This document shows, piece by piece, positions 1-64,000 of a DNA stretch of 64,000 nucleotides. Source of the DNA: Stylophora pistillata (lineage: Eukaryota). The notes beneath the pieces are model-generated. The model saw nothing but the letters and a program-made list of their open reading frames with translations. It ran no database searches and had not been told where the DNA came from. The translations under genes and the position numbers were made by a program. Location: positions 261,766 through 325,765 of the forward strand of contig NW_019217861.1 in assembly GCF_002571385.2 (NCBI RefSeq). Direction: 5' to 3'. Positions within the stretch are counted from its first letter, which is position 1, and the number at the start of each line of letters is the position of its first letter.

Positions 1-108
1 GTAGTTATTTTAATCGCGTGGGTGGCAAGGGGGGGTAGGGGATGGGGAAAATCTGGCCCGTTGTTTGGTCCGTATAAGGACGTTAACGCTTAAATAATAA
101 AGACGAAG

Positions 109-1281
109 ATCTATAGTGAGGAGGCCGTAGTCATTGCTGTAACAAAAAAAGAAGGTAATTCAAATGGAAAGGGAGACCAAGCAACATTTGCGCAGGCTAT
201 GGGCATATGTGTGGAGCACGAGAAGAACACTTTCATCACCGATGCTCAAACAGGCTCTGTGAAGCTGGTTACCTCGATAAAAGGCATTGTAAAGTATCTA
301 GGCCATCTTGGACTCCTTTATAAAGCCTTTTCTGGTCATGTGAAACATCAGACTGTACCAAAACGTTCCCTACCACAAGCAATCAAGCTTCTGGAAGAAC
401 TTGACAGTTAATTGGAAACAATAACAGAAAAAGCGTTATCGCATAGCAACAATGTCAACGATACCAGCACAGGTAAACCAAGCGGTCCACAAGGAACTAT
501 TTCTGATCAGACAAAGCGTTCAGTTAGTAACATGATCGTAAATGGACTGAAAGATCTGGAGGCTTTAGTTAAAGAAGAGAATCTAGGCTTCGCCATTGAT
601 CTGTACTCCTGTGTTACAGTTCAGGTTGGAAACCTCCACGCAGTTGGTCATTTCAAAGACCAGTTTCCTACGCTTTTGCAGTACGCACGGAATCTAGCAA
701 ATACCGTATAAGAAAGCATTAAGCTTGTAGTACCCTGGAGTGCCTACTACTTCTCGCACGACAAATCGTATTATCCTGTGTTACGCCAGAGCACTCCACT
801 AAATGCCATTCCGAAGCTGGAGCATCTCAAAGCTATAAGGGAGTTGAATATTCAGGAAAAAGACCTCATGATTGAGTGGGCGACAAATAATGGGAAGGCT
901 GCACGGCAGAGAAGTGTGAGGCAAGAGACCACCATGTTCAAGGCCTGAACATTGCCGTTAAATATGTACAGAGCATCTGTCTATCCTAAAGATAAAGTCT
1001 GATTCAGCCATAACACTATCCAAGAGGGGACTGTTACTTCTGTTACAACCGTTACGACTGTTACGCATTCTACATCGCATGAAGCCATCGAAGACGATAA
1101 AGTAGTAGAGGCAGCAGAGGTAGAAGAGGAGGAAGAGTATGACACTGACTCAGACGCTGAATATTCTATTGCGGACAATGACGAGGAAGATTCTTTAGAC
1201 GATTTGGTTTTTCTTCGGGCAGTTACAACGCGAAGAGGACGAAGGGTCAGAGTTTCCAACGAGAGTGATTTGAGTAGGTGA
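109..1281 (+). pseudogene. Decayed intronless ORF (NHL-repeat-like N-part, acidic C-tail) inside a probable DNA transposon
   Basis: One continuous frame from about 109 to TGA 1279-1281, broken only by point stops at 409, 709, 946 and 1000. It begins VIAVTKKEGNSNGKGDQATFAQAMGICVEHEKNTFITDAQTGSVKLV (NHL-like) and ends EEEEEYDTDSD...FLRAVTTRRGRRVRV. Confidence 0.7.
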
Positions 1282-1289
1282 TTTACGAT

Positions 1290-1485
1290 ATGCAGCCTTT
1301 ACGTAGCTTTTCACGATTTTGGTTCTTCTAACATTCTTTCTAGCCTAAGAGAAGGTTATTAAAAGGAGTATCTTACTTCTTTATTTTCGCGATTCGGGAA
1401 AATGAAATTTTAATATCCGTGATCGGTGATTCGTCATTTTTTCTCTTCGTGAACCGTGCGACAGACACCACCCTGTATGACCCTC
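1290..1485. mobile_element. Probable right end of a DNA transposon (terminus reads GAGGGTCATACAGGG on the minus strand)
   Basis: Reiterated subterminal (c)gtga/cgatt motifs end in ...ccctgtatgaccctc at 1485, where LINE coding sequence starts abruptly. The partner end is not in the window. Confidence 0.45.
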
Positions 1486-1970
1486 ACAGAAGCTCTTATC
1501 ATCAAGAGTCAGCTCAGGTGGAGTGGCCATGTTGTCCGAATGTCAAAAGATCGACTTCCAAAACCGGTCTTCTATTCACAACTTAAAGAAGGATCGAGGA
1601 AGAGAGGTGTTCAGAAAAAGAGGTACAAAGACACTCTGAAAGCCAATCTGAAGAAGTGCAACATTGATATCAGAACCTTGGAAACTGATGCGAAAAACAG
1701 AGATTTCTGGCGTGAAACCACACATGAATGGGGCAGCGTTCTTTGAAACAAGTAGGTGCGCACCATTAGAGGAGAAGAGACGTTTGAGAAAGGAGAGACA
1801 ACAGGAAGCTAGAAATGATCTCCCGCCGCCACCTGGAACCACCTGTCCTCAGTGCCAAAGAACATTCAAGGCTCAAATTGGTCTCGTTAGTTATCTAAGA
1901 GTCCACAAGCAGGGTAATTGATTTGAAGACCATCATCCTCGTTTCGAGGGATAGCCTCGACGACGACGAC
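1486..1970 (+). mobile_element. RTE-clade LINE, 3' fragment
   Basis: QLRWSGHVVRMSKDRLPK...YSQL...G..KKRYKDTLKANLK is typical of the RTE C-terminus. After a frameshift near 1730 comes a terminal CPQCQRTFKAQIGLVSYLRVH finger, and a (GAC)n tail at about 1958-1970. Confidence 0.85.
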
Positions 1971-2051
1971 TATTATTCAACAACAACTCGGGTATCGAAG
2001 TAATTTGAATGTATCGTTTCTTTGTTCCCGTCGTAATTCTATTTTAATCAC

Positions 2052-2064
2052 TTCCCGCCATTTT
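2052..2064 (+). promoter_or_regulatory. Overlapping E2F-like (TTCCCGCC) and YY1-like (CCGCCATTTT) motif in the SMARCAD1 promoter or 5' UTR
   Basis: ttcccgccatttt about 165 bp upstream of the ATG. Motif match only. Confidence 0.4.
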
Positions 2065-2225
2065 AGTTTGCCGCGGTAAACTGGAACTTAGGCTTGTTCC
2101 AATATAACCTTGTCCGTAGATATTAATTTCAATTGGTGGTTTGGCGGTTCCGATGATTTATTCCAAGGTACAAAAAGAAATAAGTTCAACTGGCGTCTGA
2201 GCTAATCAAACAATGGAATAGCGGA

Positions 2226-5200
2226 ATGGAGCAATGGAATGTAGAAAACATGTCACTTTCAGAATTTAATTTGGACAAGTTCTCCTATCAACGAAAGTTG
2301 TTGGCATCTGCGCGCGATCACACCGGCATTTCTAGTCAACCATGTGCATCTACGAATAGGTTCACTTTGAATTCGCAGTCAGCGCATAGCTCGAGATCTG
2401 GAAGGAAATCAAAGGACTCGCTTTCGAACTGTCATAGCAATGAAGAAGATAACGGGCTCGGATCATGTGCAGACGATTCAAGTTCTACCGCTGCAATAGT
2501 TGCTGACCAAGAGCCTTTGGACGTGATGGAAACTCAACCAAGCGAAACTCGGGTACAGGTTGTCGACGCTTTAAATTCTTCCAAAGAAAACGTGAATCCA
2601 GGTAACGAAATCACAATTATAGATCAACTTCTGGTGATTTTAGTGATAGTTATTAATTGTTAATCATGGTAAGGTTATGTAACCACACACTAAGCTAATA
2701 ATCGTTGATCGTACATTGCATTCATTGTTTTTCAAATTAACCCGTGGCAGTTATTTACAGCAGTGGGGTTGGTGTGGTTATTTTGACTCCTCTAGATATT
2801 TCACAGAGCACAGATCAGATCTTTTGTCCTTTTGTTTGAACCCTTCAACTCCCAAGATGTGATTATCGATTCTCCCCTCCAGCTACTACACTTTTCCTTG
2901 TTAAATATGCTACGAGAATTTGGTGTTAGATCATGATAACAACTTCCACCTCATGAGTTTGAGTATTCTTCTTACCATTTTACTGGAACACATGTGGATA
3001 TTATGGGGAGAAGTTATACTTTAATCACCTCTGGGAGTTAGTGTTAAACATGTCTAAGAAAAAAGGTTGTGATTTTCCTACACAACTGCTTAACAAAATG
3101 GTACCATTGACTCATTAAAGGTGATACTCCAACAGATATTTTTTTCTTTAATTGCAGATTCAAATACCTCATTTATTATTTGCCAAAGGCGAGGTGAATA
3201 TCGTTGAATAATCTCCAAGATGAAGTCAAGGAGATTATTTGTCAATATTCACCGAACCTGAGGCGAATAATTGTTTTAGTATAATATCAAAGCTGAACAA
3301 CAGAGAAATTTCTAAAATCATAACACTTTTAATTAGTAACATTTATTAACATTTCATTTTAACATTTTATATAAACCACGTAGAGCGGTTTATATAGCAT
3401 CATAAAAGGAACCGCTCGACCAATCAGATTGCTGGAAACTCTTTGCTCAGCTCTGAAATTCTACTAAATTTAGATAGAACCAGCCAGGCATATAGCAGTC
3501 TCTCAGGGTTTTCAAATTTAAAGAAAGTAGCAGGAGGAAATTGTAAAGCAGGTGGAGCATTATCTCATCTTGATGACAGTTTCCTTGTGGGGTAGGGTGT
3601 TGGAATGTGAAAAGTACCCAGTGCAAATGCTTGAAGTAGCTGGTGACTTGTGCCAGGTGCTGGCTAAATTTGAAAACCCTGGTCTCTGTCTGCAGCTAGA
3701 GTAGTTATATGCTAACATGCAGGTAGTGACTTACAATACCACTAGCCAGCATTAGCTTTGGTGCAACCCCAATAAAACTTTGTCTAGTACCATTCCCCTA
3801 ATTTGGAGTATTTGATGTGAATTAAGATATCAATTAGTTAAAGTGTTTGTTTGAAATTTCTAGATAAAGACCACATTGTGAGTTTTAAAGCAGGAAATAA
3901 AAGAAAGAGACATTTCTTTATGGAAGATGAGGATGATGGAGATAACAATAAAGACAAGAAAAGATCCTGCAAATCAGAGGAACTAGGAGGTCTGGACACC
4001 AATTGCAACTCCAGAAAAAATTCTACAAGAAGGGATGTGACTTATGGAAAGAAAGGTCAGCATTTTAAGAAGTTGAACATGTGCATGTACACTGTAGATG
4101 TGCTCATACAGGTACCTTAACCTTTTAACTTCAAGTGATCAAGACATAATTTTTCCTTACAATATCAATTCAGTATCCAGCAGACAAGTGATGAGAGTAA
4201 AGAAAGATATCACAAGGGGGTTATTCTCCAAATTCACAGCATTAGAATAAAGTTGCATGGCAGACCGGCAGAGAGGGAAATCACTCTTTAGGAGTGAAAG
4301 GGTCAAAATGTGTGCTATAATCAGGATTTATTCTAGGAATTGGCAAAAAGGGTCATCTGGTGGCTGAAACAAGACTAAAACTTTGCTGTCCCCCACCCCC
4401 CCCACCCCAACCCCACCATTCCAAAATTTGCAAGCCTGATGTTCTAAACATTCATCTTTGCTTCTTCCTGTGTTTGGTCTTGCACAGAAGCAAGGAAGCT
4501 TGCATCAATTATTTGAGCTTGAACTAGTTTGTCTTGATGTAACAAGAATAAAGGTCTAGCTCCTCTCTGTCACAGTTTAGGTATCTCTTACAAGATTTCC
4601 CTTCCATGTACAATGCACTGTTACCAAATTTGTGTTCTTGATTGGAAAGAGACACTGGCATTTGTGATGGTTTGCCATATTCCCAAGAACACTTATCAAT
4701 GAATCTGTAATCCAGATCAGTGCTCAATTCTACACTTTTTGGTCCAGAGTCCTTTTTGGTTTACCGCATCGTTTACTTATTTACCTCAAATGTGTTTTAA
4801 AACTGTATTAAGTCTGTAAATTACCTGTTAGGTTACTTTTACAGCACAAGAGAAATAGACAGTTCATGGACTTTTCACACTGTACAAGCTCAGTACAATT
4901 TAGGTATAGCAACGCTGCTTTTTCATGGGATAATAATTAAAGTTAATAGTATTGTACTAATTGCTTCATTTCTTTTTCAATTTCATTTCTTAGAAATTCC
5001 TGAAGTTGTCTGTTTATCAAGTGATGAAGCTGATGATAGTGATGTTGTTATTACTGGTGAGTTACACAGGTTGTTATTTATCACATTCTTAACAGGTTAT
5101 ATTTTTAGTGTGCTGCATAAGGTCTCATAAATTGTCACAAATATGATCATCTACATGGTAATTGATGAAAATTCATAGAAATCTGAGTTTTACTAAACAT

Positions 5201-8200
5201 AGATTTTTAGAATCAAATACATGAAAACATTGCAGATGGTTATTCAACTGTTCAACCAATTAAGTGAATGATTTTGATGAATTAAAGAAAGGCAGTACCA
5301 TCAATAATTATCTCAGCCTTTCAAAGGCTCAGATATGTAGGTCAGAGAGTCCAGAAGCTTCTTTGCAAGCTTGGCATACATGTATCAACTCACTCATGCT
5401 CCTTTAAATTGTGATTATGGCAGCTACCACTTGATGCCTGTTTTCACCTCCTAAAAAAAAGGGCAGCAAATTAGTGAGCATATAAAAGGACCTTGTGCTG
5501 CAACAATTAGATCACCCTGATGAAGGTACTAGACAAGAGTGTGGAAATGCTGGATCTGCTGACGAATTGTAATTTCCTGGTTACATTCGTGAAATCCTTA
5601 AACCAGAGTAACATCTTGAACAATGTCTTTTATTCAAGCTGGTTGCTTTGTGAACTTTAATTTATCTTCTTTGTGTATTAAATTTGCAGATTTCATAGAT
5701 ATCAGTCAAATTGATATGGAGAATGACAGTGAAGATGACAGCCTGAGTAAAGAGGAGATGGTTACTATGCTTTCATTTTTCAATGACTGTACCGTTCAAG
5801 AGCTGGCAGCTGTTCCTGGTTTGTCCTCCAAAAAGGCTGAAAAGATCATTAAAATGAGACCATTTGAATCCTGGACTGATCTTGTAAGAAAACAGCTACT
5901 GCCACACATTGTTCTGGAGCTTATTGGAGACAATTTTTATCCTTAATGAAATAAATGTTTTGCTAAAGTTTGTCCCACAAGACTGAAATTTTTAATAAAA
6001 CCTAACTGCAGAGTAATTGTGCTTGAGAATATGCAACTGAGAATCATGTTATTGTTTTGTTTCAAATTCTTAAAAGTTTTTGGAATTAGACACATTGGAA
6101 AATAAAATAAAATTTTTTTTAATGACATCCCTCTCCCCTATAATGCTATTTTCTCCTCTGTTATTTTTATCCTAGGTTTCTAAACTGGACTCTGCTAAGA
6201 ACTTATCTTCAGAGGTAATTTTTCTTATTTTTATTTTTAATATTATGTACTTAATACCTCAAAGACAGCCATTAATTTTGTTTCTACATGGAATTACAGA
6301 GTTCACAACGTAGTCCAATTAATAATTGATATTGTGAAAATTGTACATACAGGAAATATTTTTGTTAATTTTTTTTTGTTGTTGTTGTGAAAAGCAAGCA
6401 GTTGTTTATAGTATTCTGAATAATTGCTAATTGGTCTTTTAGTTGATAGACAATTGTCAAAGTCTGCTCGAAGAGCGCAAAGCTGTTGAGAAATTGATGA
6501 ACAAATGCGAGAACATCTCCAACAAAATCCAAGACATGTTGAACTCAAGATTAAGTGTAAGTTGTAAATAATAAAGGCTGATAGTTTCTAATGAAACTGT
6601 TTGGGGCTGCATCGGTGGGGGTAACGAAATAATTTGAATATATCAACAAAGTTGAAATGGTAAATTGGCCACCGTTAAGTTGTAAATAATTGGGTATTGA
6701 CTAAATGATGATCATTGAAATAAACTGGCATCAAAATTGATCTCAGCTTGTCATTCAAATAGCTTTTTTAGACGTTTTGCTCTGTGTGCTACAGATAATA
6801 ATTTTGAAATAATATTTTGTATTTAGGTTGACAAGAATGATTCTTCAAATAGTAAAAGAGGAGCTGTGATAACTTCACAACCAAAAATATTAAATAAAAG
6901 GTAATTAAATAACTGTGAATATATATATATAATTTTATGAAAATCATATATTTGAACTTCACTGACATTGGATTTTTTATTATCTAGACTTGCTTCTCTG
7001 GTCCCATTTTTTGTGTGAATATTAATCAGTGAGACTTGGGATCTGTAACAACTTCTTTCCATTAAACTAAGCATGTGGTTAATTAAAAATGCTGTTGGTC
7101 AGAGACAGCAGTGCCATATTTTCTTTTAAAACTTAATCCCTTTAATGTAAATTTGAGATTTTCACCTTTGTTAGCCTTCAGCTTAAGCCCTACCAGTTGA
7201 CAAGTCTTAATTGGCTGGTTCTGATGCATGAACAAGGAGTCAATGGAATATTAGCTGACGAAATGGTAAATAATGTGTTTGCTGCTTATTATTAGCAATA
7301 CTCTAAGCTTCTGGGTCATGTTTTTGATACATGAGCATTTACTGTACATGTTTCAGGGTCTTGGCAAGACAGTTCAAGCCATAGCTTTTCTTGCACACTT
7401 GTGTGAATCTGGAGAAAAAGGCCCTCATCTGATTATTGTACCAGCATCAACTCTTGGTAAGAAGTATTTTATTGGTTTTTTTTTGTTGCCTTTTATTGTT
7501 TTCTCCAAAAGTGTTTTCATGTGTTTAAGGCACAGTAAGATTTGCATTCAAACTGACTTCAAGTTAAGTGGTTTTGTAAAAATAGACCTTTTAGGTTGTT
7601 TCCTTTTTTAATGATCGCAGATAATTGGTGCAGAGAAGCCAAGAAATGGTGCCCATCATTAGAATTCTTTTTGTATTATGGTAAGAGCTAGGGAAAGTTC
7701 CTTATTTGGATTTCACTTTCAGTTTTGTTTTGGTTAATTTAACCTTATAAAACCCGTGGGAGACACTCTTGAAACCCTTTGGAACCCTACGGTAACTTTC
7801 AAGAGTCTTTTAAAAGCATTTCGGGAACATTGGTAGGAACTCTCGAAACCCTTCGGAAACTTTCGGAGACCCTTTACAAACCTCTCGGACATTTTCGGAG
7901 ACCCTTCGGAACCCTTCGGAACCTTTCAGAGACCCTTTGCAAACCCTCTTGAAACTTTCGAAGACTCTTTGGAAACCTCCCGGAAACTTTCGGAGAACTT
8001 TGGGAAACCCATCGGAAATTTCCCGACACTTTTTATGACCCTTCAGAAGAAATTGGAAACAGTCAGAAACCCCGCAAAAACCTTATCGAAAACCATTGTC
8101 CCTAACTTGACCGAGCCAACCGGGTTAGCAGTCCCGTATGAAGGGGCTCATTAGCCATGTTTTCATTCAAACTACCACAATCGATAGCGCTAGTACAATG

Positions 8201-11200
8201 TACAATAATTTATATCATTACTATAATTGCTACTTTTAGGAAGTCAGGCAGAGAGGCTTCAGCTGCAATGCGAGGTGGATTTAACGGAACGAAAACCTGA
8301 TATTTTCATAACGACGTAAGTTTAAAGAAGTGTTCCTTAAAATCACCGGTGCTTGGCGTTTTCGCCGCTACTCGCTTCTAAAGCGTTAGCTTCTTAAATT
8401 AGACAAAGGAGGGAGATATTTCCTTGAAATAAATGTTAACCATTAGTATCTGTTAGCAGTGACAGCTCTGGGGGAAGTTTATTTGGGTAAGAAAAAGAAA
8501 CGCAGAGGGAAGAAAAACCGGCAGGTGAACACACAGACAACCATGTAAACTGGATTAAAATTAAAGTTTTTTTGCTGGTTTGTAGCTACACAGTCGCCAC
8601 TGGTACAAAAGATGATCGTTCCTTTTTAAGAAAACTCAATTGTAATTACGTAGTACTGGACGAGGGGCATATGTTGAAAAACATGCAGTCACAGAGATAC
8701 CAGGGACTTATGAAAATGAAGGTGGGTATGCTGTTTACTGTCTGGTAAAACGTTGCATCAACCGCGTTTGCGTTCAAAGGTGAATGGTCGAGCATGCTCA
8801 AATTTCTTGATCCCGTGTTTAGTTCTCCAAGGAAACAAGAGAAGCAAGTAACTTACTTTTCTTTCCTGCTCGTTGGCTGGGTTTACTTAGGAGGTTCACG
8901 AAAAAGCACAACCCAGAGAAGCCGTCTAATGTTTTCAACTTAGAGACTTGTAGATATAAGTTAAATGATCGAACCCATGCCACGGTTGTGTTCACGCTTT
9001 CAGAATCTTTTTTGACCTTCATAAACAGAACCTCAGAAGAAGTTGAGACTTGAAATTGTGCGGAATAAGTGGTGAAATCACGAATAGCAATTATTTAGTC
9101 ACGCTCTTCGCGTTTCACGTAAAATTCTCCCTTTGGCCGCGGATTACGACGAATGGCAAGTTGAAATTTAGATACGAAACGCTTGTACAATTGTACCGGT
9201 AGATGTACCATCTTACGTTCTGTTTCTTTTATCCCTTAAAGGTCCGTCGCGGGCTTCTTCTCACAGGGACACCACAGGTACATTTTGTACCATTAGATAT
9301 ACCTTCTTATGTTTTACGTTTTGTTTCTTATATCGCGTATAGGCCCGTCGCCGGCTACTCCTCACAGGGACACCACTACAGAACAACTTGTTAGAGCTGA
9401 TGTCCCTGCTAAGTTTTGTGATGCCGAGCATGTTTGGTGACAGTGTTCAGGGGATCAAAATGCTCTTTTCCAACAGCAAAATGGTACGACCACTGTCTAT
9501 TTTCTCCTTACAATATTACCCCTGAGTCAAGCATTGAGGTCACTAGAATAAAGGAAATGATCACAAACTAAAGTAGTTCTTGATTGATTGTTAAACAAAT
9601 TCTCTTAGTAAACACTTTAGGAATTATAGAGAGAATGGTAGGGGGGATATTAATCAGAAGTGTTTTATCGGGGTCTTATTGTCAGTTTTCCAAGTGCAAG
9701 TTATGTTTTTCATAGAATGGTGAACCAGGTAGTAACTACCAGAAAGCAACAGTAGCTCAGGCCAAGAGAATCATGAAACCATTTGTTCTGAGAAGGCTCA
9801 AGAAAGATGTAAGTATTCTTGAAATGAAAAACGATTCAAAAGTGAACCTTTATTTTTCTTTTACGCTATTTAATCTTGGTTAAATACGCTCTCAATCTGA
9901 GCCCCGTTTCATGATTCGTGTCTCATTGAGTTGTATGCAGTCTGACTTTCTGTCTGTCTGTCTGTCTGTCTGTCCGTCCGTTCGAGACAAAGGTTATGAG
10001 ACGAGAAGAGAAAATATCAGTCTAAGAAGAGATTGGAATGAGACACCCGTGCCTTGTCTTAGTCCCCTGTCGTCAACACCTCAACTGTGTGTTCGCTTTC
10101 CTTGGGTAACACGCTCATAGAAATGTTTCTGGAAAGACGGAGAGCAAGTCGTCCAAGTTGCCATTGCGGGAGGGAGGGAGGGTAGGGGAGACTTGAGGAT
10201 CGAGACATGAGTCAGATTTTTTTTCTTTATATCTGCCTCGACCTTTTCATCCTTGCTTATTTATCAAACGTCCCTCTGATCGCGTCTTTTATTCTCCTTA
10301 ACTAACATCTCGAATTATATCGTCATTTGGCGGAGAAATTATGTTCTGATAACTTTTACTGATTATCCTTCTCCAGGTTCTACAACAGCTTCCTGCCAAA
10401 CATGATCTCATAGTCAAGGTGGACTTGACCGAAGAACAGCGTCAGTTGTACAACTACAACTTTGTGAACTGTTCAAGACAATTTAAGGAGTCGGGTAAGG
10501 TTGTAGGTACATTTTTCATGGTCAAAATTGCGTCGCCATAGTACTTCATAAGCTACAACTTTGGTCATTCAAAACGGTCGTGAATGCTTGTCTAGTTTGT
10601 GATTGGATATTGAAATCGGAGTAGCGCCATCAACCGGATAAAATCGCTATCAACTGGATAAAATCGTTATCAACCGGATAAAATCGTTATCAACCGGGTA
10701 AAATCGTTATTCACCGGATAAAATCGTTATCCGACGGAAAGTTGCAAACAAAGCAAACTACGCTATCCTCTGAATAGCATAGTTTTCTCCATGAAAAACA
10801 GCTTTCCCTAGACAGAAAATCGGTGGACAGACCCGCTATCGATTTCTTGTCCAACTTCTGGGAGCGAAAAGGCTCACAAGATCGTAGCTGCCAATTTTTC
10901 CCCTGATCAAATCAGACCACGTGATATCAACCAAGACCTGTTCCTTTGTCTGATATCCTTTGAACGATTACTGTTTGACTTTCAGGTGAATGCGACTAAA
11001 TTCAAGTTGCGAATTAGTAGTATAGAGTTACATTCGAAGCTATGGCGTGTTATGAAATAATGATAAAGAAAACTCCATATACTGGATTTAATTTTTGACG
11101 TAAACGATTTTTTGTTTTCGGCTAAGAGAGACCAGCGTCTATTTTCTCCTTACACAATATCACCCCCCAGTGGCAGATCCAGACGTTGAGCTAAGGGGGA

Positions 11201-14200
11201 GGGGGAGGGGGACAGTTTTGTGTGTGTGCGTGTGCGTGTTTGTGTGTGTGTGTGTACACCTGCCCGCTTTTCTTACCTCCACGTTTATTTTTTACCCAAA
11301 ATAAGGAAGGGGGTGGCGGGGACCCTGGGCCCCTCCTCTAGATCCGCCACTGACCCCTGAATCACACGTTGAGGTCACGAGAATAAAGGATTAAAGATTA
11401 AAAAAGCTCTTGATCGTTAAAGAAATTCTCCATGTCAGCACCCGAGGTAATATATAGAGAACAGTAGGGAGAATATACAAACTGATGTTAGAATGTAAAA
11501 GGTTAACGTGCTCTTTCTTCTCTTCAGATGGCGGCTCACAGTACAGCAATATTTTGATGTTACTTCGGAAGGCCGCCAATCATCCTCTGCTGCTACGTAA
11601 TCGCTTCAACGATAGCATACTACTGAAGATGGCTAAGAAATACTGCAAGGTTTGAACTTTTATTAAACTTAAAAAACAATCTGTGAAGTGATTAATGACG
11701 ATGACGTTGACGAAGACGCAGTTTGTCGCATTTACATTACTGCTCGTTTTTTGAAGTTTAAAATAAATTTGTAAGAATGAAGAATGCTGGTGATAACGTC
11801 TTGAAAAGATGGCGAAAACTTCTAAGAGTTTGCTTGTTTGTAAATCGATGTTATAATGATTGATGCGTTGGTTAATGCTGCTGTCTGTAATTGTTGTTTT
11901 AAACAAATAAGAAAAATTTCTGTCTATTTCCCAGGACCCTGCGCACCGCGATTGTGAGCCGGATCTGGTTTTCGAGGATATGACAGTAATGTCAGACTTT
12001 GAACTGCATTGTCTCTGTCGAGAGGAACAGGTACAATGCAAGAGAACATTTCTCCTGATATTTGTAGGAAAAAAAAAACAACAACAAATACAAAAAAACA
12101 AAAAAACAAAAACTCTTCGTGCCATGGGCGTTTCTTTGCAGCTTCACGCTCGAAGATTTGCGTGACCGACAGAATTACAGTGGAACCTCGATTTAACGAA
12201 GGGCCAAGGGACTGGGGAAATTGGTTCGTAATATCGAGGTTCTGTGGCATATATTTTACTGTAACTTTAGCCGGGTTGAAACTGAAGTATCGTTCGTTAT
12301 ACCGAGGACTTGGTTATATAGAGACTAAGAGGTTCGTCAAATCTAGGTTCCACTGTATAGTGAAGACGATGGTTTGTTCGATCACGTTATGTGAACTAAA
12401 CTGAGAACTTTAACCGTGTAACTTCCAAGATTTTTATTTACTTCAGAAATTTTCACCTCTAGTGCCATACATTTTTCCTTATAGCGGTATGCAAAAGAAA
12501 TGCCAACGGTCATCCCTACAATAATCTATATTAATCAACTAGTTGCAGTTGTATTGTTTTATATAATTTTTCTTGTTTTGGTTTGTTGTTTATTTGCTTT
12601 TTTTCATTTTTATTTAACGATGCAGAGTTTGGCAGATCATTGTCTAAGTAAAGAAATTATGATGAAATCAGGAAAATTTGAGTACTTAGATACGCTATTA
12701 CCTGAATTAAAGCAAAAGGTTTGTATTTGTCTGACATAAGTACTTCGTAAAAATATTCGAACATGAACGTCATCCAAACGTATCACATATGTGTGTGATC
12801 AGAGTTTTAACTTCAGTCTATCGGTGTCCACTGTCGCTTTTTAGCCTCTTGTAGCACTCATTACTTTCCGAAGAGCGGGCGAAATGTCGTCAGAGAACTT
12901 ACGCGAACGTCAAGCGAACTTACGCGAACGTCAAGCGGTAGTAACTGATAATTTGCTTTCTGTGTGTCGGATGTTTGTGTGAAAAGGAGATATTATATTT
13001 TCCGTTGGGTCTACAAGGATCTATAAGCAAAATCCGAAGTAAATGTTGCCGATTTCCGTAAATGCGGCATAAATCTATTACGAGGTCGCGATCGTTCGCT
13101 TGCCTGCATCTTAAGATACACTCTACTTCGCTCGTAGGCCGCCTTCCGGGTTTCGTGAACAAGCGATTAAGCCGAGAGAGGTTTGGGGCGAAGCTCCGCT
13201 GCCTGAACAGAGTGTTAGAGAATTACGCAACTATTAAAGGTTCAGTTTAAGCAAACCTTGACTCCTTAAGTTCCGTTTTGTTCTTTTGGTGTTTCTAGAA
13301 TTGCCGTTTGTTGCTGTTTAGTCAATTCACCATGATGATGGATATCATCGAAGTCTATCTGTCGAATAGAAGTCATCGTTACTTGAGACTGGATGGAAAG
13401 ACAGCTGTAGTAGATAGGTAATCTTCTGTTTAGCATTTAGTTTGTAGTCTCCTTCACGGTGGTTTTTTGGATCTCACCGCTTCCCTAGAAGGTTCTTTTG
13501 GAGGGAGCGTTGAGTGAGATGCCCAAAGAGCGGCCGCAAAGGGCGATAAAAAAAAAAACCTGACGCCTTACCACCCTAAAGTGCAAAGGTAGCCTATACA
13601 GCCTCCTACTTTTTTCTTGTTCGTTTTTCCAGATCTCATTTTGGAGCAGTAGGATTATTCTTAAGTGGCACCATGAATAATCTCAGAGCTCCAGCATGTT
13701 GTATTGATCCATGTCTTGATTTGAAATAGATTGCAACCCGTCACATAATCACTTAATTAACTGATTTCATAAGATCTTTTGTCTGAAAATGTTGCCATTC
13801 CCTGCGAGTTTAGCCGAATTTTAAACAATGCACCCCTCTTTTCCGTTTACAGGCAAAACCTAATTGATGAGTTCAATGGTGATCCGGACATCTTTGTCTT
13901 TCTTCTCTCGACCAAAGCAGGTTTGTCATTCTTGGCTAATTCATTTTCTTTTCTAACTTAGGCGTCTCAATCTTTCATTGTCAATCTCCTTTTGTGAGTA
14001 AAGGTGATATGGCGATCCAATGGTTAGCGCGAGGTCTGGTTGTGGACCTGGCTGGGTCACCGTGCCGTGTCCCTGGGTAGGACGCGTTTCTCTCTTACGG
14101 TGCCTCTCGCCATCCAAGTCCATGAATGGGTTCTAGCGAGAAAGGATGGAGTTAACTCACGGTCCCTTATTATAGGACGGAAAGAAAGGATGGAGTTAAC

Positions 14201-15913
14201 TCACGGTCCCTCATTATAAGCAAACTCCTAGGCAAATTAGGACGAAGATTGTGCGACGGACAAGCATACCATCCAGGAATAGCTGCAAAATTCGACCGTA
14301 ACCTTTGGTAGTCATGAACCAATTAACTCGTAAGAGTTAACCTTCGTTTACAAAGCCGTAGATATAGCCTCTTCAAAGCCCTCTTTTCAAAAGAACCATG
14401 TCTTCTAACATAATGAGAGATACTTTCTTCATCTGTAGGAGGCTTGGGTATCAATCTGACGGCCGCCAATGTTGTGATCTTGCACGACGTTGACTTTAAT
14501 CCGTACAACGACAAACAAGCAGAGGATCGGTGTCATCGGGTGGGTCAAACCAGGTACGTAGGGGTAACGGGTAGAGTAATTTCTTGGACCCTTCATTCAT
14601 GGGGCGACATTTGGACTAGAAAATTTCCCTTGAACATATTTGTCCCTTCAACGAAGATGGCGTGCAATAAAGGTGTGGTGCCAGAGTTACAAGAACCTTT
14701 TTTCAGTGGGAATTAAGGTGTGTCTCTTGGATAGAGGTGTCACGGAAGAGAGGAGCTGATAAAGGCATAAAATCAAATGGGATTCACCGCTTCATAAAGT
14801 GACGTTATGTTTACCTAACCAAGCCGGAGAATTTAACAGTACGCTTTTTGTCCGTGTTTACACAATTCTGATCCAATCTGAGTTCAGAACAACTCCGGAT
14901 ATACGGTGTGGTCCGCATGTGAAAGGAATTTAGTTTGAATAAAGCTTGAGTGAGATTAATCTGTTGGACCTGAAATGAACCAGATGAGTTGTCATGTCCT
15001 GTTGAACTGATTGACCATTACTTTAATATTCCCTTGCCTTGTTCTATGTGATTTATTCGACAACATTCTCCCCTCAGGTCTGTGACAGTGTATCGGCTGA
15101 TTGCTAAAAACACTGTAGAGGAAGCGATTCTCCAATGTGCGCAGACCAAGCTTCGACTGGAGCAGGATATGGCCCTAGCTGGTGAGTTAAAATTTTACAC
15201 TTCTATCACTTGGCTCTGACGCTCTTTAAAGCGCAGTTTCGCGTTATTTTGCTTCCTCTTGCTTTTTCTTACCATTATCGTGCAATCTCTGGGGTTCCCC
15301 GTGGGTCTTGCTTCATAAACGTTTTTTTTTTTGTCTTCGGCAAAGTTCGTAACAGGAGTAAAAAAATTAGTGCAAAATAAATATTAATCTCAGCGCGCCG
15401 GAAATCGATATTTTTTCACTGATTTTTTTTTTGTTTTTTTGGTTTTTTTTTTTTTTGGTTTTTGTTTTGACTCGGGTGACGAACTTTACTGGAAAGGAGG
15501 GGCTGCTGGTAGCTTAATTTTTATTTCTTGACTTTTGGTTCGTTTGTTTGTCCAGGTTTAAAAACTGATGCATAATACCTAGTCCACTCCTTTGTAATTT
15601 TCATAAACCACTCCGAAAAATAAATAAATGATAGAACAAAAAGGATAAGAAAGGACAACTTTTGTTGACGTTCTTCGAACCACTAAGATACACGAGGACG
15701 CGGCAAATACAAATGAAATAAATGAAGCGCAAAACTGACAGGAGACCAACTTGTTAGCTTTTGGAAATGTTCATTATCTTGATAAATCCGGCGATAGCTG
15801 CGAAGAACAGTTGCTGATTTCTTGAAACGATATTTCCTTGTTTTTTTTCAGACGATACAAAATCTGCGAAAGATGTGTCAGAACTCCTTAAAGATGTGTT
15901 CAGTTCATCATGA
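2226..15913 (+). CDS. SMARCAD1: SMARCAD1/Fun30/Etl1-family SNF2 chromatin remodeller, 23 coding exons, about 881 aa
   Basis: Phase-consistent GT-AG exons: 2226-2601, 3864-4055, 4994-5056, 5690-5883, 6176-6214, 6443-6556, 6827-6900, 7175-7265, 7357-7456, 7621-7680, 8240-8315, 8586-8721, 9343-9483, 9716-9808, 10377-10494, 11528-11649, 11935-12030, 12626-12718, 13299-13417, 13853-13920, 14439-14553, 15078-15181, 15852-15913 (2646 nt). Motifs: [101 protein letters not shown]. The Fun30-type HhH/SAM-key segment [25 protein letters not shown] is also present. Confidence 0.95.
2837..3048. mobile_element. Short dispersed MITE-like repeat with (TTAA)CCCTT...AAGGG(TTAA)-type ends
   Basis: Related copies or fragments at about 4117-4306, 9500-9650, 11135-11505, 54459-54670 and 62630-62800 share attctcc...agaatttgg...ggagt.aaag.gttaa features. 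Confidence 0.55.
3174..3285. repeat. Palindromic MITE-like repeat
   Basis: attatttgcc...ggtgaatat...aataatctcc pairs with ggagattatt...atattcaccg...ggcgaataat as an imperfect hairpin. Confidence 0.55.
7745..8095. repeat. Degenerate 11-bp minisatellite (acccttcggaa) in SMARCAD1 intron 10
   Basis: About 30 diverged units such as gaaacccttcg gaaactttcg gagacccttt. Confidence 0.8.
9185..9380 (+). repeat. Tandem duplication (about 95 bp) of the intron 12 / exon 13 boundary of SMARCAD1
   Basis: 9185-9277 mirrors 9278-9377, encoding [12 protein letters not shown] versus [13 protein letters not shown]. Confidence 0.85.
10629..10731. repeat. 20-bp tandem repeat (atcaaccggataaaatcgtt) x5
   Basis: Directly visible tandem units. 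Confidence 0.9.
11168..11352. mobile_element. TIR MITE (CAGTGGCGGATC-type ends) nested in another repeat, with internal (GT)n
   Basis: cagtggcagatccaga ... tctagatccgccactg, flanked by accccc / acccct. Confidence 0.75.
12178..12355. mobile_element. Tc1/mariner-pogo (Tigger-like) MITE
   Basis: 23-bp TIR cagtggaacctcgatttaacgaa / ttcgtcaaatctaggttccactg (2 mismatches) with TA on both sides. Confidence 0.85.
14005..14290 (+). mobile_element. Degraded tRNA-head SINE-like repeat containing a ~35-bp direct duplication (about 14140-14218)
   Basis: tggcgatccaatggttagcg head, gtgtccctgggtaggacg...ctctc.cggtgcctctc body, and duplicated gaaaggatggagttaactcacggtccct.attata. Confidence 0.45.
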
Positions 15914-16386
15914 TGCATAAGAGCAATTAATATGTTCGATTAGCATAATGAGTTTGTTAGCAAAAGTTAAATTGAGTATGGTTAAAATTGAATTTGACGA
16001 TTCAAATATCTGGAGAATGCCTTAATCGTAGAATTGTAGTAATAAGACTTGTTTACTCTAAAAATAAGACTATTTTGAACATTAGAAACAGTAGTGCATA
16101 GCATAACTTAGATGCGATCAATCTAGGAAAAAAAACTGTACTTTTGTAAGAGTTTTTTAGCCGTTTTTATTCCTTGGGTTTTTTTGGCTTGTTTCTTTGT
16201 TTGTTTTTTTTCATGAGGCACAATCGAACAGTAAGGGCTTTTCAAAAATTTATTTTATTTACTAAACCGAAAGAAAGTAATTGTGTTCATATATATCATG
16301 GTATTAAATCGCAAGAAAGTGTCATTTATTCGTGTGGTCTTTGGTGTGCAAAAGGTACAAAACCCGTGTTCCATTGTTTAATACTA

Positions 16387-19300
16387 TCAGTGATAGTTGG
16401 TGTTAATATTCCTAAGCGGCTTCTTGCCCTTAACAGATGGCTCAGGAGCTTTTAAGCCAGGAAATTGCGTCGTAATTTCTCCCGTGTCTGTGCTTGCTGT
16501 AACGTTTTTCGTTGGACGGCGTGTTCTAGAGCGAGGCGGTCTATTTCTTGTAAGTTGTACGAGTTGAGGGGTGTACGACTCTAAACAAGCAAACAAAGGG
16601 AAAAAACGACGCGTTACTATTAAGAGGTCGTTATGCTCTCCAATTTTATTGAACTGAAAAAAAATTGGGTTCCATTTTTTTAGAGGAGCTGACTTGGTTT
16701 ATTCATTGACTGAGGTCTGATTGTCTCAAGCACGTGAATAGCCGTTGTCAGTCTAAGAAGTACGTCCAACGGTTAAGCTAAGGACTTTCGCTACAGACGG
16801 TTCTGCAACGGACGGCTTAAAAAAATCAGTTCTCGGTGAATTCCAGCGTGGAAACGACTTGCTTTGATTGCGGTCTTATACACGACGCACTAACGAAACG
16901 CTCTTACTTAACATGCATAACGCTGCACATGCCAGCCTGTTTATACTTACCTAGTCCACTAAAGGAAGAGGGTTTTTCCTCACAGTTCTCTTCTTCCTGT
17001 ATCCATGAACATTGTCTTGTTAACAGTTTTGGGGACGAAAATGTTGCTTCAGCTGTAGCTTGTGTAGACCTAGAACGGACAAAGAAAACCGTTCGTTAGA
17101 AAGTCCACTTTCCATCCCGTTGCCCTTCCGTCATTGAAGGGTAAACAAGTCGTCAGCATCGAGTGCGGGTCAAAACGAGTTTGGTCCCAGTCCCTTTCGT
17201 CAATATCCTGTCAAATGTAAGTACGCGTAACCAAAGATGTTTTATCGTGATGATGTGGTGCAGCGACATTTTTCGCGCATCGTTGCCTGGAGACGACCCA
17301 TAAAGGTCAAACAGCTCTCAAACATCGCTGGTGGTAAAGCCCAGCTGAACATTTCTATCAGCTGTTTTGACTTGTACACCTAAGACACTTTTAAGCTGTA
17401 AGTTTTCGGTTATGTTTCTTGTATTTCTCATTTCTAAATTGTTTCTTTATTTTCTATATTGATTAGTTTACACTAAATGTAAGCCAGGAATTTTACACTG
17501 TTAAGTGTAATATTTAAAATTATTGAAGCCTTTATTTCTTATTTTTCATGAGAAGCTTTGTTCCAACTTTGAATTACATTAAAAAACTCACCCAGAGGCT
17601 TGGCTGTGTTTGGAATCAAACATCTACAGGAACATAAGTAATAAAAACTTGATTGAAATATTGCTTTGCACTTGTCTTGCCATTCTACTAAAAATGTACG
17701 TGTAGAGTAGTAAAATAGGCGGATTATTGAACATTGACTCTGGACAGTGTTAAATGAAGCCAAATCATGGTATCATCCTATCCTCTAGTCCAAGGATCAA
17801 GGAGATGTGGAATGCTTTATACACTGTTAGCAGGTTTTCTGTATTGTGGTTTTTCTCACCTATATATCAAACAACAAGCCACTGCGCCCCAACGTTAACT
17901 ACTCGGCAACTAGCCTGCAGAACAGACGTAGTTTTTTTGGCGTTTCTTAGTCGAACGGATGCGAACACAAGGGGAGTACAAAGTGCGAGTCACGTGCGAG
18001 GTGATAGGAGAAAAAAAATCTAACTTTCGCGCTCCTCCTCAAGCGCGCGACTCGTGCTTGCCTCGCGTTTGCTTCCGTTCCCCTGAAAACGGGAAAACTG
18101 AAACTACGCCTGTTCTTCAGCCTACTTGGCGACCGGTTCATGGATCAAGATGAAACGCGAATGCGTTCTACGGCAATTGTATCAAAATGTGCAGCACACA
18201 CTTGGAAAGGCTGTGCAATCTTCAATAAAAACTCTCAATTAGCTACAATAATGGCATACCTCAATCGGTTTGTCGAGAGAAAACTGTGCTGTGCTTAGGT
18301 CCAGAGATTTCACTCTTAGCCTGCCGCTTTCGCAAGCTCTAATTCCAGTGCTACAATGTATGATATCAAAAGTAAAACCTATTAATTAACTGATGAGAAC
18401 TGCTTACAAAGGAAAAGCAAAAAGGGGTTTATTTAATGTTCTGCCTGGAATGAATATTTATACTTACTAATTCTTATTTTTTTTTATTTATTTCTTATTT
18501 TTTTGTTGTTATTGCGGCAAGTTTCCTCATATGACGTTATCTAGGGAAAACAAACTCTTACATGCAAAAATTGGATCTTTGGACCTTTTGGCAGAAAAGA
18601 TCAGAACAGAAGAAACCAAGAAAATTTTATTAGGACACCATTACGGCAAAGAGCACTCTTAATCAGCCGACATTTTAACAAGTGCTACATGTCTGTTTTA
18701 TTGCTATGATTACCCATTGGATTATAAGCTCGACTATTGTAATTGTTTTGACGTAAACTTACTTTTTTCCCAGAACTTGACTAAAAGACACTGGTGTTTT
18801 TTAATGATATACACCTGTCTTACTGGCTACCAAGGAATAGATAGCTAGCTAGTAGCCTAGCCAATTAGATTGCAGCATTTGTGGTAAAACTCGATTGATA
18901 TCAACTTGCAAAGGATACGACGGACGTAAAATTTAAAATTTTTTGAAAATTGCTATTTGTAGCTCTTAAAAACTGTAAATTATATTGACTTACCGAGGGG
19001 TCTGGTTTTGCTTTGAATTAAATCTCTACGGGAAAGTATTAAAAAAATGAAAATTACATCTATGCAACGAAAAGTTCTCCAGATATACCAGAAGACCGAG
19101 TTGGTTGTATATAAGCCAGGGAAGAATAACTAAAGTACTGCTTAAATTGTTATTTTGGCTTTTAAATCGATGAAGTTCATCGGCTAACTGCGTTTGTTGA
19201 TATAGGATAATTCCATGGAAAGTGTATATGAACGATTTTTATTCACGAGTTACCCGCATCAAAAAAACGAACGAGTAACTGCAGCAAACGAGAGAGGCTG

Positions 19301-20991
19301 TTGATGCATTGTAACGAGTGGGTAAATATCGTTCAAGCACTTTCCGTGGTATGATGTTTTTATTTTTACTGTTTAGTTTTAGCAAAACAAAAACCTATTA
19401 GGACTTAGTCCCTCGCGGTTTTCCTCGATTTAGGCAGTTCGGTTGATTTTGCTTTGAGTTCTCATTGGCTCTCAAATGTATTTTCCTCTTACTACTTTGG
19501 TTTTGGTCTTAAGACACTCGAGTCGAAAAGATCACTATCTCAAATCTTGTTTTATGTGCATTATGCGTCTTTGTTGCGAGCAAGTGGCTGCATTTACACT
19601 TTGCTTGTCATGAGAAATTAAAACAGTGATGGCAAAAAGTACCCTAAATAATGAGGACATACCTCAATCGGTTTGTCGAGAGAAAAATGAGCTCTGCCTA
19701 CGTCGATTGACTTCGATCTTCTACTACTTTCTTCTCCAGAGCTACAAGAGAATGAAATAAAGGTCGTATCGATGTTATAAGTCAATGAATGACGAGGGGG
19801 GGAGTTTCTAAAAAACTGTGGTGTTGCGTCAGCGGGAGAATATAAAAAGTAATTTGACGAAGGACTAACGCTGGAAACGTCAGCTTGAAAACTCTTTACG
19901 GTGGCTAATTTACACTCTCAACTCAGTTAATCAATCCAAATTATGAAAATTCATTACTTGACGAGGGAATTCCGCATTAAATTGCACGCGAAAACCGATA
20001 AGTTTGAATGCTTTTGACTGTTAAAATAATATTTTTTTGTAATCAACAGGTGGATCACGGGCGCCCCAGCCTTTTCTCTCCTACCAGCTTCGCCATCGGT
20101 CTCTCGCCGACCAAATTTATTAATGTCTTCTGCTACACTATCGAGGAGACCTGAAAAAATGTCGGAAACCTGTGTTGAACTAGACAGGCAGGGAAATTAT
20201 ACTTGTACTATAGATTACAGATTAAATGAACTTGAAAACTCAGCCGGTGAGAAATAGAGACCAGTCAACTGCTGGGTAAGATATTTTTCATTCCTACATA
20301 AAAGTGACTGAAAAAAAAAAAAAAAAAACAGGCAAGTTGCTAAGTCTTTCGGTCATTCTGATGTAGGAGACCTGGTGGTCGGAGCACCTGACCTTACTCT
20401 TCTGTTCCGGAAATCATGGTCTTTCGCAGTTCTCATAAATGTCGTAGTTTGTGGATTGGTAGAAAATCATAAGGTCGAATAAGTCGTGCTATTGCAACGG
20501 ATGTTCCCTAAACTTTAATATGCGATAAATAGAGGGCTATATTGTAACAACATCGTAGAATTACTTCATTTCCATTCCAGACTTGCTCACTGAGTTCAGG
20601 GCATTTCCACGCATGGAATATAACCTTACCTGAAGGCTTGACTTTGTTTCGAGCGATACTCCTTGAAAAAGAACAAGATTCAATCATACATTGTGTGTAC
20701 GATCTACATGATCTAAATTCCTTAAACTGCAGTCCTAGGTTAATATTATTTATCATTGAAGCCCCGGTCATACATAAGTTTAGTTTAGCAACAAGTCAAT
20801 GTAACTCAACAGAGAGACTGTGTTTGTAGTGAAATGATAAACTGAACTGAACGTTGTACCGAACGTAAAACCATGGAGTGGGCATGCCGTAAGCCTTTAG
20901 TTAGACTTACCTCAATTGGTTTGTCCAGGGAAAAATCCGTCTTGCCTATGTCAAACGATTTCTCTCTCCCCATTTTGTTTTCTCGGGACAT
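16387..20991 (-). CDS. Unnamed 219-aa low-complexity protein: three tandem FSLDKPIE repeats plus a C-terminal CPI-like motif, 8 exons
   Basis: Exons 5' to 3': 20991-20911, 20661-20630, 19741-19663, 19025-18994, 18350-18260, 17623-17592, 17069-16951, 16580-16387. All are GT-AG, phases close (0,2,0,2,0,2,1), total 660 nt, no internal stop. Protein: MSRENKMGREKSFDIGKTDFSLDKPIE EYRSKQSQAFS SGEESSRRSKSIDVGRAHFSLDKPIE RFNSKQNQTPR TGIRACESGRLRVKSLDLSTAQFSLDKPIE MFDSKHSQASG STQATAEATFSSPKLLTRQCSWIQEEENCEEKPSSFSGLE SYTPQLVQLTRNRPPRSRTRRPTKNVTASTDTGEITTQFPGLKAPEPSVKGKKPLRNINTNYH. Differences within FSLDKPIE are all synonymous. Confidence 0.8.
17910..18124. mobile_element. TIR MITE in an intron of the hidden gene
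   Basis: Imperfect inverted ends tagcctgcagaacagacgtagttt ... aaactacgcctgttcttcagccta. Confidence 0.7.
19200..19365. repeat. Palindromic dispersed repeat (same family as 45122-45277)
   Basis: ccatggaaagtg...aacgattttt attcacgagtt ... aacgagtgggtaaatatcgttcaagcactttccgtgg. Confidence 0.7.
19790..19943 (+). mobile_element. Short Penelope-derived non-coding repeat
   Basis: gacgaaggactaacgctggaaacgtcagct...ctttacggtggctaattta matches the 3' non-coding end of the Penelope copy at 35880-35950. Relatives at about 6590-6680 (-), 47375-47435 and 58221-58350. Confidence 0.6.
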
Positions 20992-21039
20992 ATCACTAGA
21001 CGTACAAGCTTTCTAGTCCATAGCGAGTTCGGCTACATT

Positions 21040-21090
21040 GTTTCTTTTATGACGTACTTGATTTCGTCATAATGGCTGCGCGTGCACTCT
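21040..21090 (-). promoter_or_regulatory. Candidate core promoter of the hidden CPI gene
   Basis: The minus strand reads gcgcagccattatgacgaaatcaagtacgtcataaaag (CRE half-sites and TATA-like cataaaag) about 50-90 nt upstream of the ATG, with no polypyrimidine acceptor. Confidence 0.3.
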
Positions 21091-24000
21091 GTTCATCGCT
21101 GTCAAAAAGTGAAACCCGACATGAAGGTCATTAACAACAACGACGAAAATTTGTTTATTCATAGAAATTGTAAGTCATCATTTAGATAGGCCATGGCAAT
21201 GGCCAAGGGCAAAAGGCAAAAGACAATAGGCAAAGTGTTATGCAACAGCACAGTGTTGTCAAACCAGTATATTTATGTCGGTAACTTACGCTTTTTTGCT
21301 CGTACGTTCTCTTAACTACTTTTATTTCTGTGTTCGGCGACCTATATATCCAAAGTCTGTTTATAATAACTAAACAATGGCCGCCAATAAGAAAGCATGA
21401 TCACAATCTTTTAGTTATGGGGAATTTGAATGATAATTTCTCGCTATGCCTCCAACTGAAGGAAAATTAACTTTTCTCTTGGTCGGTCAGTTAAGGCGCG
21501 GGTATGGCGCACGCACGACCGGTTCATCGTGGGGTTCGCACTGACTTATGGGATATGCACACGGGAAACACTTCGCAGAAACAGCAGGGTGCGATAAATC
21601 CATTTACGAGAAGGAATAGCTTTATTGCAAACTACGTATGAATTTCGAAAGTAGACCAACAGCAAAAAAAGATTTGTACAGTGGTATCTGTTGCTATTTG
21701 AAACCGTGTAGCTCTAAATTTGACTCTTTTAATCTTTTTCGGATTTTCCTCCATTTCAAATTACTAGGAATTCAGAGATTAAGATTTTTATTTCTCTAAT
21801 CTTGGGAGCCATTAATTTTTTTTATCTAAACAGACTATGAACATATAGGTCACTGGTCCTTTTTAATTTTCGTACTAGTGAGGAGACTCACTCTATTTAA
21901 ACGTAGCAGTCCATACCATTTTGTGGCTAGTGGACTGAATCGTAACTTTGAGTCGTTTGACTTTCTCGTGATTATTGAAAGAAAGCAACCCCATAAAAAT
22001 TCATGGAAACTCAATAGCTGTCCAGAGGATGGATTAATATGCATTTTTTATTTACTTAAGCCCAGTATTAGTCTCTACGCTGGACGTTTCAATCCTCTTA
22101 TTACTAATGTCTTATCGTCTATCGTCCTCCATTACTTACCAAACGATCCTTAAAAATATCAAGTGTTTGTATAAATTATTACCTCTGCGCTATAACCACT
22201 AAAGAAACAATCTTCAAAACATAATTTTACAAGTTTTACCAGTCTTTATCACGGAAATCTGACATACATTGGTCTTTTTATCCGCTCCATTTTCCTATGG
22301 AGATTTTGCACTGGTGTGGGCAAAGCAGGTTTTGCCAACTGCTCTGTTTATTTTGTCACATGGTAGGAATTTCATAATGGCAAATGGAAAAAAAAGCACT
22401 AAATGTGTTTGGTGGTTATGGAACAAATGTCCTTTGCAACCGCGGAAACTCTATCATTTTAAGAATCCCTCTGTTAAGGCGTCCGGCACGAAACCAAGAT
22501 ATCCGGCGCATTCTGGGTGCTTCGTACGTTTGAATAAGTCAGGAAGCAGAAGGCCTAACTAATTATAATTAGCTCGGCCGCTCAGATAAATAGAAATTTG
22601 CTTTTATGTTGTTGGGAGTGCTGACGGGAAAGGGACTAATTTTTCATTCCCGAGATATCCGGGACAATAGCCTTGACGTCAACACGAGTTTTGTTTCAGT
22701 TTACCGCCTGCGGCGATAACACGTTTTATTTATACGTTTTCCCGGTCAACAAGAGGCGTATCTGGCGGTTGTTTGTCCTTCAGAACAAAGCTGCAAGCGG
22801 TTAGCGCGCAAAGGTAAGCAGAATTAACATCTGACATTAGATAATACAAAACCAACTGTTCTGCCTCTCCATGTAATGAATGAGCGCACTAGCTGTGCGA
22901 AACAGGAAGAGATGAATCAGTGTTAAAGTTCGTATTTACAATTCAGTTGACTTCGAACCGAATATAGCATATTTATGTTTTCGCCGTAGAGTCTTTTTTA
23001 GTCTCTAAGAGTGCGAAATATTTGGCATTACCAGTGAAGTTTAGCGAGTGAACATCGAGCAATCCGGCTTTAATGTTGAAATGTTCGTTTTCTCTCGTAA
23101 TTTTCGCTGAGGCCGGTTCCTTTAAGTGTGGTATTTACGATGGATTAAGTCATGATGCAGAGAACTTTCGTCGTTGAAGATTAGACTCCTTGAATTGCAC
23201 GCTTGCATGTTCGTTTCTTGAGAATTGCACCCATGCATCAGAATATTAATTGCTCATTGATTACAAAGTCATACACGCATCCCTTAACAGACTTACGAAA
23301 AGATGAGCTTATTCAATTTTATGTAGGAGTATTTATTTTATCTTTGAAGTAGCTAGACACTAATATCAAAGCAAAACCACTGCATTTTTAAGCAATGTGC
23401 ATTCAATGAAATCCTTATCTCGGAATTTGTTCTGGACCAATTTTGACTCATTGTTACTCGAATTTGTTCCACGTGCATTCAAGATGTCATCGCATACAAT
23501 AAATTTCGGAAAATATTTGTCACTAGTGTCGGTTTCATGCATCGGTTTATTTTCTTTAGCATTACGGGGGCATAGGAACAGGATTATAACAATTTTATCG
23601 AAAAAATCCTGGAAAAACTCAAATCCTCTTATAATAATTCGCAAGTGATGCTGATGTTTTGGCTCAGAGTATTGACCATAAGGTCGTGACCTGGGCCATG
23701 CCACCCGCGCATCAGAGACGGAAAACTGGTACGACAAACTCGCCTGATTCACATCCGGTTAAAAGAAATTAAGTCATATCCGGTCGCAAAATGATGGCGG
23801 TGACAACGCGAACATTGGTCCGATTTAACAATATCTTTCGCTCAATTGTGAAGTGAAATGGCTGAATGCGGGTGATGTATTGATTTCACGTTCAATAAAA
23901 TACTGGCATTTGTTCTGTTCCGAAAATTAAAATCTTCCTCGCGCTTAGCTCTATAAAAACTAGCATTCGGATCTTCTTCTCCTATCCTCCGTTGCCCAGT

Positions 24001-25491
24001 CTCCAACACTGCCTTTGTTTGTTGTTGTTGCCTCGCGTGACTTTCGCTTCATTCCCAGAGAGCGTTTGTGAAAGAGAGAACGACTTGCGTGACAAGAACA
24101 AACATCGGCTGCAAAGATGACAAGCACCCATAGCGAAAACCATTTCGCCCAAACAACCTACATTTCAAGTCCAATGTTTTTCCTCATGGAAATACTCCTG
24201 ACTTTTCGCCCTTTAGGCCAGACTAGAAGGATGTTTTTCATGTGACTGGCTAAGGTTAGCCTGCTAAGTTCAGACACAACTAAACTAGAGTTGTCCTCTA
24301 TCAGTGCCTTCCGGCCCCCATAGTTGCCGTTTGTGAAGGAAGGATAAGTGCTGTTCATCTTGATCACTGATAACAGTGTGAGCCTGCATGGATGCATTCT
24401 TTAATGCCGAAAAAACTAATTTGAACGCAGATTGCTAACAAGTCTACCGCCAGGCTCTCCGTCAAGAGTGGAGACAAGTGAAGAGGATATGCGGGCGAAA
24501 ATAAGGCGGGAGATTAGGAAGTCCCCGAAAATTACTACGCGTCGCTTGTTCGTCCATGGATTGAGAGTCTGATAAAGGCTGTCGTGCTAACATGTCAGCA
24601 AGACGCTGGTACAGCGGTGACCTCTATGAAACCTTTTAGAGAGAAAAATTTGCACAGTCCTTGTTGCTGAATTTACAACATTTCTTTTTAAAATTGATTT
24701 CTCCCTGGAAAGATGAGCATCAGGCTTGAATTTCGCTGCTGTTTCGCGTCCAACCTCCGATTTAGGGCAGGTTCCCTTACGGAAAAGGTTCCCTTTAGCA
24801 AGCCCATCTTGGCGCTGACATTGTTTAAACTGTCCAGCCTCCTTTTTCACTTGCCGCTCTTAATACCTTAATGTCCCTTTATTATCTAAATTGAAATCTT
24901 TTACCATTTTAATTGTGACAGAGACGCAACAAAGGTATCAATTTGCTTCGCGAAGCTATTTTGAATTGAGACCTACGCGCGAATGGTTTCGCATAGTTTA
25001 TCACAAATTCGCTATTCAAAATTGTCAAAAAGATTGTATTTCAAAGGTATGTCAAAGGGAATTCATATCCTCTAATGTTGATTCTCTCAACCACAAACAT
25101 AATGAATTAAACATTTTCGTGCTTTAGGACAGTTTAAGCGCAGTTATCTGCCTGAGCAAGAGATATATCCTTTGATACAACGCCATATCAGATAAAAATA
25201 ATGATATTGCTCGGGCCTAATCACGTAACAGCATAATCATGGCACGATCGGTCTTTAAAAATTGCTTTTAGACCTACGTACATCCCTTAATTATCAAGTT
25301 CATTAGTCAGTGTCCGGAGTTACTAATTTAATTTGTGATGAAGGGATGAGAGATTAATGCACGGGTAAGGCCGCTAGTAAGAGCGTGCTAACAAGATTTC
25401 AGAACAGGTGAATATTTCAAAATGTGGTTATCTTGTGTATTTGTGTTTTACCCAAAACAAACCTTGCAACCGAGTTTTTTTTTCCTTGCAG

Positions 25492-25611
25492 ATAAGCCTT
25501 ATGCAATTGAAGTGGTCAAAAATTTCTCTCTCTCCTTATCTCTGGACATCACACTTCTCAGAAACGCTTAGGGCGTAAAGAGCGGCATTGAAAACGGACA
25601 TTAGTAAACAG
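25492..25611 (+). other. Probable 5' UTR exon of the TRAF gene
   Basis: Acceptor ttttttccttgcag and donor cag|gtatgt. An upstream donor is at 25408 and the next acceptor at 25861. It contains a short uORF from ATG 25501. Confidence 0.5.
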
Positions 25612-25962
25612 GTATGTCATTATCGGCAAATTTGAGATGTTATAACGTATTCAAAAGTAAGGATATACAAATGCTGCATTCCTAATCGTTCAGTATACAT
25701 ATAACCCAAATAGGTCATAACAACAGCACGGTACTGTAAACTGTAAACTTTACTTTAACTTTACTCTAACTGCACTTATCCGGTCAATCCAGTCTTTCCG
25801 GTAATTTACTCATTTCAACGTTGTGATATCTTCTTGTATTTTTTTCGCCTCAACACGACAGAAAAACGGCGCCGTGTACTTCCGTAGAGTTTTTGAGATT
25901 TCACTGAATTGTCAGATAACTGCCACATTGAAAGGGTCATCTCAGACTTCAATACATCAGGC

Positions 25963-28900
25963 ATGACCTCGCAACTGGAAGCTGTTGTCGTTCGCGAGTT
26001 CTTTTCACGAGCAGTGGGCGAATGCGACTCTACGACGAATGGCGATGTTTTGTCGAACGATTCACCGCGGCTGGAAACCGATACCATACAGAAATTTTTA
26101 TCGGTCTGTTTAAAGCAATACTTTCACTGCTTCCCAGACGAATCAAAGGTAAGATTGTTTTTCTAAACCCTCCTCGTAAACTGAATTTAAATCTTTCCGC
26201 TGTGAGGGCTTGTGTTTTTAATATGTTAAAGGTCCCTTATTGAATACAGAAGAAAATTGATGGCTCGTCACCGCAGCGGTACAAACGATAATAAGTGCTG
26301 TTTCTCCTTTCGCAAAAAGTGCACTCCAATTTCAGACAGGACACATTTTTTCCCGTTTTTTTAGGTTTTCTTTCCGGAAACCTCCGCCGGCTAGTGTTTT
26401 CTGTCAACGCAACTTGTAAAGCTTATTGTGGAAGCCTCTCTCCGGGGCTTTCACACAAAACGTTTCTCTCACTGTGGGTAGAAGTGTGTCATCTGTAATC
26501 ACCTTTTCCTCCACTAGTTCTTAGTGAGGTCTCTACAGACACTACTCAAGTATATCAGTTAAATTTACAACGAAAAACGTCTAAATTTCCAAGATTTTCC
26601 AGCTCTCCCTTCGTTTCCGTTTAAGCAGGCTGACGGTATCGTAAGATACCTCTCTCCTTCCGGAATGTTTTAACTCTGTGAATGATTATCAAGCGCTAGC
26701 TAGTGGCAACTAATAGATATTTCGTAAATTCAAATTGTCCCTACCTTTTTCTGTTAATTTCATTATTGCGGTAGACCAAAAAAATGCAATATTTTATATT
26801 TCTAAAATTCTGGCCAAAAATCATTTACTTTCCGTTATTTAGACTGCTTTTCGCTTCACTTTCTTGAGTTGGGAGGCCGAGAAACTCTTACGAAATCCCT
26901 TATCATCTTTAGCTGTCATTTCACTTCTGAGTGTGACCTTGAGTTGCTTGTTTGCTAAGAGCTTTATGGTATCAGCCATAAGCAGCACTTCACAGCTTTT
27001 GTTGGCTGATTAACTCGAAATAAAAGCAAGAAACTACAAATTAGTTAGCCTTAGAAGCCAAATTTTTCTAAGGATGCAACTGACAAATCACCTGAGAGAG
27101 TAGTTTGGTTTATTAACTTTGTTACTGGGTAACGTAAACCTGAAGTAAAAGAAGTTGTCACCATGCCATAAATAGCTTTACGCGGTGAGAATTTTTGCCA
27201 CATTGCATCCAGTTCCCTTAGAATTCCTTGGACGGGGATAACTTTTGGGGAGGGATAGGGGGTTAGAGAAAAGGCAGGACCAAAAATGGTACGTTTTAGT
27301 AGTATTTCGAGAAAACTGAGTACATTGCAATCGTGTCTTCTCTCATTTTATTGATGACAAAATGGCGCGTTTAGGCTCTGCTAACATTGCTGTGAAGGTT
27401 GGGGTAGGGCGAAGTGAATTGATTGTCTCTCTTTATAATCTCAAAGATTACAGAATGAGTGGATGAACGATACTTATTTGTGTGTGGTCTCCCGCAATTT
27501 ATCAATTCGGTGACATGCATCACAAGTTTGAACTGTAATGTGATCACTGATCTTGTTGTTTGTTATCCTCCGCGTTCTTAATCTGACAGATACCATGAAA
27601 ATAAAAAGCAGCAAGGAAAGGAGAAAGAGGAGGTCCAAGGGAGAGAAAGAACCTTGAAAGGACCATTCATGTTCCGGCTAATTCTTATATTCCCGCGCTC
27701 GAGAATAATGATGAGCCTCTCTATAGGTACCCACGGTCTTCGTTTTCTTCGCGATTTTTTGCAAATTTTGGGGGTTTTTTTGGGAAGATCTTCGTTTTTC
27801 GGATTGAAATTGTTTAAACGTTTATTCAGTGTTATTCACAATTCACAGTTAATAAAAATTTCACTTCAATAGCAAATTGCATGACTCCCTATTTAAATTC
27901 ACGAAAAGCAATTTAAACAGTTATTGAATTGTTGGATTCTTTGGCGACGTTCTGTTTGTTCAGTGTTCTATGACCGTTGACACCGTCGTCAAAATTGCAG
28001 TGAAATGTGGTCAAATGCCAACATTCAGAAATAACAGAAATTTTCTGTAGTGTTTACGAGTTTTGACAGTGTTATATCTGAGTGTTCAATTTGATCACGC
28101 CAATTTTGATCAATTTTCAGATCTTCGCTTTAATCTTGAGATCTTCGTTTTTTCCGCGGTGATCTTTGAGTCTTCGATTTCTTCGGAAATACCCATAGAG
28201 AGGCTCAATGATGATAAAGTGCTCGCTCTCCAGACCCCCTAAACACTCATAACCGTGAAAAGCTCTTTAGTACTGAATCCAAATTCCTAGTCAGGAAAAA
28301 GCACTTTCTTGGCTCCTATATGGAATGTTGAGTGTATTTTTATAATCTTGTTATAAGAGGTTTAACGTTAATCTTACAAACCCTCTTATTGTTTTAGACA
28401 ATAGACAGGGGTGACGTGAATAAGATCATCAATCCCGGTCAAATGAGATTGTCAGAATATACCAGAATCCACTGTATGTTAACAGTTGTGATGAATCTCA
28501 TTACCGCTGCAGACAGCGACGCAACAATCTTTTTGCTGAGGGATTACTCATCACCAAAATTTTTTTGTTTTGTATATCTTCAGGATGCACCAGAAGACAA
28601 CAGTGTGGAAAGCCAATTAAGTGCAGATATTTCTTGCAAATTTTGCAAAGACGACATGGCACCAGTAACACTGGCTTTGAAGGTGAGATTTTTTAGATGC
28701 AGCAGAGCTGCTCTTCTGGGACACTCTTTTCTAGATGTCACTCTCATTCAAGGGACACGAACTTGAGTCCCTCTTTTCAAGGAACATTTTCTCTAATCTT
28801 GACTGTGTCCACTAGGTATAGGTTCCGCTGCAGGTCAAACATTCCTAGAAGCGACTGGTAGCCTTTAACTTTGTAGTGTGCATTCTTTTAATCTAATTGG

Positions 28901-31900
28901 AAACACTGTCAAAATATGCAAGACATGACTGCCAGGGGTCAATATACCCTTTTTGTACACTTTTATCCAGGTGTCAATCTCATTCAAGGCACGCAAGCTT
29001 AAGTCTCGAATGAAAAGAAATCTCTAGAACCCTTCCTACAATTTGCTCGATTGATGTGACCTCTTTTCAGGAACGTTTTCTCTAATCCCGAGGGTATCTT
29101 CTTGGTAGAAGTTTCCCTGTAGTTTTGACATTCATTGAAGGGGCTGGAAGCTTTAAACAGGGTGTGCATGTGAACTTGGTAACACGAGTACCTATTGCTT
29201 GGTATGCCCAAGATTGTTATTAATCTAATTGAAACGCCGTCTGAATAAGCTAGACATGACTTCGAGAGGTCAATATCCCATCAATTACTCAATTTTCCGT
29301 CTTAAAACGGCTAGCGAAATGAGTGATTTTTTGTGCCGGATAATATCAAGGTCTGAAGATATCGGCCTAACCACCACTCCACTATAACTTCATGGCTAAC
29401 TTTCCTTTCCCTCTACTAGGCCTTCAAACCAGCATTTCGTGAAAATTTACCAGTAAATAATTCAGGCTCTGAAGACAGTTGATGATAAGCTCAAAGCTTC
29501 AACTATTTACTCCACCTCGTGTAAATGCTGATGTTTAAAAATGTTAGGAAATCTTGCAACCTCGTTCCCAGGGCCTTTTTCCTTAGTAGGGAACGAGGTT
29601 GGAAATCTTGACTAAATGTGAGCTTCCAAAGAACTCTTCATCACATCAAACCCCATGAAAGTCAACATCTGAGAATTATTTTTAAGCTTTCCTTAAAATA
29701 AAAGAAGAAACCACAAAGTTATTTTTGAATAAATACATAACATCTATGCGCCTAACACTGAGTCCTTTTGTGAAGATAACTGCTGACGAGAAATGCGTAT
29801 CGTTGGCTCAGTTGGTTGAAGGCTATTACTGTATTTACAATATGATAGTGCGCTGAGCATTTTAAATTCGTTGAACCAAAACATCTAAAACTTTGCATTT
29901 CACAAATATTCAATTGTTCGAGATAGGAGTTTAAAAGGTCACATTAATAATCGACTAGGTATAGCGAAGCAATTTTTGGTTTAAAATAGTCTGCCATCAA
30001 TTTAATCGTTCTAGAAGTATCGTGTCTTTGAAGTTGACAATGCAAATAATTTATTCCAGTGCAATCACGCGTCATCGAAAAAATTACGACACCAGAAAAT
30101 GATGAATTAATGTTTTTTTTTTGCATATCTCATCACATTACCCGGCATGAGCTAAATACAATATAGACAATTCACATTCTGCAGTGCATATTTACTAGAA
30201 GCCGCTCTGACATCTCAAATTTGATGGCTTTTTTCTTTCTTTTTAAACATTCTTCGCATGGCCAATCGACACAATTACATTTTTGTGAGAAATGGGCGGG
30301 AAACTATTGTTGCACAAACAAACGCTCTCGGAAACCTCTCTCATACCTTGTTCAAAATACAATGGAGCAATATTTTTATGCGCGCCTATACTTTAATTTA
30401 TTCAGTTCTATATTTTACCCCGGCGCAAAAATCTTATGATTAATGACATTCTGCCTTGCAGACTTTGTCTTGAAAAGCCGCTTTAAATCAGTTTTAATTC
30501 TTCTTTGAAAATTATGAAACGAAAGCCACTTAAATCTTAAGGTAAGTTTCACGTTCCTCTGTGGTAATATTTTCGAATGGTGAAGTCAGTTTTGTAGAGT
30601 CGACAAATTGCAAGCGGCGAACATCGAAATTCTTGTCACAAACGAAATTCTATTCGATTTCGTTGATGTTCTAAAAGCGTACAAGAACTTAAACACAGCA
30701 GAATGAAAAAGGCTTGAACTAGAGTGGCGGTTGATGTAACGATGTACCCAACTGGTGAAAAGGATGTAAATCGTGTTTTAAAAGAAACAACAGAGGTAAC
30801 ATGCAAGCAGCGCTCCTTTAAACCGCAATAATAAAGTTTGATCAAATTCCATTGCTCATGGCCGAGGGGGCTTCGTTAATGCTTTGATTAATATTCGCCT
30901 GTGGCGTTGAAATAATCACAAACTATGATCAACATAACGTTTCTGTCTCGCGTAGTACCGATTGAATTTTGAAGTGTGATTTGCTTCAACTCAACAGACA
31001 CTCGTCATGTAGACAACTCTACAATGAGCACACGGAACGGTTGATAAATCTCGGCGTTTTGTTAAGAAATCAGGAAAATAAAATCGGAAAAAATTTTTTT
31101 CGTTTTAAAGCGATTTAGCATTCAAGAACTATCTTCTTAAATTTTGTAATTATTCATCGCACGAGATAATAGATAAGTGGTCCGATAATTTGATGGAAGC
31201 AGTTCTTTTCTATCGCACGTTAACGTGTGCAATACGTTTGTCATTATACCTACAAGTTGATGGTCTTGTTGAAAGATGCGATGGTAAAATATTCATATCG
31301 TTCTTGACCGCATCATGTCATATTTCCTTTCACATTTTTTTATGTAATTCATCGGAACTCCTATGCTGGCATTTCACAGGTCCATCGGATCTAATGTAAA
31401 ACGTCGCCAGAAAATTTATTGCGAGTTTGCGCATAGATTTTCATCTCTATCGTCAAAATGGGCAGCTCTAAGCGGTTCTCTCTGAAATATTCGATGCTTT
31501 CTCCCCCACAGAATCACCTTGACGTGTGCCCTTTGTTTCCAGTCAAATGTCCTAACATGTGTGGAAAGATGGAGGTACCTAGAGAAAAGGTAAGCTGTAT
31601 TTTAAAACTTAAAAGTTAGGGCCGCTTCAAAATCGGTCCCCCTAAACGATCTGGCCAGCCTAGTTTCCGATATCCCGTGATTTTCGCTTCACTACGCTTC
31701 ACAATGCAAGTAGCGTCTCGGCGTGCTTACCGGAAGAAGGCTCGGTTAGCTTGATCACGGTTTATAACGAACCAGAACTAGTTAACCGGAGAATTCTAGT
31801 ATAAAAGCAGCTCTTGCCCTTTTCTCTCTGACAAAGCTAAAACTTCTCCTGTGGTCAGCTCGGTAACCGCGATGAAAATTCCCATCTGAAAGGGAAGCAA

Positions 31901-34900
31901 CTCAAGCGAGATCGTGCCCGGCTAAACTGACGAGCTCGGTTCCTGAACCTAGATGAAGATGCCTTGATATATAAACTAAAAATTGAACATAATGAATTTC
32001 TGTATAACTATTTTTATGAAAATTAGTAATCGATTTCAATTCCACACAATCTCTGTAATATTCATTTCTCAGGTTAGCGAAAATTTTATTATGCTTTGCG
32101 TGATCCGGCTGACTGCATTATATTGAGAACTTGGTTAATTTTAGTGTTTAAAGCTCAAATAATCACAGATTTTGCTGGATTTTCGAAGTTCTTGATATCT
32201 TTCGGAAGAAAGCACAAGTTCTTATCGGTTATTTTCATTGTGTATCATCAGTGGATCAAAGAGTGCTAGATATATGCTGCCGGAAAATAAAGTGATTTTG
32301 CGATAAGAACCATCTGTTGATGTGAAAGGTTATCTATGTAGAACCATCTTAATTTATTTCAACGATGTTGTTACCCCAAGAAGTATCGATTAATCGATAA
32401 GCAACTAGATAGAAATAATCTATTACAAGAAACGCAACTACATTGTGGGAATTAGAATAAGTTCATGAAAATATTTGGGTCAGACTCGGCGGGGTGTCTG
32501 TGTTATGAAATGCTAGTTTATCCGTCTGTTCACAATTTATCTTGACCCCAGTAAATGTTAAACCTTCGGCCACTGCGTATCGTTTACCTATCAACTCGAA
32601 AACAATGCACTCACTTCATATAGAGCATTTAAGGATATTTTCAAATGTTGCTACCTTTTTTCATTTCAAATTTTCATCTTGTAAGTGGAAAACGACTTCA
32701 ATTTTCGCAATAGCCTCAACTCTAGTTTTCTTCAGTTTCTCCACAGTTCTGTGTAGCCATTTGTTGAAATAGCTAAATGAAATTCAAGGAACCTTAGTGG
32801 CTGTCAATTCGGCCCCAAAGTCTAAATCATATATTTGAGAGAATTTGAACTCGGCGAAGTTCTTAATGCCGTCGCCCTTTACAGTTTATCAGTGCGCAAC
32901 CTGCTTCTGGGAAGAATTTCCATCAAATGCAAAGTAATTTCCTAAGGATATTTCATCGATAATGTTGGCAAAGGGAGACCAAGGGTGCGATTTAAGGAGT
33001 ACGTGTTATAACCAAATACTAAGGCTTCGAAAACTGCCTCCAAGAAATTCAAGCAAACTGAAAGTATAGTGATTCTTTGTGAATTGCATTGACCACGTGC
33101 ACTTATTAAAGGGATACTACTTTAAGGTAGAAGTGAGCATTGCAATTGGATGCGATTTTCCTAACCACTGGACATCCAATTTGCATTTATATGGAGTGGT
33201 TGCGAGTAAGTCATAAGTCTATAATTAAGCGAACTTCGACCTAATAGATTAAAGAAAGGCGCCGACATGATGCGTTTTATGAAAAGATAAGCTGCTTCTT
33301 CGGAAAACACCTTTTCCGGCTTTTAAAAAATATTTGAAACTATAAGATTTGCAGCTAATGGACTTAGCAAAGGTGTTTTCTTTGCCAAAGACCTGCGCGG
33401 TAATGTAGATTACGCAACGTCAAATAAACAAAAAGGTCGAAAAGTTGCTGAAGCGATTATTTTTTCAAAGTGAGGACATCTTGTCTAAAAATTCAATGCT
33501 ATGTTGTAAAAATTGGAAACTTTCAGCCTATGGCGAAAGGGACTGTCTAATAGGAATTCTACGAGCTATTCTACGAGCTATTCTACGAGCTATTCATCAT
33601 ATCTAATACAAAAATATGTTGTTTATTTAGCCCTGGGCTACGCTCAGTTTTGCCACCCACAGAAAAAGATCAATAAACAACGATAAACTGCTATACTTTT
33701 TATAAAAAACCAATGTAAATAGTGTTTTTTGCTTTTTAAACTTGCAGCTTTCCAATCACATCATGGAAGAATGCCCGAAGACTTGTGAACATTGTCTCTA
33801 TCACGACATCGGTTGTGCCTTCCAGGTAATTTCAAAACTTTGCTGTTTTTTTTTTCCACTGTATTTTCTTCCCCTGGTCATATTAAGTTATTATAAATAA
33901 GATCTATCAGAGAATTGAAATTGAACTAAAATTCAAAGGGTCACAAAAAACATCATTCTTATTGAGTAGATTTTTTCTATCCCGGAAAGTGTTCGATCTG
34001 ATTACAAGCCGAAGAAATGGGGGAAAAAAGTCCCTAAGTTAGTTGATCGTTTTATACCGAAGCATTCAGAACAAGATATATGTAGGTCTCTCCTTGCCTG
34101 TAAGATGGCATTACGAACCTCTACTGTCGTGAAAATGTCCACTGCAAAGTTATACATGGACGTACCAGATTTCAATGGCTTATGTTTCTTGAGCCGTGAT
34201 GCGAAAATATGAATTCAGTATTCAAAAGCTGCTCAGATATCCCAAGAAATCCACTTTCCATTCATAACAATTGAGATAGAAAACGCAGATGCGCAATAAA
34301 ATACACACAACGACTTATAAAGTAGGATGACCCACAAACATCATTTCGCCTTCAGAGCTTGGCATATAGCTGTGTCTGAATCGTGACTTTTCAATCTTTT
34401 CACTCCAAAATCAGTCTCGTCTTAAAAAATAAGTAACTCCCTCCATGCTTTCTCGTCACTGGGCACCAGTCCACTTCATGGCAATAATAATGGAAGACAC
34501 AAGCAGTTGTCACGAGCGTCAAATGATGATAAAAAACAAAGTTACACCATGTTACATGCCAGTTTTTCGATAAAAGCGATAAAAAACAAAGTTACATGCC
34601 AGTATTTTCGATAAACGTGGTTGCCCTGATTCTGTCGTTCAAGCGGGTTACCACCGCGCCCAACTTATTAATCGACATTCAGCACTACAAACGTAGCAAA
34701 AGGAACATTCCGACCGCATTCCATTCACTCTCACGTTTCACCCTCACAACCACTCAGTTAAATCCATCATTCTTAAAAAATTTAAATGACTTCAAAACGA
34801 TCCAGAGACAAGCGCTATCTTTTCGCAGCCTCCGCTCATTTCATTCAAACGCGACAATAACATAGGCAATTTTTTGGTCAGAAGTTCTTTTCAGACTAAT

Positions 34901-37633
34901 GACCAACCAGGCACTTTTAAATGCACTCGTGCACGATGCAAAACGTGTCCTTTCATTCATAACACTGAGAAAATATCGGGACCCAAACGATCTATTAAGA
35001 TCACCAATCACTTCACATGCACCTCCGCCAATGTAATNNNNNNNNNNNNNNNNNNNNNNNNNNNNNNNNNNNNNNNNNNNNNNNNNNNNNNNNNNNNNNN
35101 NNNNNNNNNNNNNNNNNNNNNNNNNNNNNNNNNNNNNNNNNNNNNNNNNNNNNNNNNNNNNNNNNNNNNNNNNNNNNNNNNNNNNNNNNNNNNNNNNNNN
35201 NNNNNNNNNNNNNNNNNNNNNNNNNNNNNNNNNNNNNNNNNNNNNNNNNNNNNNNNNNNNNNNNNNNNNNNNNNNNNNNNNNNNNNNNNNNNNNNNNNNN
35301 NNNNNNNNNNNNNNNNNNNNNNNNNNNNNNNNNNNNNNNNNNNNNNNNNNNNNNNNNNNNNNNNNNNNNNNNNNNNNNNNNNNNNNNNNNNNNNNNNNNN
35401 NNNNNNNNNNNNNNNNNNNNNNNNNNNNNNNNNNNNNNNNNNNNNNNNNNNNNNNNNNNNNNNNNNNNNNNNNNNNNNNNNNNNNNNNNNNNNNNNNNNN
35501 NNNNNNNNNNNNNNNNNNNNNNNNNNNNNNNNNNNNNNNNNNNNNNNNNNNNNNNNNNNNNNNNNNNNNNNNNNNNNNNNNNNNNNNNNNNNNNNNNNNN
35601 NNNNNNNNNNNNNNNNNNNNNNNNNNNNNNNTACCGAATCATTCTAAGCAACATATGGCAATCTGCGGTCTTTCCTTACACTTAGGTAGCACGGAAAGCC
35701 GCAAAACTCTTGAACAAAGGCTCATCTTTCAAACCGGCACTCTAAATCCCACAGGTATCAACGAACGCTTTTCATTCCACTAAATTATTCGAGTTTTTCT
35801 CGTTGCCATGTTCCCACCAATCACGTAGCTCCATTTTCTGCCTTTAAAGCCACACACAACCCACAATTCCTCTATTCGCTCCGACGAAGGGCTAACGCTT
35901 TTATAATCGTAACGGTGGCCAATATACCATTTCAACTTTGTTGATATATTCAAATTATTACACCATGTAAGCTTTTAGATTTTAGATCTACAGAGATCGC
36001 TATCAGATTCCCTCTAATTAAGCCAAAGAGGACTCATCGGTTCGCCTAGGCTATATGCTAGGGTTCACAAGCTATCTCAAATATAGTTGATAATGAATCA
36101 TCTATCATGGTGGTTGCTTGTTCTTACTCGGGGTACCAAAGCGATCCCTAAAACACCAAAAATGTGACTTAATCATGGCTCTGAGCGTAAGGACAACAAA
36201 TCAGTAATTCGTAAATCCAAGAAGCTCATGGGAACTCAAATCTCCCTACCTAAGGGCTATTCTCAACTCGTTGAAGGATTAAACAGATAATGACTAAAGT
36301 GGCTAACATCTTGGGGAAGTATCTTCGAAAATCTCCTGCCCTTTTTCCGGAGTAATACTTTACAACCTATAGAGGCTGTACTCTAACGCTCAAATACTTA
36401 ACTTTATTAATTAAGAGGGATCACGCTGAGAGATTGATTCTGCCGAATGCCTTTGGTAATCCTGGTTGATTTATGTCTAGATCTTTCCCATTTTGGAAGT
36501 CCTCGGAGTGTCTAGAAATACCCAATGCTGCATTACGGATATGTATTCAAGTGGACATCCCACGCAGCTTTTATCCGCTTTTCACCATTCATTTCTGCAA
36601 CATGCGAAGTATAAGTAACATTACTTCCGGGAGACTAGATTCCGTCAGTGTTAAAACAACTTGAAAACTTTGGAATAAGCCCTCAGTTTTAGCTCTTATA
36701 CCTTCTCAACTTATGATCCGTCTACTCCTGAATTATGAATTTACTCTTTTCCTTTTTGTTCAAACGTGACTTGTGTAGGGTGCTAGGAGTGACTTGACGA
36801 AGCACCTTCAGGATAATTCCGAGGAACATTTACAATTAGCTTTGGAAGTGATCAGAGAACAGAGAACTGAAATGGGAATACAGCGAGGCCGACTGAGGAA
36901 ACAGGAGGACAATATAAATCAGCTGATGGAAAGTGTCGCCAAACTGACAGCACTGTGTGAAGAAACACTAAAAAATAATGCCGACCAGGAAAAAACAATC
37001 AATCGATTGTCTGAACAGTTAAAAGAGCAGAAAAAGCATCAATCTAAACACGAGAAAGAGTTGAAGCAGAGAATGGCCGAGTTAGAGAACCGCGAGTTAG
37101 AAATGCCCCACAACGGATTAGCTCGTTCTCCGAGACTTGACGGTTACGGAGAACTTGTTTGGCGAGTTTCGAACTTCTCCCGAAGATTGCAACGCGTCCA
37201 GTCGGGTCGCTGCGACGACCCGATGACCAGCGAGTCCTTCTATACTTCGGCATTCGGTTACAAGATCGTCGTATGGGCCTACATCAATGGCAGAGGCAAA
37301 GAAACTGGGCATTGCTTGTCTTTGTACGCCTGCGTCTTGTGTGGAGAGTATGACGCAGTACTTTCCTGGCCGATCAAACCTCGATACACATTTTCATTGT
37401 TAGATCAAAATCCAAATCCTGAGGCGAGAAAGGATTTAACGCGCACACGCAAAGTTCATGACTTCAAACGTGATGACGTCAGAAGAAAGGGAATTGATCG
37501 GCCTGGTCGAGATGAGAGAGCCATCATCGTTGGATTTGACGATTTTGTTAGACACGATGAACTCGAGGCTGGTAACTTTTTAGCTGATGATACTTTATTT
37601 GTTCGCATTCTTGTCGACATTCCTGAATCTTGA
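25963..37633 (+). CDS. TNF receptor-associated factor (TRAF4-like) lacking a RING domain, 5 coding exons, about 431 aa
   Basis: Phase-0 exons 25963-26148, 28584-28682, 31512-31589, 33748-33825, 36779-37633. TRAF zinc fingers CKFC...H..VC, CPNMC...H...EC and CLYHDIGC...H...H are followed by a coiled coil and a MATH domain (GELVWRVSNF...SESFYTSAFGYK...INGRGKETGHCLSLY...GEYDAVLSWP...LLDQ...GFDDFV...FLADDTLFVRI). Confidence 0.88.
27713..28206. mobile_element. 494-bp non-autonomous DNA transposon with GAG termini
   Basis: 17-bp TIR gagcctctctataggta / tacccatagagaggctc (1 mismatch), flanking duplication aatgat, reiterated subterminal tcttcg. Confidence 0.85.
28735..29278. repeat. Old tandem duplication (about 240-300 bp units) in TRAF intron 2
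   Basis: The blocks tgtca.tctcattcaagg, ctcttttca.ggaac.ttttctctaatc and taatctaattg.aaac...agacatgact...ggtcaatat each occur twice in the same order. Confidence 0.75.
34553..35957 (+). mobile_element. Penelope-like retroelement, 5'-truncated (GIY-YIG region), spanning an N-gap
   Basis: LVRS...PGTFKCTRARCKTCPFIHN...GPK...ITNHFTCTSANV before the gap and PNHSKQHMAICGLSLH.GSTESRKTLEQRLIFQTGTLNPTGINERFSF after it. Candidate TSD ttacaccatgt at 34542-34552 and 35958-35968. Confidence 0.9.
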
Positions 37634-37827
37634 GGAATTTCCTTATGCGATTGGTGTTACTTGAGGGGAATTCCTCGCGATTTATGTGTATTTATGAAAA
37701 AGAACCCAGATTTTTCAAATTCGTCATTTACAATCCGCGTCAATTTCCTCATCCTTGAACATCCTCGCTCCTATATCCTCACATAAACTTTCCTACCATA
37801 GTAAATTTTTTCAACACAGGGTTCAAA

Positions 37828-38021
37828 CGTCGGGCATGCGCAGAGAGATCATTTTTTTTGCCGGCCGCGCGTCAATTTCCCGCGCAAAATTTTAAAGGAA
37901 CAGGAAACAATATATGGGAAAAAAATTTAATTCTATAAAAAGAAACACATGTATGAAAATGAAACACGTAAGCCTTGTTACACACAGAGCTCACGGTATC
38001 CTGTTGATTTACCCATTTGTT
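37828..38021 (+). repeat. Dispersed ~200-bp repeat, copy 1 (copy 2 at about 52439-52651)
   Basis: gtcgggcatgcgcag.gagatca.ttttttgccggccgcgcg ... cagagctcacggtatcctgttgattta.ccatttgtt is shared in direct orientation. Confidence 0.85.
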
Positions 38022-38714
38022 TTTAGCTATTTGGCTCCAAATACCTTAACTTGCTGCCCTGTGTAGCTGCTTGCAACTACTGCAAGCACATCCTACTCAA
38101 CGCTCACACGTGTGCAGATGTTTGACGCTCTGTTAACTTAAGATGAGGTCACTTAACATGCCACCAAAAGGAACTAAAACTGTATTGATGCAGCTCGTTC
38201 AACGTCAAAGCTAGAACTTGCATATTGGACAATTTGATAAAGATGCTTTTGATTGTTGCGATATGTTACCGGACTTATAAGCCCACCAGAGCGCACGCAC
38301 TACCTTGGTCTCTGTGATTATTTTGATTTTGGTTCTAATGCACTGAACTGAAACTCGCTCAACTATATACTCAACAAAACGTCTCTCTCGTAATGCTTCA
38401 ATGACGAATGTACAAACTGGCTCTAAGGTGCAATACGGGATTTCCATATAACTTTTCAGCTAGAATTACAGATTCTTAATTCTATTTAATCAAAACAAAC
38501 TTGTAAGTTAAACGTTTCAAATGTAGTTTGGTAGTTTCTCTCTGGATTGTCTTCACTGTGAAGTCTCGCCTGGTGTGAATAACCTCTAAAAAGGAAATTA
38601 ACCTAACCAATATTTATATTATTTGGCGATCTTAAAACATGAAATGGTCACGAGAAATAATGCTAATGGTGTTTCGTAACTGTAAATTCTGATCAGTGAA
38701 GTTAAATAAACTGA

Positions 38715-39030
38715 GCTAAGTGGCAGTAAATGATGTTTGATGACAAGTGATGGTAAGTGACAGTGACGGACGCTTAGTTTAGGCGGAGAATGACATTTAG
38801 CGACAGTGAATGACGCTCAGTGACTGAGAAGGACACTTACTGATAGTAAATGGCCTAGTGATGGTAAAAGACACTTAGTGACGGTAAATGACGCTTATTG
38901 ACGGTTAATGATGCTTAAAAGCCGTAGGTAACGCTTAGTGACTAAATGCGCCTATGACCAAAGATGATGCTCAGCTACAGAAAATGAAGCGCAATGACTG
39001 TAAACTGCGGTAAATGATGTACATTTACCA
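38715..39030. repeat. Degenerate ~20-bp minisatellite (gacgcttagtgacggtaaat)
   Basis: Repeated diverged units are visible. Confidence 0.7.
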
Positions 39031-40626
39031 TGAGTTATGCTTATTGACATTAAAGGTGGTCCAAAAGGAAAACTGCAGAAAAAAAAAATTAATAAAAAGC
39101 AAAACGAAAAAGGGCGACGAAAATGATGACAATATGGGAAAAAATAAATAAAAAAGACAGGAAAGACAGGTTTGTCTGACTGAGAGTGTAATAGAGCGTT
39201 TCTGGTCAAGAATAAAGGAAATGAGTCATACCTAAAACTGATAGAGGCGATGTAAAAGAGGACATTAGCACAACCTCATTTGCCGGGCTCGTTAAACTCG
39301 ACGATTCGGACACTTCTTAAAGAAGCTATCCATGTGGACGCATTTACTTTAAATGCATTTCTTTCATTTTCATCAGACACGGCTTTTATCTGTTTGATCA
39401 ATCAACAAGGACTTGCAATGTTCGAATCTTCTAGCCGCTTTGCGATTTTGGACACTAATGGCCGATTTTGGACACCATTGGCCCACAATAGAAGAGGAAA
39501 GACTTCTCAGCCCAGAACGAAGTCTGCCAAGTTTTGCCCAATATTCCGTGATCTTGGCTTTTGTTTGTTTCGGAACATCTTCGATATTTCAACACTTGGC
39601 GACGATTTCTTCGGATTACTTCGAATGTTACTCGGAATTAGCCCGTGATCATACTGTTTCGCGGTGCTACGTGTTGTTTTGTTTCAGGATGGCGCGTGAA
39701 AAAAACATAGCTTTACCTTAGTGAAATGACTTGACGGAGCATCGTGATAATTTGAAGGATTTTCTTCTCAAGAGAGAGCATTGTAATGTTTGAATCAGTG
39801 AATTATGCCCCATAGATCCGAAGATAAATTTTTTTCAGTTCTTGTCGCGACACACAAAAGATGATGAACATCTCAAAATAATTTAACAGTGCCGTCTTCG
39901 GTACGTAATTTACTTGCAGAAATAACGACGTGGGAACTTTTGAAAAAAATTTTGCTTATTCGAAAGGAGAGCATTTGACCGGATCGGAGCCGCTAAATTT
40001 GCGAAGCAAGCGAGGTCCGAAATACCTTGAGTTTCACAAGGTGACCCTATGTGATGGGATGATGGTGCGGGTGAATGGCGGGATATCCTTAAACGTGGAA
40101 TAAGTTACGGTTAACGTATTCCCTTCCTTCCTTCATTCTTAAATGTAGTCCTATCAAAAAACCGTTGGGGAAAATATGAAAGCTTTGGAACTTGTTGTGA
40201 TTTATAAGTGTAGGGAGCAAAGGGCGAGATAAAACTTGCATCAAAAAGTAATTATTTATTCATGTTCGTCTCACACCTTAGGTCAGCGTGCAATGTGGTT
40301 GAAGGAGTTGAAGTGTTTCGCTTCTTCGCACAGAAACTCGACGTATTCTGGCGGTTTCTGCGCTCGTAACAACTTCTAATAGTATTTTTAAGACAACTGC
40401 TTCCTTATGTCAGGCTTAGGAGCCCAAGTGTGGAGATACTGTTGGTGAGAGACTGCGCAGTACTCTCTACTTCGAAGGTCTAGTCAAAACCTATCTCCTT
40501 CATAAATAATTTACAGAATTTTTGATAACTTCGTCTCAGATTTTTATTCTGTCAGTCTTCTGAAAGATACTAGAGAAACATTCTTATCTGTAAGTTGTCT
40601 TTGTCATCTCGTTCACAGTTAAGCAA

Positions 40627-41002
40627 GACACTTTCGCTTTTGTGCTCTGGGTTTGCCGAGTTACCTTACAAGCCAGTCTCTGGACCACTGGAGTTTTTTT
40701 TGTAAAAACTTGTGTTTTTTTAACTGCTATCCAGGCAGTTAAAACTTTCACACTTTCAGACACTTTCAGACACTTTCGCTTTTGTGCTCTGGGTTTGCCG
40801 AGTTACCTTACAAGCCAGTCTCTGGACCACTGGAGTTTTTTTTTGTAAAAACTTGTTTTTTTTAACTGCTATCCAGGCAGTTAAAACTTTNAGACACTTT
40901 CGCTTTTGTGCTCTGGGTTTGCCGAGTTACCTTACAAGCCGGTCTCTGGACCACTGGAGTTTCTTTTGTAAAAACTTGTTTTTTTTTAACTGCTATCCAG
41001 GC
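40627..41002. repeat. Near-identical ~125-140-bp tandem triplication containing a single N
   Basis: agacactttcgcttttgtgctctgggtttgccgagttacc... at about 40627, 40768 and 40892. It is followed by PGYLRNKFSFRSVSYNLRG, which resembles a CR1/L2 LINE C-terminus. Confidence 0.8.
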
Positions 41003-41110
41003 TATCTAAGGAATAAGTTTAGTTTCCGGTCTGTATCCTATAATCTACGCGGCACTCGACAAGACGGCTCTATTACCCCGCTGTTGCTTATTGTAGGTTG
41101 TTGATTTACT

Positions 41111-43130
41111 CTTTAAAGCAGAATCTTTTAATTTTAAGATCTCCAAGAATTTCTTTCTGGGAATTTTTCTTTTCTCGGAAAAAAATCCCAGAAATAAATT
41201 CTTGGAGATCTTAAAATTAAAAATAACTCTCCTCCTTTAAAGATTAAAAAGAGAAAGAAAAGTGACCGAAGGGGCCGGAACCCCTCAGATGTGCTTTAAC
41301 AATTAAATTAAACGACGGCTGGGGGATACATCCGCCGCTTAATTTGAATTGTTAAATGTGCACTACCGCTAGACCACAGAGGCTTTTGGTAAGAGGACAC
41401 GGCAAATTTTCATTAGAAGTAGGTTCGCTACCATTGTTAATTGAAACAATAGGTTCGTTCAGAACCTGTCTCACCTGGGTGGGAATAAATTTTTTTTATT
41501 TTCTACCTTTGTCCAAAAAAAAATTTCATCTGCCATTTCATAATCGTATTGCATTCCACTGAATATATTATTTGACTTTTCAAGGTAAGATTTTTCCAGC
41601 CCAAATGTCTCTTGCCACTCAAGATCAAAAATTAAACTATGCAAATGGGGCTAATGAAGTAAATCCTTGTAGTGTAGGGTTACACAAGAGACCAAGAAAA
41701 CCGTGTAAAGCAAAATTAACATAGAGTCAATATATTTTTATTTGTAAATGTCTCAAAAGTTTGAGATGTCGACTTTCATCTTATCGTGTATTGTCACTGT
41801 AGCTTTCATGAAATTAAAACAACATGTCACTTTGGCAAATTTTAAAACGACTTTATTCTACTAGTAGAAGTCTTATAACAACGTTTCAATTGTATTACTT
41901 CTGCACGACTTTCATAGATTTTTAACGACTTTTTTACTTGCACTACTACTGCTAGACTTTGACAGATTTTTGAAGATCTTTTCTCATTACACTACTTATG
42001 CAGTTGAGAATTTTTGATCGAATTTTCAGCTGCATTTTGACTGATTTCACAACGACTTTTCACTCGCATTGCTACATTTTGAAGATGACGTTTTAGTTTC
42101 ACTGCTATGACTAGATTGTGATAGATTTCGAAACGACTCTTTAGTTGCACTGCTAGTTTGACAGATGTTTAAGACATTTACTTGCATTACTACTGCTAGA
42201 CTTTGACAGATTTTAGAATGACCATTCACTTGCATCATAACTGCTAAGCTAAACATATTCTTGAAGACTTTCAACTCGCACTTACAAATTTCAAAATTCT
42301 TGCCGAATGACTTTTTGACGTCTACTATTTCAGAATTTTCACAACTTTTTGAGCGATTTTTCAGCGGCACGTTTACGATAAATTTTTAAACCACTCCAAA
42401 CAAAGAAAGTTTTCTACGACATTCTGCCTTCTCAACGAAAATTCCCCCCAATAAAGTAAGACTTATTCACTTAAAAGGTTTGGTATGGGCAACATTTTAC
42501 GACTCTTAATAGGTAAAGTAACACTTGAATAAAATTTCAAAACTACTCTCGCTGCTACGAAGACGTAAAAAAATTCTTACTTCACTTGACAGTTCTTGTT
42601 ATTGGCTTAGATAAAAAATAGACAGAGACTTCTCTCGTTTCCTTCTTCAATAATGAAATTCCAGCAACCTGCAAAAAGAAAGCAAGAATGCAAGGTGAAC
42701 ACAATAGACCCACACATCTCAGAAGGAGGATGATCAGGATCAATCACAATTTCCAATCTATTATTTCTAGGAACAAAGGGAGCCAACCTAATTCTAGGGT
42801 ATTTTTGCCGAGATTTCTCACCAAAACCTCTGTGGTCTAGCGGTAGTGCACATTTAACAACTCAAATCGAACGACGGCCGTATCCCGCCGTCGTTTGATT
42901 TAAGTTGTTAAAGCAACTCCTGGGGGCCTAAGGCCCCGTTGGTCGGTTTTCTTAATTCATTTAATTTTAGGAGCTCCGAATATTTTTATCCGAAAAATTA
43001 CTTCTTCAGAAAAAAATTCTCGAAGCTCTTAAAATCAAATAAATTCCTGCTCCTTTAAAGATTAAAGATAAAAAAATGCAAACTTTCAACTTAAATTTAA
43101 ACGACGATCAGTAGGTATGGTCGTCGAACG
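41111..43130. repeat. Long diverged inverted repeat (41111-41435 vs 42775-43060), each arm made of nested hairpins
   Basis: Exact 34-bp inverted core 41349-41382 / 42827-42860. Hairpins at 41126-41222, 41295-41356, 42853-42912 and 42959-43040. Confidence 0.85.
41825..42420. repeat. Degenerate ~40-48-bp tandem array between the inverted arms
   Basis: Recurring acttgcactactactgctagactttgacagatttt and acgacttt motifs. Confidence 0.7.
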
Positions 43131-43149
43131 AGCCAGGTAATGTGCAATA

Positions 43150-46100
43150 CCAAAAAAACATCAGTAATGCCAAATACAGAGAAAAAGAAGAAAACCCTGA
43201 CGAAAAAATATAATCTACAATAAACATCAAACTTGTAGAGCATTTCCTCTTTTAAAGGCATTCACAATCTTTTTCATGGAGACGTTTCTTTTGTTTCAGA
43301 TTTCTCTGATGGACATATAATTTTCAACTTTATCAGTAGTAAGAGTCAAATTCCATTCTTAGGAAATTGGATACCATCAATAAGATAATCTCAACTTTAC
43401 TTCAATATTCAATTGGCTTGTTTGAAATGAAGCAGTTGTAATATCTTGTAGATGTTTGTTCTATATGTGTTAGAAAATATTGATACACTTTTAGTTTGTG
43501 TTAAAATTTGAAAATTTTTCCCTCGATCTGTAGCAAACTTTTGCTTTTAAATTTTTATTCGTAGTTAAGCATTACCGTTTCGTTGGACAAAATGATCATT
43601 ATGTTTAAAATGGTTACTATTTTCGATCTACACAGATTGACACAAATTTATCGCCTCTTTTTTCTTTTACACAGCTACAGTTGTAAAAGAACACATCGAA
43701 GGCTCTCCAGTAAGACTGTCATATAAAAGACTTAAAACGATGTAGCACAGTGCACACAAAACTCGATGAGAAGGAAGCTGATTTTGTAACTAGAAACCAA
43801 AACTTTCTCCCATAAACGCACGTTCAGGTTTTTTTCCTTGGGTTCCCTTTTGTTTAAAAATATGTGTATCATGGAATTCAATTCCGTAAAAACAATCTGT
43901 ATGGTTTTAAGGTGAATTGTCTGAATTTTTCACTTATTCCCAACTTGTCTAAATTTGTCACGGATCACAATTATTTGTCTTTTTCATTCTGAATCAATTT
44001 CCCGTTTTTAAAAAACAGCTGTTCCATTATCCAGTTGATTCCATTATGATCTCTCTATATTGGTAAATACACTATTTGTTAGCCAAATTTCCTTTGAGTT
44101 ATTGTACTTCTTGACTTAACAAAAACGTTCACTAATGGAAGCATTTCCTCTGTAGGGTAAGCCACATCTTTTCCTACTAAGTTCAGTATTTCTCCATTAA
44201 GCTTCCATCAAAATTTATCAAATGATCAGGAAGATAGCTTCCATTTTGGTACGTAACTTTTAAAAAATCAGTATCAGCTTAGTTCATGTGTACTGATGCT
44301 ATAAAGTAGAAAGAGCATAGTTATCTGTTCGAGAAAAAGTATTAGACAACCTTAAGAAGTTTTTCATACACGCATAGAACTCTTTCTGAACCCTCGCTTC
44401 TAAAAACTCTTTGATGATGATCCATTGCTTTACATGGAAGCTGCCTTGGAGTGAATCTAATCTTTAAAATAAAGTAAAAAATATCGAAATTGTTTGAGTT
44501 GATGATCGAAGTTTTTCATTTGTCAACTAGCTATAGTTCATAATTTTTTGCAACACATTTTTCAATTGTCAAACTGAAACTGTTTTAAAATTGCTTAGAA
44601 CTACTTTACAGTTACAAAATAATTTCTCTTTTGGTGAAATTTTTCTGTTTAAAGGTCTCAGTAAATTTGAGAACTATTCTTTTCAGTTCAAAACCTTTTT
44701 CTTTGCTGATGAAAGAATATCCTCTTTTACTGAGGACAATCCGCTGATCTAGAATTTTTGTTCAATCAAGTGGCAACCTGAATTAGGAGAGGAGTACCTT
44801 GACTTTGCTGCACAATTTTTAACATTAACATCCTCTGTTTCTGTCGATGAACAACTTACGAGCGACAAAAAACATTTTCCATGGTACGACCTCGTTCTGA
44901 AAAGCTTAGAAATATATCCCTGACACAAAAAAACGCGACTGCCTTAGTATGTACAATTTTGCATCAACAGGTTACGATCTCACTCGTCTACTCTGTTAAT
45001 TGTTGGTCTACTATCCTTAAGCATTCTTATAAAGGTAACTTTCGGTAATATTTTTGGCCCTTCCTAGATGGATATTGTAAAAAAAAAAAAAGATTAGATC
45101 GCCAGGAGACCCTTGTAGAAGTAATAAAGAGATTACTTCATGGAAAATGCGCGCGTACAATTCTTATTCACTCGTTGAGGAGTATCAGAAAACTCACTCG
45201 TTCGTTTTCTGATACTTCTCAACGAGTGAATAAAATCGTACAAAGCATTTTCCATGGTGTAATTTGTTTATTTTATAGATATTGAGCATCTTAAACGTAA
45301 AAGAGGATAACCTGAATTTTGCTTTTTAATTTGAAACATTAAATCGATGGTTTTAATTTTATAGGAAAAAAGTACTATCCGTGAACAAACACATCGTTAT
45401 CTCTCTTTTAAGAACTTCTTTTGCAGAGCAAGTAGCTTTACCCCTTTTGATACCACATGAATTTTTAGTGAATGACTCTTTTTCAAGTTGTAGAAATGTA
45501 AAGAAATAGTTCCCAACGTAATAGCCGCCGTTCTATCTTAGCTCCTTTAGCTTGCAGATATGAATGAGATTGATACTTTGTACCCTTCCAAAATAGGTTT
45601 CTGAAAAGCTTTAGTTTGTCAGGGACCTTAGAGATTTATATAAACACATACTTAAGTAATTTCATTGGTAAATAAGGAAACTAGTCGAGGTACTACCACA
45701 AGCAAAACATTGAAAATCGAGTAAATTACTTAGCTTTACTAACTTCAGTTAAAAATTTTCCTTCGACACTTTTCGCCTGCTGAAACTTTCTTCGATGAGT
45801 TATTCATTGCATTGGTTCTATCCCTTGGAAATCAGATAATGTGCAAATGGTATCCTCGATACCTTGTATCAAAATTCTCACTATAAAATGTTGAATATGA
45901 TTTTTGAGATAAAAAAAAAAAGTAGCAATTTTTTCGGGTCTTTATCGTTAAATAACTAACGACTTAAGTAGTCTCCTATTCAAATTCAGAACTTGTCTTC
46001 CTTGATTGAAAAATTTTGTCTCACTTAAAAAAGTGAAATTCAAAATCAACGATTGACAAATACTAAACAACACCTTCTCCTAAATTAAATACACCCATAA

Positions 46101-47260
46101 TGTTCGCTCACTTTCCTCGAGAAATATAAAAGGCTGTCTGCTCAATTGACAAAAAAAACAATTTTCCACTTGGTAAATATTTCTCACATAGGTAAAACCA
46201 ATTGCAAATATCTTTTCTAAATTAAAAAGTTATCTATGGCAACATGGGTGTAAAAAGGCTAATCTCCGTACTGCTGTCCAAATTACGATTGTTAACATTA
46301 CAAGCTTTCACTGCTAGAAGCTACGGTTAGGAAAATTATCTTAGAAGACCTACTTCCAAAGAGGCATAAAACCATAGCATTAGAAGTTTCCTTTGGCGAT
46401 GGATACATTTAATGAAACAATAGATACGTAGGAGTCGAATTTTATCCCTTAGAAAGTAACTTATGTGCAATTGATTTTTAAAAAAATGATAGTCAATTAA
46501 TATCCTAAATTGATCGATAACTGGGTTCTTTTAATTATCGTTTTCAAACTACTTACTAACTTTGTTTAACGTTAATGTTTTGAACATAATTTCTCATTTC
46601 GAAAGGCGTTATTTCAACATGGAATTACATAGACCCTTCGATTCGACTTATTATAGTTAAAAAAGTAAATTTTTGGAGTTAGCTGAATATTTTCCCATAG
46701 TCTTTAATGTCTAACTTATTAAGAATATTTAGGAGACTTAGCAACTTATCTCTTGCAAGAACGTGTTTCATTCGAGAATCAACGGACCTTTTAACTGGTT
46801 TCAACCGCTCAATTTGTTTGGGCTGTCTTTTGTTCTTCACTCGAAAAGGTAATAGGTAATTTTTTAATCATACAAATGCCTTTCTTTAGATTTGTCTTTC
46901 TCTTTCTATCTTTATTATTTCCTTTGAAATCTTTCTTACATTGAAAAACGTAGCTTTCAATAGTTTTGAAAAACATCTTTGCGTTTTTGCAATAGTCTAG
47001 TGTTCTTTAAGACTAAGACGAACAAAAACAAGACAAGGAAACACGATGGCATTATCGGAATAATACATATTTTGGCGACGTTCTCGAAATTCCTACTGTA
47101 ATAGATTGCTTTGAAATACTTGCAAAACAATAATTCAAACAACTTACATTTAGCAGGTTTCTTCTTCATTCTTCTGTATATTTCCCATTACAAAGATCCA
47201 ATCCTCTTTGAGTCCTTGTTTTTATTTTATCCTTTCGACTTTGCAAATCCAATATAGGAA
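43150..47260. mobile_element. Decayed AT-rich intronless multi-ORF block, candidate Polinton/Maverick or endogenous DNA-virus relic
   Basis: Frames on both strands stay protein-like through scattered stops. Minus about 45650-45290: SETYFGRVQSINLIHICKLKELR*NGGYYVGNYFFTFLQLEKESFTKNSCGIKRGKATCSAKEVLKREITMCLFTD. Plus about 46235-46480: MATWV*KG*SPYCCPNYDC*HYKLSLLEATVRKIILEDLLPKRHKTIALEVSFGDGY. No hallmark gene recognised. Confidence 0.3.
45122..45277. repeat. Palindromic MITE-like insertion
   Basis: catggaaaatgc...gtacaattcttattcactcgttgaggagtatcagaaaac / gttttctgatacttctcaacgagtgaataaaatcgtac...gcattttccatg. Confidence 0.85.
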
Positions 47261-47629
47261 AAAAAGTGACTAATAAAATCAAACACACATGGTTAGTTTT
47301 CGTTTCATAAGATAAGATATAGTATGTTTAAACTAGTACTGCCGGTGTTGTTTGAGTGCTAATAGCCCAAATTCAGAAACTCTTTACGGTGGCCAACTCA
47401 CATTATCTACCTAGTTGAAAGAAACCAATTATCTTGCCACTTTAGGTGGTGTCAAGTTGAAGGATCATTAGACAAGCAACTGGTCTGTACTGTCTGCTGT
47501 TGGAAACCACTTCAATTATAACAAATCCAAGAAATAATAAAAAAAAGTTAATTTCTACGTAGACTTTTTTTTTCTATTTTCCATAACTTCTGACTCTGAC
47601 TAGTTTTAGCGTTCAATGCAGACCAGACT

Positions 47630-49690
47630 TACTGCACGAGATACTAACGTACGAATCCAGCGTTAGAGAATTCAAAAAGTGCGCGAGTACTGAAGTAATA
47701 ATTCAAAGTACGATAATCCCAGAAAATACACGAGATACTAAAGTAACAATCCAAAGTAAGATGATCCGGAAAATGTGCGAGATACTATTGTAACAATCGA
47801 ATGTAAGATAATCCGAAAATGCGCGAGATACTAACGTAACAATGCAACGCAAGATACTACCTAAAAGTGGGCGATATGCTAACCTAACAATCCAGGGTAA
47901 GATAATCCTAAAGATGCGCGAGATATTAACGTAACGATGTACGTTAACGTAGCTAAGTTAGTCCAATGGAAGGGAATCCTTAGAATGCGCGAAATGGTAA
48001 GGTACCAATCCAATGTAAGATAGTCCTTAAAAAGCACGAGATAATAAGATTACTATCCTCTATAAGATAACCCTAAAAATGCGCAGGGTGTTAACGCATC
48101 AATCAAATATGAAATAATATAAATAGAGCGCGAAATATTATTGTAACCGTCCAATGTAAGATAATCCAAAAAGTGCGCGAGACACTGAAGGTACAATCCA
48201 GAGTTAGATAATCACAGAAGATGCGCGAGATAATGACGTACAAATCCAAAGTAAGATGATCCAAATAATGCCCGACATACTATTGCAACAATCGAATGTA
48301 AGGTAATTCAACAAAATGCGCGAGATACTGACGTAAAAATGCAATGTAAAATAATCAAAAAAGCATGCGATATCCTAACCTAAACATCCAATGTTATTTA
48401 ATCTTTCTTAAATGCACGGGAGACCTATGGGCGAAAATCAAACGTATTATTCAAATAAAATTTTATCCTAAAAGTGCGCGAGATACTTACGTAAATTCCA
48501 ATTTAAGATAATACTGAAAATGCGTGAGAAACTAATGCAAAAATTGAATACTAGATAATCCATTGTGCGCGAGAGACTAACGTTAGATTTGAATGCAATG
48601 TAATTCAAAAACTGCGCGAGATACCAACCTAACAATCAAATGTAAGACAATCCAAACTATGCACGATGTAGTTACGTAACAGTCCAATTTAAGATAATGC
48701 AAAAAGAACGGAAGATACTATTGTAACAATTCAAAGTTAGATAATCCTAAAAGTGCGCCACATACATNNNNNNNNNNNNNNNNNNNNNNNNNNNNNNNNN
48801 NNNNNNNNNNNNNNNNNNNNNNNNNNNNNNNNNNNNNNNNNNNNNNNNNNNNNNNNNNNNNNNNNNNNNNNNNNNNNNNNNNNNNNNNNNNNNNNNNNNN
48901 NNNNNNNNNNNNNNNNNNNNNNNNNNNNNNNNNNNNNNNNNNNNNNNNNNNNNNNNNNNNNNNNNNNNNNNNNNNNNNNNNNNNNNNNNNNNNNNNNNNN
49001 NNNNNNNNNNNNNNNNNNNNNNNNNNNNNNNNNNNNNNNNNNNNNNNNNNNNNNNNNNNNNNNNNNNNNNNNNNNNNNNNNNNNNNNNNNNNNNNNNNNN
49101 NNNNNNNNNNNNNNNNNNNNNNNNNNNNNNNNNNNNNNNNNNNNNNNNNNNNNNNNNNNNNNNNNNNNNNNNNNNNNNNNNNNNNNNNNNNNNNNNNNNN
49201 NNNNNNNNNNNNNNNNNNNNNNNNNNNNNNNNNNNNNNNNNNNNNNNNNNNNNNNNNNNNNNNNNNNNNNNNNNNNNNNNNNNNNNNNNNNNNNGTAACA
49301 ATCGAATGTAAGATAATCCTAAAAGTGCACGAGATATTAACGTAACAATCGAATGTAAGATAATCATAAAAGTGCGCGAGATATTAACGTAACAGTCGAA
49401 TGTAAGATAATCCTAAAAGTGCGCGAGATATTAACGTAACAATCGAATGTAAGATGGTCTTAAAAGTGTGCGAGATATTAACGTAACAATCGAATGTAAG
49501 ATAATCCTAAAAGTGTGCGAGATATTAACGTAACAAACGAATGTAAGATAATCCAAAGGTACACGAGACGTTAATGTAACAATCGAATGCAAGATAATTC
49601 TAAAAGTGCGCGAGATATCAATGTAATAATCGAATGTAAGATAATCCTAAAAGTGCGCGAAAAACCAACGTAACAGTGGAACGCGAGAGA
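47630..49690. repeat. 47-bp satellite array spanning an N-gap
   Basis: Unit gagatattaacgtaacaatcgaatgtaagataatcctaaaagtgcgc, period 47 (e.g. 49331 to 49378). Confidence 0.95.
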
Positions 49691-52068
49691 ATTTTATCGC
49701 TTTATTCTATTACATATTTGAAGTTGAAAAAAAGAACTTGCAATTGTTTCGTATCAACATTGCCTTAATCCATTTTATGATAAAAAAAAAAGGCGAAGAA
49801 AGAGCGTTTCTATCTCTCCCAAATTCTCTTAAGACGTCAAAATAACTTTTCGCTACATATTCCCTTCTGAAAGCCAGCAGTGTTTGCCCGGTGGCGATCC
49901 CAGAAACCTTTGCGCAAACACGAGGCTCCCATTATTGGCAACGCATCATCATCATTACCGCTTCTCTTCTTTATGTCAAAGAAGGACTAAATAGTTCTAA
50001 ACATCATTCATTATTCATATAAAAAAAGGAATGTTTGCCATTCACATCATTTTATAATTCTTGACTTAATTCCTGTTTTCTTAAAACAAGTCTACGTGAC
50101 AGCGTTTTTCACGATCACCCATTTTGGTTTGCATCAGTGGTTGGGTGTTAGAGAAGCAACAAGCGCGTTTACAACCATCCTAAGTGTGACCGACTGCGTG
50201 CATAACTGACTGCATGTAGAATAAAAACGAGTATAAAATGATAAGCGAAAAATTATTACATAAGCTATCAATGATGAGGATGACTTTATTTAAACTCGGA
50301 CGAAAATGAGGCTTGTTAGGCCTCTAGCATTAGAGATGCTAATATACCGAGGCAAAATATATGAATATAAATTACAGAGTTTAAAAATAAGATAAGCCTA
50401 AATATAAATGATGATATAAAATTACAAATTACTTAGATATCTTATCTCATTCCTAAAAGGGCCAAATTCGGCCATTAATCTTAGCTTATCAGGTAATGCT
50501 GATAATAAACTTATTACAAAGGAAGAACTGATCAGCGTCACTAGTATATCACGTGGTGCAATGAGAACTGTCATGGCGGCTGCAGTTGAGGGATTGTCTT
50601 ACTCTGTATCGTGCTTGGCATGCACTCATTTCCTTTTTGTATCTTACTCCGCAATTTGATCTTATTTTCGAGGGCAAAGGCGAGAGATACGGGCACTGTA
50701 TTTCAGTCAAATATGCTTTCATACGTGTGATATTTACCTCAAGAAAACTTGTGACTAAATGACGTCAATCAATCCTCGACGTCAAATCAGTTCAGCTACC
50801 CTAATCAGCAACTTCGAAGAAACACACGCTGGACTTGAATGAACGGAGAATATCTAAGGTTATGACGTAGAAGTGATATGTTTTGTGGCCATGGGGAAGC
50901 TGCCAAAGACACTGCAATTTCTTGAACTTCATACGCTCTTTCCACGTGAAAGACTGATCGTAAACATGAATAATAAATTCTAAGAACTAATTGTAATTCA
51001 AATGAGTTTTCCGACGACCGACCGAAAAGGATCGAATTGCTCGTTGGTCACTGAATGTTATTCAATTACATAACGAAATGGGAAGGTCAGCTGATAGCTG
51101 ATTTTAAACTGGATGAATAGCTGTAGAGAAGTGCAAATATTTGTGTAATTGTAGAAATACCTTTTCAAACTCAGATGGGAACGAATCCTTAAAAATGCAT
51201 ATGAAAAAATAAATGAAAATTCCTCAGAAGGCATTATTCGAGGAACTGAATTGCCCGGTTTCCTACAGGAAACAACCAAACAAACAAACCACTTTTTTAA
51301 CTATTTGCATTATTGAAGGGGAACTTGTTGTTATAGATGTGTTTGGCCGCCATATTTACAATGTTATAAGTGAAATATGAATTGTTTGTCACATGCTTTT
51401 AAGTCACCTACGATTTTGCTGAGGTCGCCAAATTTCGCCAGCCTGCTATTTTGCTCGTTTTCGACAGGCGAAGAGGTCAAGTGATTAGTCATGTGATATA
51501 AGGGTTAGCTACTATTGGCTCGTTTAGCTAACCTATTATGGACGAATTTTCTCTCAGTAGAGTTGATGTTGTACTCTTTAATTGACTATATTTCTGCAGG
51601 GGGGTGGGGTAGGGAATAAGGCAATAATTTATGTACAGTAGGAGAGGAAATGCAGCGGGAACCTTTAAACAGACTACAAACTTAAGATCATCTCATTGGT
51701 CGATGTGTATTTGGATTTTGGAATTTTTTTTTTTTGTCCCTATCTAATTGCATTTTTAATCAATCAGTGCCCTACAGAACATGGAATTGGATCATTGAAC
51801 AGACCTTGTACACACAGGGCTGTCCAATGACCTATAAAACATTTAGTTTTTTTTTTTTTCAGATCTAGAAACAAGAACATTTTGACTGCGAGATAGTACT
51901 AGGAGATGACATTCTTTATTTCCAAGGCTCAATATAAAATTGTAACATACCTTGAACGGATCTTCCTCACGACTTCGAAAACATATCGAGCAGGCTGAAG
52001 AGAACTTAAGAATAATTGAGGCTTCAAGAACGGCCAGTACCGCCCTCGTGCACGGTCAGTAAGAAGTC

Positions 52069-52081
52069 AATAATAATAATG

Positions 52082-52112
<31 letters not shown>

Positions 52113-52171
52113 NNNNNNNNNNNNNNNNNNNNNAAAAAACAAAACAAAAAACTACTACTACTAATAATAAT
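52069..52171. repeat. (AAT)n microsatellite with a short N-gap
   Basis: Directly visible. Confidence 0.9.
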
Positions 52172-52438
52172 ATAAAGATAGGGAAAATATTACGTCTAAT
52201 TTCGAGAACGAAAAAGTGTGTGCATTGGCACAAAGTTACATGCCAGGTATCACACATTTTAATCTCTGTGGACGAATTTATTATACTCAGATTTCTTTTA
52301 CTTTTGTTCACCATACTAAAGAAGCAGCTGCAAAGTCGACCGTCCTCATCACTCTCGATAGCAAATGGACGCTTTTTCTTTTCTTAACGATTTTACATCA
52401 CCATCAAATATCCGGAATGTGCAAATGTCCACATCAAT

Positions 52439-52651
52439 GTCGGGCATGCGCAGGGAGATCAATTTTTTGCCGGCCGCGCGCCTGATTCCCGCGCAAAAAT
52501 TTCAAAGCAAACATAAGAAACAATATATATGAAGAAAAAAAAATTGAAAACGTTAATAGAAATCTGTAGAAGGAAACACGTATGGATAAGGAAAAAATTA
52601 AGCCTTGTCAAACGCAGAGCTCACGGTATCCTGTTGATTTATCCATTTGTT
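52439..52651 (+). repeat. Dispersed ~200-bp repeat, copy 2
   Basis: Matches 37828-38021. Confidence 0.85.
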
Positions 52652-54227
52652 ATGAGCTTTATCGAAAAAACACAAAAGACAAATTTGGGAGGTTTGAGTG
52701 CGCTCGTATTTAATTTTAATAAAAGGCACAAAACCGACAAAGGAACTACGTAACAAACAGTAAAACTTCGAGACTCGTTACACTCTTAAATTTGCTATTC
52801 TTACTTCACATCGCATGGTCGCATGATAAGTACATGTACGAGTCAATATATTACAATAGAAGTACAAAACTACTGGAAAGCCGTTCATTTACCAATTTTC
52901 AACATTACGTATAAATTAAATAACTCCTACCATAAGGAATTAATATTTTGTTTACAATTTTTGACTTCATAATTAATTTGTGTATGCCCAAGTAAAATGA
53001 TTCATATGGCCTGCGAGCTAGGGAGATTTAATGCCTATGCAAAAAAAAAGTCCCCTAATGCCGTTTTCATTCTTTTCCCGCTACCTACATCTAATAGTAT
53101 AATTTCCATTTTCAATATAATTGTGTCATTCATTTATCCAATACAAGTTAGATGGATAAAGTTTCAATCAAAAACGTTGAAACACTTCCCGATTACCTAT
53201 GATATAAGCTCCTTGCATTAAAATCATGGAAAATTATTTGATTGTTTTAATAACCGCGCGCAAAGCTAATAGCTGTGACAAAGTAGATTCTAGAGAATTT
53301 GATTCTTTCCTTCTTTTTCTGTTTTTCATATCTTATTGCATCCGTCTCAGGAGGCTTTGAGCGTATCAAATTGGCGCCTGCGCCACAGCATAATTAGTAT
53401 AACCTCATACCCACGGTTTCCTCAGGATGTTTTTTCCTTCGAGACCCTATGAAAGAGGTTGTATCTACAAAAGTTCTAATTACTTTAATTTCAGACTTGG
53501 TTGGCGAGACGAATTTTTAAAAGCGGTATTCCCCAAAAACCTTAGTAAATATTATCAGCGAAAGACGAAACGAATTACTTCTTTATTTTTTGGCTCCACA
53601 AAATCAGCTGTAAATGATATCAAAATGAGCGTAAACGAGAAGTACCACTAATCACGTTTCACGCGCTATATTAAAGCTGCCATGTAAGATTCAATTTAAA
53701 AAATCTCTTCAAAATTAGTGAAAGCTGATGGAGACACTCTCAATAGGAAAAGCGTCTATAAATTGCTGCAAACATATTGTCATTGACTCTATCGCTTAGA
53801 TCTAAGATTCCTTTGTAGAAGACACCGCATCTGTAAGAATCCTTTCAAATAGTTGCGTGACGACCCATGTCACACAAGACTTCATCTCATGGAGACTTGC
53901 CTGACGATCAATGTGACGTTGAGTTGAGGAAAACCCTGTGGTTCCTTTGACCAACGAAATCAAAACGGAGACAATATCTGTTATCGTTATTCATCCGTAT
54001 TTTTTCTGAGTACGTAAAATCATTTAAGTTTCACTGGTCGGCATCTTGGGTCTCCATTACCTTCAGAAAACACCTCGCAAGATCTCTTATTTCGCTTTGA
54101 TCCTGAAAGGCTTCCTTGAATGATGTAGAACCGGCAAACTCCAAAACCAGTGAAGAATCATCGTCGTTTACTCTTCCCTGAAGGCACAAATATAACACAC
54201 TCTGCAGGTTGAAAGTCACAGAATGTC

Positions 54228-57200
54228 TCATCTTTGAACTGCAAGCTCACGTAACTTGGTTCTTGTTGGCCTCCGCCGCCTGACTAGTGGTTGTCTGACG
54301 CGATTCTTTGTAAGATGAACTAACTGGACCGGGGTGGCTGTAAAGAAGAAGTAAAATAACATCAAACCCTAAACATGATTGACGGACAAATCATAGGGAG
54401 CACACCCAAAAGTGAAACTGAGAGAAGCAGGAAAGCAAGACATTTTTATTGAACTCTTTAACCCTTTACACAGTAGCATAAGTTTGCATATTCTCTCTCT
54501 AATATTCCCTTTTTGTCACAACATCACAAGGGGGGGGGGGGGAATTTTTTTTTGCGGCTCCACCTCCAAATAGCATTTCACTTCCAATATCTGGTCATCA
54601 ATTCTTCTTGCTAATTCCTGCTACAATTCTCTCTGAATTATTCACGAGAATTTGGTCTTTTATCTACAGGCCAGTGAAAGAAAGGACAGGGCGTGACGGC
54701 CAGTGAAAACAAAGTGTTATAGGTTGAAAAACTACTCACCAGGGAGGTCAAAGGAAACTGCGCACTCTTCCACTCTCTCCTCTTCAGTTCCCTCCAAGTC
54801 GTCATCTGTTTGACAGTCATCACTAGTCATGTCTTCTCCACTGTCTGCCCCCTTCCGGGGCTCCAAGCTTGTCAGTTTGGCTGTCAAAACAGCTCTAAAA
54901 GAAAAACAAAATTATATACGATACTGAAAAATTAAACTTTGTCCACAACTGAGAATTCCACCAGTACCAGAATTTGCCAAAACTTGACTATCAGTACCTT
55001 GAACATCCCTCCCCCCCAATAACAGTTTATGTTTAAGAATAAATGTGTGATTTCCCCGTTCGATATGGCACCCCACGGCACTCCACTGAGTTTGCATTCG
55101 CACTACTTGTTTTAAGTCTGAGGTAAGAATACCGTGGAGGGAAGCTACATGTTGATCACGGATGAAAGTAAAAGGATATCCCGATTGCCGATCACGTAGC
55201 AAATGATCTTCAAGTACATGTAGCAGAATGTTTGATAAGCTCCCATCATTAATACTCTTGAGTAGGAAGCGGTACTGTGATCAGACTGTCTTAATGATAA
55301 TGATAATGATGAAGGGTTTCTATGGCGCCATATCCTAAAGCTCATGGCGCTTTACCGCAGTTTGCGGGGGACTTTGGCCACACTGCATTGAGCAGTTTAC
55401 AACTGATGCCCCCAATATCAGAATCAACGCCAGACAGAGAAGATGCAGAAGACGGGGCCCACGGTTTTTCGTCCTTATCCGAGAAGACTAGAATGTCTCA
55501 CAGTTTTCAGATATCGTAGCAAAGGCAGCACATTCTCCTCAGTTATTTTAAGACCCAGAGTGCTGGTCCGGCCTAGGGCTAGACCCTCGACCTTTCGCAT
55601 GGCAGTCCGATGCTCTATAACATGAGCTGACGTGGCGGCACAAAATAATCACACCGCCAGGGCTTGAACTTGGGTCACAGATTCCGGAGTCCAGCGCGCT
55701 AACAGTCAGGTTATTACGTCTCACACGTTTCTGCGTACAGTTATGCGATAAAACTCTCACCTCTGTTCTCGAAAATCAGATAGTTGCCGCGTGAGAAGTC
55801 GCTTTTCTTCTTCTTCTTCTTCGCCTTCAAGACCGTTCTTTACCAAACCATCATCCTGTGATCAAAGAAAGCGTATTAAAGGGCGTAAAAAGTTAACAAA
55901 TGTTCGTTTTGGTAGAGTCGAAGCGAACTGTGTGACATGCTGACGTCCTATGCCGATCTCGCAACAAGCACACTATTACAAAAGACACTGTCACATGAAA
56001 GTCAGGGTGACCAAACAAGCACAGTCACACAACAGTAAAACCAACGCACTTGGCACAATTATACTACAGTTAAGGTAACGTTAGAGCCAGGTCACACAGG
56101 TCACACAACCCTCATACATATGTAAACGATACAGTCACACAACAGTCAACATAACATTAAAGGTGCAGTCACAGTACCACAACATTCATTGCCACAAATA
56201 ATTTGGAAGCACGTCCTCATTTAAACCGCTTCGGAACGTGCGTCTTGTTCACCCGCGGGAAAGTTCCAGGCCTTGGACAAAGTGAGCCGGCGAGAAGTCT
56301 GCCAGGGTGTCCTACTGATCACTGTTAGTGACAGATCCCCGTCAAACCTCCCCAGATCCCCGTTAAACCCCCCCAGATCCCCGTTAAACCTATCCCCAAA
56401 TCCCCGTCAAACTTCTCTCATTTAAAATTTCCCCGCGGGCGCAGAAACGCATTTCCTGCAGCATTTTTAATGAGGGCCTACTCGCAGGCTAGGTCACAAA
56501 GCGAAACTGTAACACAAAGTTGTCACAACAACATAAACGGCATACATGTAGTCAAACTATAACAAAAAAAAAAAAAAACGGCATGTAAATAGAAAAAGGA
56601 AGATGGCAAGGTTTGAACTCAGTAAAGAATAAAAGATGTTTTTCGTCTTGTCAAGAGCGTGGGACTAAGAAAAATTCTGAGTTAAAATGAGGGCTGTTGA
56701 AAAGACGAAAAACATCTTTCTCTAATAATGGTATGGTCACACAACAATTTACCGCAACATTATTGTCGCGACCCTAAAATGCGGTTTTCCTAACAGAAAA
56801 GTAACAACACATTACCTCTCCTTCGTTGACGTTCAACAAGGACAAGCGTCTGTGAGCAGATTCTGACGCAATATCAATTTCTCGGATGTTGTTGATGGTC
56901 GCTCGGATCTTGGATAACTGACCAAGAATAAGGGTTTCAAGACATCTAACAAATTAGAAAGCAAATGTTATAATTGAGAAGATCACAAAACATACTCATA
57001 ATGATAAATCGTTGCAAGTGGAACTGTTTCAAAACCTCTTTAGAGGCTAAGTTCTTTTTCGGGTTCGCTTTTCTGCAACTGGTTCGATTGCGAGTAATCT
57101 GCGTCTGTTTACCTCACCAGAACGTGCAGACTTACTTGGTCTGTTTACTGACGTCTTGCATGCTTTCCAACGCGCTCATTCCGGGGGGTGTGGCCATGAT

Positions 57201-60200
57201 ACACTGTGCCCAAATTATTGACAGAGCATTTGCATTCATAAGGTTCACCTCCTGTTGTTGTGTTATTCTACGAGACAAAAAAGGAGAAAATCAATTCGGT
57301 AAATTTACTTTCCTAGCCACAAGTTTGGTGAAATCGTGCGAATAGTTCACGTTGGTGTTAGTTTTGCCTACTCTTCAAAAACATACTTAACCTAAAGAAA
57401 CTTCATTTCACCGCAACTCCTCAGGCACTGTTTTTTTTTTTTTTTTAATCAAATTGGCTGAAGCTGAGTCAGTGCTCCACTTCAAATTGGTATTCACAAA
57501 TAGTTTAACGATCTTACCTGGCATTGACCTCGGGCCGATATTCTCCCAGTACGGCCCTCGCGCTCGGTTAATAAGATATATATCTTACCTGGCAAGATGA
57601 AAAACAAGTCTCTCCAAAGTGTTTTGACACGCTCGAGGTAACTTTTGTACCAGATTGTAAAGAGCTTGTAAACGTAACTTTTCATCGGATAGTTCTGCAA
57701 CAAAACAATGCAAAGTAGTGAGACCAATTTGTTTGTGCACCTCTCTTTGACCGCAGTAGGTGGCGAGTTTGAATCACAGCTGCAGCAAAAAGCTAGCCAA
57801 ATCGAGCTGATTGTCGATCAAAATTTGGCCACAAAAGTAACACACCACGAGACAACCGTGAAGAAGACATAAGTTGATAACGAAGGATAACATGGCTGAA
57901 CTGACCTGCAGTACGTATAAAATCCATGTAAAAATCTGCAGCAATAACGGGTACAGCCAGCTGCCGGAAGAATAGCTTCAAAACGCCAGCTACTACATGT
58001 ACAGTGTACTCGTCTAATGATACATTTTCAATTCCTGCGAAGAAATGCCGTCAAAATAAGCGGTATAACACTGTAAGTATGTAGGAGAGTCTTACAAGTG
58101 TGGTGGATCATCACTGCTCAAGTTAAATAAGATTTCCTTAGGTTAAGGTCGCGATAAGGAGTATTTCTTCTCCTCGTGGACGGGAAGCTAAACAATCTCA
58201 GCCAACCATTTACTCTCATGTAGGGCTAACGCTCGAAATGTCAGCATTAGAAACTCTCTACGGTGGCTAACTTAACTCCTTAACCTACTTGATGAAACCA
58301 AATTATCTTTTAATTCCCCTACCATCGCAGCACTACAGTATCTCTTGAAACTTTAGTACCCCCTTAACCCCTGAATGGTTCGTGTTGCTTACTAAAGGGC
58401 GGTGCGACGAACCAGGAACACAACATAACGCAATGACCCGGCCAGGGCTCAAATGCGGGCTCAAGTTCCGGAATCCAATGCGCATGCCTTAAAACCAACC
58501 AAAACGCCTCATGGAGAGACGAGACCATCTATTTTGCCGCTCTTTCACCCCCTGTGAAGTGGTTGAGCATACTGTTTGCGTCGCAGTTTCTAAGTAACGT
58601 GACGTGGTATTATCGTCGCTCAAATCAGAGCTGCGTAGTTACGTAGAAACGCTGGCAACATTAGAATAAAAACATCTAGAATATGTAAAAGTCAGAGAAA
58701 TCTCCACTCACCCACAGTACAAATTTCGTTCTTAAGCTTTTTTACTGCAACATTGCTCGGTGATTTTCTATAGAGACCCTCACTGTATAAACCTTCGTAT
58801 TCAGGAAAAAGGAATAGAAAATGAAAAATAAATAACATGGAGAAGAAATGAATGAGCACTTACAGAAACAAAACTGGATTTGTCTTGATTGCAGTCACAC
58901 AGAGCTCTTCATCACTAACATCACTGCGTCACTTTCTCTCATTTCAAGAATTAGTTAAAGTACCCAATGAACGATTCGATGACACGACTGACAATTTAAC
59001 CATTCTGTGATAAAGACCAACTTTGCCTTCGTCGGCCCTTGCACTGCAGCGACAGTTACTCATTCATTATTTCTTCATTTCTTTTAATCACTTCAAAGAA
59101 TCGTTGGCAGGTGACCACAATAACCACGTTACTTACCTCTCGCTTCAATATCTTGGATGAGTTTGTCCACTAATGGTGGTACAGAATTTTCATTCGATAC
59201 AAGGTCCGATAGGTCACCACCGAACAGTTCCGTCTGAAAAGAATCAATGAGCTCATATTGAATAAAACACAGGAAAGACCAGGGATAAATGTATAATACG
59301 ACGTGCAATTCTGTACTTCTAAATCGCACAAAAACTCCGCCAAAGTACAAAGGTGATCTCGGTATTAGAGCACCTTACCTTTCCTTTAGACCTGTTCGTT
59401 CCCTTTCTGCAAATGTTTTGAGACTTGGTATGACACTTCTTGTGGCAAGTGAATCTGCACTCTGCGAGAGACAAGGCAAATAGAGTTAGGAAGGTCGACT
59501 GACACACTTTAAATGAAATCCAATATTTCTACCATACTGCTTCATTGAGACTGACAAATTGCATAGAATGTGTACCCAGTGACCTACATCATTTGGGTAG
59601 TTTTCTTCTTGTACAACACATGATAAAAGGCCCACTGGATTCCCTTCTTTAAAGACCACCATGTTCATTTGTATTTGCATGTGTTCTCAATCAACACAGA
59701 GGTACTGAATACATGAACACTTAGCAAGTCATGTTCGAATTTTTCTTTTTGGACGTTTTTGCTTATCAAAAATGTTCAAAAAAGCTGACTTGTCGATTGC
59801 CAGTTTCAAATTACATAGCTGCAAAAACAGAATATTGGGCAGAGCTTTTAGCTACAATTCTGAAACAATAATCAAAATTAAGAAAAAAAGTGGGTACGGA
59901 ACCTTGGCAGACGAATGCTTTGTCCAATCCCCATATAAACCCTCCGCACTGCTCACAAAATGTCGGTATACTGAATTGAGTGGTAGAGAATCTATGACCG
60001 TTGAACAACTGCAGTAAAAAAGACACTTATCAAAACATGAGGAACAAAAACTGTCTGAAAACAATAATAACCGAGCTTAACTCTGCGCTTCCAAAATCTT
60101 AGAGTAAAGATTTAAAACTACGCTTGATGTACGACTCCGCAATCCACTACTGGACCACCTTCTCAGCCTTGTGGTGGGCTGGTCGCTCGGTGAGGCAAAC

Positions 60201-63200
60201 GCCATTACATGTACAGAATTATGTGCTACATAGCACGGTGAAACGAAGAGATCGAAGAGAGTTTATTTTACTTCTTTTCGAGTGTTGCCGATGAAAGCTT
60301 TACCGAAAACTTCTTATTGGCCGGTTTAAAATATGTACATAACTTACTGACAGGTCAATTTTAATTTTATTGCGCATCGGTAGATCGTGGAAACAATGTA
60401 TGTACTAAGTTGAGTCTTTAATTTTATGGTTTGTATGAGATAAACAAAGAGTATTGAAGATCGATATCAAATAATCATAATGACAATATTAAAATATAAC
60501 GAGTAAAATTGGCTGGGAGAAATGATAATTTACTGTAAAATTTCTCATTTCACGACGAGTCTTTACCACTGCAAGAAGGGTGAAATATCGCTCCATCCTT
60601 GATATATCCACATTTCTGTTCCCTTCCCCATACAATAGATCAACGAAAAGACAACACCATCAACAGAAAAATTCTAACGAAGAACGCCTGGCACAATTTT
60701 CGAGCCTTATTATCAAGATTGTTGCCAACCCGGACTTATAATTATTCGGTTTCCTTTTAAGTAAGAACATTTTAACGATCGAAGAAAAAGGAAGACTCCA
60801 AACATAATTAAATGTCTTGTTTACAATCCTCACCGTGAGCTCAGATGGTTTTCGCTTCTTCAAATGAGCTTTCTTTTGATGCTACGGAAGAGAAAAATTG
60901 GGAAAAAAATCAATATCAATGCTAAGTTGATCCGAACAGTGTAAACTCGCATAACATTTGCTCAGTCTCTGCAAGATAATAACTCTTGCCACCACATTAG
61001 TGGTCGTGGTGTGATAATCTAGAACTGCGAAACAAAACTTCTTTTTTTCGTATTTCTCTCAACTTCGTTGCAACTTCGTTGCATGTTCTTCGATGAGTAG
61101 TTTTTTTACCTTGTCCCTAGTGTGTTTGGCTTCCGATCGCGTTCTGTAAAAAAAGGAACAAACAAACAAACAAACAAAAAAAAACCCAATTGAGTGAGTA
61201 AGTGAGCATCAACCTTACAGAGTAAATATGGGCCACACTACAAGACGTTAGTAAAATCTGGCCTACATTCAAATTCGTTCAAATTGTTACATCAAAGAAC
61301 TAGTTTGCATGTCATTCTATTTGTCTTGTTTTTTTTTTTTTTTGTTTGTTTCCATTTTTTGATAAGTCATAGTTTTTGTTGGTCACCCTTACAGGCCATT
61401 TGTTTCCTAACCTCATTCCCATTCCTTTTCTTTGTCAACTTTGTTTGCATTTCCTTTCCATCTAGGCATCATTTACATGCAATTCGTTTCTCAGCCTCGT
61501 TTAGAGGTCACAAGCTATTGAGCCTCGTTTGGATGTCACAAGCTATTAAGCGTCACTCCATGAAAATAGTATGAACGCCTTTTCTATATCTTCAAGCCAC
61601 CGACTATTGATTATGACGAGTGCTACGATTGGCTATAGGATGCCTGATGAAACAGCCAATCACCTTAACGCGATGAACTCAGACAGCACCCCTCCGAAAG
61701 CATTCACACCCATAATGACAGGAAAATTGGCACTGATGCGTTCGCTTTTGATTGTCTTCTTCAGCGTGAATTCAAACTGACCCATCAAGTCTTCATAATT
61801 CAGAGTAAACGATTTGTCTTCCTGGAAGAAGAAAAAGTCAAACACGGTTGAAAAAATATTTCGGCAAAGCGACGTTTAACGTCTCTTATCCTGGATATCT
61901 AGGAAAAGCTTTTAACTAAAAATAAAAGTGGCTGAAAAGCTAAAAGATATTTGACGAAATATAAAAGATCACTATGCCATGGTTGATATACCTTCATGAG
62001 GACGGCGTACGATGAAATGAGTTGCATATGGAATTCTTGAAGAGCCTTTCTAAACACGCGGTCAACGATCGTGTCACGCTTATTTTCTTCTTTATTCAAA
62101 CTTGACACCTAGTAAAATACCAAAGAAAATATATGATCTCCGTTAAAAAACATAATATACAGAAATCCGGTGAGTTGTACCTTTCTCTCTCTGTCGTCTG
62201 TCTGTCTGATTGTCTGTGAGTGTGCGAGTGTGCGGGTGTGCGTGTGTGTGTGTGTGCGTGTGCGTGTGTGTGTGTGTGTGTGAGTCTGGGTTTGTGTGTG
62301 TGTGTATATTATACTGTCATTTGCTCTACGTCTGTCTGTCTGTATGTATGTCTGCTACACCGGCTCAATGCCAGTCTGTCTATTTGCTGATGAAGAGATT
62401 GGTACCTTATTCATAAGGAAAGCCTCTAGTGCACCCAATTCTTCAGTGCCCTGGATGAGCTTCCTGCCGGTATTTTTCCACTGGACGGGTCCCTGAGGGT
62501 GAGCATAGCTGACTATCTTGGTTTGTTTCAAGGCCTTAGTCATATCTGCAATACAACGATAGCATAGAAAGTGAGTGTTTTATGCATAAGACTTTTTAAA
62601 ATTACCAATGTATTGATATAGAATCAAGATACTTTCACTCCAATGATCTCAGCATTGAGTCTCCTTACCGTCTGTCATAAATTTCTTATAACGTTAGCTC
62701 TGAGAATTTAGTCTTCAATCATACAGGTTTCGCTTGTTGATGTTTTCCTTCACTCTTATCACCCTTCTACTTAACAACTCCTTGGAGTAAAAGAGTTAAG
62801 CGAACCAAAGAACCCAAGACCTGGCCAAAAATGTAAACGCCCTGTTTCTTGATTCAACAACAGAACCTAAAAGTAATATTCTGAACGACCGAGGTTATTT
62901 ACACAACCACTGAATAAGATTCTATTTTAACCCACTGGATTGATTTCCGTTTCATCACAGGTAAAGATCAATTTAACTGGAAATCACTGTAAGCATCAAC
63001 ACTTCAAATACTTTATGTCCTGACCAATCGAACATCTCGAATAAATATAGAATAATTTAGATCTCAAAATGATAAACTCAAGACTCAAATAAGGCCATGA
63101 TGCTCGCAGTTGAGCTGCAATTTAAGCAAATGCAGACGAGAAGCCTGAAAAACATTCAGGCTTTGCAAGGATTCAAACCCGTGCCACCCAGATACTAGTT

Positions 63201-63876
63201 GGGCGCCTTTACTGGCTGAGCTGCGAAGCCGCACGTTGAGAGGAGCACATTTCAGAGGGTTCTTCTTCCCCGTGGACGATTCTGATACAAATTGTAATGA
63301 AAATAAATTTCATTTGACCTGCGGAAAGATAACAAGTAAAGACTATCAACTCTAACCGTCACTTGATCCTATCCGCCCATCCAGCTCCACGGGTTTCTTT
63401 GCATTATTTCTGTTCAAACTGGAATCAGACTTTCTCCTGAATGAGTTCCTAGGCGCGATCTTGCGAAACAACCCTTTCTTGACCTTGCCACCATACTCAG
63501 TGCGACTGAGAGTGGCTGCAAAATCTGCCTTCTCAGTAGTTTTCCCAACAGCTAAATCATCCTGGAACAACGGGGGAGAGGTGGTTCTTCCTCGGTCATC
63601 CAGAACGTCCGAGGTGCTATACCGATGCCCGGGCTTCATTTTGGAGGAAAGGCGCTTTCGGAAACTACTGGTGAGTCTTCGTGAAAGTCTCGGGTTTGAC
63701 TTGAAATCGTCGCCCCTTTCGTTTCCTTTGTTAAAGGTGAGTGTCGGTGACGGAATGGGACTTAGCTTGGAGGGTGCCACGCGTTTGGTGGGCGAAGGAG
63801 AAAGCTCCAGCGGCGGTGGACGACTCCGCGCGAATTCAGGGCTGTTTGGTTCCGAATTGGATCTCTGGCGGACAAC
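54228..63876 (-). CDS. MYO9: Unconventional myosin IX-like (MYO9A/B family), C-terminal ~746 aa: tail, C1 domain, RhoGAP, coiled coil, CPI-like end; the 5' part lies beyond the window
   Basis: 17 phase-consistent exons: 63876-63357, 62545-62406, 62108-61992, 61821-61664, 61143-61110, 60881-60834, 60008-59903, 59461-59379, 59233-59137, 58792-58712, 58034-57906, 57694-57589, 57267-57136, 56945-56816, 55855-55761, 54894-54740, 54337-54228. C1: GHRFSTTQFSIPTFCEQC..FIWGLDKAFVCQECRFTCHKKC. RhoGAP: GLYSEGLYRKS...HVVAGVLKLFFRQL...TLERLVFHLARI...NLMNANALSII. The MYO9-type pre-C1 block DTIVDRVFRKALQEF...GVNAFGGVLSEF is present. The motor domain is not visible in this window. Confidence 0.88.
55300..55730 (-). 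mobile_element. SINE-like / tRNA-head repeats in a MYO9 intron
   Basis: The minus strand shows tRNA-like heads (gttagcgcgctggactccgga...cccaagttcaagccctgg and ttatagagcatcggactg...gtcgagggtctagccc). Similar pieces at about 58380-58500 and 63100-63330. Confidence 0.5.
56331..56412. repeat. ~20-bp tandem repeat (cagatccccgttaaaccccc) x4
   Basis: Directly visible. Confidence 0.85.
62185..62352. repeat. (GT)n / (CTGT)n microsatellite cluster
   Basis: Directly visible. Confidence 0.9.
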
Positions 63877-64000
63877 CTGAGATAAATCGAAGAGACTATT
63901 AACATCATTATTGTCAGTCATAAGTATCCTTTTCTCAAAAAGAACAAAAAGGAAAAAAAAAAAAAAGAGCAGAGTCGCACTTTCTAGAAAACATCCGTGA

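What the first reader, a model, noticed from the sequence alone, without database searches (positions are those of the whole stretch)
16387..20991. Hidden micro-exon gene: three FSLDKPIE exon-pair repeats ending in a capping-protein-interaction-like motif
Seen: a 60-bp motif recurs at about 18260, 19663 and 20911, each ending at a minus-strand GT donor and each followed by an exon of exactly 32 nt. Splicing 8 exons gives a stop-free 219-aa ORF. The FSLDKPIE core differs only at synonymous sites (tcc/tct, ctg/ctc, cca/ccg), as do KS (aaa tcg / aag tca / aaa tct) and SK, which indicates selection on protein sequence. The last exon encodes LVQLTRNRPPRSRTRRPT. Established: CPI motifs of CARMIL, CD2AP/CIN85, CKIP-1, CapZIP and FAM21 follow LxHxTxxRPK-x6-P with an essential Arg. 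Inference: a small disordered multivalent adaptor that binds actin capping protein. I recognise no known family with this architecture.
Basis: partly seen in the sequence, partly recalled or inferred. Interest (0 to 1): 0.88.

Follow-up and report, generated by a model that had tools for sequence, protein, structure and literature searches.

The report
Annotated coral repeat protein, capping-motif-like tail
The eight-exon gene is real and expressed, but it is already in GenBank as an uncharacterised Stylophora pistillata protein found only in pocilloporid corals; its tail resembles the peptide that other proteins use to bind actin capping protein, and that function is plausible but unproven.

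Summary
On the minus strand, 20991-16387, eight GT-AG exons give a 219-aa ORF. It contains three exon-pair repeats: an exon ending in FSLDKPIE, then a 32-nt exon.

The gene is not hidden. The spliced model is identical to GenBank PFX28719.1 (SpisGene6552, Stylophora pistillata). RefSeq XP_022785582.1 is a 178-aa isoform that lacks the middle exon pair. Transcript-derived ORFs from public RNA assemblies carry all eight exons joined.

Orthologues with two or three repeats exist in Pocillopora. I found no relative outside Pocilloporidae and no Pfam family at threshold. The AlphaFold2 model has low confidence throughout (mean pLDDT 51), as expected for a disordered protein.

The tail, LVQLTRNRPPRSRTRRP, matches 5 of 7 consensus positions of the CPI motif. 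It sits in register with the CPI segment of Pfam CARMIL_C and with the coral's own CARMIL. All seven of its residues at the consensus positions are conserved between the two genera, with one exception in one sequence. Against this:
- The Pfam scores are below the cut-off, and Pocillopora orthologues give no hit.
- The His and Lys of the consensus are Gln and Pro here.
- Sequence searches of the PDB found nothing.

I put binding to capping protein at about 0.4. The partner of the FSLDKPIE repeats is unknown. The scan separately noted another CPI-like motif (myosin IX) in this same window.

The parts
20911..20991 (-). Coding exon 1 (81 nt, phase 0), ATG at 20991. Encodes MSRENKMGREKSFDIGKTDFSLDKPIE. 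Repeat 1, A-exon.
   Evidence: identical to P0009 residues 1-27
20630..20661 (-). Exon 2, 32-nt micro-exon (EYRSKQSQAF-). Repeat 1, B-exon.
19663..19741 (-). Exon 3 (79 nt), ends in FSLDKPIE. Repeat 2, A-exon.
18994..19025 (-). Exon 4, 32-nt micro-exon (RFNSKQNQTP-). Repeat 2, B-exon. First half of the in-frame 123-nt cassette that the RefSeq isoform lacks.
18260..18350 (-). Exon 5 (91 nt), ends in FSLDKPIE. Repeat 3, A-exon. Second half of the skipped cassette. Carries the V88A and D101E population variants.
   Evidence: (variants at 18312 and 18272)
17592..17623 (-). Exon 6, 32-nt micro-exon (MFDSKHSQAS-). Repeat 3, B-exon.
16951..17069 (-). Exon 7 (119 nt), acidic linker with the conserved SWIxEExNxEE and SSFSGL.
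16387..16580 (-). Coding part of exon 8 with the stop (TGA 16389-16387). The longest exon, 67% identical to Pocillopora (42 of 63; only the 10-residue exon 2 is higher, 9 of 10). Single copy in the genome.
16513..16563 (-). CPI-like motif L162-P178, LVQLTRNRPPRSRTRRP.
   Evidence: consensus taken from PMC5491179
16325..16330 (-). AATAAA, the likely poly(A) signal. A poly(A)-library contig ends at 16319.
   Evidence: X2 record 9; inference

Best explanation
This is a real, transcribed protein-coding gene restricted to pocilloporid corals (Stylophora pistillata SpisGene6552 / LOC111325928). It encodes a small intrinsically disordered protein of 219 aa, or 178 aa when the middle exon pair is skipped. 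Shown: three tandem modules of 37-41 aa, each encoded by an exon pair (...[RK]xKS-hydrophobic-D...F[ST]LDKPIE, then x[FY]xSKxxQ), arose by exon-pair duplication before Stylophora and Pocillopora split, and they are kept by purifying selection. Inferred: the C-terminal exon carries a divergent capping-protein-interaction (CPI) motif, LVQLTRNRPPRSRTRRP. This motif would wrap in extended form around the stalk of the CapZ alpha/beta heterodimer, as the CARMIL, CD2AP, CKIP-1, FAM21 and CapZIP motifs do. That would recruit capping protein and/or allosterically tune its barbed-end capping. Also inferred: the two or three FSLDKPIE modules dock the protein on a still unknown partner, and alternative splicing sets their number. 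I rate the gene and its architecture as near certain (about 0.95). The confidence given below is for the capping-protein mechanism.
For: Gene: the spliced model equals GenBank PFX28719.1. RefSeq XP_022785582.1 equals exons 1, 2, 3, 6, 7 and 8. Four transcript-derived 213-aa ORFs lie on 9 Logan contigs of at most 3.2 kb and carry all 8 exons joined; they differ from the window only by missense changes. Pocillopora orthologues with 3 repeats (P0005, P0013) and 2 repeats (P0006) keep the frame. pN/pS between repeats is about 0.3 and the introns cannot be aligned. The AF2 model has mean pLDDT 51 and pTM 0.12.

CPI: the motif has 5 of the 7 consensus residues of LxHxTxxRPK(x6)P (consensus from PMC5491179), plus the central RxR that PMC9282853 reports in CPI motifs. 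Pfam CARMIL_C aligns the motif to profile positions 202-227. The coral's own CARMIL places its CPI, LENLTKSRPRSPRRRSP, at those same positions, with Asn in place of the consensus His. All 7 consensus positions are invariant in 8 pocilloporid sequences except one P17S, while positions 4, 11, 12, 14 and 15 vary. Shuffles of the exon reproduce the same five positions in 0.08% of trials. Published CPI motifs tolerate large divergence (PMC6249002), and Samd14 binds with 3 of 7. CapZ alpha and beta genes are present in the genome.
Against: The CARMIL_C scores (12.3 bits for the exon, 16.0-22.9 for the whole Stylophora proteins) are below the 25-bit cut-off. The three Pocillopora orthologues give no CARMIL_C hit at E<=10. 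CAP-ZIP_m gives no hit. Searches against PDB chains by sequence and by profile found nothing relevant; I did not check that CPI peptides were among the chains searched. BLASTP against the coral CARMIL CPI region is not significant. Consensus His3 is Gln here. Consensus Lys10 is Pro in all sequences, and this position appears to correspond to K987, one of the two residues whose mutation abolishes CARMIL1 binding (that mapping is my inference). Any 5-of-7 match arises in 0.3-0.5% of composition-matched shuffles, so a proteome-wide scan should yield some chance matches. No binding model or experiment was possible.
Confidence: 0.4

Rival explanations
1. Same real gene and disordered repeat protein, but the CPI resemblance is coincidental. 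The conserved basic, proline-rich tail (TRNRPP..R.RR, GKKPLRN) would then serve another purpose, such as nuclear or nucleolar targeting, nucleic-acid or acidic-surface binding, or a kinase/phosphatase docking site. The protein would be a lineage-specific scaffold or substrate unrelated to actin capping.
For: All profile and pairwise tests for CPI families are sub-threshold or negative. Two of the seven consensus residues are missing, including the Lys. Composition-matched shuffles give any 5-of-7 match at 0.3-0.5%, so chance matches are expected across a proteome. The same reader flagged a second CPI-like motif in this 64-kb window, which suggests a liberal eye for this pattern. The repeats carry a basophilic-kinase-type site, RxKS-hydrophobic-D, in most copies.
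Against: The match is in register with Pfam's CPI segment and with the coral's own CARMIL. Between the two genera, variation falls on the x positions and spares the consensus positions. The specific five-position match is rare even at this composition (8e-4).
Confidence: 0.5
2. The FSLDKPIE modules are degenerate beta-thymosin/WH2-type G-actin-binding repeats (DKP...IExFDxSK recalls the thymosin N-terminus). The protein would then bind both actin monomers and capping protein.
For: The repeat length (37-41 aa) is close to that of a thymosin repeat. DKP, FD and SK are shared with the coral's own thymosin repeats. AF2 puts a short helix right after KP in repeat 1.
Against: There is no Pfam Thymosin or WH2 hit at E<=10. 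A genome-wide six-frame Thymosin search found 14 repeats elsewhere and none at this locus. An HMM built from six coral thymosin repeats gives no hit at all on the 219-aa protein with filters off. The LKK[TV] motif is absent.
Confidence: 0.05
3. It is not a functional coding gene: a spurious ORF, or non-coding RNA with chance splice sites.
For: The four runs laid on the locus showed no spliced joints. Their contigs and reads were colinear with the genome across introns 6 and 7, and coverage was thin.
Against: Spliced ORFs occur in 9 transcript contigs and in 2 independent annotations. The frame and exon phases are kept in three Pocillopora species. pN is well below pS between repeats. Population variants are all missense, with no stops or frameshifts.
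Confidence: 0.03

Closest known systems
CPI-motif proteins as a functional class (CARMIL, CD2AP/CIN85, CKIP-1, CapZIP, FAM21/WASHCAP, twinfilin tail, Bsp1, Samd14)
   Same: A ~17-residue basic, proline-rich linear motif in a disordered region: L-x-x-x-T-x-x-R-P...RxR...P. It is otherwise unrelated to the other members, as those families are to each other.
   Different: Gln replaces His3 and Pro replaces Lys10. The protein is very small (178/219 aa) and has no folded targeting domain (no PH, SH3, LRR or ADF-H). It is restricted to one coral family. Binding is untested.
CARMIL C-terminus (Pfam PF16000), including the coral's own CARMIL (G000:C784, L004)
   Same: It is the only Pfam family with any signal. 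The motif aligns to profile positions 202-227, where the coral CARMIL has LENLTKSRPRSPRRRSP.
   Different: Scores are below the gathering cut-off. There is no LRR, PH or HD region and no CSI motif (RxDEGxEEFFxKR). BLASTP against the coral CARMIL region finds no significant similarity.
CapZIP / FAM21 (Pfam CAP-ZIP_m, PF15255)
   Same: A disordered protein with an ...RRP[PT] ending to the motif. The coral FAM21 has VRAKVQVKRRPPTRQARR.
   Different: No CAP-ZIP_m hit at E<=10. No LFa repeats.
Multi-repeat beta-thymosin proteins (thypedin- or ciboulot-like; the coral gene at G000:C113:554944-564139)
   Same: Tandem repeats of ~38 aa, an actin-regulation theme, and the short DKP / FD / SK strings.
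   Different: Thymosin repeats there match as single stretches, apparently one per exon, not an exon pair. LKK[TV] is absent here. Profile tests are negative.

Membership tests
CPI-motif proteins | 17-residue consensus LxHxTxxRPK(x6)P | tested here: inconclusive
   5 of 7 positions match (L162, T166, R169, P170, P178). His is Gln and Lys is Pro. The coral's own CARMIL also lacks the His (Asn). Samd14 binds with 3 of 7.
CPI-motif proteins | Central basic R/K-x-R/K required for binding | tested here: met
   R172-S-R174 and R174-T-R176 are present. R174 and R177 are kept in all 8 sequences and R176 in 7 of 8 (His in P0006); R172 is Pro in Pocillopora. The requirement is taken from PMC9282853.
CPI-motif proteins | Motif lies in an intrinsically disordered segment | tested here: met
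   AF2 gives block-mean pLDDT of about 47-53 over model residues 147-216 (P0004 141-210) and no secondary structure there.
CPI-motif proteins | Direct binding to the stalk of the CapZ alpha/beta heterodimer | not testable with these tools
   The coral CapZ genes are split into many exons of ~30-50 aa, so no full-length chain could be given by reference. The complex prediction was not run.
CARMIL (PF16000 CARMIL_C) | Score at or above the Pfam gathering cut-off (25 bits) | tested here: not met
   12.3 bits (exon 8) and 16.0-22.9 bits (Stylophora proteins). No hit in three Pocillopora orthologues.
CARMIL | PH-LRR-HD architecture and the CSI motif RxDEGxEEFFxKR | tested here: not met
   The protein is 219 aa with no other Pfam domain. 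No CSI-like string follows the motif.
CapZIP/FAM21 (PF15255 CAP-ZIP_m) | Profile match | tested here: not met
   Not listed at E<=10 for any of 9 proteins. The same profile finds the coral FAM21 at 29.3 bits.
Beta-thymosin / WH2 repeats (PF01290) | Profile match and the LKK[TV] motif | tested here: not met

The most novel reading that the evidence does not exclude
A gene born within Pocilloporidae encodes a minimal capping-protein adaptor. It has a divergent CPI motif (Gln3, Pro10) fused to two or three FSLDKPIE docking modules, and skipping of an in-frame exon pair sets their number in both Stylophora and Pocillopora. It would be the smallest CPI protein known and an example of a CPI motif arising de novo in a young disordered gene.
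Probability: 0.3. Interest if true: 0.6.

Novelty: new member of a known kind. Interest (0 to 1): 0.4.

Why it matters
If the tail binds capping protein, this would add a coral-specific, domain-free member to the CPI-motif class. It would show that the motif can arise in a young disordered gene, and it would give a compact natural tool for studying the regulation of actin capping in a reef-building coral. The splicing-controlled repeat number would be a neat case of tunable valency. If the tail does not bind, this is an ordinary lineage-restricted disordered protein that is already annotated as hypothetical.

Tried and rejected
1. RNA reads. Four runs were laid on 16200-21300 and none of the seven junctions was listed.
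   - The contigs of X1 and X2 are colinear with the genome across introns, for example X2 at 16319-17531.
   - X24 raw reads cover only 16200-17396, introns included, with all first mates on the minus strand. They run beyond 16200.
   - Under the usual dUTP convention this would be plus-strand read-through from the convergent helicase gene (stop at 15914). Under the other convention it would be unspliced pre-mRNA.
   - Deep coverage at 19791-20132 belongs to an interspersed repeat.
I could not fetch the transcript contigs or the Pocillopora nucleotides, so no between-species dN/dS was computed.
3. PDB searches by sequence and by profile found nothing relevant. The ESM Atlas gave no usable hit. 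Rfam found nothing in 15500-21500.
4. The beta-thymosin/WH2 idea was rejected. For one search I copied six 32-34-aa coral repeat peptides from the output into the script.
5. BLASTP of exon 8 against the coral CARMIL CPI region was not significant.
7. The joined model was never sent to a search tool as letters. Searches went exon by exon by reference. After that, they used database ids that turned out to be the same protein (P0001, P0004, P0009). The joined translation was built only inside scripts, for comparison.
8. A bacterial promoter scan is irrelevant for a coral.
9. By eye I considered known short motifs: PP1 RVxF, B56 LxxIxE, calcineurin, the clathrin box, TRAF2/6, LC8 TQT, LIR and SH3 ligands. 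None fits all three repeats.
10. No paper in the library mentions LOC111325928, SpisGene6552, PFX28719, A0A2B4SHX8 or LOC131793770.
Full report
**What is there**

Reading the minus strand of 16200-21200 and checking with a script gives eight exons:

| Exon | Coordinates | Length (nt) |
|---|---|---|
| 1 | 20991-20911 | 81 |
| 2 | 20661-20630 | 32 |
| 3 | 19741-19663 | 79 |
| 4 | 19025-18994 | 32 |
| 5 | 18350-18260 | 91 |
| 6 | 17623-17592 | 32 |
| 7 | 17069-16951 | 119 |
| 8 | 16580-16387 | 194, including the TGA |

- All seven introns are GT..AG with pyrimidine tracts.
- The joined ORF is 660 nt, 219 aa.
- An in-frame TAG lies at 21015-21013, upstream of the ATG.
- Exons 1, 3 and 5 each end with FSLDKPIE in phase 0. 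Each is followed by a 32-nt exon encoding x[FY]xSKxxQ.

**Is it a gene?**

A full HMMER scan of 1.84 billion representative proteins with the last exon (63 aa, by reference) found only two clusters.

- One is RefSeq XP_022785582.1, 'uncharacterized protein LOC111325928 [Stylophora pistillata]'. It has 178 aa and equals exons 1, 2, 3, 6, 7 and 8.
- A word-indexed search with that protein then found a 213-aa ORF from Logan run assemblies.
- That ORF's 90% cluster holds GenBank PFX28719.1, 'hypothetical protein AWC38_SpisGene6552' (UniProt A0A2B4SHX8), 219 aa.
- A script shows that PFX28719.1 is identical to the spliced window model.

So the organism is Stylophora pistillata, and the gene is already annotated in both its 3-repeat and 2-repeat forms. 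It is not hidden.

Four distinct 213-aa ORFs (P0004, P0010-P0012) sit on nine Logan contigs of 1.6-3.2 kb. The genomic span is 4.6 kb, so these contigs must be spliced cDNA that carries all seven junctions. They differ from the window only by six missense sites in total: R75G, V88A, D101E, F126C, P129L/E156D and T186I. Two of these (V88A, D101E) were also seen as variants at 18312 and 18272 in the reads laid on the locus.

**Direct read evidence was weak**

The one read-laying run showed no spliced joints.

- Contigs from the metatranscriptome and poly(A) runs were colinear with the genome across introns.
- The two raw-read runs, of which only 2-6% was sampled, covered just 16200-17396. That stretch includes introns 7 and 6. 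Every first mate lay on the minus strand, and the reads ran past 16200.
- A convergent plus-strand SNF2-type helicase gene ends at 15914. This signal may therefore be its read-through rather than pre-mRNA of the gene under study. I could not resolve this.
- The deep coverage at 19791-20132 is an interspersed repeat with about 2000 candidate copies.

**Evolution**

- Pocillopora has clear orthologues. P. meandrina CAH3120902.1 (218 aa) and a 216-aa Logan ORF have three repeats. P. verrucosa XP_058967232 (181 aa) has two.
- Identity to Stylophora is about 61-63%. Exon 8 (42 of 63) and exon 2 (9 of 10) are the most conserved.
- Each repeat is closer to its counterpart in the other genus than to its neighbours. 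The triplication therefore predates the split.
- Both the 2-repeat and the 3-repeat forms occur in both genera. This points to conserved skipping of the in-frame 123-nt exon pair 4+5 (inference).
- Between the paralogous repeats, similarity is confined to the exons. pS is 0.26-0.65 (0.55-0.65 for repeat 1 against repeats 2 and 3) against pN of 0.16-0.18. The FSLDKPIE core shows 3 synonymous and 0 non-synonymous changes.
- No homologue was found outside Pocilloporidae by single-sequence, profile or full-library searches.
- No Pfam family reaches threshold, and the ESM Atlas gave nothing.
- AlphaFold2 on the four-sequence alignment gives mean pLDDT 51 and pTM 0.12, with one short helix. This is what a disordered protein looks like.

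**The capping-protein idea: evidence for**

The published consensus is LxHxTxxRPK(x6)P (PMC5491179). Residues 162-178, LVQLTRNRPPRSRTRRP, match L1, T5, R8, P9 and P17. They contain the central RxR that PMC9282853 reports in CPI motifs. Gln stands at position 3 and Pro at position 10.

- Pfam CARMIL_C is the only family with any signal. It aligns exon-8 residues 4-29 to profile positions 202-227 (E=0.13, 12.3 bits).
- Whole Stylophora proteins score 16.0-22.9 bits (E down to 7.5e-5), always ending at profile position 227.
- To see what those positions mean, I searched the coral's own genome with PF16000. Its CARMIL matches positions 157-227, and the sequence there ends in LENLTKSRPRSPRRRSP. That is a CPI motif with Asn in place of His, in exact register with ours (L1, L4, T5, R8, P9, R13, R15 and P17 shared).
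- Across eight pocilloporid sequences, all seven consensus positions are invariant apart from one P17S. Positions 4, 11, 12, 14 and 15 vary.
- Shuffles of the exon reproduce the same five positions in 0.08% of trials, and any 5 of 7 in 0.5%.
- The literature says the motif tolerates much divergence (PMC6249002). Samd14 binds with 3 of 7.

**The capping-protein idea: evidence against**

- Every profile score is under the 25-bit cut-off.
- The three Pocillopora orthologues give no CARMIL_C hit.
- CAP-ZIP_m gives no hit, although it finds the coral FAM21.
- PDB sequence and profile searches found nothing relevant. BLASTP against the coral CARMIL region is not significant.
- If K987 is the consensus Lys (my inference from the motif's numbering), then position 10, Pro in our protein, corresponds to one of the two residues whose mutation abolishes CARMIL1 binding.
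- From the amino-acid frequencies and the shuffle rates, I estimate on the order of one chance match of this quality per proteome (inference).

I therefore rate capping-protein binding at about 0.4.

A complex prediction would have been the best in-silico test. It could not be run, because the coral CapZ alpha and beta genes are split into many small exons. No full-length chain could be supplied by reference.

**The repeats**

- I found no known short linear motif that fits all three FSLDKPIE modules.
- A resemblance to the beta-thymosin N-terminus (DKP...FDxSK, ~38-aa repeats) was tested and rejected. Pfam Thymosin finds 14 repeats elsewhere in the genome and none here. An HMM of six coral thymosin repeats gives no hit on the protein even with filters off.
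- Most copies carry an RxKS-hydrophobic-D string, a basophilic-kinase-type site. It is not conserved in Pocillopora repeat 3 of P0005 (S to P; kept in P. meandrina P0013).

**Comparison and verdict**

If the function holds, the protein works like a CPI-motif protein. It is not a member of the CARMIL, CapZIP/FAM21 or thymosin families. It is a lineage-restricted, annotated but uncharacterised disordered protein. The scan's operators' index shows a second CPI-like claim (myosin IX tail) in this same window. I did not test that one.

- The joined model was never sent to a search tool as typed letters. Searches went exon by exon by reference, and then through public protein ids.
- N runs in the window were left alone.

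Noticed in passing
window 14439-14555, 15078-15181, 15851-15914 (+): The last three coding exons of a plus-strand SNF2-type helicase (Helicase_C, E=8.8e-8). From memory, the sequence resembles the SMARCAD1 C-terminus. Its stop is at 15912-15914, convergent with the repeat gene and about 470 nt from that gene's stop.
   Followed up: partly
window 19855-19945 (within 19791-20132, intron 2): A ~90-bp interspersed repeat with about 2000 candidate copies in the genome, often in close inverted pairs (MITE-like). It has very deep RNA coverage, many loose ends and an opposite-strand joint at 19964/20000.
   Followed up: partly
window 16200-17531: An unspliced RNA signal runs across introns 7 and 6 of the repeat gene: a colinear 1213-nt poly(A)-library contig and stranded reads with all first mates on the minus strand. 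It may be plus-strand read-through of the helicase gene or retained-intron pre-mRNA.
   Followed up: partly
window 21037-21058 (-): The palindrome ATGACG-N10-CGTCAT (two CRE/ATF-like half sites) is followed by CATAAAAG about 50 nt upstream of the ATG. This is a possible core promoter. I read it by eye only.
   Followed up: no
G000:C113:554944-564139 (-), loci L017-L021: At least 13 beta-thymosin repeats in one 9-kb stretch, apparently one per exon. This looks like a thypedin-like multi-thymosin gene. A single-repeat thymosin lies at G000:C752:42765-42857.
   Followed up: partly
L004:1690-1740 (G000:C784): The coral CARMIL's CPI motif reads LENLTKSRPRSPRRRSP, with Asn in place of the consensus His, and I saw no clear CSI motif downstream.
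   Followed up: partly
window 35038-35631, 48768-49294, 52113-52133, 40891: Runs of N (assembly gaps or masking).
   Followed up: no

What the first reader, a model, noticed from the sequence alone, without database searches (positions are those of the whole stretch)
54228..54765. Myosin IX tail ends in a FAM21/CapZIP-type CPI motif
Seen: the last two exons splice to ...EECAVSFDLP|ATPVQLVHLTKNRVRQPLVRRRRPTRTKLRELAVQR*, with the core at 54323-54261. Established (recalled, not searched): CD2AP and CARMIL CPI has LxHxTxxR, and FAM21/WASHC2 and CapZIP have an upstream VSFDxP followed by a basic R-x-K...RRP-x-x-R block. All these elements are here in the right order. I know of no CPI motif described in vertebrate MYO9A/B. 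Inference: a motorised RhoGAP that could also carry or antagonise capping protein at barbed ends.
Basis: partly seen in the sequence, partly recalled or inferred. Interest (0 to 1): 0.82.

Follow-up and report, generated by a model that had tools for sequence, protein, structure and literature searches.

The report
Capping-protein motif in myosin IX tail
A coral myosin IX (a motor that also switches off Rho) ends in a short peptide that looks like the motif other proteins use to grab actin capping protein, and the same peptide is conserved in myosin IX from a single-celled relative of animals up to amphioxus but is missing in vertebrates, which would explain why nobody has described it.

Summary
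The same transcripts run unbroken from the C1 and RhoGAP exons to a TGA at 54230-54228. RA domain, motor and IQ exons lie upstream on the same strand, so this is myosin IX.

The peptide is not a coral oddity. The module FDLP, five residues, L-x-H-L-T-K-x-R, a proline, two basic residues, then P-x-(R/K)-(Y/F) sits in the post-RhoGAP tail of myosin IX in molluscs, annelids, a nemertean, chelicerates, a centipede, C. elegans HUM-7, echinoderms, a hemichordate, amphioxus and Capsaspora. Two other corals keep the terminal exon despite 31% nucleotide divergence.

It was not found in the vertebrate, pancrustacean or Lineus representatives.

A profile built only from non-cnidarian myosin IX scores the coral's own FAM21 capping-protein-binding region at 30 bits, against at most 11 for shuffles. 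The only PDB match to the coral exon profile is a CD2AP capping-protein-interaction peptide, and that match is weak (E 0.27).

Pfam CAP-ZIP_m does not match. The consensus Lys-10 is not conserved. Binding to capping protein is untested.

No paper found links myosin IX with this motif.

The parts
54740..54894 (-). Penultimate coding exon: an acidic Ser/Asp/Glu-rich stretch ending ...EECAVSFDLP plus the first base of the next codon
   Evidence: Joints 54894|55761 and 54337|54740 in RNA. The frame is open. The exon is conserved at 72-89% identity in 14 short ORFs from related corals, and 13 of the 14 end ...FD(L/F)PG at the same boundary.
54741..54758 (-). VSFDLP, the upstream half of the module. 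The consensus across phyla is (V/T)FDLP.
   Evidence: F, D and P are shared by 80-90% of 22 sequences. The coral FAM21 gene has ASFDEP at the same distance from its motif.
54338..54739 (-). Phase-1 intron of 402 nt with GT..AG ends
   Evidence: Several mollusc gene models read through at this same point (...FDLPG...), which suggests an old intron position.
54228..54337 (-). Coding part of the terminal exon (35 codons plus two bases that complete the split codon), with stop TGA at 54230-54228
   Evidence: The same exon, with its stop in the same place, is present in two other coral contigs, L017 and L018.
54261..54323 (-). CPI-like core LVHLTKNRVRQPLVRRRRPTR
   Evidence: L, H, T, K, R, the middle P, the RRR run and P-T-R are invariant in three corals. 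All amino-acid changes fall on the x positions.
53500..54227 (-). 3' untranslated region. It continues about 800 nt beyond 53500.
   Evidence: RNA depth is continuous with the coding exons. One 1793-nt RNA contig spans it (tables 2 and 8).
55761..55855 (-). Tail exon with a Glu-rich stretch
   Evidence: Joints 54894|55761 and 55855|56816.
56816..59233 (-). Seven exons: the RhoGAP domain (59137-59233, 58712-58792, 57906-58034, 57589-57694, 57136-57267) and the conserved stretch that follows it (56816-56945)
   Evidence: RNA joints. Pfam RhoGAP hits on single exons. Colinear with Haliotis myosin IX.
59379..59999 (-). C1 (phorbol-ester type zinc finger) exons
   Evidence: Joint 59233|59379. The translation contains the C1 cysteine/histidine pattern. 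tblastn aligns to the C1 region of P0010.
61672..64000 (-). Further tail exons of the same gene. IQ, motor and RA exons lie beyond the window end, up to G000:C78:354127.

Best explanation
The last two exons of this coral's myosin IX gene encode a short linear motif of the capping-protein-interaction (CPI) type, in the extended form seen in FAM21/WASHC2. It has an upstream (V/T)FDLP, five residues, then L-x-H-L-T-K-x-R, a proline four residues on, a basic pair or run, and P-x-(R/K).

Shown here: the exons are expressed and spliced as read. The module is an ancestral, selectively maintained feature of class IX myosins, from Filasterea to cephalochordates. It resembles bona fide CPI motifs more than anything else that could be tested.

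Inferred: the peptide lies in a disordered tail and wraps around the stalk of the capping protein alpha/beta heterodimer as other CPI motifs do. The motor-RhoGAP would then recruit capping protein, or lower its affinity for barbed ends and free it from V-1, at the sites where it also switches off Rho. Local Rho inactivation would thereby be coupled to control of barbed-end capping.

Vertebrates, pancrustaceans and at least one nemertean appear to have lost the module.
For: Expression and splicing: nine joints, three studies; open frame.

Gene identity: RA plus motor first exon and myosin-head hits upstream on the same strand. The gene is colinear with Haliotis myosin IX. All long hits of the first exon are annotated myosin IX.

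Conservation across phyla.

Conservation within corals: nucleotide identity is 68-69%, with 15-16 synonymous against 7-9 non-synonymous codon differences. All non-synonymous changes lie at non-consensus positions.

Conservation peaks fall on F, D, P, then L, H, K, R, the middle P, and the P and R after the basic run.

Likeness to known CPI motifs:
- The consensus is LxHxTxxRPK(x)6P (PMC5491179).
- The myosin-IX profile scores the coral FAM21 CPI region at 30.1 bits. The best of 3000 shuffles scores 10.8, and the best of 2838 background ORFs scores 13.4.
- The coral exon profile searched against all of PDB finds only 7DS8 chain C, a CD2AP/twinfilin CPI peptide bound to capping protein.
- The Capsaspora copy reads L-D-H-..-RPKGP and keeps the RPK.

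The partner exists: the genome has one capping protein alpha locus and one beta locus.
Against: No binding data and no co-fold are available.

Consensus positions 9-10 (P-K) are not kept in most myosin IX copies. The corals have V-R, A-G or V-G. The equivalent lysine matters in CARMIL1 (K987) and in twinfilin (K325).

In corals the proline after the basic run lies two residues further out than in the consensus.

Pfam CAP-ZIP_m hits neither the coral exons nor four full-length orthologues, although it does hit the coral FAM21 gene.

The PDB match has E 0.27 and is not significant on its own. phmmer with the single exon found nothing.

Basic, proline-rich peptides tend to score against each other, although the shuffles control for composition.
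Confidence: 0.62

Rival explanations
1. The module is a conserved short linear motif for a different partner. One candidate is a basophilic-kinase or 14-3-3 site at the (R/K)(R/K)xP(S/T)R(Y/F) end. Another is a docking site for a myosin-IX-specific regulator. On this reading the likeness to CPI motifs is convergence in basic, proline-rich sequence.
For: Lys-10 of the CPI consensus is not conserved. A Ser/Thr follows the basic pair in most orthologues. Pfam CAP-ZIP_m does not match.
Against: The conserved positions are the ones that define CPI motifs: L, H, T/N, R and the distal P. The upstream FDxP with its five-residue spacing is shared with FAM21 and adds to a 30-bit profile match. FAM21 has the same Ser/Thr after its basic pair. 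The only PDB hit is a CPI peptide.
Confidence: 0.25
2. The basic run acts without a specific protein partner, as a nuclear-localisation-like or membrane-binding polybasic patch or as an autoinhibitory tail. The flanking conserved residues would be structural context only.
For: Corals have RRRR or KRRR followed by further basic residues. Many CPI proteins carry membrane-binding basic regions next to the motif.
Against: A polybasic patch does not need an invariant L-x-H-L-T-K-x-R or FDLP. The basic run is the least well conserved part in length and identity.
Confidence: 0.08
3. The match is a chance resemblance or an annotation artefact. The two exons would belong to another gene or would be non-coding.
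For: None found. Single exons gave no Pfam hit.
Against: RNA joints link them to the RhoGAP exons with the same read support as the other junctions. Synonymous changes exceed non-synonymous ones among corals. The module is present at the same place in orthologues of more than ten phyla.
Confidence: 0.03

Closest known systems
FAM21 / WASHC2 (WASHCAP) capping-protein-binding region (Pfam CAP-ZIP_m, also in CapZIP/RCSD1)
   Same: Both have an upstream SFDxP, a five-residue spacer, then L....K.R, about six residues, a basic pair, and P-P/x-(T/S)-R. The coral's own FAM21 copy aligns to the myosin-IX profile over 40 columns with one single-residue insertion, at 30.1 bits.
   Different: FAM21 in this coral has S and N where myosin IX keeps H and T, and it keeps Lys-10. 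The intron falls inside the motif in FAM21 but before it in myosin IX, so this is not a simple shared exon. The Pfam model does not reach myosin IX. The host protein is a WASH-complex subunit, not a motor.
CD2AP / CIN85 and CARMIL CPI motifs (consensus LxHxTxxRPK(x)6P; structures with capping protein, for example PDB 7DS8)
   Same: They share L-x-H-L-T-x-N-R and a proline at position 12. The CD2AP-derived peptide in 7DS8 is the only PDB match to the coral profile. The Capsaspora myosin IX keeps R-P-K-G-P as CD2AP does.
   Different: Most myosin IX copies lack P9 and K10. They carry an invariant K at position 6 and the upstream FDLP, which the CARMIL/CD2AP type is not known to need (recalled, not tested).
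Dictyostelium CARMIL-GAP (PMC9270954), and the vertebrate SH3BP1-CD2AP-CapZ complex (PMC3514035)
   Same: A RhoGAP activity and a capping-protein-binding motif are combined, in one polypeptide or in one complex. This is the functional logic proposed here.
   Different: Neither has a motor domain. The GAP domains are of different origin. The link to capping protein has been tested experimentally in those systems but not here.
Vertebrate MYO9A / MYO9B
   Same: Same architecture: RA, motor, IQ, C1, RhoGAP and a low-complexity tail.
   Different: The module scores 3.2 bits or less in the ten vertebrate representatives examined (lamprey, hagfish, cod, frog, sturgeon and four teleost fishes). Alternative isoforms were not surveyed.

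Membership tests
CPI motif (LxHxTxxRPK(x)6P; PMC5491179) | Leu at position 1 | tested here: met
   L at 54323-54321. It is the commonest residue in 90% of 22 aligned myosin IX tails and invariant in 3 corals.
CPI motif (LxHxTxxRPK(x)6P; PMC5491179) | His at position 3 and Thr at position 5 | tested here: met
   H and T are present in the coral. H is shared by 90% of the alignment. T alternates with N in some phyla.
CPI motif (LxHxTxxRPK(x)6P; PMC5491179) | Arg at position 8 | tested here: met
   R is present, shared by 90% of the alignment, and invariant in corals.
CPI motif (LxHxTxxRPK(x)6P; PMC5491179) | Pro-Lys at positions 9-10 | tested here: not met
   This coral has V-R; the other two corals have A-G and V-G. 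Of the sequences examined, only Capsaspora has P-K, and C. elegans has P-P.
CPI motif (LxHxTxxRPK(x)6P; PMC5491179) | Pro six residues after position 10 (position 17) | tested here: inconclusive
   The proline is at position 17 in amphioxus, sea urchin, Haliotis and scorpion. It is at 18 in the mite and C. elegans, and at 19 in the three corals.
CPI motif (LxHxTxxRPK(x)6P; PMC5491179) | Direct binding to the capping protein alpha/beta heterodimer | not testable with these tools
Pfam CAP-ZIP_m (PF15255; FAM21 and CapZIP) | Match to the family profile | tested here: not met
   There was no hit at E up to 10 on the coral exons or on four full-length orthologues. The genome-wide scan hits only the FAM21 locus on contig C7.
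Pfam CAP-ZIP_m (PF15255; FAM21 and CapZIP) | SFDxP upstream of the basic CPI block, with fixed spacing | tested here: met
   Coral FAM21 has SFDEP, then 5 residues, then L. Coral myosin IX has SFDLP, then 5 residues, then L.
Class IX myosin | N-terminal RA domain, motor, IQ motifs, C1 and RhoGAP in one gene | tested here: met
   The orthologues carry the same Pfam set.

The most novel reading that the evidence does not exclude
Class IX myosins are an ancient, so far unrecognised family of capping-protein-interaction proteins. On this reading the common ancestor of animals and Capsaspora already had a motor-RhoGAP that binds capping protein through a FAM21-like tail motif. Local Rho inactivation and barbed-end capping would then be controlled by one moving protein. 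Vertebrates and pancrustaceans lost this link.
Probability: 0.55. Interest if true: 0.8.

Novelty: new member of a known kind. Interest (0 to 1): 0.74.

Why it matters
CPI-motif proteins decide where and how strongly capping protein acts. The known families are few: CARMIL, CD2AP/CIN85, CKIP, CapZIP, FAM21, twinfilin and some fungal and bacterial cases. None of them is a motor.

A myosin that carries both a RhoGAP and a capping-protein handle would link two main controls of actin assembly in one molecule. It would also give class IX myosins a function that cannot be seen in the vertebrate proteins on which nearly all work has been done.

C. elegans HUM-7 retains a version of the motif, so the idea can be tested directly by genetics and with peptides.

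Tried and rejected
- Pfam on single exons and on four full-length orthologues gave no CAP-ZIP_m or other tail family.
- phmmer of the single terminal exon against PDB found nothing.
- The protein atlas gave no usable hit for the 36-residue exon.
- A word-index search with the scorpion module as the region gave only 5 candidates and found only itself and a near-identical fragment, so it says nothing about relatives.
The contigs behind the 14 coral ORFs therefore could not be read. Two metagenome contigs served instead.
- An ORF on G000:C784 with a CPI-like peptide and a sub-threshold CARMIL_C hit could not be confirmed as CARMIL, so it is not used as evidence.
- Complex prediction was not run, because no full-length capping protein alpha or beta could be obtained as a session sequence.
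- The joined (spliced) protein model was never sent to any database search tool. Searches were done exon by exon, by reference. The exons were joined only inside local scripts, to check the frame and to score against a locally built profile.
- The Hernandez-Valladares 2010 paper and the Edwards 2014 review are not held in the library.

Full report
**What is in the sequence.**
- On the minus strand an exon ends with the codons for V-S-F-D-L-P plus one base at 54740, followed by GTGAGT.
- After 402 nt a polypyrimidine tract and CAG precede an exon that starts at 54337.
- The phase-1 junction gives ...VSFDLP|ATPVQ.
- It is followed by the 21-residue core at 54323-54261, eleven more residues, and TGA at 54230-54228.

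**Expression and gene model.** The window is G000:C78:261766-325765 of a 398-Mb coral assembly. I laid two sets of RNA contigs from polyA libraries, one metatranscriptome and one set of raw stranded reads on 53500-59400.
- The joint 54337|54740 is present in contigs from two studies, and in 33 raw reads with 23 different starts from a third.
- Eight further GT..AG joints, each with 19-42 raw reads, chain the exons 59379-, 59137-59233, 58712-58792, 57906-58034, 57589-57694, 57136-57267, 56816-56945, 55761-55855, 54740-54894 and 54337 downwards.
- All first mates lie on the + strand, as expected for a minus-strand RNA in a stranded library.
- Read depth continues into a 3' untranslated region of at least 1.5 kb.
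- Joined in a local script, these exons give one open frame from the C1 zinc finger through the RhoGAP domain to the stop. Single exons hit Pfam RhoGAP.
- Upstream on the same strand, beyond the window, lie a 280-codon first exon encoding an RA domain and the start of the motor, and further myosin-head exons.
- A Haliotis myosin IX aligns colinearly over residues 16-1774, from there down to the RhoGAP exons.

The gene is therefore a class IX myosin, and the two exons are its constitutive 3' end in these samples.

**Conservation.** I used the first exon to search 1.84 billion representative proteins and read the tails of the long hits. Many have, 150-200 residues after the RhoGAP domain, the same module: (E)EYA(V/L)(T/S)FDLP, about five residues, L-x-H-L-T-K-x-R, a proline four residues later, a basic pair, and P-x-(R/K)-(Y/F).

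Cluster look-ups, a second search and a local profile place the module in these groups:
- gastropods, bivalves, cephalopods and a chiton;
- the annelids Capitella and Ridgeia;
- the nemertean Tubulanus;
- the centipede Strigamia, a scorpion and a mite;
- C. elegans HUM-7 (a variant with Y for H);
- sea urchins, and in degenerate form a crinoid;
- the hemichordate Glandiceps;
- three Branchiostoma species;
- the filasterean Capsaspora, whose copy keeps R-P-K-G-P.

In an alignment of 22 tails the conservation peaks fall on F, D, P, then L, H, K, R, the middle P, and the P and R after the basic pair.

The module scores 3.2 bits or less in several groups:
- lamprey, hagfish, cod, frog, sturgeon and four teleost representatives of MYO9A/B;
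- lobster, damselfly and soldier fly;
- Lineus isoforms.

Sponges, ctenophores, placozoans and choanoflagellates were not sampled.

**Conservation among corals.**
- The penultimate exon was found in 14 short ORFs from related corals at 72-89% identity. Thirteen of the 14 end ...FD(L/F)PG at the same boundary.
- Two metagenome contigs also carry the terminal exon, with the stop at the same place.
- Their nucleotide identity to the window is only 68-69%. There are 15-16 synonymous and 7-9 non-synonymous codon differences.
- Every amino-acid change lies at a position that the motif leaves free. That is the pattern expected of purifying selection on the motif.

**Is it a capping-protein-interaction motif?** The published consensus is LxHxTxxRPK(x)6P (PMC5491179).
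- The coral peptide has L, H, T and R in register. It has V-R instead of P-K, and the distal proline lies two residues further out. In several other phyla the distal proline is exactly at position 17.
- Pfam CAP-ZIP_m, the model for the FAM21/CapZIP region, hits neither the coral exons nor four full-length orthologues.
- It does find the coral's own FAM21 gene on contig C7. That gene reads SFDEP, five residues, L-E-S-T-N-K-V-R-A-K, and then KRRPPTR.
- A profile built only from 22 non-cnidarian myosin IX modules scores this FAM21 region at 30.1 bits over 40 columns. The best of 3000 shuffles of the same residues scores 10.8.
- A profile of the three coral terminal exons, searched against all 177,635 distinct PDB sequences, returns one hit. 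It is chain C of 7DS8, a CD2AP/twinfilin CPI peptide, and it aligns over L-x-H-L-T-x-N-R-..-P. At E 0.27 this is only suggestive, but it was the sole match.

Together these results show that the module resembles genuine CPI motifs, most closely the FAM21 type.

**What weighs against binding.** Lys-10 is not conserved, yet the corresponding lysine is important in CARMIL1 and twinfilin. Nothing here tests binding. I could not run the complex prediction, because full-length capping protein sequences were not obtainable within the rules. The coral has one alpha and one beta locus, both split into short exons.

**Mechanism proposed.** This part is inference. The disordered tail peptide would bind the stalk of capping protein as other CPI motifs do. 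Myosin IX would then recruit capping protein, or tune its capping activity and free it from V-1, at the places where its RhoGAP lowers Rho activity.

There are precedents for pairing a RhoGAP with a CPI motif:
- Dictyostelium CARMIL-GAP (PMC9270954);
- the SH3BP1-CD2AP-CapZ complex (PMC3514035).

**Novelty.** Full-text searches found no paper that mentions myosin IX or Myo9 or HUM-7 together with a CPI motif. The scan's own notes hold nothing similar on other DNA. The absence of the module from vertebrates and from Drosophila-like model insects is a plausible reason for this.

**Limits.**
- The spliced protein was never sent to a database search. It was joined only inside local scripts.
- The identity of the organisms behind contigs L017 and L018 is not known.
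- Vertebrate alternative isoforms were not surveyed.

Noticed in passing
window 16390-16580 (-), with exons near 18.25-18.30, 19.62-19.70 and 20.81-20.90 kb (-): A second terminal exon on the same strand begins, also in phase 1, with ..SYTPQ followed by L-V-Q-L-T-R-N-R-P-P and a distal R-R-P-T-K. It is preceded by three exons that each end FSLDKPIE. The myosin-IX profile scores it at only 12.9 bits. It looks like a separate small gene with its own CPI-like motif (note s1-791429). No RNA joint links it to the myosin IX exons within the stretch laid.
   Followed up: partly
window 57526-57583 and 55468-55561: Short intronic elements show RNA depth in the thousands on both strands. The 58-bp one has at least 40 copies at 93-100% identity across the genome. 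It is a dispersed short repeat whose reads come from other copies, and it has no Rfam match.
   Followed up: partly
window 54228-54260, compared with the C-termini of P0010, P0016, P0019, P0026 and P0028: Coral myosin IX stops 11 residues after the motif. Most bilaterian orthologues continue for 40-100 residues, and many of them end in a hydrophobic-Met-Val terminus that looks like a PDZ ligand.
   Followed up: no
proteins P0184, P0209, P0212, P0215, P0235, P0238 (mollusc gene models): These models read ...F(D/E)(L/I/V)P and then run into unrelated residues, four of them starting with G as expected from a retained GT donor. This looks like an intron retained or mispredicted exactly where the coral intron lies. 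The intron position seems old, and some annotated isoforms may lack the motif artificially.
   Followed up: no
G000:C784:43092-43358 (L014:1414-3267:+): A 618-codon open frame holds L-E-N-L-T-K-S-R-P-R-S-P-R-R-R-S-P, which is CPI-like. It has a CARMIL_C hit just below the Pfam cut-off, and no Pfam hit at all when scanned alone. It is possibly the coral CARMIL, but this is unconfirmed.
   Followed up: partly
window about 47650-49650 (with an N run at about 48.8-49.3 kb), and 62100-62350: The first stretch translates into a repeating peptide in several frames, which suggests a tandem repeat interrupted by a masked gap. The second is a CA/GT-type microsatellite in an intron of the myosin gene. 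The N run was left as it is.
   Followed up: no
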